Assembly (NCBI GenBank): GCA_038087875.1
Contig: CM075977.1
Coordinates: 18,166,001 to 18,230,000, forward strand
Origin: Malacoraja senta
Lineage: Eukaryota
DNA: 64,000 nt
Direction: 5' to 3'
This document shows positions 1-64,000 of this stretch, one piece after another. The position numbers and the translations under genes were made by a program. The first letter of the stretch is position 1; each line of letters starts with the position of its first letter. The notes under the pieces were generated by a model, which made no database searches, had not been told where the DNA came from, and worked only from the letters and a program-made list of their open reading frames with translations.

Positions 1-170
1 GGATTTCCCCCTTATCCTTAAGCTGTGACCCCTTGTCCTGGACTTCCCCAACATCGGGAACAATCTTCCTGCATCTAGCCTGTCCAACCCCATAAGAATT
101 TTGTACGTTTCTATAAGATCCCCTCTCAATCTCCTAAATTCTAGCAAGTATAAGCCAAGTCTATCCAGTC
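1..170 (-). mobile_element. CR1 ORF2 3' fragment
   Basis: Similar to the CR1 3' pieces at 29670-29830. Confidence 0.75.
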
Positions 171-1019
171 TTGGTGTACTAAAACTGATTCTGTACATCA
201 ATAGGACATCAGCTGTTGAATCCACCAGAGTTCACCCCCACTAAAAGCATTAAACAAAATGTAATCCAAGGGTACAATTACATGGATTGTTGATCAACTG
301 TGACTTCCAACGGACAATGTAAATAATGTAAATAAAACTACAGCCACAAATATTTTTGCATAATTTTCTCAGCATCACATGACAGTTTGGGAAAGTATTT
401 TTTAAAACTTCCAACTTCTTCTCAATGTGTTGTTTTTCAAGACAACAGCATTCACTGTCAGAGGGTTTGGGAATGGAACTGAACATTCTGCAAATATCAT
501 CACTTCTGACATGTCGAGGAAGGAAAGGTTATTAATGAAACAGCAGGAAATTATTTAGCCTGAACCCTAAGCGACTTTGAGTCCTGAAAAGCGCTATATA
601 AATAAAATCTATTATTATTATTACTCTGAAGAATGCCATTGGTGAGGAATCCCAATTCTTGAAAACTGAACAAATAAAAAAAAGTATTTACTCTAATATC
701 CCATCTCTGGAATTCTGATTCTACCTAACATTGGCTATATTGAAATGTGAGCACTCTTGATTCTGTCTGGAAGCTGTGGGTTCATATCTAGAATCTTGGC
801 AAACACATAAATATTGTCGAGTATGCAATACACTGTGTTTTGAAACAAAGGATATGGAATCAAAACCCTCAATGACCTCTCAGTAAAACAAATCCATGCA
901 ATTATTTCCAAGAAAACCAAGCAAGTCATCTCCTGTGTACTGCTAACTATTCATTGACCAACACTTTATATTATCATGGACAGCTTGCTGAGTGCAAATC
1001 ACATGCTACATTTCCTACA

Positions 1020-1800
1020 TTACAAGAGAAAGGAGACCGATAATCTGGTTGAGTGGTACTAGAACAACAATCCGGCTCGCAACATTAGCAAGATCAAGGA
1101 GCAGTTTGTTGACTTCAGTAAGGGAGAGTTGAGAGACAACAAATGTTTTCATTTGTGATACAGCAACTTACAGAATCAACAACTTCAAGTTCCTTGATTA
1201 AACACATCACTGATGATCTGTCCTGGCCACCAATTCCTCTATATCTGAGGACGTTGAGGAGATTCGACATGATACTGAATACACAATCATACTGACTGAT
1301 TGGATCATGGCCTGGTTTAGAAAACTCAAATGCTTAAGAATGAAAGAGGCTGCAGAAAGTGCAGGTCATTCTCCAGTACATCATAGGTACTGACCTACCC
1401 ACCATCCAAGAAATCTCCAGGATCCGCTGCCTCAATAAGGCAGCTACTATCATCAATGACTCACAGCACACTGACCATGCTGTCTTCTCGCTGCTACCAT
1501 GAGGAAGAAGAGGCAGGAGCCTGAGAACTGTTATCTCTGGGTTCAAGAACAGCTTCTTCCCATCAGGTTCTTGAACCACACTGAAGAAACCTAACCACTC
1601 CCATGGATTTTCACTGCTATGCTTGCTCCACATATCAAGGTTACCCTAACATGGTCTAGCTTACTTGGAATTACTGCAAATTTATTACATATTTAGTTTG
1701 TGTTATTGTTGTGCCCAATGTCCCTGTAAAGCTGCAGCAAATAAGAATTTCATTGTTCTGGTTCATAACCAGTGCATTTGACAAATAAACCCTCCTGATT
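1020..1800 (+). mobile_element. Decayed Rex1/L2-type LINE 3' portion
   Basis: Remnant motifs aacttcaagttccttg, aggctgcagaaagtg and ttcaagaacagcttcttccc, with a tgacaaataaa tail. Confidence 0.65.
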
Positions 1801-4732
1801 TTTGTCTCGACTCTTGATGCATTTAAAAAGTCCTTCAGTGGCTGTAACACACGTTGGGATGTTCTGGGATAAGAAATGTGTTTTATAAATGGAAGTTTTC
1901 TTTTTCAGAACATACTAGTATTTAAAAATGGAGTCAAATAGACCTGGCAGCATCTGAACTGAGCATCGTTGAAGTGGTTACATGTGAGTAGACCACAGCT
2001 GTCAACTCCTTCCAACACTCTGCTGATGTTTGTGAGTGGGCCATAATACTGTACTTGACTTGGTTGGGTTTCTCTGATTTCAAGATAAGCTTTTGCAATA
2101 TTTCACCTTCTCAAGTAAATACCCGAGTTGGAACTGCATAGGAACCACAATGACCATGATTAAAATCCCTGTAACTGACCTGCATAACATTAAGTGTGCT
2201 TGTACAGGGAGGCTAGGATGCCTTACTACTCTACAGGTAGAAAGATTACAGCAGAATTTTCTGCGCAGCATGAAATATGGAGAAAGATCCCAAGAAAAGC
2301 CATGGTCTGGCATGGTATGTCAAGATGAGAGTGCTGAAACACATGAACTGCACCCTACATGTTCTGCCTTGAGTTGTAATACTCAGACTTATAAATAACA
2401 ACTTACTGACATCCCACAATCAGAGGCAGCATGCAAACACAATGTTATAACTTGACTACTGAGTGGACCTCTCATAAGCTAAGTGTGTAGTCCCAATCTC
2501 CCAACCTACCTCATGCGGCCCTTCCATTTTATTTTTAGCTGCACTTTCTCTGCAGTTGTAACACTGTAACACTATATTCTGCACTTGATATTTTTTTCTC
2601 TTTGCACTACCTGTTGTACTTGTGTATGGATTGATTGTACTCATGTACAGAGTGGCTTGACCCGACAGCATACAAACAAAGTTTTTCACTCTATCTCAGT
2701 ACATGTGATAATAATACACCAATACTACATCAATACCAGCAAGTAGTACTCTCCCACTAATACTTCATCTACTCAGCCCATTTCATACCTGAACTATATC
2801 CAGTAATACCCCTTTCCCTGATGGGCTCAGCGCATATTTGTCGCATTTCTGAAATGAACACATTTCTTTTGAACTTACACTGACATCTCAATCAATGTTG
2901 GGACACTTGAAATCCTTGAACATCACTATTCTTTAGTTCTTACCCATTACTATAATTTCCCTGTAAAGCGTGTGCATATTTTGTGTGTGTAGTGGGGGGG
3001 GGGGGGGGGGGGGGGTGGATTGTTGGGAGAGAGGGCTAGAGAATTGCATGAGAGAGCCATCTCCAATAACTAGAACATTGGTCCCTGTCTTGTTGAGGTG
3101 TACCTCATACAACTGAATCTCTATAAACAATCATACGCTTCTGTAGACCTGCATTAAATTAGTTTATGTTTCAATTTCTACTCTTGCACTGAGCGCAGAA
3201 AATATTCCATAGAATACTACTAAAGGTCTGACTTTCCTATTCCTGTCTCCTGAAGATGTGACAGTAGGAATACAATTCCTGTTCTATCCACATTCATGGT
3301 ACCACTTTATTAAAATATGTTGGATTAATCCATTCTTCCAAAGAATATTTGCTGTACCCAGTCACCAGGGAAACAAGACTTCACGTGGAGCTCAGGATAA
3401 AGAGTTACAGAAGTATTTGTCGTCTCCCCTAACTATAACATCTCCTATGGCAACTGTATTTGTATCCCTGCTGTTCCCACTAGTTCATGTACTTTACTGG
3501 CATGATCTTGGACTGTATTACTTGATGTTCCTCTAAACTTTAATGCTGAGCAACTGTATAAGAGGGGCACAGACCCTCAGGATTCCTCACTCCTTGCCCT
3601 TTTGAAAGAGCACCCGCATGTTGTCCTGAACTCTTTTTTGGCTTGATGTAAGATCCAGGAAATCCTCAGCTTGCCATAATGATGCACATAAAATACCGTG
3701 CTGCTCAAATTGGGAAATCCCTAGATTGTGCGTGATCACCTAAAGCCGCTTCCTGTACATATTACACATCCTAAAGTTTACACATGTTCCAAGGACTTGG
3801 CAGTCGGTCTCATCAACGCATCCATATTCATATATTTCTTCTGTATTCCCTTTTTGATTCATTATTTGTAAACTCTAATTGCATTACACCCATTGTATTA
3901 TTGCTTTTAACTTTATCTTGCCAATTTTCAAGTGCAATTATTCAATCAGCTATGTTTAATTGTTTTAAACTAGTTAAGAACCATACTTAAATTACTAATT
4001 ATAATTACACATTTCTTGCTGTAAGTAGTAATTTGACTGAGCTCCTTTTCTGGTTCATTTAATTCAATTGTTATTGTGTTCTTAATTTAATTCCATGTTT
4101 TTATATTTATTTTTAATTCTGAGCAACAATTCTTTCCCCCTCTTCAATGAATTTCCATGCATACCAAATCCAAGATCTCCACAATCTGCACTCTGTGCAT
4201 CAGTAAAAATGTCTTAGCTATAAACTCCTTCAAGGTACATCCAAATTCTCCAAATACTTCACCACCTTCTGCTGCCTGTAATTACCTCGTTACCAAGAAA
4301 CCTATTAAGCTGCCCACCTAAGTCCGAAGAAGGGTCTCGACCCAAAACGCCACCCATTTTTCTCTCCAGACATGCTGCCTGTCCCGCTGAGGTATTCCAA
4401 CTTTTTGCATCCATCTCCACCTAATTAACTGTTAGCTGCCACTGACAAGCAGAATACTATTGATTAACACTGTAAAATAAGTCATGTTTAGGTTAATTAC
4501 AAACTAATCTTAAAGACAAGTACATTTCTTTGAGCAAAAAATTAAAACTGAACGTCACATTGAGTTTATTCGTTCACCCTTTTCCCATGCCTCCCATGCC
4601 TCCCAACTTCCAAACCTTCACTGTTAAAGCTGCATTGCATGGAATCTGCACTGTGTGAATTCTCTGGATTAATGCATTCTACAATGTTGTTCCCATTTTA
4701 TCTTTCATCCTACATTGTTTTTTTTAAAGTTA

Positions 4733-5517
4733 TGGGCCTGTCCCACTTAGGCGACTTTTTAGGCGACTGCAGGAGACTATGCCGTCGCCACATGGTCGGC
4801 ACATGTTCGTGGGTGGTTGCCAGGTAGTCGCCTTCATGGTCGCGAGGAGTTCCCGCATTCTGGGAAATAGTCGCAGCCTCATTATGGTAGCCGCAAATTT
4901 TTCAACATGTTGAAAAATTAGCAGCGACTAGAATGAAGCCGCCATGCAGAGTTGCGAGAATTCTCATGCCATAGGTTGGTCACCAGGAGGCCCTAGTGGG
5001 TTGCCACGTGATTGAAGGATCTCGTACGTTGTAGCCGGTGCTGACTGGTGAATTTCATTGGCTCGTTGGGGGGAAAAAACGTAAGCAGTAGTTTTCAGAA
5101 CCAAGGCTAAACGAACGGTAAAGTTAAATGTCCGCCAAGCTTCACAGCCGTGTATCTCTGGCTTCTTAAAAGTTGTCTCCACTCCTTCTCCCTCGTTCAC
5201 CCCCCTCTCTCCCCATCTTTTAAAGGACTTACCGTACACTGTGCTTTTGCCGTCTTAATTACAGCGCCAACCTTCCTGTTCATCGCGGTGTGTGTCTGTA
5301 TCACCTTGGCTTTGCACCGTGTGAATTTCATTCAGACAGCGCTCCCCCCGCTTGCCCTGTCCCCCGCCTGCATAATGGGCTGGTGAAGGAAGCGATGAGT
5401 TTGTGTGTGTGTTCCACTATGACAGCCGCCGTTCCAGTTGCTGTTTTTTCAGGCGACTGCCAGCAACTTGACAGCGCCGGCAGTCACCTGAAAAATCACC
5501 TATGTGAGACAGGCCCA
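4733..5517. mobile_element. Non-autonomous PIF/Harbinger-type DNA transposon
   Basis: Imperfect TIRs tgggcctgtcccacttaggcgacttttt..ggcgactg and cagtcacc..aaaaatcacctatgtgagacaggccca. TTA TSD at 4730-4732 and 5518-5520. Confidence 0.85.
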
Positions 5518-6582
5518 TTAATAAGATTTAGTTGTGCTCCTAGAAAACTACCCATATCATGAATTTTCACAACTTAATCATCCTTTTTCCCCATTGAATC
5601 CTTTGTTCTATCTGGAGACGCATTCTTACAGGATGCTTTTCTTTCATATTAAGCCTTTTGTTTTAAAATTAGAAGCAATTGTACAAAGATAAAACATTCG
5701 GCATCTAAGATTATACAATTACTGTACAGCTTCATTTTTAACCTTATAACCTGAAAATGAAAAAAGAAAAGAAAAAGAGAACAAGAAAGGGAAAGAGTAA
5801 GAAGTGAAAAGATAGCTCGAAAAAGAACAAAGGTAAGACCCCTAAGCTACCAAAGTAGTGTGGCCGAAAGATATAGAGATAAGAAAAGAGAAAAAGAAAG
5901 GTGGAGATATACCTGCCCCTCGTCCCCCGCCCACCTCACCCAGGCCGGCATCGGATTTAGATTTAAATTTGTGTTGCGCCATGCTATTCTTGTAAGAATT
6001 CGGTGAAGGGTGTCCATGTCTTGAGAAATTGATCTGTTTTTTCCTCCAAGACAAGCCTAATGTTTTCCAAATGTATTGTCTCGGACATGTTTGTGATCCA
6101 CATCTTCACTGTAGGGACTGTTGTCTGTTTCCAAAATTTAAGTATTTGTTTTTTCGCCGTAATCAGGCCATAGTTAAGGAAACGTCTTTGAAATAGTGTT
6201 AGCTCAGAACAGGCTTCTGACATACCTAGTGTGATCAATTTTATGTCGGGGTCCAATTTTATTTTAAGTATTTTAGAAAAGATGTCAAATATCCCCCTCC
6301 AGAGAAAAGATGTAAAAAATCCCCCTCCAGAGGTTTGCCGATGGAATATGTAAATTTAAAAGGGTATTATAAAGGTACGATATTAACTTATTTGAATCTG
6401 ACTTTCTATTCATGCATTCATCTAGCATATCTGGACCCATAGAGTGACAATCTTGGGTGTGTATTTTCATATAGTCTCGTATTTGAAGATATCTAAAGTA
6501 TTGACTACCTTTCAAATGATATTTCGACTGTAATTCTTGAAACGCGAGGAGGATCCCCATCTCATAAAGATCTCCCAGCTTT

Positions 6583-8697
6583 AGACTCATATAATAAAAT
6601 ATCTTTATACGCGGATGATATATTATTGTATATTACAAAACCTCAAATCACTATACCAAATATATTAAATTTAATTGAAGACTTCGGATCTTTTTCTGGA
6701 TATAGAATAAATTGGAATAAAAGTGAAATTATGTCAATAAAACCGAAAGATTCAACACATCTTTTAAAATTCCCTTTTAAAATAGCTACAGAAAAATTTA
6801 AATATTTGGGAATCGAAATTACCAGAACATATCAAGGTATGTTCAGGGCAAATTTTGACCCCCTACTTAATAAACTGAATACATTAATTAAATTCTGGAA
6901 AACGCTCCCGATGTCTTTAATAGGCCGAATAAACGCAATAAAAATGATCTTTTTACCACAAATTTTATACCTATTTCAATCAACTCCTATATACTTACCT
7001 AAGAAGTTTTTTTAAAAAACTCGACTCGGATATCACTAATTTTATATGGGACTATAAATCACATAGAATACAAAAAACCCATCTGAATAAACCTAAAGTA
7101 TTGGGGGGTCTAGCACTACCTAATTTTATGTATTATTATTGGTCAGTAAATATTAAAAACATGATTCAACTGATGGATAACTCCGCCCAGCAAGTAGACT
7201 GGATTGTAATGGAGAAAGAGGATTGCTCCTCTAGAAACATTGGAGCGATCCTCCTCTCTCCAATGAAACTGAATAACATAAACTATAATAAGAACCCAAT
7301 TATTCATAGTACAATCCGTATTTGGAAACAAATAAAACAAAATTTAAAATTAAGAAACTTATCACTTTTATTACCTATAGTCAATAACCCTTCGTTTAGT
7401 CCTTCTATTATAGATAAAGCTTATACACAATGGGATAGACTAGGAATTAAAACGCTTGGTGACTTGTATGAAACTGGAAAATTACTTTCATTTCAACAAT
7501 TACAAATAAAATATAAACTCGGAAATAATCAATATTTTAAATACTTTCAAATATGCGACTATTTGAAAAAATATACAAAAGATCATTATAATAATCCAGT
7601 AGATGTATTGGACGAGGCAATGCAGATAAAAGCGGAATCAGCAAACTTAATATCATATTTGTATAATATTATTTTAAATGTACAAATACCACCTACGGAG
7701 GGTATCAGAAGAGACTGGGAACAAGAGTTAGCTATTAAAATTTCAAAGGAAAGTTGGAATGAATACTTATTAAACGTGCATAAATGCTCGATTAATGTAA
7801 GACACACTTTAATACAATTTAAAATTTTACATAGATTATATTATTCGAAAACTAAAATTCATAAAATTTTCCCAAACGTATCATCTATTTGTGATAAATG
7901 TCAATCCCAAGAAGCAACTATAGCGCACTCATTTGTCTTCTGTACAAAAATTCAAAAATTTTGGAATGAAATTTTTGAAATCTTTACAAAGTTATTTAAA
8001 ACAAGACTGATACCCAAAGCAGAATGGATTATCTTCGGAATAACGGAAGATGATCCAGAACTAAATGTGTTTCAAAAGAAATTAATGGACTATGGGTTAA
8101 TAACTGGAAAAAAGCTAATTCTAAAATTTTGGAAGAAGGCTCCAATACCAACTATAAATATGTGGATTTCAAATATGTTTGAAACATTACACCTAGAAGA
8201 GATAAGACTCCTCCTAGCAGGTAAACCAGATCACTTCCACCTGACGTGGTCTGCATTTATAGAATTATTACAAACATAGGGTGCAAAAGTACTTTAAAAA
8301 AATAAAAAATTGAGGTCAGGTAAGGGGGGATGATAGTTGAAGAGTTGGTATGTCCTATTTACGTGATGCTCAAAAAAAAACATTTGTTTCTCTTTTTTTC
8401 TCTTTCTCTTTTCTTTTCTTAGGGCCTATTTCTTAACTCTTTTTCTTTTTGTTTTTAATTTCGCTTTTATAGGGTCTTCGTCCTTTTTTGTTGTTACATT
8501 TTCTACACTTTTCTACACTTGCACTTTTTCCTTCACTTTCTTCTTTCTTTCAATCTTTTCTTTTTCTAGTGTAAAAAAATAAATAAAGGGAGTACATTAA
8601 TTGTAAGAAGATATATATGATGAGTATTAATGTATGTGGTTGTAATGTAATGTACTTCTAATAAATAAAAATTAAAAAAAAAAAAAAAAAAAAAAAA
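6583..8697 (+). mobile_element. 5'-truncated young L1-clade LINE inserted antisense within the older L1
   Basis: Starts at KISLYADDILLY (RT YADD). One +1 frameshift in a T7 run near 7007-7013. ORF continues through GGLALPNF and the CDKC..H....C knuckle to the stop at 8279. Then a T-rich 3' UTR, AATAAA and A24. Perfect TSD aaagatctcccagcttt at 6566-6582 and 8695-8711. Confidence 0.95.
6584..8279 (+). pseudogene. L1 ORF2 C-terminal half (RT motif C to Cys-rich domain)
   Basis: ORFs 6626-7015 and 7101-8279 join across a single frameshift. Confidence 0.9.
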
Positions 8698-10387
8698 GAT
8701 CTCCCAGCTTTTTAATTCCTAAGCTTTCCCATTGCGTAAACGCCTTGTCTGGAGTAGACGGTTTAAAGGAGGGATTATTGGCGACTGGTAAGAGGAGAGA
8801 TAAGTTTCTCAATTTAAGGGTTGATTTCAACAGTTACCAGATTCGTAAGGTGCTATGGATTATCAGATTTTTCTCATACGTTGATTTCTTCAGATTTATT
8901 GGAGAGAGAAGAATCGCGCCTATATTGAAAGGCAAACAATCTTTCCTCTCCATTTTTAACCAGTTTACTTGTTGGCATGTATCGTCCATCCAATAAATTA
9001 AATTTTTTATATTTGTTGCCCAGTAATAGAAAATAAAATTAGGGAAAGCCAGTCCGCCGATTTCTTTAGGTTTGCATAAATGTCGTTTGTGAATTCTGTG
9101 AGTTTTGTAATCACAGATAAAGTTTGTAATCGCAGTGTCGAGTTTTTTTAAAAAAGTTTTTAGGGAGAAAAATCGGTATTGATTGAAATAAGTACAGGAT
9201 TTGTGGAAGGAAAATCATCTTTATGGCATTTATTCTACCTATAAGGGAAATTGGAAGTGTTTTCCAAAATTGAATAAGGGCATATCAAGCCATTTTAACA
9301 GTGAAAATAGAGGGAAAGACCCATTACCTTTCTTTAACAGCTGAGGCCAACATTGGACTCAGGGAGGGATGGATGACATTCATGAAAAAGAAACAACAAA
9401 TGCTGTCAATTTCAATTTTTAGTCGCTCAATATTGTGGAGCAAATGAGATTTGGATATGTGGCAAATCATGACTTGCACATTAAGGGGCCGGTAACCGTT
9501 GCTCTTAATGAAGAGCTCCTGGTTCCAAAAGGAAGCCTGAAGCATCGTGTGAGTGTAATCCAACACTGACTTAGTCTCCTGGTCTTTGCTGAAGGAAAGG
9601 TCGATATCAGCAATTTCTCTAATGCTATAGGAGCAACAAACTGTGTGATAAAGATGCCTCCACCACATGGAAAGATCTGGAGGCTGGAAGCTGAGTGTGA
9701 TAGTGACCTTGACCTCCAAAGACAGAGCAAATCAGGACCAAGAGCTTGCTAGATTGTATCCATAGTGGGCCACAAATCTCCCTCATCTGAAATACAGAAC
9801 CTTGGCCACTGTCGACCCGAAAAAATATCAATTTTACAATGTAGAAAAATTGTTAGATCAATGTGATTTATTCTATTTTTGATCGAACACAAGCCACAGA
9901 AATAAAAGAGTGGATAGCACACAACACTAATCCTGTTGCATGGCTTTTTGAGCACAACCATTGCCATATTCCTAAACGAAGATTGTTGAAATCCTCCAAT
10001 CAAACAGCAGTGACATTGAAAGTCCTCTAATTTCAAACCTAACAGGGAAACTGAAGTTCCTCTTTTCCATTGTCCTAAGTACAATAAAACTAAAGACACA
10101 AAACGCGCAAATTAAACAATGTAAGTGAACATTCTGGAATTTGCTCGGACGTAAAATGCATGCATTTGCACGCATGTAATGTTCCGTTCATCATTGAGGT
10201 GATATTTCACATAATTTTAAATATAGTTTCTAACTTAGGTTGTGGCAAGCGCTTGACTTGCTCTTAATGCCACGTCAAAATTTGCCACAAATATATTTGG
10301 ATTCATTTTATTTTGCTTTCAATTTTGGCAGACTATGAGCAAAAATTAACCTGCCAAAAATATACAGCTTTACCAACAATTTAAGTG

Positions 10388-10523
10388 GGGTGGGAGATTG
10401 CAACCTTCACATGGTCCACCCTGTTTCGACTAATGCAATCAACCCGACATGCACAAACAAATAGATCAAATAGAGCAAGTTGACCTACAACTTTAGGCTG
10501 CGCACACCATACGCAAGAAGAAG
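10388..10523 (+). mobile_element. Short RTE-type retroposon 3' end
   Basis: Ends ccatacgc(aag)n. TSD aacaa(t/c)ttaagtg at 10375-10387 and 10524-10536. Confidence 0.65.
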
Positions 10524-10703
10524 AACAACTTAAGTGCTGGTTAATTAAACCTTTCCAAAATAATTAAACTTTATTACAACACTTCATTTGAAATAGATCA
10601 TCTAATTCCCCAAAAGCTGAAATATCGAAAACACAACCAGTTTAAAACAAATTTCAATAACTTTTAAATGCTAAATACAAAATAGTAAAAAATAGATTCT
10701 TAC

Positions 10704-10715
10704 CACTTTGTCTTC
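10704..10715 (-). CDS. RIMS2: 12-nt in-frame microexon (GAA GAC AAA GTG = EDKV) of the RIMS gene
   Basis: Minus strand reads ...tttcctgcctgctaccttgctcttcatgctttcttggattccAG|GAAGACAAAGTG|GTaaga. Phase 0/0 fits the upstream exon. EDKV is the insert found in RIM1 between RSNN and VMWVC. Confidence 0.85.
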
Positions 10716-10775
10716 CTGGAATCCAAGAAAGCATGAAGAGCAAGGTAGCAGGCAGGAAACAAAATTGAAAAATAA
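10716..10775 (-). promoter_or_regulatory. Polypyrimidine tract with four UGC motifs upstream of the microexon (SRRM3/SRRM4-type intronic enhancer)
   Basis: ccTGCcTGCtacctTGCtcttcaTGCtttcttggattccag, all within about 40 nt of the acceptor. Confidence 0.6.
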
Positions 10776-11249
10776 AGTATTATTTATTCAAGTGTGGAAG
10801 TGTAGCAAGATATTTCAGAATAATACGTGACAACATTTAAAGGACATAAAATACTGAGGTGCAAGCAAAACTCTAAAGGTAATATTCATAAAGGAAATTC
10901 GAGGTTTAATGAACAACAGAATATAACTGCCAAACATTAAAATTCAGGAAAATTATTACAAATAAAAGTAGTAATTTATGCATTACATGTTTCATAATTC
11001 ACTTTTTGGGAAACAGAAATCCATGTAAAATGTGTTTAAATAACAAATTGCCATTAATTTAGTTTTACAAAATTCAAAGATGTACAGAAAATTTAATTAA
11101 GGATCATCAATGTTGTACAAAACTAAATGAATTTTTTAAAAAGTGATGTTCGAAATTTGCAATAAAAACAGAAAATGCTAGAAATTCTTAGCAGGTAAAT
11201 ATCTTGAAGTTGAAGGGAAGTTGACTGGAATGTTAGATCACATAGAAAC

Positions 11250-11550
11250 AGGATGAGCTAACCAACTGGATACAAAATTGGATGGAAGGTAGGAGAGAGA
11301 GAATGGTGGGAGAGAGTTATTAATCCAGACTGGAGGTCTGTAACAAGTGGTGTGCCACAGGGATTGGTGTTGGAACCAGTGTTGTTAGTTATTTATAGTA
11401 ACAATCTGGATATGAATATTGGTGGCATGGTTAGTGAGTTTACAGATTACTTTAAAATTGGTGGTATAGTGGACAGTGAAGAAGATCATCAAAGATTACG
11501 ATGCGATCTTGATCAAAATGGGCCAATGGGCGGAGGAATGGCAGATGGTT
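11250..11550 (+). mobile_element. CR1 RT fragment
   Basis: [30 protein letters not shown]. Confidence 0.8.
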
Positions 11551-12104
11551 CTTATTGAATAGTTTGGCAATCTTGAGGGACAGAGGACCTTCATGTGCTC
11601 ATATATTCTATCATTGTTGAAATCTGACCAGTAATATAGCTATGTACTTGCTACACATTGGTATTATATCATTCTAAGAGACGGACTTTCTACAATTAGA
11701 CTGAACACTGGATTCTTTGATTCACCGCGGGAAAATAAAGAGAAAGGAGATTGGACTTTATTGCCTTCTATCACAGTGAGGAACATGGGGTATCCGCTGT
11801 GGTGGATGTTTATGTTAATTTTTATGTAGTTGTGTGTCTTGTTGCTTTTTTCAGTATGGCTGTATGATAATCTAAATGTCACTGTACCTTAATTGGTACA
11901 TGTGACAATAAACTGACCTTGAAACCTTGACAGAGCAGAGCAATTAAACAATGAATGCATAAAGTGAGTCTTAAGAGAACATGAAGTAACCCATTTCAGT
12001 AATTAAATAATTCAAGATGTAAAATAACTCATGATGTTACAATAGCGCTATTTGAAGAGCAGTGGATTTCCACCAATGTCAGAAAACCAATTACATATGG
12101 TTAG

Positions 12105-12512
12105 CAGACAAAAATGCTGGAGAAACTCAGCGGGTGAGGCAGGATCTATGGACCGAAGGAATAGGCGACGTTTCGGGTCAAGACCCTTCTTCAGACTGAT
12201 GTGGGGGGGGGAGGTCGGGAAAAAGAAAGGAAGAGTCGGAGACAGTAGACTGTGGGAGAGCTGGGAAGGGGAGGAGAAGGAGGGAGAAAGCAAGGATTAC
12301 CTGAAATTGGAGAAGTCAATGTTCATACCGCTGGGGTGTAAACTACCCAAGCGAAATATGAGGTGCTGCTCCTCCAATTTGCAGTGGGACTCACTCTGGC
12401 CATGGAGGAGGCCCAGGATAGAAAGATTGGATTTGGAATGGGACGGGGAATTGAAGTGCTGAGCCACCGGGAGATCAAGTTGGTTATTGCGAACTGAGCG
12501 GAGGTGTTGGGC
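12105..12512 (-). mobile_element. Penelope-like element 3' fragment (end of GIY-YIG plus pseudo-LTR)
   Basis: Highly similar to 30600-30840 joined to 31140-31300, without the inserts. Confidence 0.85.
12167..12194 (-). ncRNA. Minimal type-I hammerhead-ribozyme-like core in a Penelope pseudo-LTR
   Basis: CUGAAGA-A-GGGUC-UU-GACCC-GAAAC-GUC: conserved CUGANGA and GAAA boxes, stem II, palindromic ACGU stem III and a GUC site. Stem I is only about 2 bp. Confidence 0.6.
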
Positions 12513-14783
12513 GTTAGTTATTGATTCTTCTTGTGGGATCTTGCTGTGTGAAAAATGGCTATTAAAACTCCCGAAAACAATGTGATTTGAGCACTTCTAA
12601 AATCATTCATTAGTTGTTAAGTACCTCAGACATTCTGGCAGTGATATATACATATAATTAAAAGGGAAAATCTGCAGATTCTGGAGATTTGGAATCAAAC
12701 TGAAAATGCTGGAAACAGTTAAGAGATCAGGTAGCAGACACCTCTCCACCGATGCTGCTTAATATGCTGACCATCTTTACACATTATCTGCTTTTTATAC
12801 ATCACAACTTCCATCTTTAATCATGAAAGAGTGATTGTTACATGGGACAAAGCATGAAATCAGCATTGAATTAAAAAATAAAAACAAAAATAAGATATAA
12901 TAATTTATTATTATATCGCATGGGATCCAGGGAGAGTTAGCTGACTGGATAGAGAATTGGCATCATGGAAGGAAGCAGAAAGTCATGGAGGAAAGTTGAT
13001 TTTCAGACTGGAGGCTTGTGACTAGAGAAGTGCCATCTACCTCATTAGAGACCTATATTTAATCGGGCTTTATCATGTACAAAATGTTATACCATTTATC
13101 ATTTATCCGTATATTGTGGATGACTTGATTGTAATCATGTACAGTCTATTCTTTGACTGGATAGCACGCAACAAAAGTTATTCACTGTACCTCGATACAC
13201 GTGACAAACATAAACTGAACTGTCTGAAGAAGGGCAACAACCCAAAACAGCACCCAACCTTTTTCTCCAGAGATGCTGCCTGACCCACTGAGTTACTTCA
13301 GAGTAAGGGAATTAGGAACCAGAGGGTATAGTTTAAAGTGAGAGAGGAAAGAATTAATAGGAACCTGAGCGGCAATTATGGAATATATGGAATGAATTGC
13401 CAGAGGAGTTAGTTGAGGCAGGTACTATAAAAACGTATTTAATACATTTGTACAGGTACATGTATGGCAAATGTTTAGACAGATAGGAGTCAGGTAACAC
13501 AGGCAGGTGGAACTAGCATAGATGGGGCTTCTTGGTCGACATGGGCAAGTTGGATGGCCTGTTTCCATACTCTATAGCTCTATGACTATCTTTACTCATT
13601 ACATTACAACCTTACTATTGGAAGTGGTTGAGGTAAACAGCACGAATACTGTATATTCAAAGGAACAATTGTTAAATTAAGTGAGGGAAATACAAATAGG
13701 AACAGTTTTTTTAATAGGTTAAGATGAATTAATGTGAGAAAAGGACGATATGGAGTCTATCAATCACTTGAACATGTTGTGGTGAAAGGCCTGTTTCTGA
13801 GCTGTAAATGTGATGTACGTCAATTTTCAAGTAGAACAGTTGATCGGGTAACTATCGTGGGACTTTATTTCTTTCCAAAGCTGGCAACATTCTGAATCAG
13901 AATCTTCTTGATCATTTGTTCATGAATACAATGCATAAGCAAGCCAAAGAGCAATAAATATGATCTCTATTGCTTGTCAACATCAGGAGAAGTATTGGGG
14001 CAAAATCAATACCTGTCTGTGACATGCAGTCTTAACTAATTTTTTTGATACTCTAAGGACTTTGGAGACTTCTGAGGAGATGTGGTTGGCTGAAGCAGTC
14101 CTGGCTAGTGTTGAAACAACCCTATTCTGTGTGTGAGATGGCACAGTGACAACTGTTTGTCCAAACAAGTTTCAAATGAAGTGAAGCATTGGACACTTCT
14201 CTGTTCTCATTCCAGGCTGCTGCAATCAGAGAGCTTTATGTGTAAGTTTGGAAAGTAATTTGGATGAGAGCAAAATTGCTAAATCTGTCCAGTCCGAATG
14301 TTAGCCAATGTCTTTATATGCTTCAGGTGCTCCTTAATGTTAAATTCCTTCAAATTATTTCTCATTGTAAGCATTGATATCTTAAAAATATTACATTGCT
14401 ATTTAATCGTATCTTAGATACTGCCATTAAGAAGTAAATTTATAGTAAATCCAATCCAGTCCAGAACAGTAATAAGGGGTGATTGAACTCCTAGAGGGAT
14501 CATCTTTAAGGTAAACTGTTAAACAAATACCCTATTTGCCCTCTCTATTTTGAAGAACATGACAATTATACTGAGTATCCTGGCAATATTTGCTCCTTAC
14601 TCAGCATTGCAGAAAATAACTAAAAATAAGATAGAGTAGCACTTGACTAGGTGGCATCTTGAACACTGGAAGTTGACTGCATTGTTGTCTACCTATGTGT
14701 ACAGATAGGCAATGACCACTCTCATGTTTCACAAAAGCTCTGACTGATATGTGTATGAAGGAACTCCAGATGCTAGTTTATAC

Positions 14784-15092
14784 CAAAGATCTTAGAGCGG
14801 AGCAATATAGACCACTCCTGCAAAATCCAATGGACTGACGTGTAGTACGCAACGGAGCGTAACTTCTGCCATTTCAGTAATCCCGACCCGACTGCAGTTA
14901 TACCTCTCGCAGTGTAATCAGCGTTGCGGGGGAACAGTTTGCGTGTTTTTAAATGTTTTAAATGTTTTTAAAATGTTCTTTTTAAATGGCTCATGTCCTG
15001 TGTTTGAATTGATTTTTGTATTAAACTTGCACTCTGTAATTCATCTAATCCCATTGTTCACAACTGCTTGTATGCACCCATAAAGGCAAGTA

Positions 15093-15156
<64 letters not shown>

Positions 15157-16481
15157 ATATATATATATATATGTGTGATACACACATATATAAATGTGAT
15201 ATAGATGCATATAATTATATAACACACACATCCACACATATATTTCTTTCTAGCTTCTTATATATATAAACACATATATATTCATTATATATATATATAA
15301 TACATAAATATATGTGTGACATATATGTACATATATAAATAACACACATATATATATTCTCTTGTTTCTTTCTTGTGATCTCTAATTATTTGTTGAGCAA
15401 CCTTTTTCTTTCTTTATTTCATTCATTCATTCAACCTCTCTCTCTCTCTCCCTCTACGAAATCCTAATATTGTGAATAAAATATCAATGAACACAAAGGC
15501 TGGCGGGACAGGATCAAGGGTTTGGTTTAGTCCAGGGGTCGGCAACCTTTTTTGCATATTGTAACTATCGTAACGTTTAAGAAACATTTAGACAGGTACA
15601 TGGATCGGACAGGTATAGAGTACAGTTAGAAGTTCACAACATGATGGTAGCCTGATATTTGTCAAAATTGTCTGCAATTTGGTAATCACACTCTGAGAAG
15701 CTTTGATACAAAAAATGGGAACAGATAACATTGCACTCAATAAATTCGGAAACGTATTGACATTAAGGTGTAGGAAGGAACTGCAGATGCTGGTTTAAAC
15801 TGAAGATAGACACATAAAGCTGGAGCAACTCAGCGAGTCAGACAGCATCTCTGGAGAAAAGGAACAGGCGAAGTCGAGACCCTTCTTCTGACCCGCTGAG
15901 TTACTCCAGCTTTTCGTGTCTATCCTTGACATTAAGGTACATCATCGTGAAGATCGAAGAACTGCCCTGAGTTATGTCTGATCCAGCACAGAGGATTTGA
16001 GGTTTTGTTAGGGTCGCAGGTAATCCTTTAGCAAGGAAAATCCGTCAACCCTCCGCAAGATTAGCTCAGTCTAAAACCCCAGATAAAACGTTCGGGGGGG
16101 GGGGATGTACAGGAGATGAATCGCAGAGGTGCCTCCAAAGTAATTCCGATAGTTTTAATTACTGCAGTCTTTCTTACTATTGTTAGAGCGCTTATACATT
16201 TTTAAAAAAGAAGAGGAGCAGAGGTGCCTCCAAAGTAATTCCGATAGTTTTAATTACCGAAGTCTTTTTAACTATTGTTAGAGCGCTTATACTTTTGCGC
16301 TTATACTTTATACTTAAAAGAATTAAAGTGTGGAACTGCTGCATTTACGAAGAACCCTGCAATTATAGTGGAGCATTACGCTCCGCATGTAGATGATGCC
16401 GCCATGACAGAAGCCGGTTACCCATCAGCTACTGTGGCTTTTTCGCGGAGTGAACCATCTTGCTCCGCTCTAAGATCTTTG
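14784..16481. mobile_element. Non-autonomous TIR DNA transposon with 8-bp TSD (P-superfamily-like or hAT)
   Basis: Perfect 22-bp TIR caaagatcttagagcggagcaa. TSD gtttatac at 14776-14783 and 16482-16489. Confidence 0.8.
15090..15360. repeat. (TA)n microsatellite and degenerate TA/CA tract
   Basis: Directly visible. Confidence 0.95.
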
Positions 16482-17794
16482 GTTTATACCACTATGGTTA
16501 ACAATGGGCCATTATGGGCTCCACCTTTCTTGAGATCATCAGTTGCTGGCCCTGATTTGTTCTGACCTTTTCTCAGTCTGAAGAAGGTTTCAACCCAACA
16601 CTGTTCTCTGTTCATTTTCTCCAGAGATGCTGCCTGACACGCTGAGATACTCCAGCATTCTGTGTCTATCTTTAATTCTGACTGATAACCCAATCTGCCT
16701 CAACACTCAGGTGGTTGTTGATCATGAGAGGAATTTCCTGATAGCGAATGCCAAGCACGCATGATGCCTTAGTCTCAGGGAGACCACAATACCAGGCATT
16801 TCCCGCAGCCACCACTGTCCAGATCGATAGAAAATGGAGGACAAGGCTATTTCTCAGCCCTGGCCTATCAGCTCTGTGTCAATAGCAACAAAAGTCAGTT
16901 GAGCTGCAGAATCACTGTGAAAAAAGACATTGGTCTTCTAAAAATGAGATTCCAATATAGCAGCTGTCTTGGGACGCACTAGAGCTTCGACCCAGCCAAT
17001 GTAAGGACTATATTAAGGTGTGCTATATGCTACGCATCCTAACAATTTAACAACACCAGCCAGTGCTGGAGGAAGAGCAGCTTGCAGAAGCTGAGCACAA
17101 AACACCGGCAGGAGAGCATCAGGGTCAAAATGAACAGATGGCTGAGAGGCTGTTGGAGGAGAAACCTAATCATTTCACCTTTCAACTGCCAACAAGAGTA
17201 GCATTGAATACTTTGGCAATAAGAGATTCCTTCACCTAGAGATGTTTCTCACAAGAAGCCTGCTGAATTATGGCCTTTCATTCAAACAGTTTTAGTTTTT
17301 CTGGACACCAAAGTTCACCAACAATCAACCAAGACCCCTGTGCATTAAAGAGGTGTCATAATCTTTTTCACCTTTCTTTGCAAGGTTATCTGTATTTATC
17401 AGCACATCAAGGCAACATTCCATGATTTAATCACTGAAACAGCTTGGCACAACTGATTTCAATGGTTGCATCTCACCCTGACGTAATTTTGAGGACATAA
17501 AATTCATTATTGCATTGCCCGATTGAGTGGGACTTTTCATGCCACAAAGACTGCTGGGGACCTTTTTGTCACACTCTTCCTATGGTGACAGCAGCTTTTT
17601 TCTTGGTTTAACTTGGTACTTAGGATCAATGCTCAACCACACATCTCTCTTCTAAAAGCTTTCATTTCCCTTTAAGTGAAAAAAATAGCCTTCTCCCCTG
17701 CAACCATTCTTTCCACCATGGCATCCACAATATCGATGCCCAGCATCAGACTATTGCCCCTCTCAGATATTTCAATTGAACCTGGTCCTGTTGG

Positions 17795-18360
17795 GAAAAC
17801 TGTGTCCTGCATTTGTGAGCAATTTTGGGCAGCATACCCGAGGAAGGATGTGCTGACTGGAGAAAGTCCAGAGGCAGTTTACAAGAATGATCCCAGGAAT
17901 GAGTAGGTTAACATATGATGAGCATTTTACGGCACTGGGCCTGTACTTGCTGGAGCTTAGAAGAATGAGGGGGGACCTCATTGAATCGTACAGAATAGTG
18001 AAAGGCTTGGATAGAGTGGATGTGGAGAGGATGTTTCCACTAGTGGGAGCGTCTAGGACTAAAGATCATAGCCTCAGAATGAAAAGCATTCTTTTAGGAA
18101 GGAGATGAGGAGGAATTTCTTCAGTCAGAGGGTGGTGAATCTGTGGAATTCTTTGCCACAGAAGGCTGTGGAGGCTAAGTCAGTGGATATATTTAAGGCA
18201 GAGATAGATAGATTTTTGATTAGTATGGGTGTCAGAGGTTATGGGGAGAAGGCAGGAGAATGGAGTTAGGAGGGAGAGATAGATCAGCCATGATTGTATG
18301 GCGGAGTAGACTTCATGGGCTGAATGGCCTTAATTTGCTCCTATCACTTATGATCTTATG
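17795..18360 (+). mobile_element. CR1 3' fragment
   Basis: MIPGMSRLTYDE..LGLY.LE.RRMRGDLIE peptide and a CR1 3' UTR. Confidence 0.85.
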
Positions 18361-18739
18361 AACAGAGTAAAATCCAATTTCAAGGCCAAAATATCAAGTT
18401 GTTATTTCCTGGTCCTTTTTGCTTCCTCCATTATGAGGTTTCTCTTAATCTACTCTGTATTCACAATCTCGTCACAATCTCTTCTATTCCAGAGAGAACA
18501 AGTCTAATTTTACAAGTGCATCATAATTGAAGCATCACTTTGGTAAACTTCTTCTGCACCCTCTCCAAATCCTTTTACAATAGATCTGTTGTAGCTGAAC
18601 CTATGTTTCCTGGAGAAGGCACAAAGTGCTAGAGTAACTCACTGGGTCAGGTATCATCTCTTGAGAACATGGATATTGAATCAGAACCCTTCCTCAGACT
18701 GATTGTAGGGGGCAGGGGGGGCATGGAAAGAAAGCTGGA

Positions 18740-19812
18740 AGAGGGGGATCTCATAGAGGTGTACAAAATCATGAAAGGAATAGATCGGGTAATGTATGGA
18801 GTATCTTGCCCAGAGTAGGGGAATCGAGGACCAGAGCACATAGGTTTAAGGTGAAGGGGAAAAGATTTAATAGGAATCCGAGGGGTAACCTTTTCACACA
18901 AAGGGTGGTGGGTGTATGGAACCAGCTGCCAGAGGAGGTAGTTGAGGCTGGGACTATCCCAAGGGTGGGGAACCTGCGGCCTTAAGGCCGCATGTGGCCT
19001 TCTATGCCATTAAGTGTGGCCTTTTGAATTAATCCAAATTTTGTAGAACAAATCATTTTATTTTTATTAATATGTTTTTGTTCGTCTTTTATTATTTTTA
19101 TTTTAATCTTAAAATGAACATATTTAAAATACCAAAGCGTAAAAGAAAATTCAACTAAATAATCCTCCCCGACTGACGACCACAATTAAAACATTAGTAA
19201 GTCATGATTATGCTCATGCTTAGTTCTAATGCGACTTTAGAATGTACATTAACTTTGACATGCACGAAAAATGCTTTCTTGTTTTTCAACCACTTATTGC
19301 TGCGAATCTACATTCTCCTACCTAACCCAAATCAAGACGCCCTTAAGGTCACAAATGACAGATACCCATCTAGAAGATCAGCTGAAACTGCGTACCTCCA
19401 TGTTGCAACCAAATATTCAAATGCTTTCCCACAAAAAGCAATCACAACAAAGTCATTAAAAGGTTAATTAACTTTAGAATTAACAATTTTTTTTCATTTT
19501 CTTGAAGTTAGTACATAGTAGTTAGATTTTTACAAAATAATGTACATTTTGAAGTATATCTAATTGAAATTTCTTGAATGCGGCCTTATTAGATTACAGC
19601 TAACTTCATGTGGCATTCCAACATGAAAAGGTTTCCCACCCCTGGACTATCCCATCGTTTAAGAAACAGTTAGATAGGTACATTGATAGGACAGGTTTGG
19701 AGTAATGTTGAATAAGCGCAGGAACGTGGGACTAGTGTAGCTGGGACAGTGTGGGCACGTTGGGCCAAAGGGCCTGTTTCCACACTGTATCACTCTATGG
19801 CTCTATGACTCC
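18740..19812 (+). mobile_element. CR1 3' fragment interrupted by the hAT element
   Basis: GDLIEVYKIMKGID peptide and (ctctatga)n tail. Confidence 0.8.
18960..19644 (+). mobile_element. Internally deleted hAT (Charlie/Buster-type) transposon inserted in a CR1 fragment
   Basis: TIRs caagggtggggaacct and aggtttcccacccctg. 8-bp TSD gactatcc at 18952-18959 and 19645-19652. Keeps the hAT C-terminal dimerisation peptide FSTTYCCESTFS..IKTPLRSQMTDTHL..KQSQQSH (19271-19459). Confidence 0.92.
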
Positions 19813-21669
19813 AGAAGAAGGGAAGGAAATGCCTGGCAGGTAATACAGCAGGTATCACAGAGAGGGCTCAGTGAGAGAGGGTCTCACAGAATTCCTGTCG
19901 GAGAGAGGAGGAGAACTTTTCCAAAGTAGGCATATCTTGAGGAGATTTTGCAGTGAAATGTACAAAAAAGGAACTGCGGATGCTGGTTTATAATAGAGAT
20001 ACAAGGTGCTAGAGTAACTTTGAATGCCTTTGTCCTGCTGCTCCTCACTTCCAGCTTTCTTCCCCTGCCCCTCCACCCCTCGCCGCCCCCCCTCCCCCCC
20101 CCCCACCACCACAAATAAGTCTGCAGATGAGTCCTGACCCAAATTTTCACCTATCCATGTTCTTTAGGGATGCTCTCTGACTTTGTCTTCTTTTGTAAAA
20201 CAGCATCTGCAGTTCCTTGGTTCCATTTTTCCATGTTTTCTGGATGCGCATTATGATTGTTTTGCTTTGTACTCTATTCCTCCATTTATCAAACCAGGAT
20301 CCCCAATCTTTTTTTAACTGCCTATTCAACCTGCTCTGTCACTTTCAATAATATATGTGCACACATTCTCTGATCTCTCTGTTCATGTATTCCATTTAGA
20401 ATCGTGACCTGTCATATTGTTTTTGTCACTCTTCGTATTGAAATCTACTATATGTGCACTTCATCTAATATTTTGCATACTAATACTGAAATGTAGTTAT
20501 TTCCCCACCAACAAGGTTAAACTGAATGGTATCCAGTTACCAATTTAAATTTACAGATTTAAATTTATGGATTTAAATTAAGATTGTGACTAAAATACAA
20601 GGAAAGTGGATTAGAGTCCTTACAGGAAGTAGGGCAAAAGAAGAAGGATGGACATGATAGCTGCAAGAATCCATGGGCTTGTCGTGGATATTGGTTGCTA
20701 ACATTCTCTGAAAGAGAGAATTCTGGAAAGAGAAGGGAAGGGAAAAGTGTGGAGATTATGCAGCTGCAAGTGAGAGGAGCAGCAGCAAAATTATAATGGA
20801 AATTAAAGATGAAGAGGGCAGCTTCTGTGCTGTTGAAATAGGAAATGTTTTACATATCCCACAGAGTCAATGAAAGCATTAATTTTAAATCTTATTTAGC
20901 CCAGAGCAGTCAAGACGCCACTGAATAGTGGGAGAGACCAGAACTTAGCAAAATAGATGTTCTTCATGGATGTTGTTAATATGCAATTCCAAAAGACATT
21001 TGATGCATTTCTTCACAAGTCCTGCCAGCTCAAGTCCATTGAAATTAAGTCATATTATTTTCCCAGGAAGGAAACTGGCTGAGCAGCAGGAAATAGAGAG
21101 TAGAGCTTTTTATAAGTACTTCAATTGGCAGCATATCACTCGTCAGTGTTGGGGCCGCAACCCCATATTTTAAAGACGGCGTTGATGGAAAAGGCTTGTA
21201 TCCAGATTTGCTGATTGCTGTCATTGCAGTGTAAACAGTACACATGGAATCCATATATTGTAGAGATATTCAATGCATTGTGTGAATTAAGGTACATGGA
21301 ATTAGAGGATATGGGGTTAGAGGGATATGGTCCAAATGCAGGCAAACAGGACAAACGTGGATTGGACATATTGCGTGGTGTGGGCAAGTTGGGCCAAAGG
21401 GCTTGTTTCCATAATGTATGACTCTATGACTCTCTAACTGTGCAAACGTATTTCAAGGTGGGCAAATTGGAGTACAATACTGAATCTGAAAAGAAGGCAA
21501 TAGTCTACTCTCTAAATGGTGCATGGTAGTATTAGCTGAGGTCCAACAAGACTAAGATGTATGTTAGCATTAAAATGTTAAAGTGGATGGCATAGAACTG
21601 GTGTGTCCAGTTGATGATGGTTGGTATAGACTTGTTGGATCAATGGGCTTGTTTCTAGGCTGTATCTCT

Positions 21670-22020
21670 GAACCTGTCCTTTTACTTCTTCCATTCTTAC
21701 CATCCAGAGACCCAATGAAGCAACAATTGGCTTACATGTCTTCCAATCTAGTATGCTGCATTCGGCGTTCCCAATGTGAACTCCTCTACAGTAGATGAAC
21801 CAAGTACAGATTGGGTGACTTGTTTGTGAAGCATCTACACTCAATCTGCAGGAAGGACCGCGTTTCCAGTTGCTTGCCATTTTTATTCACTATCCCACTT
21901 CTAATATGATCCCACTTCTAATGTGGCTTCCTGAACTGTTAAAACAAAACAAGCTTGAATAATAACCCATCGTCTTTCTTCTAGGCACAGTGTATCCTTC
22001 TGACTTTCTCTAATTTCAGA
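21670..22020 (+). mobile_element. Old Penelope GIY-YIG fragment
   Basis: SSNLVCCIRRSQCELLY peptide, followed by decayed sequence resembling the 31140-31330 segment in the opposite orientation. Confidence 0.65.
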
Positions 22021-22989
22021 TAGCATAGTCCTTCTTCCATTCTATATTTCCAAATGTCATCTTATTCTCTGTTCCACTCTGTGTATAGTTTGGTCTGCCA
22101 AACATGTCCCAGGATACCAGAACTACATTAGCAACAGATTACAACATAGCAGTTTATTGCCCTAGCTGCCTTGAATCACCCCTTTGTTCTACCTACATTT
22201 TGCTGCTATCTAGACTACCTCATTTCTCTTTTTCTCAGGTTTGAAAGTTTCTCATTTGAAATGCTAATTCTCTTCCCACAAATGCTCCCTGACATGCTAC
22301 TGTTGAAAGAATCAATTTTCTTGCATTATTCATTTTATTATCTTACGTACAAATCTAGCCTGCCGGGCAAGTATTCACCACCTTACCATTATCACCTCAT
22401 GATGCAGAACTGGAAGCTTGATGTGTTGGTAACTGTTCCATTAAGCCATTTTGACTCATTCTATCTCAGTCTCTCTTTTGTGCTACACATCATTCCCCTG
22501 CCCCAACCGCAAATTCACTCCTACTGAAAGCTAACTTGCATCTGAAGAAGTCTGAAGAAAGGTCTCAACCCGAAACTTCACCAATCTGTGTTCTCCAGGG
22601 ATGCTGCCTGACTTGCTGAATTACTCCAGCACTTTGTTTCTACTTGCATCTCTTTCTTTCCCTATGCTGACAAATGGTCACAGTATGAAACATTGACCAT
22701 TTCCCTTTCCACAAATGTTACTTGAACTGCTGTCTTTTTCCGGCATTTTCTGGTTTTTTTACACAAAATAGGGTTTCATTTCCTAGAATCTAAAAAGCGA
22801 TTGTGTGATTAGATTGTTTTTAATTCCAAATATTAAGCAGAACTGACAGGATACATGAAAAAAATATTTATCCTCGTTACGAGACGTAGCATCATGCAGT
22901 TCCAGTGCAAGGAGTGGGAGTGGAGGGCAATTGCAGTATCATCCAAAAGTCTGAACGATGTCTTTCCGGAATTAAATTACGACATTTCA

Positions 22990-23238
22990 GGGTGGCACGG
23001 TGGCGTAGCGGTAGAGGTACTGCCTTAAAGCAGTCTATACGGAGTTTGTACATTCTCCCTGTGATCTGCATGGCTTTTATCCAAGATCTTCAGTTTCCTA
23101 CCACTCTCCAAAAACATACAGGTACGTAGGTTTGGCTTGGTATAAATGTAAAATTGTCCCTAGTGTGTGTAGGGTAGTGTTAATGTGCGGGATCGGTGCT
23201 GACTCGTTGGGTCAGCTGTATCTCTAAACTAAACTAAA
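22990..23238 (+). mobile_element. HE1-like tRNA-derived SINE
   Basis: ggcacggtggcgtagcggtagag box-A head, acggagtttgtacattctccc core and (ctaaa)n tail. Confidence 0.8.
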
Positions 23239-23298
23239 CATTTACATTATAGTGGGGAACACTGAAACTTTTGTCCACAATGGGAATTGAGGCTAGAC

Positions 23299-23594
23299 TT
23301 AGTTTAGTTTAGAGATACAGCATGGAAACAGGTCCTTTGGCCCACTAAATCCGTGCCAACCAACCACCCATTATTAGTTCCATCTTACACACTAGGGACA
23401 ATTTACAGAAGCCAATTAACCTACAAACCTGCATGTTTTAGAATGTGGGAGAAAACTGGAGCAGACGGAGAAAACCCACTTGGTCCCAGGGTGAACGAAC
23501 AAATTCTGTACAGACAACACCAGTAGCTAGGATCAAACCTGGGTCTCCGGCACTGTAAGACAGCAACTCTACAGCTGTGCTATAGAACCGCCAC
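23299..23594 (-). mobile_element. HE1-like SINE, inverted relative to its neighbour
   Basis: Reverse complement of the same family, with a (tttag)n tail. Confidence 0.78.
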
Positions 23595-24099
23595 ATCACT
23601 GATTTTAAATCTGAGGATGACATTTTTTTGTTGTGGAGCATAAGGAAGTGGTAATATGCACAGTAAGCTGACATACCAGCCAGGATCTCAACGAGCTGTG
23701 GTATAGCGCATAGCCCAGTGAGGCAAACTATTTTTATTCCAGCATTTCTAATCGGTATATTGTTTTCTAAAATGGGTTTGATAGATTACTGAGCCCCAAA
23801 TCAAAAGATGTTGATTAGATGAGAGAACAGAGATAGAATTTCAGCAAGTCTTATTGAACGATAAAAAATAGTAAGATTAAACGAGAACTTACCTAAGTTT
23901 GAAGTTTGATCTTTATTTTCATGAGGAGTTACGTAGGTGATTACGTGAAGAAGCCCGTCAGTGCGCCTGCGCGTCAATCTTCAAAGCAGCGGTGTGAAAT
24001 CACAAAAAACAAGAACCGAAGTAATATAGTCTCATACTAAAACGAGTAATACAAGAACTTCCATCTGACCTTTATGATAGAGGGTAAGGTCGTGGCGGG

Positions 24100-24213
24100 C
24101 ACGTAATCACCTACGTAACTCCTCATAAAATAAAGATCAAACTTCAAACTTAGGTAAGTTCTCGTTTAATCTTACTATTTTACTTCTGAGTCACGTGAGT
24201 GACTACGTGAAGA
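24100..24213. repeat. DIRS internal complementary region (ICR), a circle-junction copy
   Basis: 24100-24181 is the reverse complement of 23865-23947 (1-nt indel). 24178-24213 is the reverse complement of 28609-28644 (1 mismatch). The two halves overlap at TTTT. Confidence 0.93.
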
Positions 24214-24381
24214 TTTTAAAGCTTTGTAATTTCATGCCGTGGATCAATCCCGGCTTCTCACTGCATAGATTGACTCGGAACGAGAATAATCAATCATGCA
24301 TTCATAATAACATTTGTACCACAAATGCAGTAATTCATTTCAAGAATGAAATGAATCAGATCCCCTTTAAACCAGAGGAAT

Positions 24382-25340
24382 TTACACAGAACTTAAAATA
24401 GTTTCTGCAAACAACCCCGCATTAACAATAGGCCGATGGTAAAAATGTTGAAACATCAACTCATTGGACCACCCGGCGGCTGCGAGGATATGGTCGACGG
24501 GGCCGTCTTTTGCCCTGGCCGCCGACATTTCTGCTGCCCTAGTCGAGTGAGACGTAAAAACATAAATGTTAATACCAGCAGCTGTTAAGACTTCTTTTAT
24601 CCATCTGGAAATAGTCTGTATTGAAACTCTCTTGTGTGGTTTCTTGTGTGTGATCAAAAACCCAGTTTCCGTATTCTCAAATTCTTTGTGACCTCAATGT
24701 ATTGTAATAAATATGTCTTAATACAAAGACATGGATCATTTGGATATGCTGCCAGCATAATTTTAAATCCTGTCACACCTGGCCTAATTTGCTTTATTAG
24801 GTCATAGATATAGAATGTAACCTTGTCTTCAGTTACTTCCATACTATCTATTTGTAATTTTCCAAGTGTTTGCACTCGTTGTGCTGTCACTCATGCCATA
24901 AACATGAATACTTTCATACTGAGCTTGACCAAAGGTAAAGACACACTTGATAACCATCACGAAGTAGTTTCAGTACCACACTTACATCCCAGATTGTCAC
25001 GTACCTAGGTTTCGGTGGTTTGGAATTAAAGATTCCTTTCATTAGTCTGGAAACAATTGGGTGTGACCCAATTGAGTTTCTTTCTGAATCCAGAACCAAA
25101 TATGAGCTGAATTAATTACACTATAACTCAGACCTTCATCATAATAAAGTTTTGACAGAAATTCTAAACATTTGAAATATCTGCAGTACTTTATTGCACA
25201 TTCTTTTGTACCCAGAACTTTTCCCATTTCTTAATATAAGAAAGGTACTGTTTTTGAGTGCTCTTCCTCCAGGCTGCTGTAAGCATGTCCACAGTATGCT
25301 CAGACAGTCCTCGTCCCAGAAAAGGCATTCTTAAAACCTG
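24382..25340 (-). pseudogene. DIRS tyrosine recombinase, frameshifted
   Basis: ORF pieces GLSYSVINSA, IGSHPIVSRLMKGIFNSKPPKPRY..WDV, TAQRVQTL, TISRWIKEVL..AGI..FTSHSTRAA, ILAAAGWSNE..F..FY. The upstream boundary is approximate. Confidence 0.88.
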
Positions 25341-25344
25341 CAAA

Positions 25345-27230
25345 TCAACAAATCCAAACGATCATATAATGGATGTTGTTCCCCTGTACAGGGAGCAGCA
25401 ATAAATTACTCTTTTTTGGGACTTTCATCAACATTTGTGTTGTTAATTCTAATATCAACGGATACCATGGCTGTGTAGGCCAATCTGGTACTACCAATAC
25501 CCTTGAAGCAGCATCTTGCCTGATTTTAAGCAAACATTGGCTTATGAGGCAGAAAGGTGGAAATATATATGAAAACATACCACCCCAATGTAGCGAGAAA
25601 GCATCAATCGCCACTGCTCCTGGATCTGGTTTCCATGAGACATATCTCGATAGCTGATGATTCAAGTCGATGTCGGTCATTCCAAATCTGATGACTATAT
25701 CATTGAATACCTCTTGATTCAACATCCATTCTTTATTATCATGGAACTTTTCGTGACTTGGTGTCTGCTATCGTTCATTCTACCTGGTAGATAGATAGCT
25801 GAAATCCAAATGTTCTTTTCAATACACCAAGCCCAAAGTTGATTAACCATTTTGTCACAAGACACCGACTTAATTCCATATCATTAATATAAACAACTAC
25901 TGTTGTGTTATCAATTTGAACTTGAACATGCTTATTAGTTGTGTTAGAACAATAAGCTTGGAGCCCATAGAAACATCCTAGAAGCTCCAAATAGTTAATT
26001 CCCCATGTCTGCAGTAACAATGACTCTTCCTGATTCCATCTGCCTCCTCAGCTAGACGTTAAGTCAGTTGCACCCCATCCTGGTGCACTGGCATCAGTTT
26101 GTAATATCATGGAAGGTTGTTCAATCAGCACTTTGCTGGAACTGCTTGAGACATGTAGAATCCACTACTGCAGACCTGAAACAGCATTTGTTGTTAGTTG
26201 CATGGTTCTATCAAAATGACCAACATGCATTCTCGGTGCCTGTTCTTTAAGTCTCTGCAGCTGTTGATAATGTAATGGTCCAAATTGGACTGCTGGGAAT
26301 GCTGCTACTAATTTTCCCAGTACACGAGCCACCTGTCTAATTGAAGGTTTTTGCTCGTTTAGGAGATTACTGCAATCTTTAATCAAATCCACCCTTTTCC
26401 CTGGGCAAAGTGATATTCATTTGGACTGAATCAATTGTGAACCCCAAATAATTAATAGAGGTACATGGTGTTAACCTAGATTTCTGTGAATGAATTAGAA
26501 ACCCCAACTTTTCAAAAGTTGATTTCACAACTGCAACAGATACTTCTGTTGACTGTTTTGTCTTTCCTATAATCAAGACATCATCCAAATATGCCATTAG
26601 TACATACCCCTGGCTACTCAGCAAGCCCAGAATTGGTTTTAACAATTTTTGTGAATATTCTGAGTGCAGATATTAACCCATTAGGCAGAGCTTTGAACTG
26701 CCACAACTGGTTCATCCATTTAAATTTAAGATACTTCCTATCTTGTGAATGAACAGACACTGAATAATATGCATCTTTCAAGTCTATAGTTGCCATATAA
26801 CATGCTTCTGAAATAAGCTGTTTGGCAGTCACAAATGTTTCCATTTTAAAATGTCTAAATTGCACAAAAGGATTCAGATTTATCAAATCTACAAGAATCC
26901 TACATCCTCCATCCTTTTTTGATCGAGGGAATATTTTTGACACAAATTGGTGACTTTGGTAGACTGATTTTTCAATAACCCCTTTTTTTATATAGGGTTT
27001 CAATTGCAACCTGAACCTCCATCACTTCTTTTTGTACAAAGTGCAGAGTTCGGCTAGGAACATGCTGAACAGGCAAATCATAATTTGGATTGAATTCAAT
27101 TCGAAATCCTTGTATATTATTAAGGATTACCACATCTGAAGTAATTTTCTTCCAGTTATTATAGAAGAAATGTAACCTGCCTCCAACTTTTGGACTTAAT
27201 CCAGTTAGTATGTTCCCATGAGAACCAGGT
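25345..27230 (-). pseudogene. DIRS pol: reverse transcriptase, RNase H and methyltransferase-like domain, frameshifted
   Basis: VGGRLHFF..W, KKDGGCRILVDL..LN, HFKMET, IDLKDAYY, QFKALPNGL, AYLDDVLI, LQTDASAPGWG, INYLELL, IDNTTVV, then DAFSLHW..YIFPPF..LVVPDWPTQPWYP. Confidence 0.9.
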
Positions 27231-28457
27231 CCACCTACCTCTTGAGTCATTTCAGTACCCTGAGATTCCTGGGTTCTCCCGGAAGCACGCCCACTGGTTC
27301 TTGCTCCCGCTGCAGGCCGCCAACTACGTCCCTGCGTTGATGAGCGACTTGGTCCAGGATCCGTATGACGTCTGAAAGGATACTTCCTCTTTACAGACTT
27401 CACAACCATTGATGTCTTCATCAATCCTGTTTTCGCTTCATCTTCCAACTCTTTAATACATCTCCCGAGATCTCTCCAAAGAGTAAGTTGGGTAATTTGT
27501 ATATTACTTGGTTTGCAGAGTGCTGCGAATTTCGGATTCATAGTAGACCGTATAGCACTTCTCGAAGTGGGTGCTGCATAGCAACCCCAGTGCTTGCTGA
27601 TGCAACTTCGTCATCTTTTGGTTGTTACCTGCTATTCTGGTAAAAGCAGTTATTCCAGAACCCAGCAGCTTTAATATTCTCTGCAACTGATTCCAGATAC
27701 TCTTGCAGTCTCATCCATTTCATGCTGTTCCAGCTAATGGTAAACCAAATAATTTATTAAGGAGGCCAGTTCTTCCTAATGGCTCTCCTGACCCTGACGG
27801 GGCAGCGAATCCTACTACCAGGGTTGGAACATCTGGCAGCTGCCTTTCATCGCCTTGTACAACCTCACCGTCAGAGTCGGGGTCTGAAATCTCATGACCC
27901 GTAGCACGCTCCTCATTCCTGAGGGTGCATTCCATCAGCCCTGAGCCAGGTGCTGTTAAGCTGCTCCTGCAGCTTGTATTACAGTACACTCCTTCCTGAG
28001 TGAACTTTTGCTCCAACAACCTATGAAAAAGGTTTCTATTTGGGCAATACGCTCGAAAGCAGTATCTAGCCCTGTACCAGGAGCTGTTTGAGCTGTTTCC
28101 AGCAGCTTGGCTTTCAGAACACTCCTCACTGAGTGAACGTTGCTCCAACAGCCTGTGTAAAAGGCTTTCTATTTGGGCAATACGCTCTAAAGCAGTATCT
28201 AGCCCTGGAGCTTCTTCATTGCCTGGGACTCCCTCCGTTGGGATTTAAACTTCGTCTTTTGCCCGACAGGCACTGACTGTGTTTTCACCAGCCCCAGGTC
28301 CACAGTCGCTATGCTCACCGCTGGCGACTGTACCGAGGTTTAGAGGCGGTTGGTCTCTAACCGCGGACTCCCGACTTTCCCGACTTCTGTCGGCTATGTC
28401 GCTCGCCTCTTCCCCCTGTCCGTTTTTTCCCATGGCGTCTGTGGAAAAAATCGCCAT
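27231..28457 (-). pseudogene. DIRS ORF1 (gag-like), frameshifted
   Basis: Lies between the 5' terminus and the RT, broken into several ORF pieces. Contains a duplicated helix-like segment (GLDTALERIAQIESLLHRLLEQ). Boundaries are approximate. Confidence 0.6.
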
Positions 28458-29437
28458 AGACCCACAGTAAACGCACCTGGAAAACCTGTAAAAAAGTTTT
28501 TACTTACCTTGTAGTTGAAAAACTACAAACCACTCGAGGAGCACTGCTCCTCACGTCCGTTTGCGTCAAGGCGTCTGACGTAATGACGCGCAGGCGCACT
28601 GACGGGCTTCTTCACGTAGTCACTCACGTGACTCCGAAGTAAAATTGGCTTGTGTGCTTGATTTCTGCTCAACTTTAAAATTATCTTAAATAGTCCAGGC
28701 TTTACTCTAAAATTCTGTCACTGATCTTTCATCCTGCCCTCATTGCATTCCCTGTTAAACATGAGAATTATTAAGTCTTTATGAAAGTCAGATACCTCAT
28801 TCATTTGCACGTACATAGTGAAATCTTTCCATTTACCTGGAACTTAGCACCAATGTTGGAAGTGCAAAAATGAGTTTGGTTGTTGATAAATCAAAACTAA
28901 TTCTCTTAGTTATGATTTAGGTTCAAATAATATTTGTCCCAGAACTTACAATGATGCAATCTCCTCCGTCATTTTGAAGGGAAACATTTGGCTCTTAGCA
29001 CTTTATTCATCTGAATGAAACATCTTGTTGAATCAATGTGACACTTCATGCTCTGATCCACTAATATTTTATATGCTTTCATCATACTGACGACACTATT
29101 ATACCATTGACAAACTGAAACTTACTGAAGTGTGCCTCCCATTCATTCCATCCTCTTAGATCCTAAAATTTCAACATTTCTAAAGATTAAAGTGGTGACA
29201 AACAACTTTGATGATGGCACAGAACCAATAGATCAGATGCCAGATTAAACTTTGCCTGATATTCAAATAAATGTCATCCCTTATATATTTTCATGGAGCA
29301 TCTTCAAAATTGGTAATGGATATTTAAGAAAATGAATAACATGATTTGTACATTTCAGAATCTGGAGAACAATTTTTGAAATTGCAATATTGGAACGTGC
29401 TATCATGCTCTTATTTTTATTTTATGATGTAGGCTTT

Positions 29438-29922
29438 ACAATAGACAATAGACAATAGACAATAGACAATAGGTGCAGGAGTAGGCCATTCGGCCCTTCG
29501 AACCAGCATCGCTATTTAATGTGATCATGGCTGATCATCCCCAATCAGTACCCCGTTCCTGCCTTCTCCCCAAATCCCCTGACTCCGCTATTTTTAAGAG
29601 CCCTATCTAGCTCTCTCTTGAAAGCATCCAGTGAACCTGCCTCCACTGCCCTCGTATCCGTTCTAAATGGCTTACTCCTTATTCTTAAACTGTTGCCCCT
29701 GGTTCTGGACTCCCCCAAAATCGGGAACATGTTTCCTGCCTCTAGCGTGTCCAAACCCTTAACAATCTTATATGTTTCAATGAGATCCCCTCTCATCCTT
29801 CTAAACTCCAGAGTGTACAAGCCCAGCTGCTCCATTCTCTCAGCATATGACAGTCCCGCTATCCCGGGAATTAACCTTGTAAACCTACGCTGCACTCCCT
29901 CAATAGCAAGAATGTCCTTCCT
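29438..29922 (-). mobile_element. CR1 3' fragment, young family
   Basis: RKDILAIEGVQRRFTRLIPG..RRMRGDLIETYKI peptide and (caataga)n tail. Confidence 0.9.
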
Positions 29923-30671
29923 CGTTTCTTTCATTGCATTAAGCACTGTTAGGTTGGGCATATGTTTGATGCTCTGTGAATGCTATCTGACTTTTAGATT
30001 CTTCATGGCATACCCTTAAAATGCTGCTATAAAATTAATATCCATAAACCCCAACATTGTATTTTCTGTTCCAGAACATGGAGTCTGTATTCTGTCTGAA
30101 GCGAGTGCTCTTTTAATATCATTGTTGACCTTTATATCAGCAGAAATGCATGGAGTATCCCCAGGCTGATTGCTGCTTTAATTTTCAGTAACATGAGATA
30201 TAAAGTTGGTTTGTTGTCATGCCAATTGTCATGCCAATAGTGTTTAAGGGTTTAGAATTATTTTGGAAGGTTTGGAGAGGACAAATTGAAGGAGCAGAAA
30301 TTGCACATGCACTTTGGCAACTGCACCATCTGCCTTTGATATTTGGAAATACAGATGATCATAGGCACCTTGCAGCTGCTTTAAATACTTGCACATAATC
30401 TAGACATTATTATTCTCAATGCTATCATGCTGATTTGGAAATTGGTGCAATAATTCTCGTCATGCGTTATAAGATAAACAGTGTGTCAATCTAATAGTCA
30501 AGAAAAAAGTACAAATTTGGGAAACAAATTTAGTAGGGGGTTTAGGTTGAAATTATAGTGTCTTCCAACATGTTTAAGAAGGAACTGCAGATGCTGGAAA
30601 AATTGAAGGTAGATAAAAATGCTGGAGAAACTCAGCAGGTGAGGCAGCATCTATGGAGCGAAGGGAAAGGT

Positions 30672-30699
30672 GACGTTTCAGGTCGAGACCCTTCTTCAG
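30672..30699 (-). ncRNA. Minimal hammerhead-ribozyme-like core in a Penelope pseudo-LTR
   Basis: CUGAAGA-A-GGGUC-UC-GACCU-GAAAC-GUC. Confidence 0.55.
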
Positions 30700-30842
30700 A
30701 CTGATGTGGGGGTGGGAAGAAGAAAGGAAGAGGCGGAGGCAGTGGGCTGTGGGAGAGCTAGGAATGTCAGAGGAAAGAGGGAGAAAGCTAGGACTACCTG
30801 AAATTGGAGGTCAATGTTCATACTGCTGGGATGTAAACTACC

Positions 30843-31133
30843 TGTAGATTGGTTATTGCATGTGAACCAATCATAATAGAAATAGCATCACTAACCACAC
30901 CTTACTGTATGATTCATACTAACACCCACTTCCTATACTGGTCAGTCTCTTTTGATTATGGATGAGAGTACTGGAGAGTGTCGTCGGCAGCTGTGTGTTC
31001 GACTAGGCGGCGCAATCGTTCCGTGGGAACGAAGTAAATGCTGAGAACTGTAAACTCGTTCCCGTTCATAGGGGTGTCGTTCGCTGGATGCCCATGGTGC
31101 ACGAGCGAGGGTGTCAGCAATGAGCATGTCTTT
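30843..31133 (-). mobile_element. Isolated Ty3/Gypsy pol fragment (RNase H end and linker)
   Basis: KDMLIADTLARAP and EHTAADDTLQ..LSSIIKRD resemble the Gypsy G(K).M.IAD.LSRA motif and the following helix. Flanked by duplicated actacc. Confidence 0.6.
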
Positions 31134-31328
31134 ACTACCCAAACAAAATATGAGTTGCTGCTCCTCCAATTTACGGTGGGCCTCACTCTGGCCATGGAGG
31201 AGGCCCAGGACAGAAAGGTCGGATTCGGAATGGGAGGGGGAGTTGAAGTGCTGAGCCACCGGGAGATCAGGTTGGTTATTGTAAACTGAGCGGAGGTGTT
31301 GGGCGAAGCGATCGCCAAGCCTGCGCTT

Positions 31329-31817
31329 CAAATCAAATCAAATCAAATCAAAAACGTTATTTGCCATTTGTGCTTACACACATAGGAACTCTTGTGCGGT
31401 TGTTCAGAGAGTCAAGTCAAGTCAAGTTAAAAAGACACACAGAAAGACACATAATCTATAAAACATATACTTCTCTAGAAATAAAAGGAAAGTGCCTAAA
31501 ACCCTATATGTTATGAGGTGGATCAGGACATCAGTTCATTTTGTTTTGGCCAAGAGTCTCACTGTGGCAGGGAAGAAGCTCTTGAAAAAGCGTGTTCTGT
31601 TTGTGGCGATGCTGTCCGCTCATCTGTGCCTGAGGTTGTATGTGCAGTTTTTGTGTTTGAGCAGGGAGTGAGCTGGATGTAGTGTGTCTCTAATGATTCT
31701 CTCTGCTCTTTTTTGACAGCGCTGTGTGTAGATTGTTTCCATGGAGGGAAGTTCCGTTCTGATAATCCTCTCTGCAGTCTTTATGACTCTTTGCAGAGCC
31801 TTCCTCTCTGTCTGTGT
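31329..31817 (-). mobile_element. Rex1/L2-type LINE 3' fragment nested in the Penelope endonuclease
   Basis: ERKALQRVIKTAERII..ELPS..IY..RC..RA..II.D..HPAH peptide and a (TTTGA)n tail. It splits YIGET from KRRL. Confidence 0.8.
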
Positions 31818-32496
31818 GGTCTCACCGATGTATAGCAGCTGACACCTAGAGCAGCGGATGCAACAGATGAGGTTGGAGGTGGTGCAGGTGAACGTCTGCC
31901 GCACCTGGAAAGACTGCGTTGGTCCTTGGAAGGAGTCAAGGGGGGAGGTAAAGCATCAAGTGTAGCATTTCCTGCGGTTGCAAGGGAAAGTACCCGGGGA
32001 GGGGGTGGTTTGGGTGGGAAGGGACGGATTGACCAAGGAGTTACGGAGGGAGCGGTCTCTGCGGTGTCTTCCAACATGGTTGTTCTTAAGATCAAGTCAC
32101 TGTTAAAGTGTTGAGTACAGAGATCATTTATACAATTTACCATACTGATATAGGGTTTTCCTTGACAGGCAGAATTATTGTTGAACCAAAAAAATGGGAA
32201 TGTGAACATCACACTCAATTTACTAGTTCACATCCTTGTTGGGGGAGGTTCAATCTCAGAAATTCAGGATTATGAATAGTACGTTGAAATATACAGCTCT
32301 AAATGTTTTCATACAGAATTGAGAACAAAATGATCCAAAACTGGAAAATTTCAATCTGGAAATAAATGTAAATTAAAATTAGAACTGAGGATAAATATTC
32401 AACAGAGAAGGATGTTGATCGTGAAGGATGGTGAGTTTAAAGTAGTCACAATCAGCAATCCAAATATCAGTTATCCATTCATCACTGTCAACGTAC

Positions 32497-32707
32497 CTTG
32501 TTTGATCGCAGTGACACCCTCCCTCCACACCGAGCACAGAATTTTGTTTGGCAATATGAACAGATGTGGCCACAGCCATCGGCAAACTTGGTTTTGTGAC
32601 AGATTCCACAGGTAGGTGCATCACTCTTCTGTTCCTCCTGTTGCTGTGCTTCATCACCCATCTTCTTTACCTGATCTTTATACATCTCAAACTGCTGGTG
32701 CAATTTC
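32497..32707 (-). CDS. RIMS2: RIMS2 (RIM2-alpha) internal coding exon: end of Rab3-binding helix plus N-terminal part of the zinc finger
   Basis: Translates (G)-KLHQQFEMYKDQVKKMGDEAQQQEEQKSDAPTCGICHKTKFADGCGHICSYCQTKFCARCGGRVSLRSNK, 211 bp. Acceptor ttttgtccttctgccacctgcAG and donor AAG|GTACGT. FEMYK..VKKMG, YCQTK and RSNK match RIM2 as I recall it, rather than RIM1 (FESYK..VRKIG, YCRTK, RSNN). Confidence 0.93.
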
Positions 32708-34165
32708 CTGCAGGTGGCAGAAGGACAAAATAAGTCATTTTGTACAAAGGAAATTAAATGGCATTTATCTGTATTTACAGCTCGCTTCTTATCTCCCCAG
32801 CTGCTTCCAGGAAGTTAGAGTGTTTCATAAGGCCCCATTTGCTGTCAGCCAAGTCTTAACACAACAGCACCAGAACAGCTCACATGCTTCCCATCAAAAA
32901 AATGACAAGGATCCCGTCAGGCTTGTGAGTCAGACAGAATTTAATAACTATTAAGTGTCAGTTCGATTTGAAATTCTTCACAAATGTGCCGTGGCCTTAG
33001 TTATTGCAACATTTCTCTGAACAGCAAAACAATTTATGTGCATAAGGGAATACCAAGGGACAAATAAAATGTAAACCTGTCTTGCCTTCATCTGATAACC
33101 TAAAATAATCTATTCTCTATTGCTTCACCCGTTAAGTTTGCAGAAAATACAGTGCTTGACATATACAGCTGGACATACCAGGGTGAACGTAAGCAAAATT
33201 ATTCTGCTTTCCAAAATGCTTTATTGCCCATAACACCTCAGCAGTGATGTTGTTGCCATTACCAATGATTTCAAAACAGTGCTTTCAAAATGTTAATTAA
33301 ACAGTCAACTTCTCATTATGAAGATGATGAGAATAAGGAGTTCATTCTGCTAGAGAAATACACAAAAAGCTGGAGTAACTCAGCAGGTCAGGCAGCATCT
33401 CTGTAGAAAAAGGATAGGTGACATTTCTGGTTGGGACCCTTCTTCTGTCTGATTGTAGTCGAGAGAGTGTGGGAAAGAAACTGGAAGCAAAGATACAAAA
33501 GAACAAATCAGGGCAGGCAACAGAAGACCTCAGCAAGGAGGTCCATGCTAGGCTGACTGGTGGCTCAGGACAGGTGTGCGCCCAAGATGAATACATCTCT
33601 ATCCCAGTCTGAATTGCAAGAGGGATTAATTCTGCCAGGTTTTGTAAAAAAAAAAACTGGGTTCATCCAGACTTGCTTCACTCAAAAATCTTCAGCTAAA
33701 CAACTGCAGCTTGTTAAAATGTGTTGCAAATGTAATCTTTTATATTGTAGGTTCAATGAACTGCAGATGCTGGTTTAGAAAACAAGACACAAAATGTTGG
33801 AGTAACTTAGCAGGTCAGGCAGCATCTCTGGTGAACATGATGACATTTTGGTTGGAATCCTTCTTCAGACTGATCGTCGTGTGGGCGGTGAGGGGAAGAA
33901 AGCTGGAAGAGAGGAGGGCCTGATAAGTGATAGGTGGATACATGTGAGGGGGTTATGATAAGAAGATGGCCAGAGATGAAATACAAAAAGTGTGAGATAA
34001 GAAAAGATGTGAATTGGAGGAAGGAATATCGGTGGAAGGAGAGAAATAGGGGCGTCCAGGTGGGGCATATGGAATGGGGGGGGGGGGGGGGGGGTTGCAA
34101 AAAGGGAATTGTTTTTAGGTTAGTCATATAAAATTGAAGAAATCAATGTTCATACATATATCAGT

Positions 34166-34192
34166 CTGAAGAGGGTCTCAACCCGAAATGTC
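34166..34192 (+). ncRNA. Hammerhead-like core variant
   Basis: CUGAAGA-GGGU-CUCA-ACCC-GAAA-UGUC, with canonical core spacing and a mutated stem III. Confidence 0.4.
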
Positions 34193-34893
34193 ACCCATTC
34201 CTTCTCTCCAGAAATGCTGCCATACCCTCTGATTTACTCCAGCATTTTGTGTCTACCTACACCAGTTAAACATGTGCGCACTGACAATGGATCAAATAAT
34301 ATTGTTGTTTTTTGCCATTATGCATTAAAACAAATGTCAGTTTAACTTGTTACATCTTTGACTATTAGCAGATTAAATCACATGAATTATGAAATTTGAA
34401 CCTGGATACTGTGCTGTATGGTCCTGGGATAATATGATATTCTTTTGCCTTTCTGCATGAACCCCTAATCTTTCCAACTTAATTCCCCCTTTCTTTCCAA
34501 TAAATTGCCAGTCCTCCTACCTCCATTTTAGCCAAATGTTCAAATCTCTCCACTTCCCCACCCTGTTTACATCATGCTCCTCCCAACCTTAGCTGCTTTC
34601 CTGATCTATCAACCCCAAATGCCGCGTTCCCGGAGTCTGTAACCAGTGACTCTACATCATGTATATACTCCTCAATCTTGCAGCAATTAAATTTTGAAGA
34701 GGTGATTTTCATTTTTTTATGTTGCATGTCCCATCTCCAAGCAGGACTGCAGCCTACTGCCTGCAATCTCCATTGCCCAGTCCACCATATATTCTTCACT
34801 TTGCCAATTGCTAGTTAAGGCTATCAGCAAGAAGTGGAAATTCGTCACCTTCATCAGCCTCTGGAAGCATGACAAAAACTGATAGTTCAGGCA

Positions 34894-35477
34894 CAATAGA
34901 CAATAGGTGCAGGAGTGGGCCATTCAGCCCTTTGAGCCAGCACCACCATTCAATGTGATCATGGCTGATCATCTACAATCAGTACCCCGTTCCTGCCTTT
35001 GCCCCATATCCCCTGACTCCGCTAACTTTAAGGGCCCTATCTAGCTCTCCTTTGAAAGTATCCAGTGAACCGGCCTCCACCGCCCTCTGAGGCAGAGAAT
35101 TCCACAGAATCACAACTCTCTGTGTGAAAAAGTGTTTCCTCATCTCCATTCTAAATGGCTTACCCCTTATTCTTAAACAGTGGTCCCTGGTTCTGGACTC
35201 CCCCAACATCGGGAACATGTTTCCTGCCTCCAGCGTGTCCAAACCCTTAATAATCTTATATGTATGTTTCAATAAGATCCCTTCTCATCCTTTTAAACTC
35301 CAGAGTATACAAGCCCAGCCATTCCATTCTCTCAGCATATGACAGTCCCGCCATCCCTGGAATTAACCTTGTAAACCTACGCTGCACTCCCTCAATAGCA
35401 ATAATGTCCTTCCTCAAATTAGGCGACCAAAACTGCACACAATGCTCCAGGTGTGGTCTCACTAGGGCCCTATATAA
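34894..35477 (-). mobile_element. CR1 3' fragment, same family as 29438
   Basis: RPHLEHCVQFWSP peptide and the same 3' UTR and tail. Confidence 0.9.
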
Positions 35478-36989
35478 GGCACACTGGAATGAAGATCAAA
35501 ACTTGGATTTTGAGTCATTCTGAATGTCATCAAATTTATATTAAGCTGTTTGCACCATGTTGGACATGCACCTGGGAATGGGCTGTAACCAATTTTAATA
35601 AAAATCCCTATATTTTTCCGCTAATTTGGAAAATTCAGAAATTCAATCACTGTCATATCTATTAAACCCACAATATAATAACGACTTGTGGATTATTCTC
35701 CAAGCACAATATTCAGGAATTCATTGGAACAAAGTTTCTGAAGCACAACCATTACAATATGGAGAAAATTCTGCTTAAATTAAAAATTTACAGACATTGC
35801 ATATTCCAGAATATTCGGCATCTCTCAAAATAATGTCCCTTCTCATTGATCTGCAGATTGTCCCGTGCACCCCTCTGCTCACCAACCTGCTCCCACATAA
35901 TCAGTCTCACTGTTCTGGATGTTTAGTTCAGAATGAGAGAGAGATGGTAGAGAAGCAACAGTGATGCTACAAGGGGGAAGTGTGTGGACGGTTCAGGGAT
36001 CAATGTATGGAAAAATCAGGGAGTGGTGGGGGGTGCAATGGACTGACTGCCAGCAAAGATTTCTGGGAATCAGTTTGACTTCCTGGTGAAGGGATGCCAA
36101 CGAGAGCTACTTCCAGCACTGGATTGGCATGCGTTTGGTCTCCACCTTCTCCAACCACCTTATGAGAACTGACCAAAGAAGCTACCCTCATTTCCACACT
36201 GGACCTTTCAGGTCGGGATCAGGATTCAGGACCTGAAACATAGCCTAACCATTCCCTCTCCAGATGTTGTTTGACCTGATGAGGTCCTCAGCACTGTGAT
36301 TTCAGCAACATTATTTCGTAGGTCTCAACATTATTATGACAAGATATACTGTAAATGTTTATAAAAAGGATAAACGGTTTAGCTGCTTTCCCCTCAAAAA
36401 TGAACAAGACTACAGACTTTGCAATTTACAGTAATTCCTGTGGTTATATATCACAGGACATACATAGAGCATCACATGCAAATTCAAAACTCTCATCTCA
36501 GTTGAAGCTTTAATTAAAGTAAAAAGAAAGAAGAGGGAAAAGACCAAAAAGAGTTTCTGATTTTAAATCCTGCACATCTGCGTGGTCAGGTTGCGGTAAG
36601 AGAGAGAGTGGTGCAACAACCTATGGCTCCTGTCAAATTATTTCATTACAGCAGCTAACCACCCCAGCACTAACTCTTGAATGAAATTTCTAATACAACA
36701 GAAATTCTTATCACGTGTACTGAGTGGACTTGAAATCTATGTATCTGCTATACTTGGATACAAGTAGATTCATCGTCATACAACACAGAAAAGGCCCATC
36801 CAGTCCAACTCATCCATGCCGACCGAGATGTCCATACATGCTAATCCCATTTGCCTACTTCAAGCCTGCCAAAACCTACTCCTTTGTAATGATCATATTT
36901 CAGGATATCACCATTCTCTTCCCTGAACTCACTAGTTTTCATGTCTTCTCCACAGTAAACACTGTAAAAAAAGTATTCATTTAAAACCT

Positions 36990-37410
36990 TGCTCCACGCA
37001 TAAATTAACACACTGCTTCTTAAGGGGACCTACTCTCCCTATGTGTTCTTTTTTGCTCAGTCAGAGTATTTTCTACAATGCATCTGTAATCATTTGTTGG
37101 AACATTCGGAGACTTACCAAATCTCTTTAACATTCTAAGGAAGTAGAAGTGCTGGCCCGCCTTCTTCATGATTGCATCTCTATGCTGGGCCCAAGACAGG
37201 TCAGAGAAGTTAATGCCCAGGAATTTGAAGCTGCTAACTCTCTCCACCACTGACCCATCAATGAAAGCCATCAATGCAGGTGGGCTGCCGACTTCCACTT
37301 TCTGAAGTCAATGATCTGTTCCTTGGCCTTATTGACATTGGGTGAGAAATAGTTGCTGTAATCACTCAACCAGCATTTCTATCTCTCTCTCCTGTACATT
37401 GACTCATCAT
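36990..37410 (-). mobile_element. Rex1/L2-type RT fragment
   Basis: VERVSSFKFLGI..DLSW..KKAGQ..YFLR.LKRFG. Confidence 0.75.
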
Positions 37411-37887
37411 CTCTGTACCACAATCCTTTGTGCCGATCTATGACGCCTGTTAATCTATTTTATCCACCAATCTTCCTACATTAAAATAAATGCAGCTTAA
37501 CTTACCACCGTACTTTGTGTCCTGCCCCTGCCTAGCTTGCCTGTTGGACTTGTTTACAATAACCAATATACAGTATTTTCTTCAACTTTCTCAATCATTA
37601 ACCACTACTTTAGGTCCCATACCCTTGCCAGATAGTTTATACCCTCCTGAGAAACTCTAATGAATCTCCCTGCCAAAATATTGGACCTCCTCCAGTTCAA
37701 TGCAACTTGTCCCTCTTGTGCAGGTCACCTCAGCCCCAGAAGTGATTCCGATGGTCTAAAAACCTGAATTCCTCCCACCCGTACCAACTTTCACCCATTT
37801 ATTCATTTGTCCATTCCTCTTTGTCCTTCTCCCAGTGGTGTGTGGCCTGGGAAGGAATCGAGAAATTGCAACTCTCAAAGTTCTTTT

Positions 37888-38206
37888 GTTTTAGTTTAGA
37901 GATACATCACGGAAACAGGCCCTTCAGCCCACCGAATCCGCACCGACCAGCAATCCCCGCATATTAACACTATCCTACACCCACTAGGGACAATTTACAC
38001 ATACACCAAGCCAATTAACCTACATACTTGTACGTCTTTGGAGTGTGGGAGGTAAAACGGAAGATCTCGGAGAAAACCCACGCGGTCACGGGGAGAACGT
38101 ACAAACTCCATCCAGACAGCACCCATAGTCAGGATCGAACCCTGGTCTTGGGCACTGCAAGCGCTGTAAGGCAGCAACTCTACCACTGTGCCTTCATGTG
38201 CCGCCC
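37888..38206 (-). mobile_element. HE1-like SINE, full length, inside an old CR1 ORF1 remnant
   Basis: Box A, box B (ggttcgatcc), core and (ctaaa)n tail. Confidence 0.85.
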
Positions 38207-41049
38207 TCGATGTTTAACTTTCTGTCTACATTCACTCTTAATGCCCTCAACCACTTTTCTACCTATGCCGTTGATACCAATGTGTATAACAACTTATAGC
38301 TGTCCCTTGAAAATGTTCTTCAATCCCATGGATACATCCTTGATCCTGGTGCCCAGGAAGCAGCACACCACCCTGGAGTCTCATTCACAGCCACTGAATC
38401 TCTTTTTTTTCCTGGAAACTATTCAATTCCCCTGCTATGCATCAGAACCGTTTGTGGTGCCACAGACCTCGCTGCGGCTGCTGCCGCCCTCTTCTGAAAG
38501 GCCACCCCCTCCTCTGACATAACTGAAAGTGACTCCACCACACCCCTATCCCCCAAGCTACAGGACTCACTTGTGATTACCACTCAAATCGTTAAACTGC
38601 ATCTCATCAGCCTTGTTATATCCCACTTGAGGGTAATGAAACGACAAGGGCTAGCAGCTTCTTCCATTATCAACCTTGTAGAGGTTGGTTCACAGGTGCA
38701 CTAAAAGAGCCTTGCAGTTTGCTGGCTCACTCAGTCTTTCGCTAGAGTCAAATCCACAAGTGAAGTGTTGCTCAATGAGTTGCGATGTACCAACATTCTC
38801 AGTTCTCAGTTCGATTAAGGGCTTCGCAAAGAGAAAAAAAAAGAGGTAAATGGGTGTATGATAGTCCCATAAATGGTTCAACAATGAAGTTCATAACTGG
38901 ACGGAATCATTTCCAGATTGAATCTTGCCCCTGGCACTTCCAACCCTGGAAAGGGTACAGAGAAGATTTACGAGGATGTTGCCAGGACTAGAGGGTCTGA
39001 GCTATAGGGAGAGGTTGAGTATGCTGGGATGCTATTCCTTGGAGCGCAGGTGGATGAAGGGTGATCTTATAGGTGCATAAAATCATGAAAGGAATAGATA
39101 GGGTAGATCAATGTATTTCTCTTATCATTTATTCCATAATTGGTGTATATTAAATTCACTCTGCTTGCTTTGCCTGTGTGGTTAAAGCTCATGTGATTTT
39201 TTTAAACAACAGACTAACGATTTCATTAATTGCTTCATCCAATCTAGATATTTCTGTCAACACTATTGTTAATAATATTAAGAGCAAGATTATTAAGAAC
39301 AGTGGTCTCACATATAAATCCATGTTAGCAAAGTATTTCACTCAAGAAGATGTTACTGATCTCTGTAGAATAATGAATAGCATTTGAGCCTTGCTATTTG
39401 TTTTCCTACATTCAGAAAATGTTCAATTCGTCTTCTGTTTCATCCTAAATCTCACTGGGCTGTACTTCTGCATAGCAATCTTCCTTCTGCACTTTGATAA
39501 TCGCTTTGTTAAAAATCCATGCTGAGTACATTCAAGCACTACTCACGTCAACAAATCCTGTAGATTATGTTGTAGGATTGAAGTTGATCATGAAACAAGA
39601 CTTAGTATTAGCAAAGTCAGGTTGATGGTCTTCCATGAACACATCTATTGAATACTTACCCTGACCTTCAAAATTATTCACAATAAATTGTCCAACACCA
39701 ATGTCAGGATGACTGGACTGCAAATGTGCACTCCATCCCTTCCTTCATTTATCGAACTATAGTATCAAATGTGTATTACATTAGCACTCCTGTAACACGG
39801 AATATTGCAAGATTACTTAATTAGGAAACACCATTTTATTGTCTGGACTCTTACTCTTCATTTAACTCTGAAGGTTTTGCTGCTCAAACCATGAAGAACA
39901 CCCTCATGCTGTCTACCTGCTCCTGCCAAGACTTGATATTCTACCTGTTCTATGTCTTTACCATGCCTCTCTTTGAAATGTGATCTAATGTATCCTGTTA
40001 TAAGTGTATGCATGCATTACTCCTACATGTTCACACTGATCAATGGTGGGACCAAAACTTCACTTTGTTGGGACGGGCACCTTTCATGCATGATCAAAAT
40101 TGAAAAGAAAAAAGAAAATACTGGAAATACCCAGCAGATATGACAGCATGCTGCCTCGGCTGCTGAGAATCTGCAGCATTTTGCTTACATTTTAGATTTC
40201 CAGCATCTGCAGATTGGTGAACATCACGACTAAAAATTCCTATAGATACAATTACAACCTGACAATATTCTCTCATCTTTTCCAATTTTGCACATTGCTT
40301 TCCAATTTTCACCCCGTGTCCTTTGTACACCAATGCTTTCTGCATATGGATGGAAGAGCACCTCACAGCTCCAGCCACCCTATTCAATCCCGACATTGGG
40401 TGCTGTCTGTGCTATCCGTACTTGTTCTCCTGTGGGATTTTTCTGTTCCTTCAAGTTAATACAGGTGATGGGTAGGGGTTTTAGAACTGTGAGGTGGCTA
40501 TTTCCTTCTCTTGATATTACATTTGATGTGAAAATGTCCAAATAATCCTCAATGCCCTCTAGTACTTGGTCACCAATTCCTGTACCCCTTCCTACTCCTC
40601 GTTATATATATTTTTTCTCAGCATTTAGAAAGATATAAATGGCTGTCTGGTAAAATTGTCCTTTCACTACTGATATCAGCCCAGGTCTATGATTGCCCTT
40701 TGGCATGACTATACCTAAACTAACACCATCATGAGCATGGTTCCCAATATACTCCGCCACTGGCACTCTGTACAGTTAACCGTATTTGTGGCGAAGCGCA
40801 TCTTACGTCTTGTCCCCATCACCTCTCCATGTACTGATGTACAAGGTTTTCTTGAATCCACTTGCATACAGTAGGATACTGGGGAGCCTTTATTCTGATA
40901 CTGACTTAACTAATTCATGTGCAATGCATGGTGTGTGCTGGTGTAGATCTCAAGACCATCAAACAACACATTTAATTAATACCTTTTTGCCATTTTCTAA
41001 AAATTTTGTGCGTCTGCCATTTATTCCCATACATGTGATAGACACCTAT

Positions 41050-42320
41050 TAGACAATAGACAATAGGTGCAGGAGTAGGCCATTCGGCCCTTCGAGCCAG
41101 CACCGCCATTCAATGTGATCATGGCTGATCATCCACAATCAGTACCCCGATCCTGCCTTTTCTCCATATCCCCTGACTCCGGTATCTTTAAGGGCCCTAT
41201 ATAGCTCTCTCTTGAAAGTATCCAGAAAACCAGCAACCTGACACTGCCCTCTGAGGAAGAAAATTCCACACACTCACAACTCTCTGTGAGAAAAAGTGTT
41301 TCGTCATCTCCGGTACCTATTATTCCTTACCCCTTATTCTTAAACTGTGGCCCCTGGTTCTGAACTAACCCAACATCGGGAACATGTTTCCTGTCTCTAG
41401 CATGTCCAAACCCTTAATAATTTTATATATTTCAATAAGATCCCCTCTCATCCTTCTAAATTACAGAGTATACAAGCCCAGCCGCTCCATTCTCTCAGCA
41501 TATGACAGTCCCGCCATCCGGAAATTAACCTTGTGAACCTACGATGCATTCCCTCAATAGCAAGAATGTCCTTCCTCAAATTTGGAGACCAAAACTGCAC
41601 ACAATACTCCAGGTATGGTCTCACTAGGGTCCTGTACAACTGCAGAAGGACCTCTTTGCTCCTATACTCAACTCCTCTTGTTATGAAGGCCAACATGTCA
41701 TTCGCTTTCTTCACTGCTGTACTTGCATGCTTACTTTCATTGACTGATGAACAAGGACCCCCAGATCCCGTTGTACTTCCCCTTTTCCCAACTTCACACC
41801 ATTTAGATAATAATCTGCCTTCCTGTTTTTGCTACCAAAGTGGATAACCTCACATTAAACTGCATCGCCCACTCACCCAACCTGTCCAAGTCACCCTGCA
41901 TTCTCATATCATCCACCTCACAGTTCACACTGCCACCCAAGTGTCATCTGCAAATTTGCTAATGTCACTTGTAATCCCTTCATCTAAATCATTAATATTG
42001 TAAATATCTGCGGTCCCAGCACCGAGCCTTGCGGTACACCACTAGTCACTGCCTGCCATTCTGAAAGGGACCCGTTAATCCCTACACTTTGTTTCCTGTC
42101 TGCCAACCAATTTTCTATCCATGTCAGCACTCTACCCCCAATACCATGTGCCCTAATTTTGCCCACTTACCTCCTATGTGGGACCTTATCGACTGCTTTC
42201 TGAAAGTCCAGGTACACTATATCCACTGGCTCTCCCTTGTCCATTTTCGTGGTTACATCCTCAAAAAATTCCAGAAGATTAGTCAAGCATGATTTCCTCT
42301 TTGTAAATCCATGCTGACTC
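41050..42320 (-). mobile_element. CR1 3' fragment (RT to tail), same family as 29438
   Basis: VTSGVPQGSVLGP, RPYLEYCVQFWSP and (caataga)n tail. Confidence 0.9.
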
Positions 42321-43779
42321 CCAGCAAGGTTCTGATTGTTATTTAATTATCTGATTGCTCGAGGATCTCAGCCATCAAAGCAGTTGTGATTGGGCCTTTA
42401 ATCAACATTGTTAAACCCCTTCTTTCTTTACACCAACTTATCTTCACGCTATATTATTTCTAACCTTGTACATTTTTTCGACGGAATTAAAATAAAGGTT
42501 TAATCCTCTATTTTAAGGCAGTCCCGCAAGATGGAGGATGTTTCTAGTTCAGTTTTGCGGGTTTTGATGAAGCCAGTTTGGTAACGACAACTCTTTCCAC
42601 AATGGCTTCAGGTGCTTGAAGAAACAGGTGGGTGGGTAACTTATGTATTCCCTCTGCCATTTACAGTGTGCTCCTTGTGCATGCTTAAAGTTCTAAATGT
42701 CATCCCAAATACTCATTCTCCACAGTAAACAGTCATGAGTCAGAGGTTCCCACAAGTTAATCAAATTGATGCATCTTATCTACAGCTTCTCTTTCTGCCT
42801 CTGATGAAATATTAATTTTTCTGCACCTACCGAAGTAAGATGATCCATCCTTTACTAAATTATGAGTTTAGTATGATAAGCATGTGCCACTGAAAACAGG
42901 TGTTAGACTAACTATGTCAACTTAACGTTTAGTACATCAGAGAGACATAAAGGTTGTAGATGCTGGAATCTTGAGCCAAAATAGGTGTTGGAGGAACTCA
43001 GCGGATCGGACAGCATTTGTGGATGGAATGACAGAGAGCGTCTCAGGTCGGGTCCCTTCTTCAGACAATTAGAATTGTGCAGAGAAAACTGGACAAGGGA
43101 GGTTGGGGTGGGGTAAAGCCTGGCAAGTGATAGGTGGATACTGGTGATGAGAAAGTGATTGGCAGATGGGTGGAGGTAGTAACAAAGGCAAAAAGAGACC
43201 AATGGGTGTTATATAAGGAAAGAAGTAGAGTCTTCTTATTTGACACCCATTTTGTCTCCATTTTGCCTCGAGCCTTTGTCACTTATTCCACCCATTTGCT
43301 TATCATTTATCTGGCTTTGCCACATTCCCAACTCTCTTTTCCAGCTTTCTCCTCCTATTCCATTAATCTGAAGGATTGAAGACCCGAAATGTCATTTATC
43401 TATTCCCTCCACAGACGCTGCCTGAAATGATGAGTTCTCCAGCACTTGTTTTTTGTACACTACATCAGTTCAGATTTCAAGCATAGATCCTGAACACTAA
43501 TAAAGGCATATGATGTGGCGTGTGACATTTTTCATGCTAGTTTAAAAGGTTGATAATTTACATGTATTCTGGTGAATCTTTTCCAACTAAGTCAAGCATT
43601 CTGCCTTTGGGTTCCATGAGGTACCATCCATTAGATTCAAGAAAGAAGAAAAGTGAAATTGTGTTTGGTAGAAAACTAAAATAAAAACAAACCAGTGGAA
43701 ATGTTTCTTCAGGTTGAGCAGCAACATTTGAGTAAGAAATCTAGAACGTAAGGACATGAAAGAAGAGCAAAATAGACCA

Positions 43780-46700
43780 CATAGATCCACAAACCTGTCT
43801 GCCATTCAATCTGGCTGAGGCTTCATCTCATTCTTTATGCCACTTCCCTGATCTTTAAATTCATCTACTTTTCTTTAAATGCACTCAATAATTTAGCCTC
43901 CACAATCCTGCAGGATGGAGAATTCTGGAGATTCACCAGTCTCTGCAATGAGTTCCTATACATCATTATCTTAAATGGCGACTCCCTGATGTTTTTTTGA
44001 CATTCTCTAACCAGCCATACTAACTCAGGATCGTCTATTTATCATAATGAACATCTTTTATTCTTCCAACCTCCAAAGAATATTGTTCTAAATTCTTTAA
44101 ACACATAATAAGACAACCCTGTTATCTCAGGAATTTGCCTCGTGAATATATTTTGGATCACCTCCCATGCCAGTATATCCCATCTTAAATACGTGGACCA
44201 TAACTGTGCATAGTATTCCCAGTGTGGTCTTACCGGGACCCTGTATAACTTTAACAATCCTTCCCTATTTCTAAACCAACTTCCTTGCAGGAAATGGTAA
44301 TATACCACTTGCTGCATCTGCCAACAAACCAATAACATTTCATGCACAACAAGACTCCTTTGCACTTCAGTTATCTGCAGATCTTTCTCCATTTAGATAA
44401 TTCTCTGTCTTTAGATTTCTCTCAAAACGTATTTATCTCATATATTCCCACAATGAATTCCTTTTGCCATTTTCACCAATTATTTTATAACCTGTTGCAA
44501 AGACCAAGTAACCTCAAATCCCACCTATTTTGTGTAATCAGCAAACTTGGATACCTTGTAACATGTCCCCTCCTCTAGATCAATTAATAGAGCTTGTAAA
44601 TAATTGAGAGCCAAGAATGACGTTTTGGGCATTCGACTACTAACATATTTCCAGCATGAAAAAGATACACTTGTTCCAACTCGGCTTATGTGCAATTACA
44701 AATCTTCAATCCATGTCAACCTCCCCTAAAACTATGAACTCTTATTATGTGCACTTTTTTAAAATATATGCTACCTTGTCGAATATATTCCGAAAATACA
44801 GAATATCTTCAGATTCCCCTGCTTGAACTATTCTTATTATATCCTAAAAAGCGCAAATATAGTTGTAAAACATGATTTACCTTCCATAAATCCATGTTGA
44901 TTTGATTTGATTACATTCAGCGAGACTTCATCCCTTAAAGGACAATCACAAATATGGCTTTCTAATCTCTGGTACTTTCCTGGAATCTGGTAAGTTTTGA
45001 AAATCCTCAACCAATTGCCTATCTCTGCAGGAGCTATCTACGCAGATGCTTCCTTTAACACCCTCAGGTGCAAGCCTGATGATTTGCCATCATTTGGGCC
45101 CATTAGTTTTTCCAATACCTGAACCCAGACATGGCGTCGATGGACATGAAGCCAAATTACCGAAAGGAAACAAAGCCAAAACGTCAAATAACGAAAGCGT
45201 ACGAAGCCGAAACGGCAACTAATCGAAAGGGTGGGACGCCTAAAAGCAAACTAACTGATAGGGCGGGACACCTAAAAGCCAACTAACCGAAAGGCTGCGT
45301 CGCCTGCAAGGCAACTCACCGAATGACCGCTCTGCCGAAAAGTCAAATAACGGACATGACGTCGCCGGGGGGGGCAGGACTTGTCAGCGATTGTTCCAGA
45401 CCACCGTGTCCATCACATCACTGGCCGATGGAAACGGGAGGGTGGGGGTCATTTTTCCACACAAGTCACTGGGCACTCTGAACCCGAGCACCAAGTCGTT
45501 AGCGGCCGAAGGAGCGCATCCCTCGGGACAGCCCCCACTCTCCCATGGCCACGGCCGCCCTCTGCATCGTCTCCCCCGTGTGGCCGCACTGTGACTGGCT
45601 GTGTGTTGGCAGTGCCAGGTGGAGCAGAGGTGTGGGACAGGCTGGTCCCTCCGCCCACCCAGAGTCACTGACCATCGGACCCCAACCCTAACACAAGGGT
45701 GATTCACCCCCCCCCCGACCCCCGGGCACCGACCCACACACGGGGTGATTCACTGTAAGCTGTAAACCAGCTGCCGCAAGCCATTTCCACAGGACAAGGT
45801 CGGCACTAAAATTTTTTACTGATTTAAAAACAAAAACGTTACATGTATAAATCGTTCTTATATTCAGGAACCTGGTTAATTAAGTAGTGGGATTATTTCC
45901 CTGTCCTAACTATGCCTTTACTTTAGCCGGTGGTTACATCCATTCCATCCCTCCCTCGCAAAGATGTGAGATTTCATTCAGAGCACAATTGGATGAATAG
46001 ATGCATAGTCATGCGTCTCTTCCATGCGCGCAATACATGAAGCCAATGAAATGCGACAACTGTCACACCAAAGATAGACACAAAATACTGGAGTGACTCA
46101 GTGGGACAGGCAGCATCTCTGGAGAGAAGGAATGGGTGGCGTTTCGGGTCAAGACCCTTCTGTGGTTTCATTGTCCCTTCATTGTTGGTAGGTGCTGATC
46201 TTTCACATGGACCAGTTTTCCAAACTCATTTTTAAAAAGCGATTTACTATGGCTGCCAATGCCCCGAGTCGTCTGTCCCCACGGCCAGGGTGGGGGGTGA
46301 ATGACCCCATGTGTGGGTCGGGGTCCGGTGGTCAGGGGAGGTGAATCACCCTGGTGTGGGGATTGAGGTCCGATGGTGGTGCATCGCGGTCAGTGACTCT
46401 GGGTGGGTGGATGGACCAGCCTGTCCCACACCTCTGCTCCACCCGGCACTGCCGACACACAGCCCGTCACAGTGCGGCCGCACGGGGGAGACAAGTCGGA
46501 GGACGGTCGTGGCCGTGGGAGTGTGGGGGTTGTCGCGAGGGATGCGCTCCTTCGGCCGCTTACAACTTGGTGCTCGGGTTCAGAGTGCCCAGTCACCCTC
46601 CAGCCCAGGGCGGTCTTGTGTGGGAAAATGACCCCCACCTCCCATCTCCCCCGGCCAGTGATGTGATGGACGCGGGGGTCTGGAACAATCGCTGACAAGT

Positions 46701-47500
46701 CCTGCCCCCTCGGCGACATCATGTCCGTTATTTGACTTTTCGGCAGAGCGGCCATTCGGTGAGTTGGCTTGTAGGCGACGCAGCCTTTCAGTGAGTTGGC
46801 GTTTCAGCAGAGTGGCCTTTCGGTGAGTTTGCTTTTAGGTGTCCAACCCTTTCGGATATTTGTCTTATAGGCGTCCCGCCCTTTCGGTTAGTTTGCATTT
46901 AGGCGTCCCACCCTTTCGGTTAGTTGGCGTTTCGGCTTCGTTTCCGTTCGGTTATTTGGCTTCCACTTCTTTGCTTCAGCTTCTCGTCCATCTACGCCAC
47001 GTCCGTACACATCCAATTTCATGTCCCTTGTGATAGAGATTTTTGAAGCGCTGATTTACCTTATTTGCCATTTCCTTTGTTTTTTATTAATTACCCTGTC
47101 TCACATTTACTTTAGCTAGCCTCTTCATTTTAGAATCCTTTGCTTTTTGTTTTGTTCCATTACAAGCTTTCTCTCAGAATCTATTTTCTCCCTCATTATA
47201 TTTTTGTCCCTTACAGTTGTTTTTTTGTAAATTACCAGTTCTCTAGTCTATCAGAAGCCCTTACAACTTTGTATGCCATAGTCTTTGATCTAATCTTTTC
47301 CTTGCCCTTCTTTGTTAAGCAAGTGTGGTTCATCTTCCTTTCTAATGGAATATATTTAGACTAAATTATCTATTTCAGTCCACCCCTACTCATCCACCCC
47401 TACTCATCCTCTCCCTTAACTATTTGGCCGTCTACTCAAGACAAGTCCACCTTCATTCCATTGCAATTGCCTTATTTAAGTTGAGGATATTGGTAATAGG
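43780..47500 (-). mobile_element. Old CR1 ORF2 remnant interrupted by the foldback element
   Basis: LYRVPVRPHWEYYAQLWS peptide. Decayed CR1 sequence resumes after 47020. Confidence 0.65.
45120..47011. mobile_element. Foldback / MULE-like non-autonomous element with long (over 600 bp) inverted arms
   Basis: 45120-45755 is an inverted copy of about 46290-47011. The outer arms are built of roughly 30-bp ccgaaagg-containing subrepeats. Probable 9-bp TSD tccaatacc/tccaatttc. Interrupts an old CR1. Confidence 0.8.
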
Positions 47501-47527
47501 ATTCTACCATGTTGTGTTTTCTATTAC

Positions 47528-50500
47528 AGTCACAAGAGTCATAGAGTGATATGGTGTGGAAACAGGCCCTTCAGCCCAACTCGCCCGCACCGCCAACAAT
47601 GTCCCAGCTACACTAGTCCCACTTGCCTGCGCTTGGTCCATATCCCTCCAAACCTGTCCATCCATGTACCTGTCTAACTATTTCTTAAACAATGGAATAG
47701 TCCCAGCCTCAACTACCTCCGCTGGCAGCTTGTTCCATACACCCACCACCCTTTGTGTGAAAAAGTTACCCCTCAGATTCCTATTAAATCTTTTCCCCTT
47801 CACCTTGAACCTATGTCCTCTGGTCCTCAATTCCCCCACTCTGGGCAAAAGGTTCTATGCATCTACCCAATCTATTCCTCTCATGATCTTATATACCTCT
47901 ATAAGATCTCACCTCATCCTCCTACGCTCCTTGGAATAGAGACCCAGCCTACTGAACCTGTCCCTATATCTCACACCCTCTAGTCCTGGCAACATCCTTG
48001 TAAATCTTTTCTGAACCCTTTCAAGCTTGCCAATATATTTCCTATAACACGGTGCCCAGAACTGAACACAATATTCAAAATGCGGTCGCACCAATGTCTT
48101 AGACAACTGCAACATGACCTCCCAAGTTCTATACTCAATACTCTGACTGATGAAGGCCAAAGTGCCAAAAGCCTTTTTGACCACTGTATCTACCTGCGAC
48201 TTGACCTTGAAGGAACCATGCACCTGTACTCCTAGATCCCTCTGCTCTACAACACTACCCAGAGGCCTACCATTTACCGTGTATGTCCTGCTCTTGTTCG
48301 ACATCCCAAAATGCATCATCTTACACATTTCTGTATTAAATTCCATCAACCTGGCCAATCAATCCAGATCCTGCTGCAATCTTTCACAACCATCTTCACT
48401 ATCTGCAAAACCACTCACTTTTGTATCATCAGCAAACTTGCTAATCTTGCCCTGTATCCAAATCATTGATGTAGATGACAAACAGTAATGGGCCCAACAC
48501 CAAACCCTGAGGCACACCACTAGTCATAGGCCTCCAGTCCGAGAAACAACCTTTCACCATCACTCTCTGCTTCCTGTCATGGAGCCAATTTGCTATCCAT
48601 TCAGCTATCTCTCCATGGATCCCATACGATCTAACCTTCCAGAGCAGCCTACCATGCGGAACCTTGTCAAATGTCTTACTGAAGTCCATGTACACAACAT
48701 CTACAGCTCTGCCCTCATCAACCTTTTTGGTCATGTCCTAAAAAAAAATCAATCAGATTTGTGAGGCACCACCTTCCACGAACAAAACCATGCTCACTAT
48801 CCCTAATCAGCCCTTGCCCATCCGAATGCCTGTATAATCTATACCTCAGTAAACTCTCCAGTAATTTACCAACTACAGATGTTAAGCACACCGGCCTATA
48901 ATTCCCAGCATTTTCTTTGCAGCCCTTCTTGAAAAGAAGCACAACATTTGCCACCCTCCATTCTTCTAGCACCTCTCCTGTATTTAAGGACGACTTGTAA
49001 ATTTCAACCAGGGCTCCCGCAATTTCTACTCTAGTTTCACGCAATGTCCTCGGATATATTTGATGATACCCTGGAGATTTGTCTACCTTCAAACACAACA
49101 GTACCTTCAGTACTTCGACAGTAACCCCGACTGCTCTCAAGGCACTTCCAGTGACTGCTCCAATTTCCTCCATCCTACTGTCTTTCTCCCCGGTAAATAC
49201 AGAGAAATACTAATTTAGTACCTTGCCCATCTCCTTTGGCTCCACACAGAGGTGACCGCTTTGATTTCTGAGAGGTCCCACTCTCTCTCTAGTTACCCTT
49301 TTCCCCCTTATGTATTTATAAAATCTTTTGGGATTCTCCTTAATGCTACCCGCCAGAGCTAACTCCTGACCACTTTATGCCCTTCTGATTTCCTTTTATA
49401 GTTTACTCCTTAGTTCCCAAAACTCCTCCAGGGATGCACTAGATCCCAGCTGCCTATACCTGTCCCATGCATCCTTCTTGTTTTTGACCAATGTCTCAAT
49501 TTCCCTCATCAGCCAAGCTTCCTTACGTTTGCCTGCTTTGCCCTTCACACTAACGGGGACGTACTCATGCTGAGCTCTCTTCAGTACACTTTTAAACACA
49601 TCCCAATTGGTTGATGTTCCTTTCCCCTCAAATAACCTGCTCCAGCGAGACCTTCGTTCATACCCTCAAAGTTGGCCTTACCCCAGTTGAGCATTTTAAC
49701 ACCTGGACCCTCTCTGTCCCTATCCATAACTATCTTAAACCTAATCGAACTGAGGTCACTGGTCCCAAAAGGCTCCTCCACAGACACTTCATTAACTTGG
49801 CCTTCCCAATTTCCCCAATACTAGATCCAGCATTGCCCTCTCACGTGTGGGGATCTCCACATACTGCTTAAGAAAACTCTCCTGAACACTTTTGATGAAT
49901 TACACCCCATCTAAACCATTCACGTTACGATTTTCCCAGTCTATATTGGGAAAGTTAAAATCCCTTACAACAACAACCTTATTCGATCTGCAGCTGTCTG
50001 CAATCTCCCAGCACATTTGTTCTTTTAATTCCCATTGACTGTTCGGGGGTCTGTAGTACACCCCCAACAAGGTGATTATCCCTTTCTTGTTCCTCAGCTC
50101 CACCCACATAGCATCACTAGATGAAACATCCGTAATGTCACCTCAGATCACTGCCGTGACCAACAATGCAACCCCCCCCCCCTTCTTTTGTTCCCTCACT
50201 CCTGTCTCTCCTGAAGTTTCTGTACCTGGAACATTGAGCTGCCAGTCCTGCCCGTCCCTTAACCAGGTTTCAGTCATGGCTACAATGTTCCAGTCGCTTG
50301 TACCTATCCATGCCCTAAGCTTATCTGCCTTACCCGTCAGGCCCCTTGCATTAAAATACGTGCAGTTTAAACCAAAACTCCTTCCTCGCTCTCCGCCTTT
50401 CACCTGCCTATTCTGTCCACTAACCTTTCCCACACCACCCTCCATACCAACTTCTCGCCTCTCATATGCCTCTGTCCTGCACGAGATCCCACCCCCCTGC

Positions 50501-51560
50501 CAATCTAGTTTAAACCCTCCCGTGTAGCATTAGCAAACCTTTCCGCTTGGATGTTAGTTCCCCTCCAGTTTAGGTGCCACCCGTCCCTTTTATACTCCTC
50601 AGCCACATATTCATTTTGCCTATCTTACTATTCTTACCTTCACTCGCACGAGGTACTGGAAGCAATCCTGAGATCACTACCCTGCAGGTCCTGCTTTTCA
50701 GTCTTCTGCCCAATTCCATATATTGTTGTTCCTGAACCTCCTTCTTCTTACTACCTATATAATTTGTGCCAACATGCACAACAACCTCCAGCTGCCATGC
50801 CGTGCAGCTGCTCCAAGACGTCCTGGACCCTAGCACCAGGGAGGCAACACACCATACTGGAGTCTCACCTGCTGCCGCAGAATCTCCTGTCCGCACCTCT
50901 GACGATGGAGTCTCTCACCACTACTGCTCTGCCTGACGTCAGTCTTCCCCGTTGAGCCTCAGCACCAGGGTTGGTATCAAAGCCCTGGCTAGCACTCAAT
51001 CTTGTTGTGTCGTTCACTCCCAAGAGGATGTACCTGTTTTTGTTAGGTACAGCCACCGGGGCCTCCCGCACTTCATGTTTACTCCTCTTTCTCATAGTCA
51101 TCCACCTTCGTTCTTCCGGTATCCTTGGTGTGACAACCTCACTGTAGGTCCTGTCCAGGAAACTCGTTTTCCCAGATGGTCCAGAGGTCATCCAGCTGCT
51201 GCTCCAGTTCCCAACATGTTCATTCAGGAGCTGCACCTGGACACAATTTCTGCAGGTGTAGTTGTCAGGCGGTGTCCCTGACTTCCAACGTCCTGCAGGA
51301 AACACACTGTACCAACCTGCCTGCCATTTCAAATCGAGTGCAGCCTCCTTGCCTCAGCCTCCTCACTGAAGACTCTTGAGCCAAAGACTCACACTTTACC
51401 TCCCAAGGCACTTCCTGGAGAAAGCCCTACTTTTATTTGCTGTTCAATTAACTAATTAGCTAAGTTACAAATTTGGTTACCGGTTTTTAAATGACCTGCT
51501 CTGGAAAAACTCACCAAGGCTTTAACTTCTGCAGCCAATCCCCGCACTCGCTCTGTCACC
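47528..51560 (-). mobile_element. Near full-length decayed CR1 LINE
   Basis: ORF1: zinc finger/leucine zipper (YTCRNCVQVQLL) plus SGNH esterase (VVRDSIVRG, VHVGTN). ORF2: APE endonuclease (YFNARG, MTETW, GGGVAL, YYRPPN, DFNFPNIDW) and RT ([30 protein letters not shown]). Short (TATGACTC)-type 3' tail. 5' boundary is approximate. Confidence 0.92.
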
Positions 51561-53485
51561 TGCCGCTCCTCTGCCGATATTCTCTAGGGGATCCTTATCC
51601 ACAGCATCTTTCATTAATCCTACTTTAGTAAATATGACCAAATCTAAAATAGCTTGTTCCTGAATAAGTTCTCATGATCAAGAATTCCTTTCCTCAAAAT
51701 CTCTATTCTTCTATCTCTCTTCTTTGAAGACTTTCTTTGAACCTACTTCTTTGTTTAAGTTTTTGTGCTAATTTCTTATTATTTGTCTCCAAATTATAAC
51801 CAATTTGGTTTGATAATCCACATGCAGCACTTTGCTATGCCTTAATTTGTTAATAGTAATTTATAAATCAAGGCATTGAGTCTGTTCCAAAGTACTGTAA
51901 TTTGAATTTATTACACATTACACGAGACATAAGAACCATTAGGAGAAATATAATGATCTGCACAAGTGTCAGTACTCATATTTTCATTGCCCGCCTGATG
52001 AATGAGGTCATCCAATAATTGTCCCATAAGAAATTATTGATGACTAATTTTAACCTTAAGAAAGGTGCCGTATGAACAGGAATCCAACAAGGAATATCTG
52101 CATTCATTACCAACAGCTATTGATATTTGGTCAATTGAAATTGAATTTTGCATAACACATTTTACATGTAGTGCTTGGAACTTTTATAATGGTAAAATTA
52201 CATAATAACATTCTTGTCCCCAGGAACAATGATGACGTCAATATAATTTCCGATGGCATCAGGCTGCCTAAATAATATTGTGTGACAATTTAGCTTCTCG
52301 TCTGACGAACTCCACATTAAACTGTTCAAATCTTAGCATTCCAGTCTCAAACAAACCTGTTCCAACAAATGTACCAACTTTTGGCCTCTTCACATCCAAT
52401 AATATCTGCAACTAAACATATAAAAATAGATTGCTTTTTCACTCATTTGGCAAACACAACATAAACAGCAAAGTGACAAAATGCAGTATGCCACTGTAAA
52501 TCCACCATAGTTATAACAGTGCCACATCAGCGAGTCAGTGGAGTTGTCTCTGCACAACAAATTTCCGTGCATACAAATGAATTTCTCCATTTACGAGAAC
52601 ATTTTCTTAGCAATCTGAAATTAAAATCACTTACCAGTTGCAAGTGCATAACGAAAACTGCAGTGTTGCATATACTTGTCGATTGTTTGGTCTACAAGTA
52701 TCGAGCTGACTCATCTCCTTAACCTCCTTAATCTGTTCTTCCATTTCTAAATTAATTCTCCAACTATTTCACTCAAACTCCAGAATTGGTGCACAACATA
52801 TTGCATTATTTTGGATCTAGAAGCGCCTGATAACACAGCTCTGATCCTACTTGTATAGGTTACATGCAGATGAAATTATCCAACATGGCAAAGATCAACA
52901 ACCAGCTGTAACTGAGCACTACTAATCATAGCTAGCATAAAAATCAACCCATCAGCACTTTCACATGTTATTCACATCAGCTGAGTTGATCAGATCATGT
53001 ATCCAAGATATCATGACACTGACCCTAAAACAGCAGGTAATATTCCAAATTTCATTTACATTTAATTACATACATTCATGACAATACAATAAGCAGAGAC
53101 TGAGAAAAGTAAAATATTGAGAGAAAAAAGTAAAGTCTCTGTCAGTCTTAAAGGATAAAAAGATTGGTCCTTATGATATAATTTTACTTTGTGGGTTATT
53201 GTTAATGGTTGGAATAGCCTAACTGTTCAAATTAATGCTTTTTTTTAGTGATATATTTTAATATAATTCTATTGATAGGCTGAAGTACAGTGATGATTTA
53301 GTTCATAAAGTACTGGAAATTGGTCTCCAATATGTTCCATTAGTAAAATTAAATAAATGACTTCATTTCAATAATGATTTTACATGGTGATCCTAAAAAA
53401 AGGCAACTGATTCATCACAGAAAAAGAACAACCATTACCCTTTGCCACAACTAGCCCCAATATACATGTAGTCAAACAACCATGC

Positions 53486-53666
53486 AGGTAGACAAAAATG
53501 CTGGAGAAACTCAGCGGGTGAGGCAGCATCTATGGAGAGAAGGAATAGGCGACGTTTCGGGTCGAGACCCTTCTTCTTATCTCCATAGATGCTGCCTCAC
53601 CCGATGAGTTTCTCCAGCATTTTTGTCTACCTTCGATTTTTCCAGCATCTGCAGTTCTTTCTTAAA
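53486..53666. repeat. Palindromic Penelope pseudo-LTR derivative
   Basis: 53-bp inverted arms (53486-53538 and 53580-53632, one mismatch) around a truncated hammerhead-like spacer. Flanked by catgca on both sides. Confidence 0.8.
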
Positions 53667-54394
53667 CATGCAATAAATGGTATTTAGTTTATCCTTGAGC
53701 TACAATATTCCTTCAGGAAGATAAGTTAAAAAAAACTATATCTGAGTAACAGGAAAGATTTACAAAATATAAAAAATATATATTTTGGATGTTTTAATTT
53801 TTAAATAGTTTCACAGAAGTATCCAGTGTCTTTTGTACAGTTGAGAGATAGCCTTGTAATCTATTGTAAAGAGAATTTGTGAAGCGTAACATTTCGCTTG
53901 AATTACCAAACAAACATCATGGAATCAATGTGCGATGCAAGAGGCCAACTGACAGCCAAGTTTTTGCAGAAACTAGGACTTCTGCCCAGACATTTTAAAT
54001 CTAGATTGGAATCTGAAGTCAGAACCGGAGTTAGGGCCAGGATCATTTGAAGTTCCTGGTGAGCAGGAAAAGGACTGGAGTTCAGGGTCCCATGGAGGAG
54101 AGTTAATTTCTATCACTTATCCCTTTGATTCTTGCAGATTTACAGGCTTCCTGGCTCAGAAACATTTATTTTCCCAAATCATACCCAGACATACCCAAAA
54201 TAGAGACACAAGTACCTCAGTCTTTACGGTTATATTTTTCTATTGGTCAATTGCTACCCCAAGCTACAACTAGCCCTAGTGTCCTATAATCAAATAACTA
54301 AACAATAGATGACATTTAGTTTCTCCTTGAGCTAAAAAAAATCCTTCAAGATGATGTAAAAAGCCAATGAGTGAGAATCAGGAACATTTCTCGG

Positions 54395-55260
54395 TGGGGG
54401 CACTGCGAGACGGCTGCCCTGGCAGCAGCGTCTTCGTCATTTCTACTTTTTTTGTTTTCTTTAGTGTGTCCAAATGTGTGTTTAATGTCTCTTGGTGTGT
54501 CTTGTGTGGGGGATGGTGAGTGGGGGTAAGGGGGAACCGCTTTCGGTCACCTCCTTCACGGAGAGGCGACTTTTTCCACGTCGCATCCCTCGCGGCCTAA
54601 CACCATGGATTGGTACGGCTTTTCCCGGAGTCGGGCCCGGAGTTTCAGCAGTGGGCGCAGCGTGGACTTTTCATCGCGGAGCGGGCGAGCCCTTGCCGAG
54701 ATTGCCAGAAGGGAGTGCCCCGATCGCTGGCCCGCGGACTGTTACAGCCTGAAGCCGCAGTCTGCGGAGCTTCTAGCCGTGGGCACGGCTTCCGGAGCCT
54801 GGGACCCCTCGCTAGGGATCGCTGGAGAAGAGCTCCGACCGCTGGCTCGCGGCCGATAACATCCTGAAGCCGCGGTATGCAGATCTTCTAGCAGCAGGCA
54901 GGGTGTGGACTTAACATCCGGAGCGGGATCCCTCGCCAGGGATCCCCGGAGAAGAGCTTTGACTGCCGGTCTGCGGCCTACAACATCCTGAAGCCACGGT
55001 CTCCGGTAGGGTAGTACCGATTCGGGACTTACAGTCCTGACGAGAGGGCCTATACATCTGGCCGCCCGCAGCGGCGACTGCGGAGGTTTATGGCCCCAAC
55101 AACGGGGGAACAATGGAGGAGGACTGACAATACTTTGTGCCTTCCACCACAGTGAAGAATGCTGTGGTGGAAGTTTGTGTTAAATTTTTATGGTGTATTG
55201 TGTGTTCTTTTTTGATTGTACAGCTGCTGGCAAGTTCATTTCACTGCACTTTAATGTGTA
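54395..55260 (+). mobile_element. GC/CpG-rich non-coding retroposon-like repeat with an L2/Rex1-type 3' tail
   Basis: CpG-rich body with roughly 120-bp tandem units. Ends in tttcactgcactttaatgtgta, similar to tails at about 2690, 11880 and 13180. A similar head begins at 63965. Confidence 0.55.
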
Positions 55261-55800
55261 CTAGACAAAGGGGGACCCGTTGGGTCCCGTCCCCTCAATG
55301 TGCGGTTGTGGGGGGGGGGGCGGCCTTCGGCGTCACGCACATACACACTACCCACCCACACACACACACACACTAATCCCCCCCCCTTGATATTATATTA
55401 ATATTATTCATTCACTCCTTTTACCCCATCCTCCGCCCTATCCACTCACGTATAACCCCCAACTGCGCAGGCGCGGCTAGAGAGGGGGGGGTGGAGAGGG
55501 TGGGGGTAGAGAGGGAGGGGGTAGAGATTGAGGGATGGGGGGGTGGCGTCACAGGGGAGGGCTGGTTCCCAAATGCAATACTCCACCACTCACCCATCGG
55601 TCCCAATATTCACCACTCCCGAGAGAGGGTGGGGGGCAGAGAGGGAGGGGGGCAGAGAGGGAGGGTGGCAGAGAGGGAGGGGGGGCAGAAATGGAGGGAT
55701 GGGCAGAGAGGAAGGGGGGGCAGAAGAGGAAGGGGGGCAGAGAGGAAGAGGAGACAGAGAGAGAGGGGGGCAGAGAGGGAGGGGGCAGAGGATTTTTGAA
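55261..55800 (-). mobile_element. Helitron-like non-autonomous element 3' end
   Basis: Minus strand ends GGGACCC-AAC-GGGTCCC hairpin, a 7-nt spacer, then CTAG followed by host T. Interior is G/GA-rich simple repeats. The other end is not defined. Confidence 0.55.
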
Positions 55801-58800
55801 AGTGATTTAAAGAAAAATAAATATCTTGTGATTTTTATTTTACATAGTTAAAACAATTAGTAACATCTGAATTAGTGTCTTGTCAATAGCTGTGGAGTTA
55901 GTTCAAGTTTACTGTAGATATTCGAGCTGGCTCAAACTCGTGCTTATTCCAATGAATTACCAAACAAGGAGAGCTATAAGACCAAGTAATACAATGTTAT
56001 AAGCAAAAGATGTGGAATGCAAAATGGATTTATGAATATGGCACCAAAATATTTAAGAATATTTTTAAATTTATTTTTAAAAGAACTACATACCCATCAG
56101 GGGTTAAATTTTTAATTTTGAAGAATCTGATTACATCAGAAAATATTTCTGATAACTTACTCAATATAATCCACATCTTATTCCCTTTCAATTTTATCCT
56201 GTACAGCCAGCAATTCACCAATTACTACGTAAATAAAACAAAGATCTTCAGTTCTGAGCAAAACAAACTGGAACTTAATCAAAGCCTAGGACCTACAGCT
56301 TTTTACAACTGTTAATATCTGACACCGAAAGAAAATACTCACTGACATCATCGGATCTAGTTCAGAACTAGTTTACTGCACACCCTTTGCAACATTCACC
56401 AGGGCCTTTAATTATTAACCAATGCTATTACTTTACTGCTCGTGTTACTTTAACTCTTTCACTACTGGAGCAATTCCATATTCTTGTATAATGTACAGAT
56501 TACAATTAGATAAGTAAAGGTCGGTCAGATGCTGTCTATCTGGTTCTTTGTGCCTCTGATCTCCAAACTGCACATCAGCTTCATTCCCAATAAAAAGCTT
56601 TTTTAACTGTGTTTTTCATTTAGTAATTTTCAAGGAAGTGTTCATGCACCTTCTTCAATAAATATAGTTCTTCTGGTGAATGTGCTCCCACATAACTGTT
56701 GGGGAAGAAGTTCTGGGATTTAGATTCAAGTGCAGGATGTCAGGTATTTCCAAGTTAGAATGATGTGCAACCATGCAGGTGGTGATGTTCCCAAGCATCC
56801 AAAGGCCTTGTTCATTTTAGTGGTAGACACTATAGGTTTGCAAGATACTGAGGCAAGTAATTCCAATGTATTTTATAGATAGTACGCAGTGCATCCACAG
56901 AGCATTGGCAAGGTAGGGAATGAAATTGGTGATGGATGATGTGCCTATCAAGAGAGTTGTCCCAGATGACTTTCATTTTCTTGAGTGTTAGAACTACATT
57001 AATCTAGACAATGTGAGCGAAACTCCATAATGCTCCTAAATTGTGCTGAGTAAATATGGTTAGTTCAGTTGAGTTTCTAGCCTGTGGTGATCTCAGAATA
57101 TTGATGATAAAGGGCATGCAATTGTACCACCATAGAATGTCAAGGATATGTGGCTTGACTCCCTATTATTGAAGATGGCTATTGCCTGGTATTTTTGTGG
57201 TGAAAATGTTATTTGCTAATTATCAGCTGAAATATGAATGTTGTCTTGGTCTTTCTACATGCAGATACAAACTGTTTCATTTTCCAAGCAGTTGATATAG
57301 AATTGACCATTGTGAAATCATCAGTAAACATCCCTACTTCTGTGCTTGAGGTGGTCACTCATGGGGCAGCTGAAGATGGATGAGCTAAGGTTATTGGCAA
57401 GAGGAACTGAGCTATCAGATCCCCAACAACCACAACCATCTTCATTAATGTGGGATATGACTCCCTTAGAGATTGTTCCTGACCCGCTGAGTTACTCCAG
57501 CATTTTGTGTCTATAGAGACCATGTTTTTGGAGAGTAAGTGCTGCCTGATATCACTGTCAACAACTTCTTCCATCATCTTGCTGATAATGAACTATTGAC
57601 TAACTAGGTGGTTATTGGCTGAATTAGATTTTGCAGAAAGAGAAACTCTTTCGCCTTACACAGATGCTGCCTGGCTTGCTGAATGTTTACAGCATTTTCT
57701 AATTTTGTTTCAGATCTCCAGCATCTGCAGTTTTCTTTTCATTTTCACTTTCTTTTCCTGCTTTGACGTATGATGTCGGGAAATGTGGCGGCTAATGTGT
57801 GGACAGGAAGATCTTATAAACATGGAAAAACAAATTACTAACATTGCTCCAATTTTGTTAGTTGAGACATAAATGCTTGCCAGAATACAGAAGCATTTCT
57901 TCAAGTCGTACCAGCATTTACGGCTGCCTGAAAGAGTCTCATGTTTAGATTTTAACCATAATTTGATAGATCTGATAGTGCAGCAGCACTCAACACTCCA
58001 CTGAAGCATCAACCAGAAATCGGAGGCACTTAAGTTTATTGATGTTAGAAAATATATACGGATACCAAGCTGTGAGGAAGTGGGATACTATGGAAGGACT
58101 GAGATGAACGAGGGAAGTTAGCAGATGTGTGGAAAACGCTGACATTGTTCTATTCATTTTTTCTGGCATGTGTCATTTCTCTTTGCTATTTTTGGCAGCA
58201 TTGACAGAATGATATCAACAAACTAACGACAGACCTGAGGAAATTTATTTCAGTAAAATACCTTGCCAGCAGTTACCAAGAATGGTATAAAAGTATTCAG
58301 AAAAGTTTTAAACAAATTCATCATTATATGGATGTATTTATCACCAGAAATCTCCAGTTGCCTGTGCAGTAGATTCATGCTTCATTTTAAATCATCACAA
58401 ACAGCTATTTTCACATTTTATTAAATGTTGATTCACATAATCATATGACTGTAATACAATTGCTAACACGGTCCCTTAGTATTAAAGATCCCTAAAAGTT
58501 ACACTGATGCATAGTGGAGTATTTCCCTCATACGTTTGCACTCTTTTGCACACATCACTGTGAATTGCTCACAGTTTAACTGATAATTCAGTTACGCTTC
58601 ACATTTTACCTAAAAATCAAAAATACTGCAGATGCTGGAAATTTGGGGAAAAAAATGAAAATGCTAGAAATACGCAACGTCAGAAACGACCTGAGGAATG
58701 ATAAAGAGAGTTAACGTATCAGACTGGGAAACAGCAGAAAATATTGTTTTAAGTTGTAGAAAATGTGACAAGAGGGATGGATAGAACAGAGGGAATATGT

Positions 58801-59198
58801 GTGATAGGCTGAGGTCAGTGATGCTGTGGAGATGAGCATCCGATAAGATACGGCATGATATGATACGATAGAACTTTATTTATCCCAGGAGGGAAATTGA
58901 TCTGCCAACAGTCATAAAGTACAAGATACATGAAACATGAAATTAACTATCTCTACTGCAATCTCTGTCAAAAGTCCAAGATGTAGATCATCAGGTCCAT
59001 TGGGATTTATCAATTCTTAGCCTCATTAACTTCTCTGGTTGTATTTATTTAATAATAATGTTTCTTTTACTTCTTCATTTGACTTGTTCTCTGTTCTCGA
59101 GAGTTCTGAGAGGTGTTTTATGTCCTTTTCTGTGAAGATACACGTTTTCCCTTCCTTTACAAATATTTTGGTTATCCTTTCTAAAACACATCCAATTA

Positions 59199-60188
59199 CA
59201 GAAAGCCCTCATTTTAATGGACCCCTTTATAACAGATTTTGGTTATAATGGACAGAGCTGCCAATGAGACCCCCCGGCTCACAACACCAGCCCAGCCCCT
59301 GCTCCTGACGCTACCCCCAACTTGCAACAAGCAACCAGCGAGCCCTTCTTCACCCACCGCATGGTTTGGTTGACGCTGCTGTTATTCTGGCTCACGTTGT
59401 AGCGCCGGAGAACAGCGGGCTTTGGGCTGCTACCATCGACAGACCCACACTCGGTCACCGTAGAACTCCCTCCCCTCCCACCAGCTGCTGCTTCTACCTG
59501 TTGGCCCTTTGCTTTGTCCGCTCCCCACTCCACTGCTGCCACCTGCTCCTTCACCGAGTGCTCTGTCACTCTACTACTCCGTTGCTGCCACCTCTTCCTT
59601 CTCCCATCGGTCTGTCCCCTCAGCCTCTTCCCTTCCTCCCCTCCCTCCCTACAACACCAACTCCTCCTTCTCCCGCAGAGTCACCGACATACTCCACCTT
59701 GGAAGCAGCAGCAGGTGAGAGGGGAGGGAGCCCCACGGTGACCATCTTTGCCCATCTTGTCGGTCGCAGCGGCATGAAGAAAACGCTGCTCATCAGGGGC
59801 TACAACGTGATCTCCAACAACAGCCCTCTCACCCGATCATGGTGCAGCTCGTCAAGAATGGCTCGCTGGTGCAGACCAGCAGCAACAGCACCTGGTTTCA
59901 AGGTGAAACGATACAAAGTGCTGGAGTAATTCAGCAGACTGAGTCAGTTTGAAGAAGGCTCCTGACATCACCTATCCATGTTCTCCAGCAATGCTGCCTG
60001 ACTCACTGAGTTACTCCAGCACTTTGTGTCCTTTTATATATTACCCATCATCTGCGGTACTTTGTTTCAACTACTTCCAATGATAACACCTTAGTCAGTT
60101 ATAATGGGCAGCCAGTAATAATGGACATCACCACCCCCCCCCCCCCTCCCCCTCACACTCCTTGGTCCATTATAATGAGGGTTTATTA
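59199..60188. mobile_element. Tigger/pogo-like non-autonomous Tc1-mariner element
   Basis: Imperfect TIRs cagaaagccctcattttaatggacc and ggtccattataatgaggggtttatta, flanked by TA. Subterminal ttataatgg repeats. Confidence 0.7.
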
Positions 60189-60229
60189 TACTCCAATTTC
60201 AGGCTTTCTGCTTTTTCTGGCTACTTGAT

Positions 60230-60520
60230 CAGTTTAGTTAAGAGATACAGGAAACAGGTCATGCTGACCTTTGAAAATCCATACATTAGTTCTATGTTAT
60301 TCCAGTTTCACATCCTACACACTATGGGCAATTTACAGAAGCCAATTAACTTACAAACCTGGACATCTTAGCCAGGAATGTGGGAGGAAACCAGAGCACC
60401 CAGAGTAAACGCATGCAGTCTCAGGGAGAACATACAATATTCTGCACAGACAGCACCCATTGACAGGATCAAACCTGAGTCTCTGGTGCTGTAAGCAGCA
60501 GCTGTGCCACTGTGCAGTCA
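60230..60520 (-). mobile_element. HE1-like SINE, diverged
   Basis: Same core (gccaattaac..acaaacc, cagacagcacc). Confidence 0.7.
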
Positions 60521-63500
60521 GTATCAGGCCCAAGGATTGGCAGATGCTGGTTTACAAAAAAAGACACAGAGTGCTGGAGCAATTTAGCAGGCCAGGCAGC
60601 ATCTGTGGAGAACATGGATAGATGACATTTTGGATCGGGACCCTTCTTCGGACTCACTTCTGAAGAAGAGCCCCAACTCGAAACCTGAATTATCCATGTT
60701 CTCCAGAGATGCTACCTGACCCACAGAGTTACTCCAGCATTTAGTCCATTTTTTTCATCAGAATTACATTTGATATGGTCTATCATTTCTCCTGTAATCC
60801 TTGTTTAAGTCACTATTCTAGCGTGTTTTTGTGCCTTAATAAAATTATACGTGACTTGCAACAAATAAGCATTCCTTCAAGTACCTGTCTATGCACTATC
60901 ATACTATTTAATTTAATTTCTCAATCTACCACAGCCAACCTGTACCTCATATCTTCATAGTTTACTTTGATGATGTTGAAAACCGTGGTATCAAATTGAA
61001 TTACAGTACATCACTTTCAAATTGAATGTACAGTTCTGTCAAAATAACTACACTCATTTCCAAGGATCGCTTCCAACAAAATTATCAATTTAACCTTTCT
61101 CATTTTCTGCATAACACAAACCAAAAGCTTGATCCTTTGCTTATATTATGAGGAACCAAATGGAGAACAGGCTATTTTGTGTTATTTTAGTTTTATTATA
61201 ATGCACTTCAATTTCAGCATTTTTTAATATTAATTTGACCTTTCCATTCAATGTAAATAAGTTCCCTATGAGTAACTGTTTGACCCGTTATATGCTCCTC
61301 TAATTCCTTGTTTGTGGTTGCCTACATGATAACCAATATTTGAAGTCTTAGAATCAATTCTCATCAATGTTTTCAACTCACTGCTGCTCTTTAGCTCCAC
61401 CTAACCATTACAATTCAAAACAATGGTTTGCCATGCCAACATCGTTTTAAATGCTATACTGGTGATACCCCTTTGTAACAATGTTTCCCTTGTTCTTTTC
61501 CTTCATGCCTGCCAAATGCCCTGGAATATTTAGTGTCAGCTCTGGTCACTCGTATTTCTGTAATAGCAATTAGACTATATCTATTTACCATTACGTGTGC
61601 CATTATTTCATCCAGCTATTTTTTTTAATTTAACCTTGTAACATTTTTCTGCCCTGTGCTCCTTCCTGCTATTTATTTACCTCCACTTCTGCAGCCTAGT
61701 TATATTTGTAAGTAAAGAAATAAGATCAGATACATCTAATAGCCACATTCAAAATATCACAAAAACATGACTAACCCTGTTAATTAGTTTGAAAATTATT
61801 TTAAAAAATACAAGATGAAGATAATAAATTGCAAAATATCCATTGAACCTTAGTATTGGTATGTTCAAATCAATGCAAAGCATCTTTATCAGTACAAATG
61901 CTTAGAAAGTAAAATGTAACAGGAATCCTTTGATCCAGAAAACAAATCCTAACAGTCTGTAATTTCACACTTCATTGTTTCAGCTCATATATTTTGCACG
62001 GTTGTACAAAGTTAAAAGAACTCCCAGAGAAACAGCAATGTAAGCCATCTACTGCTTTATCAGAAACTTACGTGTACTTCATTCAGCTGTTAAAAAAAAG
62101 ATATCCTGCTTGGAATGTGAATTTTAAGGACTACGGGGTTCCCAGGAGCTGGGGAAGATTTTAATTAATTTAGCCTTGTGGCAAGGAATGATGAACTGGT
62201 GAGTAGGTAATTCTTTTGCCACCTCACTTTAACTCAAAAGATTCTTGACAGGATGATTTGTCATTTTCCATGTCCCAGAGAGAATGTTATTTGGCTACAT
62301 GTCTATGTTTTTTCATAGCATGTTAGAGACTGAGGCCTTTATTTGGATTATTATTATGTGCCATAAACTAACTTACTTTGATTTCAGATGGTGGGATAAA
62401 CTCCCTTGAGGACAATATCTCAATTTGTTTTTAAAATTATTTTAGAAATACTCAGAAGGTAAAGCAATATTTGGGGAAGAAGAAACAAAACTAATGTTTT
62501 AGTTCAATGAAGCTTGACCGGAACTCTAACAGCCCGTAAAAAAAACATGTGACTAATGTCACTTTGTCACAGTGCTGGTTAGACAGGTTTCCATATGCGC
62601 ATCAGATGTAAGAGGACACAAAATGCTGGAGTAACTCAGCAGGTCAGGCAGCATCTCTGGGGACCATGGATAGGTGACGTTTCGGATTGAGATCCTTCTT
62701 CACTTATTCATGATCCCCAGATATGCTGCCTGACCTGCTGAGATACTCCAGCACTTTGTGTACTTTTGTGTATTAACCAGCATCTGCAGTTCTTTGTTTC
62801 TACACCTGATGTAAAGGTTGCCGATTTACACAGTACCAAGCACAATGTTTATTGGATGAGCACACAGTCCTGAAATTTCAAGGATTCCAAACACTATCTG
62901 AAGAAAACCTCTGTTAATAAATGTCATGCCTGCACCATGGGAAGGAATGTGATCAATCACTACTTCACTCCTGCAAGTTGTTGTGCAGCTTGAGGGATTG
63001 GATGATTGAACGGTGGAAGACAGGCACTTGCTGATGTCACCATCTCGGTCAAAGTGTGAACACCTGAGCAATGGGCAATTGGAGATCTGTTTATTTCAAT
63101 CCTCCTCACAGTACTGGAAAAGTAGACTTATATTGCTTATTTATCATTCCTACGCTAAAATGACAATGAATTTCCCTCTTCAACTACTGAAGTGAAAATA
63201 CTCAAACAAAAGTGATTTGACACAACTGAGTGGCTCACTTGGCCATGTCAGTGCTTCAAAAGTCAACCAAATCTGCTCATTATTACTTGATTAGACCATT
63301 TTTATTTACATATTTTCAACCTGTATTTAAAAAATCATAAACTTAGTGAACATCTGCTAAATTATTTATTCTTGCATCATCTAAAGGAACTATTTGATCT
63401 AACTACATTTTCTAACCAGAGAGAGAATGCAATGCAATAAATAACTATTACCAAATATTTATAATTCCGTATAATTCAATGAATACTGTAAATTAAACAT

Positions 63501-64000
63501 TGCTGAAGAAATGCATTATGATCTTTGCATTTGAATTGATTGATTATTTGGATGCGTGGGTGTCCCAATGATGTTTTTCTCTTTTAATTAAGTTGATCCT
63601 TTAATCTCGAATGCAACATCACCTAATAAAAAATATTTAAGATGTATACCAAATTGAGTGAATGAGGGCTGTTCACGTCATAGGCCATCAGACAATCTCC
63701 AAGATTCCATTCAGTATTTTCACCTCATACACCTGAATTGTATTGGTAATTCTCCATACTGTCAAACTCAACAGTGCACTCACTGGAACAAGCCAAGCAA
63801 GACAATCATATAGCAGATGATTAACGGTAATAAATAGGGACAGGTAAAGTTTGAAAGGGGTGAAATAAGCTGAACAATTGGCACCAAATCCTCTTGATCT
63901 CAGCCATACCATAATTGCACTAAGTTTACAAAGAAAATATATATTATTCTTCAGCAACTTGAGTTGGGGGCGCCGTCCTGTGTGGTATGGCTGCCCAGCC

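What the first reader, a model, noticed from the sequence alone, without database searches (positions are those of the whole stretch)
10704..10775. Hidden 12-nt neural-type microexon (EDKV) inside the RIM2 zinc finger
It lies 21.8 kb downstream of the zinc-finger exon and is invisible to the ORF track. It has CAG/GTAAGA splice sites, preserves frame, and has four UGC motifs in the polypyrimidine tract, the known signature of SRRM3/4-regulated microexons. Inclusion gives RSNK-EDKV-(VMWVC), the four residues I recall from RIM1, whereas the common RIM2 form reads RSNKVMWVC. This suggests the microexon predates the RIMS1/RIMS2 duplication and could tune the Munc13-binding zinc finger. Gene annotation may well omit it.
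Basis: partly seen in the sequence, partly recalled or inferred. Interest (0 to 1): 0.75.

Follow-up and report, generated by a model that had tools for sequence, protein, structure and literature searches.

The report
Conserved RIMS2 zinc-finger EDKV microexon
The 12-base segment is a genuine mini-exon of the synaptic gene RIMS2 that adds four amino acids (EDKV) to its zinc finger, but the same mini-exon is already annotated in RIMS1 and RIMS2 of many vertebrates, so the find is correct and ordinary.

Summary
On the minus strand, GAAGACAAAGTG (10704-10715) has a ttccAG acceptor, a GTAAGA donor and four UGC motifs at -39 to -18. It lies 21,781 nt downstream of a RIMS2-type zinc-finger exon (32497-32707) that ends RSNK in phase 0.

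It is not a chance match:
- It is the only one of 94 stop-free AG-N12-GT candidates in the intron that encodes EDKV (chance about 3e-4).
- A 1,747-nt RNA contig from a close relative joins the zinc-finger exon directly to GAAGACAAAGTG and then to GTGATGTGGGTGTGTAAC (VMWVCN).
- Part of the exon region's sampled 31-mers (31-54%) is held in runs of seven other organisms.
- The exon and its immediate flanks align with the rat RIMS2 locus, where it sits 21.3 kb after the zinc-finger exon.

It is not new. All 119 best RIMS2 database isoforms (gar, tarpon, sturgeon, paddlefish, bichir, birds, a marsupial) read RSNKEDKVVMWVC. RIMS1 reads RSNNEDKVVMWVC and a lamprey RIM reads RSSKEDKVVIWVC, so the exon predates the paralogues.

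The insert sits at the tip of the β3-β4 hairpin, which helps form the crevice for the Munc13-1 C-terminal helix. SRRM3/4 control, neural specificity and any effect on Munc13 binding are inferred, not tested.

The parts
10704..10715 (-). 12-nt microexon GAAGACAAAGTG, coding EDKV in phase 0-0
   Evidence: Sequence. It is the only EDKV-coding AG-N12-GT candidate in the intron. The same 12 letters lie between the zinc-finger exon and VMWVCN in an RNA contig of a close relative. It aligns with the rat RIMS2 and toothfish RIMS1 microexons.
10716..10760 (-). 3' splice site (ttccAG) with a pyrimidine-rich tract holding four UGC motifs at -39, -35, -27 and -18
   Evidence: Four or more TGC in 45 nt occurs upstream of only 0.5% of AGs in the window. 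The stretch GCTTTCtTGGAT is shared with the rat RIMS2 flank.
10718..10853 (-). AG-free zone upstream of the acceptor (nearest upstream AG is 138 nt away), suggesting a distant branch point
10698..10703 (-). 5' splice site GTG|GTAAGA. Its downstream flank (GTaAGAaTCTaTTT) is conserved with rat.
32497..32707 (-). RIMS2 zinc-finger exon (KLHQQFEMYKDQVKK...CARCGGRVSLRSNK), the exon spliced to the microexon
   Evidence: It is 89-93% identical to the closest RIMS2 zinc-finger sequences in the database. RNA contigs of relatives end exactly at its borders.

Best explanation
This is the cartilaginous-fish copy of an ancient 12-nt exon found in the alpha-RIM genes RIMS1 and RIMS2. It is alternative in other vertebrates.

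The exon is spliced between the zinc-finger exon ending RSNK and the exon beginning VMWVCNLC. This turns ...RVSLRSNK-VMWVC... into ...RVSLRSNK-EDKV-VMWVC....

The four residues lengthen the turn of the C-terminal β3-β4 hairpin of the zinc finger. That hairpin, together with helix a2, forms the crevice that holds the C-terminal helix of the Munc13-1 N-terminal fragment.

Shown here:
- exon anatomy
- orthology
- inclusion in mRNA of a close relative
- conservation of the exon and its flanks
- position in the fold

Inferred:
- Inclusion is enhanced in neurons and endocrine cells by SRRM3/4 acting on the UGC motifs next to the pyrimidine tract.
- The longer hairpin modulates RIM-Munc13 binding, and perhaps Rab3 binding, without abolishing it.
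For: Anatomy and chance statistics.

Transcript: run X4 holds a 1,747-nt contig at depth 38 that lies on 32496-32708 with 5 differences. Its loose end, reverse-complemented, reads AAGACAAAGTGGTGATGTGGGTGTGTAACT. The joined sequence is therefore RSNK|EDKV|VMWVCN.

Conservation:
- 31-54% of the sampled 31-mers of 10630-10800 are held in runs of seven other organisms, including organism B, which supplied the transcript.
- In Rattus rattus RIMS2 the exon GAGGACAAAGTG lies 21.3 kb after the zinc-finger exon, with alignable flanks.
- A Dissostichus RIMS1 locus has the same exon.

Proteins:
- 119 of 119 top RIMS2 isoforms read RSNKEDKVVMWVC.
- RIMS1 reads RSNNEDKVVMWVC, lamprey reads RSSKEDKVVIWVC, and duck and rat partial RIMS2 models read RSNKEDKV followed by intron.

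Structure:
- Rat RIM2 zinc finger (2A20/2CJS) aligns with a 4-residue gap exactly between K129 and V130.
- The AF2 model has strands at 74-79 and 87-92, with RSNKEDK as the turn.
- Lu et al. 2006 describe the β3-β4 hairpin plus helix a2 as the crevice for the Munc13-1 C-terminal helix (PMC1472246).
Against: - No RNA of the window's own species was laid on the sequence. The transcript comes from a relative that is about 98% identical in the zinc-finger exon.
- Tissue, alternative versus constitutive use, and SRRM3/4 dependence were not tested.
- The Srrm4-dependent Rims2 exons listed by Nakano et al. 2012 are exon 12 (48 nt) and exon 18, not this one.
- The rat flank keeps only one of the four UGC motifs in the aligned position.
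- No binding data exist for the +EDKV zinc finger in the papers I could search.
Confidence: 0.9

Rival explanations
1. It is a chance pseudo-exon: an intronic 12-mer that happens to have AG/GT flanks and is never spliced in.
For: About 94 stop-free AG-N12-GT candidates, and about 800 of length 3-27 nt, exist in this intron by chance. No RNA of the same species was examined.
Against: - It encodes exactly the EDKV of RIMS1/RIMS2 isoforms (chance about 3e-4).
- A relative's transcript includes it.
- The exon and flanks are conserved in seven other organisms and in rat.
Confidence: 0.01
2. It is a real exon but not an SRRM3/4-type neural microexon. It is either constitutive in RIMS2-alpha mRNAs of cartilaginous fishes or controlled by other factors such as PTBP, RBFOX or NOVA.
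For: - The relative's contig runs through the exon without a break, so inclusion is the dominant form in that run.
- All 119 best-scoring RIMS2 isoforms, from gar, sturgeon, birds and a marsupial among others, carry it, though the query itself carried EDKV.
- Published Srrm4-dependent Rims2 exons are other exons.
- A 138-nt AG-free zone and a U/C-rich tract also fit PTBP-type control.
Against: - The four-UGC signature is rare in this window (0.5%).
- The exon is 12 nt, with conserved flanks and a good donor, which is the usual architecture of SRRM3/4 microexons (established knowledge; Raj et al. 2014, cited from memory).
- Forms without the exon exist: rat RIM2 cDNA in 2A20, and several RIMS2-like proteins reading RSNKVMWVC.
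Confidence: 0.25
3. The insert is functionally neutral at the protein level: a tolerated loop extension with no effect on Munc13 or Rab3 binding.
For: - It lies in a hairpin turn with lower model confidence than the strands.
Against: - The peptide EDKV is identical in both paralogues, from lamprey to mammals.
- Purifying selection on the coding letters and flanks over more than 450 million years argues for a function.
- The hairpin itself moves on Munc13 binding.
Confidence: 0.3

Closest known systems
EDKV alternative exon of vertebrate RIMS2, as in RefSeq isoforms such as Megalops cyprinoides XP_036394287.1 and the Lepisosteus, Acipenser, Polyodon, Polypterus, bird and Sminthopsis isoforms
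   Same: - Same gene and same intron, directly after the zinc-finger exon ending RSNK.
- Same 12-nt length and phase.
- Same peptide EDKV, followed by VMWVCNLC.
- In rat the exon lies at nearly the same distance: 21.3 kb against 21.8 kb.
   Different: Only species and synonymous letters differ (GAA versus GAG). The donor is GTAAGA here and GTTAGA in rat. This copy has four UGC motifs upstream against one in rat.
EDKV insert of RIMS1 (RSNN-EDKV-VMWVC), e.g. Fukomys, Cavia, Camelus and Megalops RIMS1 and a Scyliorhinus torazame RIMS1-like model
   Same: Same position in the zinc finger, same four residues and same phase. A toothfish RIMS1 locus has GAGGACAAAGTG with AG/GT sites.
   Different: It is the paralogous gene. 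The preceding exon ends RSNN (RSNT in toothfish) rather than RSNK, and the intron is much shorter in the teleost (2.6 kb).
SRRM3/SRRM4 (eMIC)-dependent neural microexons
   Same: Length of 3-27 nt, frame-preserving, UGC motifs within 40 nt of the 3' splice site beside a pyrimidine tract, conserved intronic flanks, and a host gene in the synaptic vesicle release machinery (Rims2 is named among genes with nSR100-regulated microexons in PMC4387716).
   Different: Dependence on SRRM3/4 and neural restriction are not shown for this exon. The Rims2 exons listed as Srrm4-dependent in PMC3464207 are others.
Rat RIM2-alpha zinc finger structures 2A20 (NMR) and 2CJS (complex with Munc13-1 3-150)
   Same: Same domain. 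The solved sequence matches the region across the whole zinc finger.
   Different: The solved form lacks EDKV. The alignment has a 4-residue gap between K129 and V130, so the +EDKV hairpin has no solved structure in the copy searched.

Membership tests
Orthologue of the RIMS1/RIMS2 zinc-finger EDKV microexon | Lies in the intron directly after the zinc-finger exon that ends ...CGGRVSLRSN(K/N) in phase 0 | tested here: met
   The zinc-finger exon 32497-32707 ends AAC AAG|gtacgt, and the candidate lies 21,781 nt downstream on the same strand. The rat RIMS2 exon sits 21.3 kb downstream.
Orthologue of the RIMS1/RIMS2 zinc-finger EDKV microexon | 12 nt coding E-D-K-V, with AG and GT splice sites | tested here: met
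   ccag|GAAGACAAAGTG|gtaaga. Rat has GAGGACAAAGTG and toothfish RIMS1 has GAGGACAAAGTG.
Orthologue of the RIMS1/RIMS2 zinc-finger EDKV microexon | Found in mature mRNA between the zinc-finger exon and the VMWVCNLC exon | tested here: met
   Met in a close relative only. The contig of run X4 reads RSNK-EDKV-VMWVCN across both junctions. No RNA run of the window's own organism was listed as holding either stretch.
Orthologue of the RIMS1/RIMS2 zinc-finger EDKV microexon | Host gene is RIMS2 rather than RIMS1 | tested here: met
   The exon translation is 89-93% identical to the closest RIMS2 zinc fingers and about 80% identical to RIMS1. It has RSNK and KLHQQFEMYK as in RIMS2.
SRRM3/4-dependent neural microexon | Length 3-27 nt and frame-preserving | tested here: met
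   12 nt, phase 0-0.
SRRM3/4-dependent neural microexon | UGC-containing enhancer close to the 3' splice site, next to the pyrimidine tract | tested here: met
   TGC at -39, -35, -27 and -18. Only 0.5% of AG-upstream stretches in the window have four or more.
SRRM3/4-dependent neural microexon | Inclusion restricted to, or enriched in, neural or endocrine tissue | not testable with these tools
SRRM3/4-dependent neural microexon | Inclusion falls when SRRM3/4 is lost | not tested
   There are no data for this exon. The Rims2 exons listed in bronx waltzer (Srrm4 mutant) mice are exon 12 and exon 18.

The most novel reading that the evidence does not exclude
The EDKV extension of the β3-β4 hairpin is a regulated switch, conserved since before the lamprey-gnathostome split. 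It would change how the alpha-RIM zinc finger grips the C-terminal helix of the Munc13-1 N-terminal fragment, and so shift the Munc13 homodimer-to-RIM heterodimer balance and vesicle priming. This has gone unnoticed because the only solved zinc-finger structures (2A20, 2CJS) are of the form without EDKV.
Probability: 0.3. Interest if true: 0.55.

Novelty: already known. Interest (0 to 1): 0.2.

Why it matters
For genome annotation, it confirms that a 12-nt exon invisible to ORF-based methods is real in a cartilaginous fish. It also dates the exon to before the RIMS1/RIMS2 split, because the same peptide occurs in lamprey, in both gnathostome paralogues, and in sharks through mammals.

For synapse biology, the point is modest but concrete. 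The insert sits in the hairpin that helps hold the Munc13-1 C-terminal helix. The only solved structures of the RIM zinc finger (2A20, 2CJS) are of the minus-EDKV form. No paper in the searchable library reports any assay of the plus form. The exon itself is already present in many public gene models, so the finding adds an orthologue and not a new kind of element.

Tried and rejected
- **Next exon.** I looked for VMWVC, WVCN and CRKQ in all six frames of the window and found nothing. The second junction could therefore be read only from the RNA contig.
- **Other EDKV 12-mers.** The ones at 20179 and 24819 have no splice sites and were rejected.
- **Shark and duck loci.** The look-up of encoding contigs returned no DNA for the Scyliorhinus RIMS1 model, whose range is too long, and no record for the duck model. 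Nucleotide comparison was therefore limited to rat RIMS2 and toothfish RIMS1.
- **Literature.** Searches for RIMS1/RIMS2 with 'microexon', for RIM zinc finger with microexon and Munc13, and for the peptides EDKVVMW, NEDKVV, KEDKVV and SNKEDKV found no description of this exon.
- **Srrm4 papers.** PMC4387716 has no supplement held as text. The supplement of PMC3464207 lists other Rims2 exons.
- **Cartilaginous-fish annotation.** I ran no further search on annotated RIMS2 isoforms of cartilaginous fishes. No query at hand would rank them into the 120 rows shown, and the answer would not change the verdict.
- **Runs X1, X6 and X7.** They gave only short contigs that stop inside or at the 5' border of the zinc-finger exon, so they say nothing about the microexon.

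Full report
**What is in the sequence**

On the minus strand the window reads ...tttcctgcctgctaccttgctcttcatgctttcttggattccag|GAAGACAAAGTG|gtaagaatct....
- The 12-nt segment occupies 10704-10715.
- The acceptor AG is at 10717-10716 and the donor GTAAGA at 10703-10698.
- It codes E-D-K-V.

The upstream coding exon is at 32497-32707 on the same strand.
- It translates, from 32706, to KLHQQFEMYKDQVKKMGDEAQQQEEQKSDAPTCGICHKTKFADGCGHICSYCQTKFCARCGGRVSLRSNK.
- It ends AAC AAG|gtacgt in phase 0, so a 12-nt exon keeps the frame.
- The two exons are 21,781 nt apart.
- The following exon (VMWVCNLC...) is not in the window, so the whole intron is longer than 32.5 kb.

**Is it more than chance?**

- The part of the intron held in the window contains 94 stop-free AG-N12-GT candidates, and about 800 for all lengths of 3-27 nt.
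- Only one other candidate has at least 70% pyrimidines in the 40 nt upstream. Only this one codes EDKV.
- From base composition, the chance that any of the 94 codes EDKV is about 3e-4.
- Two further EDKV-coding 12-mers on this strand lack splice sites.
- TGC occurs at -39, -35, -27 and -18. Four or more TGC in 45 nt is found upstream of only 0.5% of the AG dinucleotides in the window.
- No AG occurs for 138 nt upstream of the acceptor.

**Which gene**

- The exon translation is 89-93% identical to the closest RIMS2 zinc-finger sequences in the database and about 80% identical to RIMS1. It carries the RIMS2 hallmarks KLHQQFEMYK and RSNK.
I did not test that note.

**Is the exon used?**

I laid Logan contigs of four runs on 32200-33000. 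Run X4 (organism B) gave the decisive result.
- It holds a 1,747-nt contig, at word depth 38, that lies on 32496-32708. That span is the zinc-finger exon plus one coincidental letter on each side. It shows 5 differences.
- The contig continues on both sides with letters that are not in the stretch laid.
- The loose end on the 3' side of the transcript is AGTTACACACCCACATCACCACTTTGTCTT on the plus strand.
- Reverse-complemented and joined to the exon, this reads CGA TCA AAC AAG GAA GAC AAA GTG GTG ATG TGG GTG TGT AAC, or R S N K E D K V V M W V C N.

It occurs in a spliced transcript of a close relative (about 98% identical in the exon).

A contig that stops at both exon borders and carries the next exon cannot be genomic DNA. 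Because the contig runs through without a branch, the including form is the main one in that run. Contigs drop rare variants, so skipping is not excluded. The other three runs gave only short contigs that do not reach the 3' border.

**Conservation**

- The 171 nt around the exon (10630-10800) share 31-54% of their sampled 31-mers with runs of seven other organisms, including organism B. All of these words are held in the two runs that are probably the source of the assembly.
- A Gnomon model of Rattus rattus RIMS2-like reads RSNKEDKV and then runs into the intron.
- In the rat locus, accag|GAGGACAAAGTG|gttaga lies 21.3 kb after the zinc-finger exon, nearly the same spacing as here.
- Aligned with the window, the immediate flanks are recognisably the same: GCTTTC(T/G)TGGAT upstream and GT(A/T)AGA(A/G)TCT(A/T)TTT downstream. 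Intronic sequence is not expected to stay alignable over such a distance without constraint.
- A Dissostichus RIMS1 locus has ctgcag|GAGGACAAAGTG|gtgagt 2.6 kb after its zinc-finger exon.

**Already annotated elsewhere**

- A search with a tarpon RIMS2 isoform listed 120 best proteins. They are RIMS2 isoforms of tarpon, gar, sturgeon, paddlefish, bichir, many birds and a marsupial.
- All 119 newly fetched ones read RCGGRVSLRSNKEDKVVMWVC. The query itself contains EDKV, so the including forms rank first.
- Forms without the insert also exist: several RIMS2-like proteins read RSNKVMWVC, as does the rat RIM2 sequence of the solved structures.
- RIMS1 occurs both as RSNNEDKVVMWVC (Fukomys, Cavia, Camelus, Megalops cyprinoides) and as RSNNVMWVC (Megalops atlanticus and others).
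- A Scyliorhinus torazame RIMS1-like model reads RSNNEDKV plus intron.
- A lamprey 'RIMS1-like isoform X10' reads RSSKEDKVVIWVC.

A tunicate RIM (Phallusia) has a different four-residue insert at the same site, KSSK-NERM-AMWVC. That could mean an older origin, but I did not pursue it.

**Where the insert sits in the protein**

- The rat RIM2-alpha zinc finger of 2A20/2CJS aligns over its whole length with a four-residue gap between K129 and V130. The numbering follows K97/K99/R118 of Lu et al. 2006.
- An AlphaFold2 model of the gar sequence with EDKV has strands at GGRVSL and VVMWVC, with RSNKEDK as the connecting turn. The alignment held 22 sequences, and pLDDT was 85-95 over the zinc finger and 77 in the block holding the insert. 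The insert therefore lengthens the tip of the C-terminal β3-β4 hairpin.
- According to Lu et al. [quoted passage not shown] K97, K99 and R118 on the opposite side bind the C2A domain.
- The idea that EDKV could tune Munc13 binding is thus structurally reasonable, but nothing I could read tests it. No paper in the searchable library prints the +EDKV peptide or discusses this exon.

**Regulation**

The architecture is that of SRRM3/4-dependent microexons (established knowledge, cited from memory):
- a 12-nt exon,
- UGC motifs beside a pyrimidine tract within 40 nt of the acceptor,
- a good donor,
- conserved flanks,
- a host gene in the vesicle release machinery.

Rims2 is named among genes with nSR100-regulated microexons (PMC4387716). 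However, the Srrm4-dependent Rims2 exons actually listed by Nakano et al. 2012 are exon 12 (48 nt) and exon 18, not this one. Only one of the four UGC motifs is in the aligned position in rat. SRRM3/4 control and neural restriction therefore remain inferences. I give them roughly three chances in four.

**Verdict**

The exon is not a new kind of thing, nor unknown to annotation in general: it is the orthologue of a widely annotated vertebrate exon. Interest is low. The one open and testable point is what the conserved EDKV hairpin extension does to RIM-Munc13 binding.

Noticed in passing
window 32707-32710 and beyond (upstream exon junction): The zinc-finger exon is joined to different upstream sequences in two relatives. 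Run X1 gives ...GAAGAGAAGGAACAGTCCATGCTCAG|G (EEKEQSMLR-KLH, the usual Rab3-binding helix exon). Run X4 gives ...CCTTATGCACTTGCAACTG|G, an unrelated sequence. This suggests an alternative 5' exon or promoter feeding into the zinc-finger exon.
   Followed up: no
window 32636-32710, run X1: A 126-nt contig carries nearly the same about 21 letters (AGCATGGACTGTTCCTTCTCT) as loose ends on both sides of the first 75 nt of the zinc-finger exon. This suggests a cyclic path in the assembly graph or a template-switch artefact. The break is inside the exon, so it does not look like a canonical back-splice.
   Followed up: no
window 10718-10853 (- strand): A 138-nt AG-free zone precedes the microexon acceptor, implying a distant branch point. 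Candidate yUnAy sites lie at -61 and -22.
   Followed up: partly
protein P0148 (Phallusia mammillata ZF(Rab)-2): A tunicate RIM-like protein has a different four-residue insert at exactly the same hairpin position (KSSK-NERM-AMWVC). It may be a homologous microexon older than vertebrates, or it may be convergent.
   Followed up: no
L001 18364-39697 versus window 32497-10715: The distance from the zinc-finger exon to the microexon is almost the same in rat RIMS2 (21.3 kb) and in this genome (21.8 kb), despite the large evolutionary distance.
   Followed up: no
One of the two chance EDKV 12-mers (24819-24830) lies within it. I did not check the element.
   Followed up: no
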